From NCBI GenBank assembly GCA_028534125.1, contig CM052816.1, forward strand, positions 16,184,001 through 16,248,000: DNA of 64,000 nt, given 5' to 3'. Source of the stretch: Lama glama. Taxonomy: Eukaryota. Within the stretch, counting starts at the first letter, position 1; each line of letters starts with the position of its first letter. Below the pieces are notes generated by a model that saw only the letters and a list, made by a program, of their open reading frames with translations, was not told where the DNA came from and did not search any database. A program made the position numbers and the translations under genes. Shown here in pieces: positions 1 to 64,000 of this stretch.

Positions 1-29197: not shown

Positions 29198-29973
29198 AAG
29201 AAATGTTTCAGTTAATCATATTAAAACCCACATTCCATTACTGTGAAACAAAGCTTAACACACTCAGAAAATTCACTGAAAACAGAGTTATTTCATATCT
29301 AGACTTCTTTTGTAAAATAAAGATATTTATTAGTTATATTATGCACTCTTTCTGAGAGTTATTTAGCAGCAAGTAAAATGAGCGTTAAGCAGTCTTCAGT
29401 TCTTTAAAAAATATTATAGAAAAGAACTTCAGCTTGTAAATCTAAAAATGCTGTTTTAAAGGTATCTAATACTACCATATGGATCTTAAGCAATTGTGCA
29501 AAATAATCACTTCTTAAAAACAACTTATTTTAAGACAGTATAATCATAAAGGCTTGTAGAGATACTCAGTGAAAAAACTACACATTGACATTATTCTAAC
29601 CCTTTAATTCCACATAAAAATTTATCAACAGTTAGAAAATGATAATTTCTTATAGTATGTTCCCTTTCTGAATTAAAAACAAAAAGGTACAACTTTCAGA
29701 TTTTCCACATTTTCTATCAAAGTGGAACACTCTTGTTATTTGTTAACTTATTCATGTGCAAATATACCAAATATATGTAGTAACCGACAATACCAATACA
29801 GTAAAAATGTCACTGACAGATGACAGAGATAGTTCACTATTAGTAATTTAAAGAAGCATCATTTGGAAAGGTAACTGCTTAAGTTTTGTCATCAATCACA
29901 CAAAAGCACTGATTCTTGTGGTAAGAACTTTTCAACCAAGCACCTGCCTAGTTTCCAATTAAAGCACAGGGTT

Positions 29974-30262
29974 GGGAGTAGGCGGTTATAGCTCAGTGGT
30001 AGAGGGCATACTTAGCATGCACGAGGTCCTGGGATCAATCCCCAGCACGTCCATTAAGAAAATACAGATATACATTACTGTATATAAAGCAAACAACAAG
30101 GACCTACTATATAGCACAGAGAACAAACTACATTCAACTTCTTGTACTATAATGGAAAACAACTTGAAAATATGTATGTATGTATATGTATAACTGATGC
30201 TTTGCTGTACACCTGAAACACTATAAATCAACCACATCTCAACAAAAAGTAAAAATTAAAAG
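29974..30262 (+). mobile_element. tRNA-derived SINE head joined to an L1 3'-end-like tail
   Basis: Head at 29974-30057, then aacaacaaggacctactatatagcacag...ctttgctgtacacctgaaac, typical of artiodactyl L1 3' ends. Confidence 0.8.
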
Positions 30263-30654
30263 AATTTAAAGTATAGGCTTAGGTTAATTATTGCTTATTT
30301 TTAAATTTCTCAAGTATTAATTTTATAATGGCTTTATAAATAACTTATCAACATAGTTTCCACTTTACAGTGTTAAGTTTTCCTTTTAATAGTACCTTAC
30401 ATCATTTTATCTTGTCAATATTATTTTATAACTTGTATTTCATTTAAGGGTTTGACTTTTTAAAAATGTTATCTGAGAAATGATTCAGTTTTATATAGAG
30501 AGCTTGAGCCACTTTAAAACCTTATACTTGACTGAGTCTGTGTTCTTCAGTGCCATAATCTCATCTCAGTAGGACATGCCTTTGAGTGACTGAAAAAATC
30601 TTTCAAAAAATAATTTAAGTGGTAAATCCCTCAGGAAATAAAGTCTCAGCTGTA

Positions 30655-30810
30655 TTTTTTTAATTGAAGTATGGTTGATTTATAATATTATATTAGTTTC
30701 AGGTGTATAGCATAGTAATTCAGTATTTTTGCAGATTATACTCCATTATAAATTACAAGATAATACCTGTAATTCCTTGTGCTGTACAACATACCCTTGT
30801 TGCTTATCTA
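30655..30810 (-). mobile_element. L1 3'-terminal fragment
   Basis: tttttaattgaagtatggttgatttataatattatattagtttcaggtgtatagcatag pattern. Confidence 0.75.
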
Positions 30811-32297
30811 GCTCTACTAGTAATTTCAATTTTGTATAAAGCAGCATGCCTCTCATCACACAATAAGCAAAGATAAACCATTATAAAGTGTGGCACCCAG
30901 GTAGACTGAAAAAGAAGTACTAATATTTTTAAGTGCTTTAAGACTATCACTCTTAATCTGTATTACAGACCTTGGATTGAACTTCTAGCTTATTTCTTGA
31001 TCCTTAGGCTAACAGTGCCTCCAGCTGCTAAAACAGAAACCTTCATGATAATCCGTAGAAAGAATTCCTATTATTCAAGCTTGGAATTCTTTTCTTCTTC
31101 CTAGGTTTAAACTTTTTGCCTAGTGACTTTATCAATTAGACATTAAACAGTTTCATATTAAAGCAACACAGAAAATTGGTTAAGGAAACCCATACTACAG
31201 GATAGAACGTTATTCCAATTAACTGACAATTTTGACTCGATTTGATATACAACACTAACTTGGCTAACTCTCTACTTAAAAGCAAAATTTGTGGTTTTCC
31301 TCAAGATTTTTCACTCCACTCCACTCCACTTTGATCTACTCTTGGTTCCCAGAAACATCTGTACAACCTTGATTTGATATAAACTGAGATTTTTGGGGAG
31401 TGCAAGTGCCTGGATGAAAATAACTGTGTGACCTTGGGCAAATTACTTAACATTCCTGTGTTTGTCCCCTTACAAGTAAAATGAGAATAAAAATAACACC
31501 CAATTCATAAGGCTGTAAAGATTTAACAAATTAGTCCACAAAAAACACTTAGAATGGTGCCTGGAACATGGCAAGCACCATAATGATCATCTATTTTATG
31601 TAATATAATCCTCACAACAAATGAGAAAACAAACTTCAGAGGTATAAGAACTAATTCAGAGACATATAAACTTTCCACTTGTACTGTATTCCCTATTTCG
31701 CATAGCAACTTTTAACATCTCATCTGTTTCTATTCAAAGCCAGAATTAAAATTTGAACTCTTTCACTCAACCAGAAGTCAACTTTAAAAGACCGGATTTA
31801 AAGAATGTTAGTAAGTTGGACAAGTTAAGAATGAAGAAGCAGATTCTAGTGAAAGTTAACAAATTAAACCTCTTCCCCCTTCATTCTCTATTATCAATCT
31901 ACCTTTAAATTACCTTCTCATCCTTCAGAAATGCAGTCCTTACCTATTTCCTTAACCATAACCTTACTCTCCAGAGGATTACTCCCTCAATCTTCCTGCC
32001 TTTCAGATGGCCTCTTTGTATCCATGTTCAGCTTCCAGTATAAACCTCCTAAAACATCACTCATTATTTTGTACTCTCCTGCTCAAAAACACACTACTCC
32101 CTATTATTTACCACATGAAATCCACACTATGGTTTTCAACACCTTTTATATATATTGGTTACATCATACTTCTCTGAACCTATTTTCCACTACGTGCCAA
32201 CACCTTAATAGAAAGTTCATTTTATGAGCAGGTACACAGTCTGTCTAATACTTGTGCAATTGTAACTATTCACTGAAATGTGTCTCTCCTTTCTCCA

Positions 32298-32415
32298 TTG
32301 GGGGGTAATTAGGTTTATTTATTTATTTATTTAACTAATTAATGGAGGGACTGGGGATTGAACTCAGGGCCTCATGCATACTAAGCACACACTACCACTG
32401 AGCTATATCCTACCT
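32298..32415 (-). mobile_element. Vic-1-like SINE
   Basis: ctggggattgaactcagggcctcatgcatactaagc...accactgagctatat. Confidence 0.88.
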
Positions 32416-34064
32416 CCTCTTTTCTCCTTTTAATACTAGTAATTCTTTAAAGGCCCAACATCTCCCCTTTATATCAAGCAGTATACAAATCACAGTGCAT
32501 ACAAACACCCAAGTTTAGAAACAATATTAACAAAACGTTAGATACCTTCTGCCTATCAATTTCCAATGATTCCTCCTCCTCTTCTGCAGTCTCCTGTTTT
32601 AAAGTCTTACCACTTAATAGACATGTATCCTTTAAAAAAAGGGTTAATTTTGCATTTCTTAATTTTATACAAATCAGCTTAATATGTATTGTTCTTACTT
32701 GCTTCCTAAAACAGATTTATATATCAATTAAACCTACACTTTCACTGCAATACAGATGCCATTATGGCACATATACTTATTCATTCTCCAAATGATGATT
32801 ATTTAGACTGTTTCAAATTTATTATTATCAAGAATGCTGTTATGAGTATTTCTTGGTGTCTTCTGATGCTTATGTATAAAATTCCCTCCACTATTGTTCT
32901 TTTTCAAAATATCATAGCCCATATCAGGATAAATAGGTGAATATTAAAATTTTTCAGTTGTTTCACATCTTCTCACAGCAAGAAAATTTTAAGTACTAAT
33001 GTGTGTACTGCTTTGCTATTACTGTTCCTTTCCCAACTACTGTATGAGTCAGGTGCTCAAACACTTGCCTTTAAACTTTCACAGATTATAGGCTCTACTC
33101 CCATCGGTCACTGTACCTACCAAAGGAAGATGTTTAATATCCTAGTGATTCCCACAGAGAAAGGAAAAAACCACATAAATCACCTTGAAAGACTAGAAAG
33201 TTATCTACCTTCATTAACAACCTATGATATTGCAAATCAAAGATCCCAACTAACAGATTACTTTCCATACTTGCATTTACTGCCTACCCACTATGACATC
33301 TACTATAGGCATCTCCCCAGCTCTTTGCTCTTCTTGTCCACAGGACATCCAACAGCAACAGCTGGGAAGAACTATCCTTCCACCCCTCACCATGGGAACC
33401 TCCTTCTTTGTCTTCCTACTACTTTACTTTTCCTACTAACCTACTAACCTTTGTTTTCTGCCTTCAGACAGGTATCAACCACCACAGGCTATTGGTACTC
33501 AAGACAAAAGAAACTCAAGAGATATGCCATTTAAAAACTCCCTATGAAAAAAAGCAAGCGTATCAATTAAACTTCAGAATAGTTTTTAAGTCTTTAAATA
33601 ATTAAGTTAAAATTTTAAAGTTTTTAAAAATTAAAAAAATTACACCTAAGATTACACTGCTATCTCATGTACATTTTAATTTCAAAGACTTCTGAGCATT
33701 ATTCATAGAGAACATTAGGCAGGGCTTGATTTACAACTCAAAAATCACATGGGGGCTGCAATACATCAAAGATATTCCATCCATTCAGATCTGCCATAGT
33801 AAATTATATTCAGGTGAGGAAAGATAACACAGGATTTTAACATAAAACCTCTATTGTATTACAGTTTATACTTAAGATACATACCTTATAGTAGATATGA
33901 TCTGCAGTAAGTCAAAAGCTAAAATACTTTTAAAGGCTATGTATCTACAGTTCTTTCAATTCACTGGCTTTTCTCTATGCTCTATCTTTATCCACTAAAT
34001 AGCTTTTCTAACTATAAACCTCTTTATCCAGCATTTCAGAACCCTTAATCCCAATGATATAAGA

Positions 34065-34187
34065 GAGACCACTATAACTCAGTGGTAGAGCATGTGCTTA
34101 GCATGCAGGAAGTCCTGGGTTCACTTCCCCAGTACCTCCATATAAATCAATCAATCCATCCATCCATCCTAATTACCAACCCTCAAG
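34065..34187 (+). mobile_element. Vic-1-like SINE (diverged)
   Basis: tataactcagtggtagagcatgtgcttagcatgcaggaagtcctgggttc. Confidence 0.85.
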
Positions 34188-36479
34188 AAAGCCATTCCAT
34201 CGCTATCATTTAAAATTCTTAGCTATTTCCTGGATGGTGTTAACCTTGGAATAACATACATAAAACACTGAAATTACACTGTCTACATATCCCTGCCACC
34301 CCACCCCCAATAAACTTAGTACTGTCCCATCCCAAATCTCCAGTCAGTCAAGTATACCTAGAACCTGTTGCCACAGGAATGGACAGTTTTAATGTAATTC
34401 TAACTAAAAGAGACATACAAAAACAAAACACAGCCTTTTACCTAAAAGATGTACTAAGAGCCATTATCTAACAAGGCATTAAACAATTCTTTGGTCTTGA
34501 TCATTTAAAAATCGCTAGTTCATACCATAATCTAATTAGCATTACTCCTAATAATTGGCCGTAATAATTACGTAATTCCTTTACATAAGAATGTCTTCAC
34601 ATTCCTTTCTTTAAACATAATAACCAGAGTATCTTACACAAGTACTTCTTTTTGTCACTTCTGAACAGTCTGCACTTCAGATTTCAGGAAGCTGGCTCAT
34701 TTCTATCTCAATTTCCCTCAAAAATATGTGAGATCCTAAAAAACAAAACATGATTCTGATCTTTCAAGCAGTTCTAGTATTTAGGGAAAAGTTTCACTTT
34801 TCCTCATTACAAAAGTAAATGTAACTTCTTGTAGAAATTTCAGAAAAAGAGGAAGAGAATACAAATGACCCATAATGCCAACATCCAGAGCTAAAACTTT
34901 TTGGTGTATCTCAATTTTATGCTTATTTACATGTGCTTTCAAAGAACAAAAAATCAAATTTTGTATCAAATTTAGTTCATTACATTTTCTTCTCAATACT
35001 ATATTCCACTATAATTTTCCCATCGTTACTCTCCTTAAAGCATTGTTTTAAATAGCTGTATAGATTTCCACTCGATGGCTACACTATAATTAGCAGATCT
35101 CCAAATGCTGAAATTTTTTCGATTTTCAATATGCTTAAAAACCAACATTAACATTTAGGTACACAAATCTTTGACACACTAGTCCCCGAGAATAAATTCC
35201 TGTAAGCGCATTTCTCCCATTTTTAAACCTATTTATTATAACATACAGAACCTGAATCAAGTATCCAATCAAAATTCAAGCGTTCCAAGAACACACCGCT
35301 TCCTTGGGCTTTAATTCTCTCCTCTATAAAATGAGGGATTTGAAGTACTTGTTATTTCTATTATTACATAAGACATTTTCCTTGCATTCTTCGGTTGTTA
35401 AAATTTGTTTAGATAAGTTGACTTTAATTTGATTTAGTGTTTACACTTCCCTAAAAGCATTGGTAAAATCATTATGTTTAAAGACTCTCCACATACACAA
35501 TGTTCAAATTAAGGGTGGTTCAATCCTCCCAAATTTAGTTCAAAATGCTATGTAAAAGCAACTTCACATAGCTGAGAAGGGAGATATGTAAAAACGTCCC
35601 CTCTGGGTAAAGTATACATTAATGTTACCAGCATATAAAACGCAAGGTAAGATTTGTAAATTTAAAGCACATTGAACACAAACGCTTCTGGCCAACGATC
35701 TCTTTTCCAAATCTTACATAACCATCCAGAAGAATCTTCACATGGTACTTCAATTGTGTTTAATTTCAAGTGGAAAAGTCACACGCAGAGTTTTTGCAAC
35801 AAAAACCTGTCTCCCCCGGCTTCTTGATTTCCAAAACAATACTAACATTAAACAATTATATCGATAAGACTCGGTAGATGACTGAGCAATTTAGTTTCTA
35901 AAAGAAATTTTACTTCGAAAATGTGTGAAAACAGCCTAAAATATAATTTCTGCCCGAATACAACTGTTTAACTTTACCTGGGAGAAAACTGTTTTCTCAT
36001 CTATTTAAAAATCTTTTATCAAGCTCCGCTCAACACGCAGCATCAACGCAAAATCTCATGACTACAGCTTGGGAAATACTCGCACTCTATTCCAGAGCGC
36101 TTCAGAGACTAGAATTTCGGAGTCGCCATAACCGTTCTAGAAATATCTGGCTGGAAAACTGTAATTGGTCCAATATGACCATTCCACAATATAGGGTCGC
36201 AGAACAGGATAAACATCTTCGAGATATTCCTTCACAGTAAACGGAAAAAGTCCCTGTTGAACATATTACACGGCACAGCGCCGGCAGTGAAAAGAACAAC
36301 GATGCGGCGACTACACCGCCGTACTCTAAACCCTTTGTCTGGAAACCGGAAGGTCCCACACGACATCATCCTCTCTAGAGGAACAGAGATTGATAGTATT
36401 TTAATAAAGAGGAAAAGGAATGTGAAGGGACTCTCTAAACAAGAACAAATCTGCCTCGCAGCATACTGCAGAAGGATTT

Positions 36480-37900
36480 ATATACGACGCAATACGAAAA
36501 ACAAGCGTTAACGTTTCATTTTTCGGCCATTTTTACGCGATGGCGGGTGGAGAGGGATTGTTTCTGAGGTCCGACTAAAACGCGCGCGCATGTATGGGTG
36601 GGCGGAGGACAGACGATTCTTAGGGGGCGCTATAAAGCGATGGGTGAGGAGAGGAGCGAAGGCCGCGACACCAAGAAAGAAACGTTGCTCGAACGGCTAA
36701 GCTTCTCAGTCCGTGAAATCCTCCATTTTAGGGCACATTTTCATCCACAAAGAGGGGGGGAGGCAAGCATACGTGGGGCTAGCGCTATCCATGGTCTTCG
36801 CTATCTTAACTAGCCTCCCCAAACGGCAGGCCCCCTATAGACAGTCGGTCCCTCAGGCCTCGAGCGCTTGCTCCTCCCTCCCCCTCGGCGCTGCAAGCCC
36901 GCGTGTAACGGGCTCGTCGTCCCGCCCCCGCCCACAGCAAGCCCAGGACGCAGGAAGCCCGGACGATCGGCTGCCACCGGCGCCCCCCGACTCTCCCGTC
37001 GCACCCTGGCCCCTTGGCTGAACGCGTGTCTCCCTCCGGGACCGCTCACCTCCGCCGCGCGAGGAGGCTGGTTGCGCCGCCACTGAGCTCCTAACATGGC
37101 GGCCGCCGATCAGGCGGCTCACATACGCAGCGCGGAGGGAGGCAGAGCGGGGGAGCGGGAGCGAGCAAGAAAGGCGCGCCGCCGGCTCCCCGCGGCCCCT
37201 GTCGCCGTCGCTGCCTCCTCCCGGCAGATGCGGAGAGCCCCCGGCCACCCCACCCCGATTCTTACCCGCTTCACGCCTACCTTAAGGAAAGGGAGAGGGA
37301 AAAGGAGAGGTACCTCTCTCCTAGCAAGCGGGACGCGGAGGCTCCCACAATCCTCCGCAGCAACGGCGCTGGTAAGAGGTGGCAGCAGCGGCGGCAGCCC
37401 AAGAACAAACCCAGTCTCGCGAGAGAGCTCGCCCCCACCCACCTCGGGTCCCGTTTCTGCGCGCGCCAGGCCCCTCCCCCTACTCAGCGCGCGCACGTCG
37501 CTCGCTCACTTAGCAGCGGTCGTTGTTCTCTAATTCTGAAGTCCGCCTGTGGCGGGAAACGGAGATTTAGAGTTACAGTCGAGTCCCATTACCCACAAAG
37601 GATTTTTCCCACCTCCCCCCTCAATTGCGTACTGCAAAATTTAAGTAAGTGTATGCATTAGAAGCGAGTCGCGGGGGTCCCTGGCTTAGACCCGATTTCT
37701 ATCCTCTCCGGTGTTCTTCGATTATTTGCCAACGAGTGTTGGGGGCAGGAAGTGGGGACCGATAACATTTTGACTGACTTTTAATCTTAGAATTCTGTGG
37801 AGGGTCATTGAGGCGGAAGATGGCGAAAACCCATCCCGTCGAAAAGGCCGCCGCCGCCATTTGGAGAATTTAAATGTAAAATATTGAGACAAGTCCCTTG
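36480..37900 (-). promoter_or_regulatory. MATR3: MATR3 proximal CpG-island promoter with alternative first exons
   Basis: CpG-dense. Minus-strand donors GAG|GTGAGC (37050), CGG|GTAAGA (~37266), TAA|GTGAGC (~37510). Several YY1-like (A/G)ATGGCG / GCCATTT motifs. Confidence 0.88.
37050..37097 (-). CDS. MATR3: Exon-1 coding segment MLGAQWRRNQPPRAAE (alternative N-terminus or uORF start)
   Basis: GCCGCCATG context, 16 codons, phase-0 donor GAG|GTGAGC. Resembles, from memory, the N-terminus of the short human Matrin-3 isoform that skips the 912-nt coding exon. Confidence 0.75.
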
Positions 37901-40409
37901 TGAGCAAAGGAATAGCACGTGTGAAAACCCTGAGGCTGACTTTGAAAAATTGTATAGATAAGGCTGGAGGAAAGGCCATTTCCCTGGGGTTTCAAATTTA
38001 AATGCAGAGCGGCAGGCAGTCATCTGACACCTGGGGTAAATTAGTGAATACAAGTCAGACTAATAGCCCTCAAATTTTAAAAATCTTGAGTGTGCTGAAT
38101 CAGATTCGCGTCTTTGAAAAATAATTCTGGGTCCACTGTGAGGATAGTGGAGGGGAGAAAGATGGAGAAGAGACCGTTAGAAAACTAAACAGATCATTTA
38201 GGACAAAAGGCAGGTCATTAACTTGATTGGATATGGAAGTATGGATGAATGACATCTCATTGGTTAGCAGAGCTATTGAAGAGCACTAGAAAAGGATCAG
38301 TTGGGGAGATAAGGCTAGTTGAGTTTGGCATCGATTTTAAAGGAGCTGCATTTATGGGTCTTGAGCTCAGGGGAAAAGGGTGTGGGTTAGTGGCAAATTT
38401 TGAGTTAATAACATAAATGAATGGGAGTTCAAAAAATGGGGGATAGGGAGGTAAAGAGGCCTTAGGACCAAGCCTTGAGAAACTGAGAAGGTAGAGCTGA
38501 GTGGCAAAAGAGACAAAGTGAGTAGAAATGCGGGGACGGAGGAGAAAAAAAAATGTGAGAAGAGGGGAGAGGCACAGAAATTGTACTCCCTAGACAGCCA
38601 AAGTACTTAAAGGACGAAATGATCAACAGGGCCAAATACTACCAAGGGGTCAAAAGTAAGACTGAAAACATGTATAAAAGATTTAGCAATGTGGACACTT
38701 AATTCTAGTTAAGTGGGAGAGGAAGTCAGACTGGAGGTACTTAAGTGTATGGAAAGTGGTGAGATGGAAACTACTCAATGCAGAGAAGTGTTGGCTATGA
38801 AGAGATGAGAAAGCAGGGCTGGGGAAGGTTTTTGCTTTACTATGGGAAAACTTTCAGCACAACTAAAATCAGGAAAGAATTAGGTGAAAAAACAGGGAGA
38901 GAAAGGTTAATTCATAATGGACATTAGTGGGATCTGAAGGAGACATGCCTTTACTGTAACAGGACAATTTGAGAGGATGGTGCTGAGTTTTCATTAGGAA
39001 TTACAATTAGGTGACTTCAGTTTCATGACTAAGCCATCTGTTGGTAGGACTAGAGTTGCAGGAGGGAAAATTTAAAAATAGCCATTGTTTAGAGTGAAAC
39101 TGTAATCTCACATCTCCATGTATATTATCATCTACAGGCTTTGTTTGAGAAGCATCCAGAACTGGGGCTCCCCTGAATGAGAGGGTTAAACCCACTAAAT
39201 AGTTAGCTTCAGAATGAAATTTGGGGAATCCTAAATGTTCAGTGAAACTTGGGTCCTCCTTCACTTGAAACCAGATCTGCTTTCTACTCTAAATCTTCTA
39301 TTTCAATTGATTTTGGTCAAGACTTCTGTTTATGTTGCCCCCAGCTCTTAGACTGAAGTCTGCTCTTCTGGAGACAGAAACATGAGTATGTCTTAGTTCA
39401 GATATGCACTTACCATGCTTTTGTATAAGGCTGTAATGCCATCTGGTGATGGTATGAAGAAGAAAAGGCAAACTTTTTCAATTAAGTAATTATTTATTAA
39501 GGATCTGCTTAGTGGCTCAACAGCAAAAAGACACACTGGAAACAAGTTTTTATGCAAGATTTCAGTCATCAAATGCCTATTTCACGAAGGACACAATACA
39601 AGGGAGGGCATACAATAATGGGTAAGACAAATTGCCAGTTCTTGAGGATCCCGGTCTGATAAACAGACAAGGAGTTTGCCCTCAAGTTGGACCTGGCTAT
39701 GAGCAGAGATGGATCAATAGCTGTATTCACATTTGGATTTCTTGGGAGTGGTTGTGGTACACCAGGGATGGTAATGAGGCTACAAAGCAATAACTTGTGC
39801 TGAGACTTTGAAAGGTCTAAATGACAAGTTTGATGTAAGACAACAGGATAGAGTCTAGATTTGAGCTGATAATGAATACTTTTTAGAGCAGAGGAGTTAT
39901 ATTGATTGAGGACATATATTTTGATACACCATAATCACCAAGCAGCTTATCAGCTGCATTATAATTGAGAGTAAAGTATTATTATTCTTGTTTTCCATAA
40001 GAGATTAAGCAGCTTGCCTAAGGTCATGTAATTAGTGACAATGGCAGGATTTGAATTCAGTTCTATATAAATCCAAATCCAGAGCTTTTGTGCATTATAT
40101 TGGCCTGCCTTCAGCAAAGCTATGGTCTCAGAATCTCCTGGCAGTCCCCCATCTACTATTTTAATAGATTTAAGTCCCAGAACCAGGTCATTTCAATACT
40201 TCACAGTACTAAAATACAGAAAACTATCAACCAGTGGCTCTTCTAACAGTGGCAAGAGAGCAGAAGTGGGCTTAAAAAGGTTTTGAATAGGGAATACATA
40301 TAATCAAATTCAAAGAACAAAAATTACTTCCCCAACCACTATTCCCTTGCATAAAGGCAACCACTATCAACCATTTCTTGTGTACTTTAAGGATTTCCTA
40401 TAAATATAT

Positions 40410-40830
40410 AAACATTTTGTACATACGTGATTGTGAATTAAAGATTGCCACAAATTCTTTCCCATATTTATGGAATAGTGGAACCAGTTTCCACTTTACC
40501 TGCCATCTGGAAGGGCCCTGTAATTGGCTTTTACCAATAGAACACAGAAGTAACTTCTAAGATCTGCTTGTATCTTCTTGGAACCCAACTGACATGCTGT
40601 GAGAATCCCACCCAATGTGAAAAGGCCATATCAAAAAAACCAAGGTGCTTCAGTCAGTAGCCCCAGCTGAGCTCCCAGGTGACAGCCAGTGGCATCTGCC
40701 AACCAAAGTGAAGCCTCCAGATGGCTATAGGCCTAGCCAAGCCTGTGTGGAACAACACAACCAACCAGGTGAGCCCAATCAACCCACAGAATTTTAATAC
40801 TGCTTTTAAATACGAAGTTTTAAATTGGTT
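40410..40830 (+). mobile_element. MLT1-like LTR remnant
   Basis: ccccagctgagctcccaggtgacagccag...tggtttattatgcag. Confidence 0.6.
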
Positions 40831-41004
40831 TATTATGCAGTGATACACTAAGCAAAGCTTTACATTAAAGACATTTTTCTTATTTTACTTACTTTCTTGA
40901 CTATCTTTCAATAAGAATGCCTAGTATCCCACTATATTGATGGTAAAAAATTTAATCAATGGTCTTCCAATGGACAATTTAGGTATTTTCCTATTTTCTA
41001 TTTA

Positions 41005-41090
41005 AAGCAGTAATATTAAATTCCTGTACACACTACTCCATACATGTAAGCAGTAATATTAAATTCCTGTACACACTACTCCATACATGT
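41005..41090 (+). repeat. Perfect 43-bp tandem duplication
   Basis: aagcagtaatattaaattcctgtacacactactccatacatgt x2 (41005-41047, 41048-41090). Confidence 0.97.
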
Positions 41091-41260
41091 ATGTGCAGCT
41101 TAAAATAAACCCCTCAGTTCCTAGACCTACACTGTCTGATGTCCAGTAGCCATAAGTCACACCTATTTTCTGAATCTTACTATCTACATTTAGCTAGTGG
41201 ACAGCTTGGCTGTCATTTCTATCATTGCAGAAATATTTATCATACAGTGCTGCTCTAGAG

Positions 41261-41460
41261 CAGTGGTCAGGGAGTATTTCTGTAGAGGACCAAAAGATAT
41301 TTTAGGCTTCAGGGGCCAAAGAGTCTGTCAGAGATAATCTGCAATTGTGGTGCAAAAGCAGCCACAACTGGTCAATAAATGAGCATGACTATGTTGTAAT
41401 AGGTATGAACATTAGAATTTCATTTAATTTTCACATGTCACAAAATATTCTTTTGATTTC
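41261..41460. mobile_element. MER58-like hAT remnant
   Basis: atattttaggcttcaggggcc...aaagcagccac...aaatgagcatgactatgtt. Confidence 0.6.
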
Positions 41461-44389
41461 ATTGGAATTGCTTAGTCAGAGTGTAGTCATTTTTAAGTTT
41501 AAAAATTAGAGTGCCTCCTTTAAATATTATGCCGATTTACTCTGAGAATGAGAATGCCAGTTCTCCTATTCCTTTGATAATTTATCAACATCTATTTGGA
41601 AATCTGATTGCTGGAAAATGGAATTCTAACTATAGATTGTACTTGTATAACCTAGGATTAAGCAGCATATTTTAACTGTTCATATTTTTGCCCATTGTTA
41701 AACCTTTACCTCTTGATTTATAGGAAATGTATATTTAAAAAAGTAACGCTTTGCAAACATTTCTTACTGGTTTTGTTCAAGCTTTTCCATACAGAATTTT
41801 TTAAAATCTAGATACATCATCCATTCTTTTTAATCTTTATTTTGTTTTTTCACTTAGAAAGCAAAGCCACTACACAATTTTTTAAAAATATAGATACATT
41901 GTTGTCTTCTTGTACATTTTAAATTTGTGTCTCAGGGTATATTTCTGTACTCTTATTTGTTCCATTCATAGAGTAATCGATTCAGATGCCAGTACTGTTT
42001 TATTCTTTTTGTAATGTTTTAACATCAAGTAGGGTTAGTTTTCCTCTATGACACTTATGTTATATTGTTCATAATGATTCATATTATGGTTTTAATAATA
42101 ACAATGTTAGAATCAACTTGCCTACTTCCAAAAATAACAAGGTTATTTTTTAAAGATTTTAATAAATTTAGTTTTCTTTACAATTATCTTTATGTTGAAA
42201 TTTATTAGACATTGTATGACAACCATCTAAGATCTCTTTTGTGTCTTTTAGTATCTTCTTCATAGGTAACTGATGTTCCTATAATTATTCCTAACTTTAT
42301 TTTCCTTCCATTGTATCCTCAAACTGATTACTTGCTACTTCAATGAATTTTCAGTTGACTCACATAGTACTTATGTCAATTTACCATCTACAACTAATTT
42401 TTACCTCTTTCCCCATTTATACATTTATTTTCTTCTACCTAATTGCCTTTGATAGTACCTTAGTATCTTTGAATAAAGTTTTCTCTTTTGATGAGAATAC
42501 TTCTAGGGTTTCCCTTTTAAGCATCACAAAGGCTTCCAGAGTAAGATGTATTTTATCAGGTTTGGAATTTTGATTCTCAGCAATTTTAATAAATGTCCTT
42601 TTAGCATGTAGGGACATCATGTAACTTTTACTGAGATCAATTAATTGGAAATATTTTTGATGTATTCTTCAAATAATCTAGGCATGACTTCTATGTTGTA
42701 TTATTATATAATGATTTGTTTATAATGTGTATCTACTAAAGCCTTTTTTTTATTTTAAAATTTAGGTTCTTTTTTTTTATTGAGGTATAGTTGATCTACA
42801 GTGTTGTTCTACTAAAGTCTTTGTTTCTAATTTAGCAGATATACACCATATATGCAAACAAAAGAGAATCCAACATCAATCCCATCCTCTAAAAATGTAA
42901 ATCCTTGAGGAATTTTTAAATGTCTTGAGATTCCTATTCTGACCCTCTCATTGAGGCCATAGTTTAGTAGCACACACACTGACATATAACAGACTATTTA
43001 GGTAGCGAAATAGAAATGGCCCCTAAGGAAAGAGGAAAATTGTATATATGATGAATAGCCAGAGTTTAGGATCTGGGATCCCAAGTTCCTCTGAGCATCC
43101 CCAAGACTAGGGGTGGGGATGTGTGACCCATTAAGGCCTTCCAGAGGGACATTTAAAAAAACCTGAGACTCATGGGTGTTATGAAAAGAAATACATGGAA
43201 ACTCCTTTTAAAGCAAGGCTAAAGGCAATTTAAAAAAAAGGCTAAAGGCTATGTCTGTATATGTTCTACATATGTTAAGAGCAAAAGGAAGCCTCCTCAA
43301 GCTACAGTAATAGTGGCCAAGATACTGATGGCCTGAAACAAAGTATGTGGCATTTGTTAAATGTGTTAAGAGACTGGAAGTAAGAAGACAGGCATTTCAG
43401 TAGTCCCTGGAAGATGTTAGAGTGAATGAGGTTGATGACTGAAGCTACTGATGAAAATTAGTTGGAAAGGAACTATACATGAAAGCCTCAAACCAATCAC
43501 TAGCTTTGAAGTCAGATTCAGTGACCACCTCAGTAGGTCCTGCACCAACTGGGTGACCTTGGGCAAATAACGGCAGGTACCCTGTAGGACTGTTGAGAGG
43601 ATTAAGAAATGTGTAGTATGAATTTAGCAGTTCCGGTACACAGTCAACATGTAGTAAATGTCAATATTCTATGGTGCCACATGTCCTGGAGTGTTTTTAC
43701 ATAAATATCCTAAAATGACAAAACCATAGATTCAAAGATTATTTTTATAGAGCTCCAGTGTAAATATATTAAAATTTGAATCTGGTTATAAGTTTTATCC
43801 TGGCATCTACTTGTCAGTAGGTGAATGCTAGCAAGAAAGGTTCTGCAAGTTAGAATTTAAAAATATGTTTCACAGATTTTCTTAACCATAAAAACGTTTA
43901 CAGATTATCAAAAAGTTTAAAAGGCCACAGATCTGTTTTAATTAACAGATGTTTCAAATTTGAACAAATCCTCTGCAGTTCCATTATTTTCATATCATAT
44001 TTTTTGAAGCTAACTTTACTTTCAAATAATTGCTCACTGTTATATCTTTACAGTCCACTAGCAAATGATTTGGAAACCTTTTTTTTTAATTAAACAAAAC
44101 AAAATCAGCACTCTCATTGTCCTTACTGGGTTATTGTTAAAAATTAGGATATGCCTTTGGCCTTATCTATACTGGATACATTATGACATACTGATATTTA
44201 CCAGTTGAGGCTCTTTAGTTAGCTGTCAGTAGAATTGAGGCTGCTTGCCTATGTAGGAGTGAGGTAAACCTTTAAAAAAACCAATGTGGCCAGAAAGGAA
44301 TCTGAGCATAGTAAACAGAGGGCTAGACTGCATCTTATTTATCACTTATCTCCAATATCTAGCATGGAGTTCAGTTAATAAAAGCTGTA

Positions 44390-44527
44390 GGGGGGAGGGT
44401 ATAGCTCAGTGGTAGAGTGCATGCCTAGCATGCAAGTGGTCCAGGGTTCAATCCTCAGTACTTCCATTAATAAATAAATAAACTGAATTACCTCTCCCCC
44501 TCAAAATAAATAAGTTAAAAACAACCA
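44390..44527 (+). mobile_element. Vic-1-like SINE with 18-bp TSD
   Basis: Full head; TSD cagttaataaa(a/g)gctgta at 44372-44389 and 44528-44545. Confidence 0.92.
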
Positions 44528-45199
44528 CAGTTAATAAAGGCTGTAAGCCCATAAAAAGGCTATGAGTTAAATGACCAGTCTTCTGACAAGACGAGTAAAT
44601 TGCATAGGTTATTAACCCAGCCCTGGGGATATTATGTACACCAATAAGAGGGAGGTTAGGGATCTGAGAAACTATATATAAAGAGTCCCCTGGAGGAACA
44701 GATCATGATTGGGCCCTACTATACAAAGGCAAGAAATGGAAGCCCAGCTCAGAAAAGGGTAGAGTACCATGGAAGTAGGGTCAGCATAGGCTGACAAAGA
44801 ACTTTCTTGGGGTGCCCAGCATATTGTAACCATTAGCTCCTGGATTTCTCCTCTAGAGAATTACAAGTGAGGAGAAGGAGAGTTAGTTCTACTGTCTGCC
44901 ATTCTGGTGAAGCCTAGATTCTAACTCTGAGGCTCTGTGACTTGAGGACATCTACCCTGTCCTTCCACTCATTAGTACACTAGGGCCTGGTCTTGGCTCC
45001 TCCCTTCTACCAGTAGCTGATACAAAATTCCCATCTGTACTGTGAACTCAGGGTAAAAATCATCAGTCCTCTGGAGACTACAGCACCCACTATAAAAGAC
45101 AACAGGTTCAACCACTATTCTGTATGAAACAGAATAAACAAAGACCATAGAATAAGACAGGTTGAATATTAAAAACATTATGTTTATAGAATATAGGTG

Positions 45200-46265
45200 A
45201 CAATGAACTAAGGATCCTGGTTAGCATACATGTATTGTTCTATCAGCTGACAGGGCCTAGAAGCCAACACCACCTCAGTATTTAGAGCACATCTAGTGCC
45301 CAGATCTTGGTTCCCTAATACCATTCTCCAATAAAGGAACCAGGACTCCTTGGATAGATGGCTGGCTCTGGGACAGTAAAGATATAAGATGAACCTGGAG
45401 CATCATTTAGTGCCTTAAAGTGACAGGTGTTTAAAAACATCAACAACCCCACAATGATGGGGGCATATCAGAGGGATATAGGAACCAACTGAAAAAGCTC
45501 CCAGTGGCCAAAGATGGAACACTTTGAGCAAAATTAAGTATTATTGGATTATTTCCATAAGTATAAAATATTGAAGAGTCCATAGTGGTATAAATAAATA
45601 TAATAAATGTGGGAAGAGACCAATTTCTTTCTATAGAATTCCAGTTAACTGATGTAGCCATTCTATCCTCAAGAACAGCACAACATCCTTCTTCTTAAGT
45701 GTGGACTGCACAGTGACTTCATTCCAAACAGCACTGTACTGGGTAGAGGAGGTAACTGTACAGAGGCAAAACCTGGCAAATAAGATCTCAGCCAGGTGAT
45801 CAAGGATAACATCAACAGTAGTAAGTCATGTTGCTATTATGTACTCTTGATAAGTGATGAGAATGACATTTTACCTCTGTGGTCTTCCTTTCAAAATCCC
45901 TTAAGTCCAGCCTAATTATGGGAAAACTCAATCCTAATTGAAGGGCATTCTACAAAATACATGACTCAAAGCTCATCAGAAACAAGATAAGTCTAAGAAG
46001 CTGGCACAGCCAAGAGGAGCCTAAGGAGACATAATGACGGATATCCTCAGTGGGATCTTGTAATAGATAAGGGTGAAAATTAAGGAAATCTGAATAAAGT
46101 ATGGACTTTATTAATAATAATGTATTAATATTAGCACATTGTGACAAGTGTACTATACTAATATATGGCGTTAATATTAGGAGAAACTGGGTGCAGGGTA
46201 CAGGGGAATTCTTTGTATTGTCTTCACAACATTTCTGTACATCTACAACTATTCTAAAATAAAAT
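45200..46265 (+). mobile_element. Old L1 (L1MC/MD-like) 3' fragment
   Basis: ccagatcttggttccctaataccattctccaataaaaggaaccagg...tctacaactattctaaaataaaa. Confidence 0.72.
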
Positions 46266-47623
46266 AAATTTCAAGGTTCACTTTATCACCCCTTTCCCAG
46301 GTAGAAGTTAACCTTAAAAAGCAGTATAGAATGTTCTTACACCCCAAAGGGCCTTTAATGGAGAACTGGGAGAGCCAAAATAACAGGGGCTCCTTTGAGC
46401 CAGGATTGAGGATCCTAAATTGAAAAACATACAACCTAGCAAGTTGATTCATTAGAAGTGTTCCTAAATAGCAGTAGAGAAAGGTGTTGCTAAGCAGACA
46501 TTTTAAGTATTACAGTTGATTTGTTAATTCAGTGAAATTGTTTACCAAAAGAATACTGACCAGGTCCATTAACTGGAGCTGTTCATAAAGCCCTAATTAA
46601 GCAACAAGATTCACAGGCGTCATTGTCACTCTTTCAGGTTCTTAATTTGTTTCTTACCAGGTTGTTTTCTCTTTTGTGTGAGTTCCTAGACACTGAGCCA
46701 CTTTTTTGTGTCCTTTTGGGGCCTGCAGAATTTATCTCTGGAATTTTGTTTTCCTGATTAAAATCTGAGACATGATCCAAAATTTCAGTGCAAAAGTTCC
46801 ACAACAGTATAGTTTCTTTCATCCCTGAAAGGGAAATAAATTATTGACAGGAACCATGGATAGCACTTAATACTCAGGGCCCCCTAGTCATCATGCTTTA
46901 ATTTCCCTGTTAATATGGTACAGGACCTGAAACTTGAACAGAGCAACAAAAAGGGGCACTTTTGTTTACTAACTGCTATCTATGGCAGGAGATGGCAGCT
47001 TGGAAATTTACAGACCAATAACCCTGCCAGTACAATTTCAGTTTTCATTGCAGCATGGGAAAAGGGTGATGAAGAAAAAGATGGATAAAAAGCTACTTTG
47101 AAATGTGTTACTTCATCTTCTTAGACTCACCAGGAAATTTAAAAAATTAAATCAACAAGGAGTAGTAGGTGACTAATTAACTTCACTTATCAAGTAGGAA
47201 ATCCCATTAAATTATTTTAATGTGCATGATTAAGCCACTGAAACCTCTTGGGGTATTGAACACATGCAAACACCAAATGAATTTTCCCTTTTCAAGTAAG
47301 TGGCAACATAGGGGCCCCTCCCTGCACCTGGGTAGCTTTACCATGCTCAGGAAAGCAATCTGTACGCTCAGAGGAACTTGAGATACCAGATTTTTAACTC
47401 TGGCTGTTCATCATGTATAAAATTTTCCTCTTTCCTGAGAGGCCATTTCTATTTCACTACTTAGGTTGTGAGGTTGTGATTAGGCTCTGCTGAAAACTGA
47501 AGACTGCTGTTCTTTCTTAGGACCTCTTCCTTAGATGTATGTTAAAAGATGAGAGAACTATTGTGATATAAATAACCCATTCTTTTGTTCGTTGCCAGTT
47601 TCAGCACACACACACACACAACA

Positions 47624-47696
47624 GGGAGAGGGAAATAGCTCAGTGGTAGGTCCTAGATTCAATCCTCAGTACCTCCATTTAAAAAAAAAAAAAAAG
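47624..47696 (+). mobile_element. Internally deleted Vic-1-like SINE
   Basis: atagctcagtggtag joined directly to gtcctagattcaatcctcagtacctcc, then poly(A). Confidence 0.8.
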
Positions 47697-48044
47697 CCAA
47701 GGAAAAAGGATCACAAAAATTCCAAACACAAGAAATAAGGACTATCCTACTACTAATTTACTAATCTCACCTCAGTCCTCTAAAAGGTGAAGAGTTTAAC
47801 ACTATATGGTAAAGGCTTGCTATAAGGCAAAGGTATTGATAATATGTAATTTTTTAGGAACACATGTTGGTACTGGCCCTCAGTGTATCACTAATGAGTT
47901 GTCCACACTCAAAGCCTGAATTTCATTCCCTAGAATAGGGGTAATTCTTGCCTACCATCTGGTTTTGAAAGGCCCCCAAGCTTAGAAAGGTTGGGGAAAA
48001 TTTTTTGTTGTGACCCTGAAAATTTTATGAAATTCTAATGTCAG

Positions 48045-48206
48045 TATCCATAGTTTTATTGGAACACATTAATTCTCATTTGGTGACATTTTAACTATGG
48101 CTGTTTGCACACCACGACTGCAGAGTTTAGTTGCAAAAGAGAGTATGATGCACAGGCCTAAATTAGTATCTGGCCTTTTACAGGAAGTTTGCCAACCCCT
48201 GCTCTA
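48045..48206. mobile_element. MER58-like hAT remnant
   Basis: agttttattggaacac...tctggccttttacaggaagtttgccaacccctgctcta. Confidence 0.65.
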
Positions 48207-48454
48207 GAACAACAGTGTATAAAACTTTCTGCATTGGTGGGAATGTTCTCTGAGCTGGCCAATAGGTACTAGATACTGAGATGAAGATGTGTATTTTATT
48301 TCTCAGTTTAAAGACACATGTATTGCTCAGCAGAGCTCTATAAAATGAGGGCTTAGTTTAAGTCTTAGGCTTTAAGCATTCTTCTCTAAATTCTAGTACA
48401 CCCCATAATTTTTTCGAATTTTAAGTTTTTCTACCTATAAAGAAAACCTCATTC

Positions 48455-49378
48455 TTCCTGTTTTTTTCCTTTATTCTCACACTACTACCATACTCTCCGT
48501 ACTTCTGACAGATTTGGAGGTGGCGGGGGTGGTTTCCCACAAGGCAAATCTTGTCACCAGCTGGGTGTACTATAATCTAACTCAATTCTGACACCTAGAG
48601 ATAATTTCAGATCCCACAGGATAAGGGCACCATCCTACAAGGCTGCCCCTTCTCCACTTAAGATGCCAATCACAAGTCCAGGTTGTTAACCTATGCTTCT
48701 AACAGATAGTCTTTAATTCAGAGATTCTTACAAACTCTGACTGTGAGATGACTAATTTTTGCTAGAGTGGCTCAAAGAGCTCAGGAAAACAGCTTACTGT
48801 TTACCAGTTTATTATAAAAGGATATGAAAAAGATACAGATGAACATCCAGATGGAAGAGATGTGTAGGACAAGTTACAAGGGAAGGGGTATCACTCTTCC
48901 AGAACCTCCACATCTTCACCAACCTGGAAGTTCTCTGAACTTCATACTATTGGAATTTTATGGAGGCTTCATCCTGTATGTGTGATCATTAACTCCATTT
49001 CTAACCCCTCTCCCCTCTCTGGAGAATGGGTATGTGTCTATGTGGTGGTGTGGGGGAGGCAGTGATGATGAAAATTCCAGCTTCTGGTCATTGCCTGGTC
49101 TTTCTGGGGACTAGACTGATTAAAACAAAAGACATTCCTAGAAATTTTTAAGAGTTTAAGAGCTCATCATCAGGAGCCAGATTCAAAGTCCAAATATTAT
49201 AACTAAAGATGCTCCTGGTGTTCTGATCACTTAGGAAATACAAGGGTTTTAGGAGCTATGTGCCAGGAACCAGGGCATATATATATATACACACATACAC
49301 ATAAACGTATATATATAAAATGTATACATGTATATATATTTATAAAATGTATGTATGTATTTTTCTATTACTCCACAC
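48455..49378 (-). mobile_element. MER21-like solo LTR
   Basis: Reverse complement ccctggttcctggcacatagctcctaaaacccttgtatttcctaagtgat; ccagctgggtgt...tcagatcccacagg. Confidence 0.75.
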
Positions 49379-49583
49379 CATCTATCTGAGCTGAAGAGAG
49401 TTACTTAGGACCTACGTGGCAAACAGACTACATACATTACTTATCTTGGTGTCACAAAGGGCAGTCTAGACATCTGAGGTCCCAATGGATTGAAGATTTC
49501 TCACTCAGGTGAAGGCGTCTAGGATTCAAAGAGGAAAGGAATGACAGGCTATCCTTAAGACAGGGTGCTTTTCTAACAGAAAA

Positions 49584-49785
49584 AACTGTTTGCACCCAGA
49601 CTAGGACCAACTCCATAGAAGGAGTTTCTCCACTCTCAGAGGTGCAAAATACTGCCCAAAGGTACTAAGCCACAACACCAAAACAGAGCCGAAGCCAGAC
49701 CTTAACAAAGGCAGCATTTGCTCTTCCAACAGTGTAACACCATCCAAGGCATCACACTAGCCTGGATAGCTGACAACCGCTGGAT
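49584..49785 (-). ncRNA. SNORA74A: Box H/ACA snoRNA U19 (SNORA74A orthologue)
   Basis: Reverse complement begins ATCCAGCGGTTGTCAGCTATCCAGGC and ends GGGTGCAA-ACA-GTT; H box AGAGCA; 202 nt. Pockets GUCA/GUUAC and GAGAGU/UAGU are complementary to 28S helix 69 (GUAACUAUGACUCUC), each 14 nt from its box. Confidence 0.95.
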
Positions 49786-50546
49786 GTTCCTGAAACAGTT
49801 TTCCTATTTGGTTTCAGATATCCAGCTACCCCACATAGAAGACATGGATATAGGTATCCCCATGAATTGAATGTTGACTACAGAACAGAGGCCTGGAAGC
49901 ACTGATTGCAGACCCTGCTGTCAAATCCTTTAAACAAAACTGGAAACAGGAACTCCCTTCCCATGCCTTCAGTCATTTTATCCAACATTCAGGGAGTTCT
50001 AGCATGTGCTGGACACTGTGCTTGGGATGTAGCAGTGAACAAGGCAAGAGATACTATACTTTTTCTCATGGAATTTATAATCTCCTCATAATTTCCTCAG
50101 ATGGAATGATGCAGATAATCCCAAATCCCACATGCCTTCAGACCATGATCACCAAAATACTACTCAGCCTTTCACTGCCCAGAGGCCAAATTTGTAAGGG
50201 GCAAATATAGTTGATTTTGCCTCCCATTTGTTTCCTGGTGAATTCCAACTAACAAATCTGGCACACAGTCAATGTTGGAATGAGTAGGGACAATTACCTG
50301 GTAGCTCCATGCACAACTGTCCACCTGTCACTAATCTCTCTTCAGGAGGGCCAAGGATGCCCTACTTTCAAGTCATCCTAAAAAGAAAAAGATTTCAGCA
50401 TTCAACACTCTAGTTCCAAAGATTGCTTTTCTGTAGGGATGGAAACAGAATGCTGCCGGACATTTATGATTTACCATATTTTTTATATCCTCAGCCATTA
50501 TTTTATTTTATTTTCCATTACTTACATATTTCTTGTCTGTTATCCC

Positions 50547-51690
50547 ACAACCTAAATGTCCATCAACAGGTGACTGGATAAAGAAGATGTGGTATATTTA
50601 TACAATGGAATACTACTCAGCCATAAAAACTGACAACATAACACCATTTGCAGCAACATGGATGATCCTAGAGAATGTCATTCTAAGTGAAGTAAGCCAG
50701 AAAGAGAAAGAAAAATACCATATGAGATCGCTCATATGTGGAATCTAAAAAACAAAAACAAAAACAAACAAACAAAAGCAAAGCATAAATACAGGACAGA
50801 AATAGACTCATGGACAGAGAATACAGACTTGTGGTTACCAGGGGGGTAGAGGGTGGGAAGGGATAGACTGGGATTTCAAAATTGTAGAATAGATAAACAA
50901 GATTACACTGTATAGCACAGGGAAATATACACAAAATGTTATGATAAATCACAGAGAAAAAANNNNNNNNNNNNNNNNNNNNNNNNNNNNNNNNNNNNNN
51001 NNNNNNNNNNNNNNNNNNNNNNNNNNNNNNNNNNNNNNNNNNNNNNNNNNNNNNNNNNNNNNNNNNNNNNNNNNNNNNNNNNNNNNNNNNNNNNNNNNNN
51101 NNNNNNNNNNNNNNNNNNNNNNNNNNNNNNNNNNNNNNNNNNNNNNNNNNNNNNNNNNNNNNNNNNNNNNNNNNNNNNNNNNNNNNNNNNNNNNNNNNNN
51201 NNNNNNNNNNNNNNNNNNNNNNNNNNNNNNNNNNNNNNNNNNNNNNNNNNNNNNNNNNNNNNNNNNNNNNNNNNNNNNNNNNNNNNNNNNNNNNNNNNNN
51301 NNNNNNNNNNNNNNNNNNNNNNNNNNNNNNNNNNNNNNNNNNNNNNNNNNNNNNNNNNNNNNNNNNNNNNNNNNNNNNNNNNNNNNNNNNNNNNNNNNNN
51401 NNNNNNNNNNNNNNNNNNNNNNNNNNNNNNNNNNNNNNNNNNNNNNNNNNNNNNNNNNNNNNGACTGGGATTTCAAAATTGTAGAATAGATAAACAAGAT
51501 TACACTGTATAGCACAGGGAAATATACACAAAATGTTATGATAAATCACAGAGAAAAAATGTGACAATGAGTGTGTGTATGTCCATGAATGACTGAAAAA
51601 TTGTGCTGAACACTGGAATTTGACACAACACTGTAAAATGATTATGAATCAATAAAAAATGCAAATAAATAAATAAATAAATAAATAAAT
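50547..51690 (+). mobile_element. 5'-truncated young L1 (ORF2 C-terminus + 3'UTR + (TAAA)n tail), interrupted by the assembly gap
   Basis: QPKCPSTGDWIKKMWYIYTMEYYSAIK...FAATW is the L1 ORF2 C-terminus; AATAAA and A-rich tail at ~51651-51690. Confidence 0.93.
50963..51462. other. Assembly gap (500 N)
   Basis: Run of N. Confidence 1.
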
Positions 51691-52589
51691 ACTTCTAGCT
51701 GAGGTGGAGTAAAATACTTTACCTGGCAGCAAGTAAAAAAAAAAAAAAAAAGCTAAACATCCCCTAAGCCCTCTAGATTATTACTCATATTAAAAACCCA
51801 TATGTAAAAGGCTATTCACAATGAACATCTGAGGGATTCACACAAAGCACTCAACATTTAGCTAAGAGAATCCTTTAAAGGGAAAGTCAATTGATAGAAG
51901 AAAACTAACTTTCATAACTAACTCCTCTGCCTCCCAACATCCTCACCAGTTCCTCCTGTAGAAACTAGGATGTCACATAAGCAGCAATTTAAGTCAACCC
52001 TACTCGACAACCTCCAACATCACCCTGAGTGATAAATATTTGCCTAGAACTGAGAAGCATCTCTTCTCAGAACATTAGCATTCCAAAACAAAGTCACTAC
52101 AAAGGAGACTCAATATTTACTGCTCCAAAAAGTGGCAACAACTCTGTTCACTCCTGAAAATCAGTAAGAAACCAACAAGAATATTCCATCAACCTAAAGC
52201 AGAAATTAGTATTTAGACCTAGTATCTAGAGCCCCTCAATCGATTGCTATTTTTACATTTTATTAATGAGCTAAAGAATGCCTATAATTTTAAAAACAAA
52301 TTTACAGTAACATTTCCTTGTAAGACATGACATTCTGACAGGTAACTATAGCTACGAAGTCCCTCTACAAAGAGATTGTAGCTAGCTTTGTATTGTGGGA
52401 GAGTGGGAGAAATGAACTTTGATTTCAGTGAAATTAGCATAAATTCCATTGACTTCCACCCTATATAAGGCCTTTTGAGCACTTGGTAGGGACTCAAAAA
52501 ATAAAAGCCCAACTTTTCCTCTCTACTTACACATCCCTCCATGGCCTGATTACCTTTGTTCTGTTTCCAAGTTATGATTCAAGGAACTT

Positions 52590-52838
52590 CATACTAGTCA
52601 AACCTGTCAGACCAGAACCATTCAGAAAGGTCTGGATGTTTAGGTTTCTCCCTGTAAAGTCATGCTGTTACAGATTTAACTTAATGAATAAGCAACTATG
52701 CTGGCACTCTGGTATAGTTAACAACAGAGTTGGCATGAACTAGGCCCAGAATGCCAACCAGCTATTGGCTGCTGTTCTCCCAGCAGTGTAACACATGCCT
52801 AGGTACATGGCAACCTAGGCAGCTGCCTACAGCTGGGG
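52590..52838 (-). ncRNA. Divergent SNORA74-family snoRNA-like RNA (SNORA74D-like position); 3' end uncertain
   Basis: The 5' hairpin aligns with the U19 5' hairpin (CCAGC..CAGCT..GTGTTACACTG.TGG); H box AGAACA at the same 14-nt spacing; several further stems downstream. Confidence 0.75.
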
Positions 52839-53749
52839 CCAAATGTAGCTAAAGGAGTCTCCCACTCACCTGGGGCTGCATCTGCCCAAAGTACACAGCT
52901 GGCACCTCTGCAATCAAAATACTCTAGGTTAGAGTCAGCCAACAGTTAGTGAACACCTGTGTGGAATTCAAGACCGCCCCCCCCCCCGCCAAAACAGTGA
53001 GGCCTGAGCCACAAAACCAATAGCAGACAATAAAACAATTAGCTTTACCTTGGTTAGCTTTATTTTCATATGTCATTTTTACCTGCATACAGTTCAATAG
53101 CAGCAAATTAATAACCTTATCAAAAAATATCAGGAAGTTTGGCTCTGTCACCTAACAGCCAAGTGATAGTGGGCAAGAAACTTAACCTCTCTGTAACTTC
53201 AGTCTCTTCATTTATAGAATGAGGGTATTAAAAGTACTTTGTACACAGGGTGGTTGGGAGATTTAAATGGAATATAATTAAGCTCATAGGATAATATCTG
53301 ATACAGACTGTGTACTCTGTAAACTCTTGCTATTATCCGGAGCTGTATTCCAGGTAAGGAGATATGAATATTAGTGAGAAGAGGGGAAGATATCCTGGGA
53401 GAGCAATGGGCAGTAAAAACTAGAAAGGCAGGTTAAAACTAGATCAGGAGGGCCTCAGTTATAGTACCTCTTGAAGAACAATAAAAGCAGCACTTTAGAA
53501 AAATAATTGGACGTAGTAATGGGTGCAAAAGCAACTGGAGGCAGTTAGGTTGCCATTCCTGTTAACGACCTCAACTACTGGTTAAAAGCAATGTTTACAA
53601 AAATGATAATAAACATTCGTACCCAGTCACCCTTATTTATATAAGGTGAGGGTATCTAAAACCATACTTTTTTCCCCAGCCATCCTCTGATTTCACTCCT
53701 AAATGCCTACAAACAATTTAAGAAGAAAAGGAAAATAGACGGGAATCAT

Positions 53750-54720
53750 TACCTAGGCCTAAAAACGAATCTAAAAATGGCCTGTCGCTTTTCGGGGCTG
53801 GGGTTGAAGGGGACTGACAGAACTCCTCTTGAACACGTGTTCCTCGCAAACCTTCCCCAAGTCCCTGGTCCCGGCGCCTGGGAAGCGAGGCTCTCCGAGA
53901 CCGGCTCTAGGTGACTCTTCAGGGACAACAGGGATGGCAGAAAACAGGGGGCGGCTCTAGGGGTATGATCCCCCAGCATCTCTTCAAGATGCCCTGCAAA
54001 ACTGGGGTCACGATGGAACGAACTCCAGTTTCGTCCTGTGCCTCGGAACACGCTTCCTCACAGCTGCTTCTCGCCCCTGGCTCGTAAACCTCCAAGACCT
54101 CTCCCCACTTGGCCCTTACTCACCCACACGTGTCCGGAGCTCGGCGGGGACACTGCAGCTCAGATCGAGGCCGCAGGGGAAAGGGCAGCCGGGAGCCGAG
54201 GGGAGCTCCTCCCCGGGGCGGCTACTGGGCGGGCCGTCAGTGGGCGGGGCTCATAAACCCCGCCCAGGAAAGGCCGGTTTAGAAAAGCGCGAAAGCTGCG
54301 GCTGAGGTGAGCAAACTCTTTGTAGGAGCTAGACCCCGGAAGATAAAGGGTGGGAATTTGAACAAGGTCTACGTTTCTTTGACACCCTTCCTATTTGTTA
54401 CCTACGCCTGGAAAGGGCGCTGGTTTGGAGCTGCTGAAGAGAAAACCTGAGGTGTCCTGGAGGAACGTCACACGGAGCGCTGCTCGTTCCTGTCACACGT
54501 GTGGCGCCTTTCAGTTCCTGTAAGCTCAGCCCACGGTTTTTCCACCTCCCACACAGGTTCTCTTTCTGGCTTTCTTCAGAAGCTCTGTCATCCAGCCAAT
54601 GGATCGCCCACACAGGTCACCTCGGTTTTCAGGATCTCTCCAGGAGGTTTTCGGGTAGATTATGCCTGTCACAGCCTAATCTGCGGGACCACATCCGTGG
54701 GGCCCTGCAGTGGAATCCTT
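53750..54720 (-). promoter_or_regulatory. SNHG4: GC-rich promoter and first exon of the SNHG4-like snoRNA host / distal MATR3 promoter
   Basis: CpG-enriched, GC boxes (GGGCGGGGC ~54242, CCCCGCCC ~54258), ETS CCGGAAG ~54335, minus-strand donor TGG|GTGAGT at 54124/54123. Lies just upstream of two SNORA74-type RNAs; symbol by synteny. Confidence 0.72.
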
Positions 54721-56602
54721 AGCTGAACTGCAGGAGCTAAAGAATACTGGCTTTCTCTGCCAGACTTGCCTTTCACTGTGGCACAGCCAAATAAGCCACA
54801 TCCTTGGTCTGCACAGATTGCCTGCCCTTCAGGTTATCAGCATTTCTTTTGAACACTAAACCTTCCCACACTAATTGGAGTCAATACGATTCTGTCCTGC
54901 TGAACAGTTGATGAAGCTGAGGCCCAGAGGGGCAAGGCCCAGCAGCACTAATTCCTAAATCCATTCTGTAATTCTCCAAAGTCTGTACCCACTTCGTTCC
55001 TCCTCCCCTCCCTCCAGCCTACCGGCTCTGCTGATCTTTTGCTCCTGGCATCTTTGTCTGGGGAGCCCCTGGGAATCAGCCAATGCCCTTGTCATCATGC
55101 TATTTCCTCAGCTATTTTGTAATGGAAAATACGTGCTTCCTGTGCACCCCAACACTCGCAGACCTCCACTGAGAAAGCCCAAAGTCCTACATTGATTCCA
55201 GCAAGAGACCCTAGGCTTTAAGGCCAGAGAGCCTCAAAAGTGGCAAGCACAAATCCTTCCCAGTCTTCATGAAGTTGGACATGGGCTCTGGTAGGAAAAA
55301 GGCTTACATAAATACAGTAATTAAAAATGTCACATGATCAATGCTGGGCTGGTAGGCAGGAGCTCTGCTTTGCAGTTAAATAGGAATGTGGCTGAAGACT
55401 GCTGCCATCATCAATGCCCACATCCAGCTGTCACTGTGTGTTCATAAAGGAGGGTTATGAGAGCTATAAAACTGGGCAGATTAGGTGGGTAATTGTCCTG
55501 CAGAGCTCTGCTAAAGGAGAAATTGCATTGGCATCTCATATATTTTGCTTTCTTTCCTTCCAAACACACAAAATGGAGAAGGCAGTGCTACTCTGAGGAT
55601 TCATGAAAAGGAAGGATGAAGTTTGAATGTGTGCTTTCAGAGAAGAGATAGGAAGTAATTGAGAGATACTAGGGCCTTTGGTGAGAGAGGGGCCAAATGA
55701 CCTGGAGAGAACTGGATTCACAGATCCTTCCAGGGAGAAGGCAGGATTTGTGTGGAGGGAAGGCCAGCCATTATAAATAAAGCTGAGAGGTGGGCCATGT
55801 TCTCATGTCATATTGGAAGTGTGGTCAACTTTTATAGGTATAGGCCATTCAGTGTCCTTTGGAGGAAAACCAATATTATGATTTCTTCATTTCCTTGTTA
55901 AAAAATCCTTTAGAGTCAACTTTCTTAATCTCCATCTTTTAAATTCTGAATTATTTTGGTGATTTGACTTATGTGGTCTTTTACTTACAACATCAACCAC
56001 TTTTCTACCTTTTTGTTTCTTAATACTTGCAAAGACAAAATTATCAGGAATAATAACAAAAAAGAAAAGGGAAAATTTCTAGGAAATAAATGCAGCCAGA
56101 TGAAAGGTCCCTAAGCTTCTTGCCTGCCTTTCCCTTTCTCCTTCATCTGTCCTCTCCTTTTTGCTTCCTTACTTGAAGACTTTTGCACCTGAGACTGCTC
56201 TTTTCCTCTCCTCCCTGGACAGGAATTATCAATAGAGATATATTTAATCATTTGTTCAATTAGTCAATCAGTCAACCAACATTTACTGAACATCTACCAT
56301 TTACTAGAACCTGTTCAGGTGCTGCAGATAAACTCAGAGCAATAGAGATTCCTGCCTACCTAAAGCTTGTAGTCTAGGTGAGGAGAAAGATAAGCACTGT
56401 AGGTATTCTTGGGCATATATCAGGGGCAGCTAACTTAGCCTGGGGAGTCCTAGAGATGGCAGTATACCCTCTAGCTGATCCCAAAGGCTTACAGTAGAAG
56501 AAGGAGTTCTCTTGCATCCCTGTAATATTCTTGCTGCTGCTCTGTAATACCAAAGTTCGACTAGGGCCCTGCAGTGGTCCTTATTCCTCAAAAGCATAGT
56601 TG

Positions 56603-57265
56603 GATTGGCAAGGATATAGAGAAACTGGAATTCTCATACACTGCTGATGGGAATGTAAAATGGTGCAGCCACATTGGAAAACATTATGGCAGTTCCTCAT
56701 ACTATTATACATAGACTTACTTTATGACTCAGCAGTTCTGCTTCTAGGTATATACCCAAGAAAATGAAAATGTATGCTACATAAAAATTTGTACACAAAT
56801 ATTCATTGTAGCATTATTCATTAGAGCTAAAAATTTGAAACAACCCAAATGTTTATTAACTGACAAATAGACAAAATAAAATGTGGTATATCTATACTGT
56901 GGAATATTATTTGGCCATAAAAAGAAATGAAGTACTGATTCATGCTACAATCTAAACGAACCTTGAAAACATTACATTAAGTTAAAGAAGCGAGATCATA
57001 TATTGCTTACTTCCATTCAAATGAAAAGTCCAGGACAGAAAATCTATAAAGACAGAAAGTAAAGGAGCGGAGTGGTTGCTTAGGTCAAGGAGGGGGACAA
57101 GGGGATAGCTAAAGGTTATGGGGTTTCTTTTTGAGGTGATGAAAATGTCCTAAAATTGTGGTGTTGGTTGCACACATCTGTGACTATAATAAAAGCCACT
57201 AATCGTAAAGTAAATTGTACTTTAAATGGGTAGATTGTATAGTATGTGAATTATATCTCAATAAA
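56603..57265 (+). mobile_element. Old L1 (L1M-type) 3' fragment
   Basis: ctgctgatgggaatgtaaaatggtgcagcc...gtatgtgaattatatctcaataaa. Confidence 0.88.
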
Positions 57266-60200
57266 GGTGTTAAAGCAACAACAATGAAAGGCATACTTGG
57301 GGACCTTAAAGATCTGCAATACTGATTCAAATTGTGGGCTGCATGATCATTGCCAATTTTAAATTCTAGAAAGCACTTTTTATTCTTGGTCTTGTGACCT
57401 TTCAGAGTTCCTTCCTCAGTATACAGAGAAACAATGCATTTTGGTGGGCAGCACAAAAAGATGCAGAGAGATAGACTGTACATTCTCATACTTCTCTCTA
57501 ACTTGACTCCCTCATAATGATTTGGTTCAACATTTATGTATACCTACTTTGTAGAAGGTATATGGACCTGAAAGAGCTAGAGTCTCTTTATTCTTTCCAA
57601 TGCTTGAAATTAAATTATTAATATAATGCCCTCTGTATAACAGATGAAGTTCTTTAAAAGGTAGTCAATGTGGTACAAGGAATAATTGCAAGGCATTCTG
57701 GTATTCTGGACTCTTTCTATAGCATGCAGGGAAACATGGTCACATCACCTAGAGCAAGACTAATTTTCAGTTCTTATTGATGTTGAGCAAGTTCCAAGAC
57801 TTGGCTTCCTTCTCACATGCCTCCAATCACCCCTTCATTTGGTTTCTAGACTCAATTAGTTAGTCTATTTTCATACCCCTCATTTTCTCACCAACCCCTC
57901 CCCCACAGTGTCCAAATTGGCCCTCCAATACTGAAACCATTTGCCGGAAATTCATTAAGCTGAACACATGGGAAATTACAGAGGAGATTTCACTTGTCAC
58001 TTAGGCTCAAATATAGAAAGTAATTTTAAAAGGACAGTGGCAAGAGGCTATTTTTATCTTGCTTGTTTGTGCTGAGTTTTCTTATCTTGCTGTCTCTCGT
58101 TCTCTTCCTGGCTATCTCTCTCCTCTTCTTTGCTTCTTTAAAATAAATATTGGCCTTTTTAATCTTTGTTTTGGGTTCTCTAATTTTGCTTTCAAGAGTC
58201 TTTTGTCTCCCTTACAGTGGTGAATAAGACAGACATGGTCCTTACCATTATGGAGATTACAGTCTGATGAGGCAGGTGGACATCAGGTAGACTGAGTTCA
58301 GTTGTAGTCACAGGAAAGCCTTGAGGGAAGTCACCAGCACCTTTCGGATGCTAAGTTTAACCTGCAGTAAATGGGCAGGTGAAAGTAGCCAAAATTCTGG
58401 CATGTTTGTGGGGTTAAAGAATAAACTAAATATATCATAAGGAATGCAAGTAAACCAAAGACCCAGATTTCTGTGTGATATATTCAAGCCTCCAGGATAA
58501 AGAGAACATGAATTTGAGAGTCAGAGGTGGATCTGATTCTGACTCCACCACTTACATAATAGCTGTTTGACTTCAGATAAGTGACCTCGGGACCTCAGTT
58601 TCCTCACTTATAAAATGGGAATCATAATCTCCACATTTTAGGTTGTTGTGATGATTAAATGAGATAGCATATACACAAGGGACCAGACAGGTGCCCGACA
58701 TATGTTGCTTCCTTTTCTAGTACCTCATTATCCCACCTTTGAATTCCACAATTACAAAAAAAAAAAAAAAAGGTTCAGTCTCTCAGTTGGTGGGAAATGA
58801 GCTTCTTCATTTGGTATTTACCAATTATGTGTCCTGAGAAACAGGTAGTTACTATATTGGTTCCCATCAGTTGTACTACACGTGGAATTTATGACAAATT
58901 ACTCTCTTATTCTGGGGTAAAGGAAAGGCACTTTAAAAAAATAAAATTATACAAAAAGACTGAAATAAGATATAACAAAGGACTTCCTCCTCGCTATGAG
59001 GGCTAGAAATGTGAGCGAATGCCAGAGAGATCTACAGAATCTTTTTTGCTAAGAGTATCTGTTTAGAATGGGCTGGGGCAGGCCTACCTGGAGGGTGAGA
59101 ATAAACCTGCCAACCTCTACATGTCCCATTTAGCCTGGGGAATCTTTTCCAGGGGGAATTGCTGTACCTTTTCCTTTTCTAAGCCAGGCATGCTCTGGGG
59201 AGCCGATTACTGCCAAGAAGGCTTATTGCTCACAAGGAAAGGAAAAATGGCAGCTGCCTTTTCAGCCACTTAGTAAGTACACTAAATTGAGAAGCTGCTG
59301 ATTTGGTTTACCTGATGCCTCCTCCCTGATAAAGAAAAAAATCTCTTCAATCAGAGGTTCTTTGAAACTGTAAAAGGAAGCCTGAGCTCCAACTGCGGAA
59401 ATTGGCAGAGGCAACACTCAAAGGAATAAGCCGGGCTCAGCAGGCCGGCACTAGGATTCCTGGATTTCCTCCCCCGCCCCCACCCACAGGAAATTTCAGT
59501 TTGCCTTTGTTCTGCTGAGTTCCTTTCAAAGGACATTATTTTAGCTGTCCTTTTCTCCCTTTACTATCATTTTTCTTTTTCTTCCTTCTCTCCACCCTTT
59601 TATCTCCTCCTTTTCTTTTTTTCCTCCTCCCTCCTGTGAATCTTCATACCCGCTGTTAGATCTCATCGCCCACCCCACTGGGATTTCTGTTTCAAAAACT
59701 TCAGAATTCCTTCTTGATCTAAAGTAACGATATTACACTGATAACAAAGGCAATGCTGTGTATATTTAGAAAGCAAGGTTTCCCCAAGTGTAGGCAAGTA
59801 CATTGGGAGACGATCTTTCATCCAGGATTTTCAGAGCCTCTCATATGCTAATTAATTTTGAATGTCCATGAGGGGTTAGAATATTGGAATCTAAATTTCC
59901 CAAACCTCCTGATCTTTTTTTTCCCTCACAGAGCACATCCTGGGACCTGTGATCTTTGGAACACATTTCAGAAACACTTATGTGTTAGAGCTTTTTTTAA
60001 TGCTGTAACATTCATCATCACTTAATTTCTACGACCACTTTATGATAGAACAGGAAAGTTATAATAGCCTCACTTTATAGATGAGTAAAACTGAGGCTCG
60101 GAGAGGTTACGTGCCTGGCTCATAGTAACATAGCTAGCCAGCAAGCAACAAAGCTATGTCTTCTTATTTTTGCCTTATTTCCTCTGCACTGTCTTGTACT

Positions 60201-60759
60201 ACATTTAAATATAATATATATGTGACATCATAATATGACATGTGATATATGATACAGGATCTGGAAGACATAATACTATAATTGGAGAATTATGACATTC
60301 ATGTTTTCCCACTCAACTAAATATGTATTGTACATCTGTTCTGTGTTTATCACTATTCCAGGTTCTGTGGACAGAGCAGTGACCAATCATAAAGGCTAGG
60401 AATAAAAATAAAGAAAAGGATAGGCAGATGTGGGAGTTGCAGATAAAGGGTGCAGGTGGTCAAGGAAGTCTACACTGAAAAGGCTACATTTGAATTAAGA
60501 CCTTAAGGAGATAAGGGAATGACCATGCAGAGATTTAGGGTGCCTGGGAGGGGGCTCCAGCAGAGAAAAAGTAAGTTCAAAGGGCCTGAGGCAAGAGTGA
60601 GCCTAGGGTGAGGGTGAACTGGGGAGAGGGTAGGGTGGTCGGAGATGAGGTTAGAGACACTGAGAGGGTGGGGTCCAGATGTTAGATCTAATAAGGAAAT
60701 GAAGTGATGTAATGCGGATGATATGCCATGATGTAATAATAATGTACCATATGACAGGT

Positions 60760-61242
60760 CTGTTATGTTGCTACATAACAAATTACCCCCAAATTTTAAG
60801 AGTTTAAAACAGCAGAAGTTTATCTCATAGTTTCTGAGGGTTAGGAACTGGGAGCAGTTCAGCTGAGCTGACACAGTCACTCATGAGGCTGCAGTCAGGC
60901 TGCCCACTAGGACTTCAGTCATCTGAAGGCTTATCTGAGGTTGGAGGATCTGCTTCCAAGTTCAGTCATGTGGCTGTTGACAGAAGGCCTCAGTTCCTTC
61001 ATGTGACCCTCCCCATAGGGCTGTTCACTACATAGCAACTGCCTTCCCTCAGAGAGAAAGTGACCTAGGGGGAAGCTACCATATCTTTTATAATCTAATT
61101 TTGTAAGTTACATACCATTATTTCTGTTATATTCTGTTGGTCACACAGATAAACCTTGGTACTATGTGACAGAGGACTACACGTTTGTGAATATCAAGAG
61201 ATGGGGGTCATTGAGGATCCCCTCAGAGGCAGGTTACTGTAG
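60760..61242 (-). mobile_element. MLT1 (MaLR) solo LTR
   Basis: ttgctacataacaaattacccccaaa...ggaggatctgcttccaag...ctgttggtcacacaga. Confidence 0.75.
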
Positions 61243-62859
61243 CTGGTTTGAGGATGAAAACTTTCTCTAAGTAACCATTACTTCAATAAATATCAACCAG
61301 TATGTGCCAGGTATTAGCATATGGCCCCTAAAACACTGGAGCTCACAACTGTATCTGGGTTGAGTTCTGAACAGGGACAACACAGAAAGCAGGAGCTTTG
61401 GAAACCCACTGAGGATCTTCAGTTCTGGAGGAGAGTGCTTCTTTTTTCAAAGCCCCACTTCCTCTAGGCCTGACCTCGTTATTTCATTCACCCAATTAAC
61501 AAACTGTGCAATAATCCTAGTTAAACTTGTAAAGAAAAAAAAATGTTTTCAGAAAAGCTATAGAACTTCAGCAGCAGGCTAGGACCTCTCTGGGCAATTT
61601 AACCTTGAAATGACACTGGACTTTTATGAAGGGCAAAGCCAACCCACCCACCCCTCCATACCCTTAATGCACCTTCTTGTGAAGGCATCCTGCCTAATGT
61701 AAAAAGAATGATGACAGGGAAGAGAGCATTTGTTCTGTCCCTGAGGCCCAGTATTGGGTCTGTTCAGAGACAAAGACATGGCTCTCCTGAGACTCAGGCA
61801 GGTCCCCTGCCAACTCCTGCTAGGTTCTGCCTTAACTATGCAGCCGGAGTCAGACAGTTTCACAAGTTGAGCAGCAGATGGCATCGCAGCCTTAGGAGCG
61901 AGCAGCCCAGGCTGCTGACAAGAGCAGCAGAGCTATTGAGAACTCAAGACTCCAGCTTGGCATCTGGGAGCTTTCGGGGTGGGGCCCCTGACTCCCCAGC
62001 TCCCAGCTCAGGGAAGTTTCTGCTCTCTGCCTGCAGATTAGGATATGGTCAGGCTTGTACTTCAGAGAGCAGAGCTTGGAGCCCCCCGTTAGGAAACTGA
62101 TGGGTCTTTTCTATGATCTTCTCTGAGAAAGATGAAAATCAGACATAGCTATGCCCAGAGCAACTGTGTTTTTCCATCGCTGCCTATTCCTTGCTTGTGA
62201 GAGTCTGAGTGGAGTATATCCCAGTTTAGGGGCTGGCAGGTCCCTGGCAGAAGCCTGCTGGGATGGCCAGATGGGGCTAAAGAAAATTTGAGGGATCAGA
62301 GGGCTCTGGAAAGCATCTAGGGAATCCCAAAGGCTCAAAATTGAATTTTTTTCTCTCCAGTGACCCAGATGAAGAGCTATACCCCGGAGCTTCCTCCCAG
62401 CAACACACCCGCAGGGCTCAATCCTGCAGGCCTTCTATTTGTGCCTCAGTTTCCTTCCCTCTCCCTGTAATTCTGACTCCTCCTCTCCCTTCTCTGTGTT
62501 CCACTTTTTCTCTCCTTCCTTTTTCCTCTGTCACCTCTGTGCATTTATGTCTTTACCTCTGTGGATCGCTTTCTTTCTCTGCTCTAAGACAGATATCCTG
62601 GCAAAGTGCTTGTGGGCTCTGGGCTGCAACACCATTTCCTGTCTTTGGAGGCTTGGACCCTCTCCACTTGCCCCCCCCCCCGCCTTTCTGCTGCTGTTTG
62701 ATGACTAGTCCCAACGAAACCTAGACAAAGCAAGGTCCAGAGGTCACCAAGAGAATATACTCTGCTCCCTCAAAGCCTGTGTTCCTTGCTTTGTAGCTCT
62801 GAACAGGAAAGCCCTCAGGGGCTTCCCATTAGACTGAGATCCACTGAACCTCCTGTTCA

Positions 62860-63870
62860 CTAGTCACCCAAATATGCCACTAGAATGTGAACTTGAGGGC
62901 AGGGCCCTGTCTACCTTGTTCACTGCTGCTGTATCTACAGTATTTAGTACATAGTAGATAATAACTATTTTTTAAAATAATGAGAAGATGGATGAAAGGA
63001 TGAATGCTGAGCTCTGTATTAGGCACTGGAGTACAGACATTGAAGATACCATCCCAGTCCATAAAAAGAGGAACACACAGAGAAGAAATAATCCAGAATA
63101 GTAACTATGAGGATGGAGGTGGTAGAAGCAGCAGTGGGTGTCTGAGTCTGTAATGTGAAGACAGAGAAGGCTTTGTTCACTCACTACTCCAACAGTTGTT
63201 CATGTAGAGCCTACCAGTACTGGGGTCTGAGTTATAGCAGGGAATAAGGTAGGCTCCCAGTTGGGTGTGGGAAACCTATGAATAAATAAATAGTTAGTAA
63301 CAAACAGGATAAGTGCCATCCTAGGGGAAACAAAGGACACTGGGGGCAGAAATCAGAGGCAGGTTATCTAGTCTACGGTGTTCTGGAGGGCTCAGTGGTA
63401 AAGGGAGTTTGGGCTGAGACCTGCCTGAAGGGCTAGTAGAAGTCAGCTGGGGAAGGAGGAGGGGAAAGAGAGTCTTGGGATAAGGGAACATCATGTAGGG
63501 TCAAAATACAACAGGCACATTTCAAGGAACTGAGTAAATATGTCAGGAAATCTGGCTGGAGCACTAGTATGGTGGTTGGCATGCCTGAAAGACACAGTTC
63601 AAAAGAAGTGGATGGGAGTGGGGTGGAAGAGCTTAAAGCCAGGTGAAGGAGTTATGGCTTTACCTTGAGGGCAGGAGAAACCTTAAGAAGGGAGGTGATA
63701 AGATCAAGTTTGAATTTTAGAAAGATTGCTCTGGGTGCAGGGTGGGAAATGGAACTTGTAGGGCCAGAGTAGCATCCTAGAGACCAGTGAGGGACTAGTC
63801 CAGGCAAGAAATGATGACCTACATGATGATGATATCAGTGGGAATAAAGGTCATGTTGGAGTCAAGACAG
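62860..63870. mobile_element. L2 remnants
   Basis: ctagaatgtgaacttgagggcagggcc...ttgttcactgctg; tttagaaagattgctctgggtgcag. Confidence 0.6.
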
Positions 63871-64000
63871 GATAATTAAGAGTCTTCCTGGTGAAAAACT
63901 TGGGGTAGAGGGGATGCTGGCATTCCAGAGAGAGAAAATTCATGTGTAAAAATTTCAGGAACTTGGCATGTTCTGAGAAGTTTGTGTGGTTATGTAGTTT

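Follow-up and report, generated by a model that had tools for sequence, protein, structure and literature searches.

The minus strand of the 64,000-nucleotide stretch of Lama glama DNA analysed here (assembly GCA_028534125.1, contig CM052816.1, positions 16,184,001 to 16,248,000; below, the window) carries a gene for the snoRNA U19 and, further upstream, a second element that resembles it, and the question raised by this locus is what the second copy has become. A preliminary description of positions 52590 to 52838 had proposed an orphan or re-targeted H/ACA RNA of ~250 nt, with the U19 fold kept by compensatory changes, an altered guide and a remodelled 3' half. Read on the minus strand, the window contains the 5' part of the mammalian MATR3 gene. 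The large coding exon that holds the start of matrin-3 (25242-26159, minus strand) served to fix which locus this is and on which strand the host gene runs: in a homology search, its frame of 306 aa matched matrin-3 of many placental mammals with 100% identity over 99% of the length (E ~1e-199); a protein-atlas look-up with this exon gave only scores below 0.9. The true SNORA74 (U19) gene, which is the parent or sister copy of the element, was found at 49585-49784 (minus strand) by an Rfam scan at gathering thresholds (RF00090, 201.9 bits, E 8.4e-54, model positions 1-201). SNORA74A is described as MATR3-intronic in human and mouse in PMC12245033. The U19-like element lies approximately 3 kb upstream of U19, on the strand shared by SNORA74 and the MATR3 coding exon.

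The position of the element within the host transcript was read from splice-site and promoter motifs. The host transcript may have a non-coding exon of 38 bases at 52870-52907 (minus strand), with a pyrimidine tract and CAG before it and GTGAGT (52869-52864) after it; in that case the element, which has the same orientation as the transcript, would start in the following intron, approximately 32 bases from its 5' end. Intronic snoRNAs usually occur one per intron, a layout that would be respected here with U19 in a further-downstream intron of the same transcript. A putative host promoter and first exon can be placed at 54118-54300 (minus strand), where GC boxes and CpG-rich sequence were present and the candidate first exon would end at GTGAGT 54123-54118. 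The GC content was 0.55 at 54001-55000, and CpG-rich promoter-like stretches were observed at 54-55 kb and at 36-38 kb. This latter block (36000-38000, GC 0.52-0.59) precedes the MATR3 coding exon by approximately 11 kb and presumably acts as the main promoter of MATR3, distinct from the one at 54.1-54.3 kb that would serve the snoRNA-hosting exons. An assembly gap (a run of N at ~50680-51650) sits between the element and U19, so that any exon located there is unreadable; the same sequence is present on both sides of it, with one 32-residue translation occurring before and after the run of X, probably as an artefact of gap closing or of duplication. At ~52975-52990 on the minus strand, immediately before the putative 38-base exon, a run of ~14 G broken by one C may represent a G-rich element of the intron or a difficulty in sequencing a homopolymer. 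Elsewhere in the window, tRNA-model matches at 29035-29106 (plus strand), 7985-8059 (minus strand) and 44395-44466 (plus strand), with 55, 41 and 38 bits, look like copies of a tRNA-derived SINE and not tRNA genes, since their sequences are very similar and their acceptor stems mismatched.

To assign the element to known families, we scanned 52300-53100 with Rfam at a permissive threshold, which returned two strong and overlapping matches on the minus strand. The first was SNORA74 at 52697-52837, with 40.5 bits (E 9.4e-9) and a gathering score of 71 left unreached; this bore out that a second, diverged U19-like element is present on the host strand, as had been proposed. Searching the llama's own 2.35-Gb assembly with the SNORA74 model led to three places, namely U19, a second full copy on another contig (U19B, L002:1501-1703, minus strand, GTCA guide intact) and the element, which scored 40.5 bits as in the window scan, against 201.9 and 132.5 bits for U19 and U19B, the true copies. 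The similarity is concentrated at the 5' side. Indeed, the 5' hairpin and H box alone (52771-52837) reached 35.5 bits (E 2.5e-8), so that the model gained just ~5 bits beyond them, and neither the following piece (52685-52772) nor the tail piece (52570-52696) had a SNORA74 match at E values up to 10. The local alignment of the element to U19, over this 5' hairpin and H box, had a z-score of 10 to 15, with none of 1,000 shuffles as good. A weak match to the plant H/ACA family snoR77 was also seen at 52771-52828 on the minus strand (23.7-26 bits, E 0.02-0.07), over the GUGUUA-type guide strand, and may reflect a common helix-69 guide, or chance. The matches to snoR77, PsiU2-38.40.42, ceN81 and other Rfam families were all below the cut-offs, and we treated them as common H/ACA shape or guide, or as chance.

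The U19-type 5' hairpin, delimited by SNORA74 model positions 1-60, the fold and the comparison of pairs, spans 52779-52837 (minus strand) and is made of a 6-bp lower stem, a guide pocket, an upper stem of 9-11 bp and an 8-base loop. It folded at -32.3 kcal/mol (z -3.19), a value equalled by only one of 200 shuffles. Next to it stands the H box AGAACA, of ANANNA form (52773-52778, minus strand), which aligned to AGAGCA of the U19 gene in the window (U19A in comparisons between copies) and AGATAA of U19B. The distance from the top of the 3' strand of the pocket to the box is 14 bases (alignment columns 47-60), and that strand, the 8-base GTTACACT, was identical in all three U19-type copies. The stems and motifs listed in the preliminary description were all located where it had put them on the minus strand, including CCCAGC/GCTGGG, the perfect upper stem around CCTAGG, GTTAC and the H box (52778-52773), and the 14-nt spacing, counted from the G of GTTAC, was confirmed. 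Two states common to U19B and the element are absent from U19A: GTAG in the 5' strand of the pocket and CTGCTGGGAGA before the H box.

The claim of a fold kept by compensatory changes also stood. Many positions of the upper stem differ from U19, yet the helix is perfect. Compared with U19A, 10 of the 17 stem pairs were the same, two were changed on one side, five on both sides and none was broken; these pairs were taken from the individual folds, except that two of the 10 unchanged ones, at the base of the upper stem, were assumed by homology and are absent from the element's own minimum free energy (MFE) fold. All 12 changed stem bases are transitions. The chance of keeping all 17 pairs was 0.0019 when the same positions received random bases and 0.013 when 12 transitions were randomly placed on the stems, and since the changes are counted between paralogues, part of them may belong to the U19 lineage or to the time soon after duplication, which leaves present-day constraint unproven. 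Compensatory change between the paralogues is real, on evidence that is moderate and not overwhelming. As shown by sequence and predicted fold together, the 5' hairpin and the H box derive from U19 and have kept its structure.

The guide, however, is altered, as the preliminary description had noticed. In 28S helix 69, the target U is flanked by GUAAC and UGAC, both of which pair with U19. The 3' guide arm GUUAC is kept in the element, but its 5' arm is GGCA where both U19 copies have GTCA. We read the helix-69 target, GAGTAACTATGAC, from a 28S-like fragment of the llama's own genome (L010, not a complete rRNA gene). With GGCA in place of GUCA, the short second helix, formed with UGAC, has a G.A mismatch at its centre, and the pairing is no longer clean. 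An LSU rRNA model search of the assembly yielded four 28S fragments and no intact rDNA unit; partly decayed 28S fragments (L005-L008) were scattered on chromosomal contigs, and a DNA search added diverged pieces as well as L010, a near-canonical piece on a small contig. With its score below the Rfam cut-off and its guide complementarity broken, the element is not a member of SNORA74 by either measure. It shares with SNORA74A/U19 the host gene and strand, and its 5' hairpin, 3' guide strand, H box and 14-base spacing are homologous, but it has no recognisable middle and 3' hairpins and no canonical terminal ACA.

The second strong match accounts for what follows the H box. The model of mir-1949 (RF03854) matched 52693-52762 on the minus strand at 95.6 bits (E 2.2e-23), over model positions 1-70 of 70 and with all pairs standard, which is 4.4 bits short of the gathering score of 100. 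By a count made by eye, 66 of the 70 bases were identical to the consensus, and the four differences keep or improve pairing. This hairpin folded at -30.5 kcal/mol (z -4.13), better than all of 200 shuffles, with a lower duplex of 13-19 bp that is continuous save for a 3-by-2 internal loop, and without a pseudouridylation pocket. In the llama's own genome, the element was the only match to the mir-1949 model among the candidates scored. The 3' half that had been regarded as remodelled is hence a catalogued mir-1949 precursor, and the element is in substance the mir-1949 locus. The pairings TGGCAT/ATGCCA and ACTCTG/CAGAGT proposed for this part are present in the sequence, but as alternatives to the single hairpin given by both the MFE fold and the mir-1949 model. 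The SNORA74 and mir-1949 gathering scores were both missed at this locus, which indicates that family-model cut-offs hide such hybrids. The mir-1949 family itself is catalogued as a plain 70-base miRNA hairpin, and the Rfam model does not include the U19-type hairpin and H box attached here; the full-length match, a small-RNA equivalent with two of 24 bases different from the cattle read and the cattle-type neighbourhood are what the element has in common with the family.

We also asked which U19 hairpin, if any, the mir-1949 hairpin corresponds to. Aligned to the U19 middle hairpin, it gave p values that were not significant against U19A (0.35-0.44) and borderline against U19B (0.035-0.27); in the control comparison, the middle hairpins of U19A and U19B themselves gave just p 0.037. 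As the U19 3' hairpin, in a covariance-model alignment, it added only ~5 bits.

The mir-1949 family is annotated in rodents and cattle, and profiling papers on mouse, rat and cattle report miR-1949 as a miRNA. In cattle, bta-mir-1949, MATR3, SNORA74, PAIP2 and SIL1 are listed in one 1.4-Mb interval in Table 2 of PMC11460123. The neighbourhood in the llama, where the window holds MATR3 and SNORA74, matches that table at its resolution of 1.4 Mb only. A small-RNA study of cattle liver lists, in Table 5 of PMC5003961, a sequence represented by 6 reads that matched mmu-miR-1949 over 24 bases. We located the equivalent of this small RNA by eye in the 3' arm of the hairpin, at 52694-52717 (minus strand), where two of the 24 bases differ from the tabulated cattle read. 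In mouse HL-1 cardiomyocyte cells, miR-1949 was rare (278 of ~40 million tags), and more than 80% of the tags were 5' isomiRs, according to a table in PMC3272019. Patterns drawn from the mir-1949 3' arm found no matching stretch in metagenome contigs.

Taken as one RNA, the 5' hairpin and the mir-1949 hairpin have the layout of a box H/ACA RNA. The MFE fold of 52837-52694 (144 bases) consists of the 5' hairpin, an unpaired hinge containing AGAACA, the second hairpin and an unpaired AUAGUU tail, in other words hairpin, hinge with an ANANNA box, hairpin and tail, with the H box single-stranded. Its energy was -65.5 kcal/mol (z -4.44), and none of 200 shuffles was as good. The mature 3' end of H/ACA RNAs lies 3 bases after the ACA box, and AUA is tolerated in place of ACA in some of them. 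In the element, AUA (52697-52699, minus strand) comes directly after the hairpin and 3 bases before the putative 3' end, and could act as a variant ACA box; the Rfam model puts its ACA on GCA 52701-52699, which overlaps AUA. The cattle read in Table 5 of PMC5003961, known from its 6 reads and from another species, ends in AUAGUU, that is AUA plus 3 bases. Such an end suggests that the small RNA arises by a snoRNA-type route and not by the canonical one.

The same region can be read against the canonical route. Microprocessor substrates have a basal stem of ~11 bp, a basal UG and a downstream CNNC. Below the 3' end of the small RNA, basal pairing is limited to ~6-7 bp, interrupted by a 7-base one-sided loop, and would engage the H box; in the sequence read, no CNNC was found within 27 bases downstream and no UG at ~-14. 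The mir-1949 hairpin thus looks like a poor Drosha substrate. Regarding the alternative, Dicer is known to act on ACA45 (Ender et al. 2008) and on further H/ACA RNAs and to release miRNA-like RNAs from them (as described in PMC3476530), and miRNA precursors with box H/ACA features were reported by Scott et al. 2009 (PMC2730528).

We have little doubt about the identity of the element, a U19 paralogue joined to mir-1949. How it came to be and how it is processed form a larger claim, which we consider about as apt to hold as to fail: that an old tandem SNORA74 duplicate in an upstream SNHG4/MATR3 intron, in sense orientation, has diverged into a snoRNA-microRNA hybrid with snoRNA-type biogenesis, the biogenesis being the uncertain part. 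According to this model, the working product would be an RNA of ~144 bases (52837-52694) made of hairpin, H box, hairpin, AUA and 3 bases. Exonuclease trimming would free it from the spliced intron, as for intronic snoRNAs, H/ACA proteins bound to the 5' hairpin and to the H and AUA boxes would protect it, and its 3' end would be fixed at AUA plus 3. Dicer would then cut the second hairpin ~24 bases from this snoRNA-type 3' end to give miR-1949, bypassing the normal Drosha step; such a cut would be possible since the hairpin has a long duplex and no guide pocket. We preferred snoRNA-type excision and dicing on the grounds of the AUA+3 end, the poor Drosha features, the rare and 5'-heterogeneous tags and the ACA45 precedent; the sequence, the folds, the family matches and the paralogue comparison are the parts of this scheme that were shown, and the RNA ends, the binding of proteins and the dependence on Dicer are inferred. 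Its weak points are a box that is AUA and not ACA and a second hairpin that has no pocket.

With the identification of mir-1949, the most likely function of this locus moves from an orphan guide RNA to a precursor of snoRNA-derived small RNA. The precursors of H/ACA-derived miRNAs are a published class, and the mir-1949 element would work likewise by analogy. In the miRNAs of ACA45 type, as here, the source of the small RNA is the last hairpin, in its 3' arm and beside the box; the Dicer-dependent and Drosha-independent route of these miRNAs is the mechanism proposed for the element. The element differs from them in that its parent snoRNA family can be identified, a functional sister copy is present in the same host gene and the guide pocket has been lost. 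A stronger version, in which mir-1949 is no stand-alone miRNA gene but the second hairpin of a conserved and still-selected U19 paralogue with two functions, diced independently of Drosha, seems to us less likely than not. In that case, the 5' hairpin would recruit H/ACA proteins, and it might guide modification of a new target or act on the mismatched helix 69.

The hybrid with snoRNA-type biogenesis has to be weighed against an ordinary intronic miRNA gene, whose hairpin is cut by Drosha/DGCR8 and Dicer and in which the U19-like hairpin is an inert leftover of duplication. The long and nearly perfect duplex, its strong fold, the match to a curated miRNA family and the profiling of miR-1949 in mouse, rat and cattle are what such a gene would present. 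A short and interrupted basal stem without basal UG or downstream CNNC is not; nor would one expect an inert leftover to have all 17 pairs intact after 12 changes in the stems, with the 8-base guide strand unchanged and an H box retained. The low expression and heterogeneous 5' ends of miR-1949 in PMC3272019 also speak against it, and we judge this explanation unlikely.

Equally improbable, in our view, is a decaying snoRNA pseudogene that gives no stable product, the miR-1949 reads then being degradation fragments of an abundant host intron. The mutated guide, the absence of a canonical ACA and 3' pocket, the unfolded tail, the two missed gathering scores and the very low read counts in the papers cited above would all be in line with decay. 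Against this, 66 of 70 bases agree with the consensus of a family described from rodents and only two of 24 differ from the tabulated cattle read, which is far more conservation than expected of free intron sequence, provided that the source genome is no close relative of those species. In addition, stems are kept by paired changes, and the cattle read is reported, in that same table, in a defined 24-base form.

There remains the tail (52590-52692, minus strand), claimed in the preliminary description as part of a ~250-nt H/ACA RNA that would end in a pocket-like hairpin followed by ACT; the fold, the SNORA74 search and the alignments gave it no supported structure. It folded at -24.7 kcal/mol, against -20.4 +/- 3.1 kcal/mol for its shuffles (z -1.36), 23 of 200 being as good or better, so that the z-score of -4.12 for the whole 249 bases comes from the first two hairpins. 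Some similarity to U19 was nevertheless seen. The best local alignment of the tail to the U19B 3' hairpin had 28 of 38 columns identical by our own count, with p 0.001-0.005, uncorrected for 18 comparisons. Global alignment of the sequence after the H box gave p 0.035-0.06 against U19B and p 0.15-0.5 against U19A; the score for U19B was above that of all 37 control intron stretches and the score for U19A was within their range. An ACA at 52607-52605, overlooked earlier, as was the identity of 52762-52693 with mir-1949, lines up with the U19 ACA after a gap of ~7 bases in which the lower stem loses its 3' strand, but the U19 upper stem is not kept and the ACA is buried in a helix in the folds. 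At most, the tail may be a dead or decayed remnant of a once complete U19 3' hairpin; its inclusion in any present-day RNA is unsupported. An orphan or re-targeted H/ACA RNA of ~236-250 bases with three hairpins (52838-52590), that is, an entire U19 copy whose 3' hairpin was remodelled, could explain the weak colinear similarity to U19B, the aligned ACA and the global score that tops the controls, but is very improbable given a tail that folds no better than shuffles and lacks a SNORA74 match, the loss of the U19 upper stem and of the 3' strand of the lower stem, the p values of 0.15-0.5 against U19A, an ACA lying inside a helix and an end that its own proponent placed at ACT.

The derivation of mir-1949 from U19 seems not to have been described before: within the open literature searched, we found no statement that mir-1949 is joined to a U19-type hairpin or that it has a U19 or H/ACA origin. 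SNORA74, MATR3, SNHG4 and U19 are absent from the main text of Jorjani et al. 2016 (PMC4914119), and regarding a human counterpart, the literature naming SNORA74C or SNORA74D gives no location for them. If the proposal of a snoRNA-type origin is true, a miRNA whose name occurs in 76 papers and that figures in dozens of rodent and cattle expression studies would be re-labelled as a snoRNA-derived product, which would affect how its abundance, its dependence on the host gene and its dependence on Drosha and Dicer are read. This would also be a case in which a miRNA hairpin has a nameable snoRNA ancestor, open to direct comparison with a sister copy that works within the same transcript. If mir-1949 does belong to a two-function U19 paralogue, the element and its functional parent U19, which share a host gene and lie only 3 kb apart, would offer a natural before-and-after pair for the passage from snoRNA to miRNA. 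The main value of the mir-1949 element would lie in this re-annotation and in a parent and its derivative found within one host gene.
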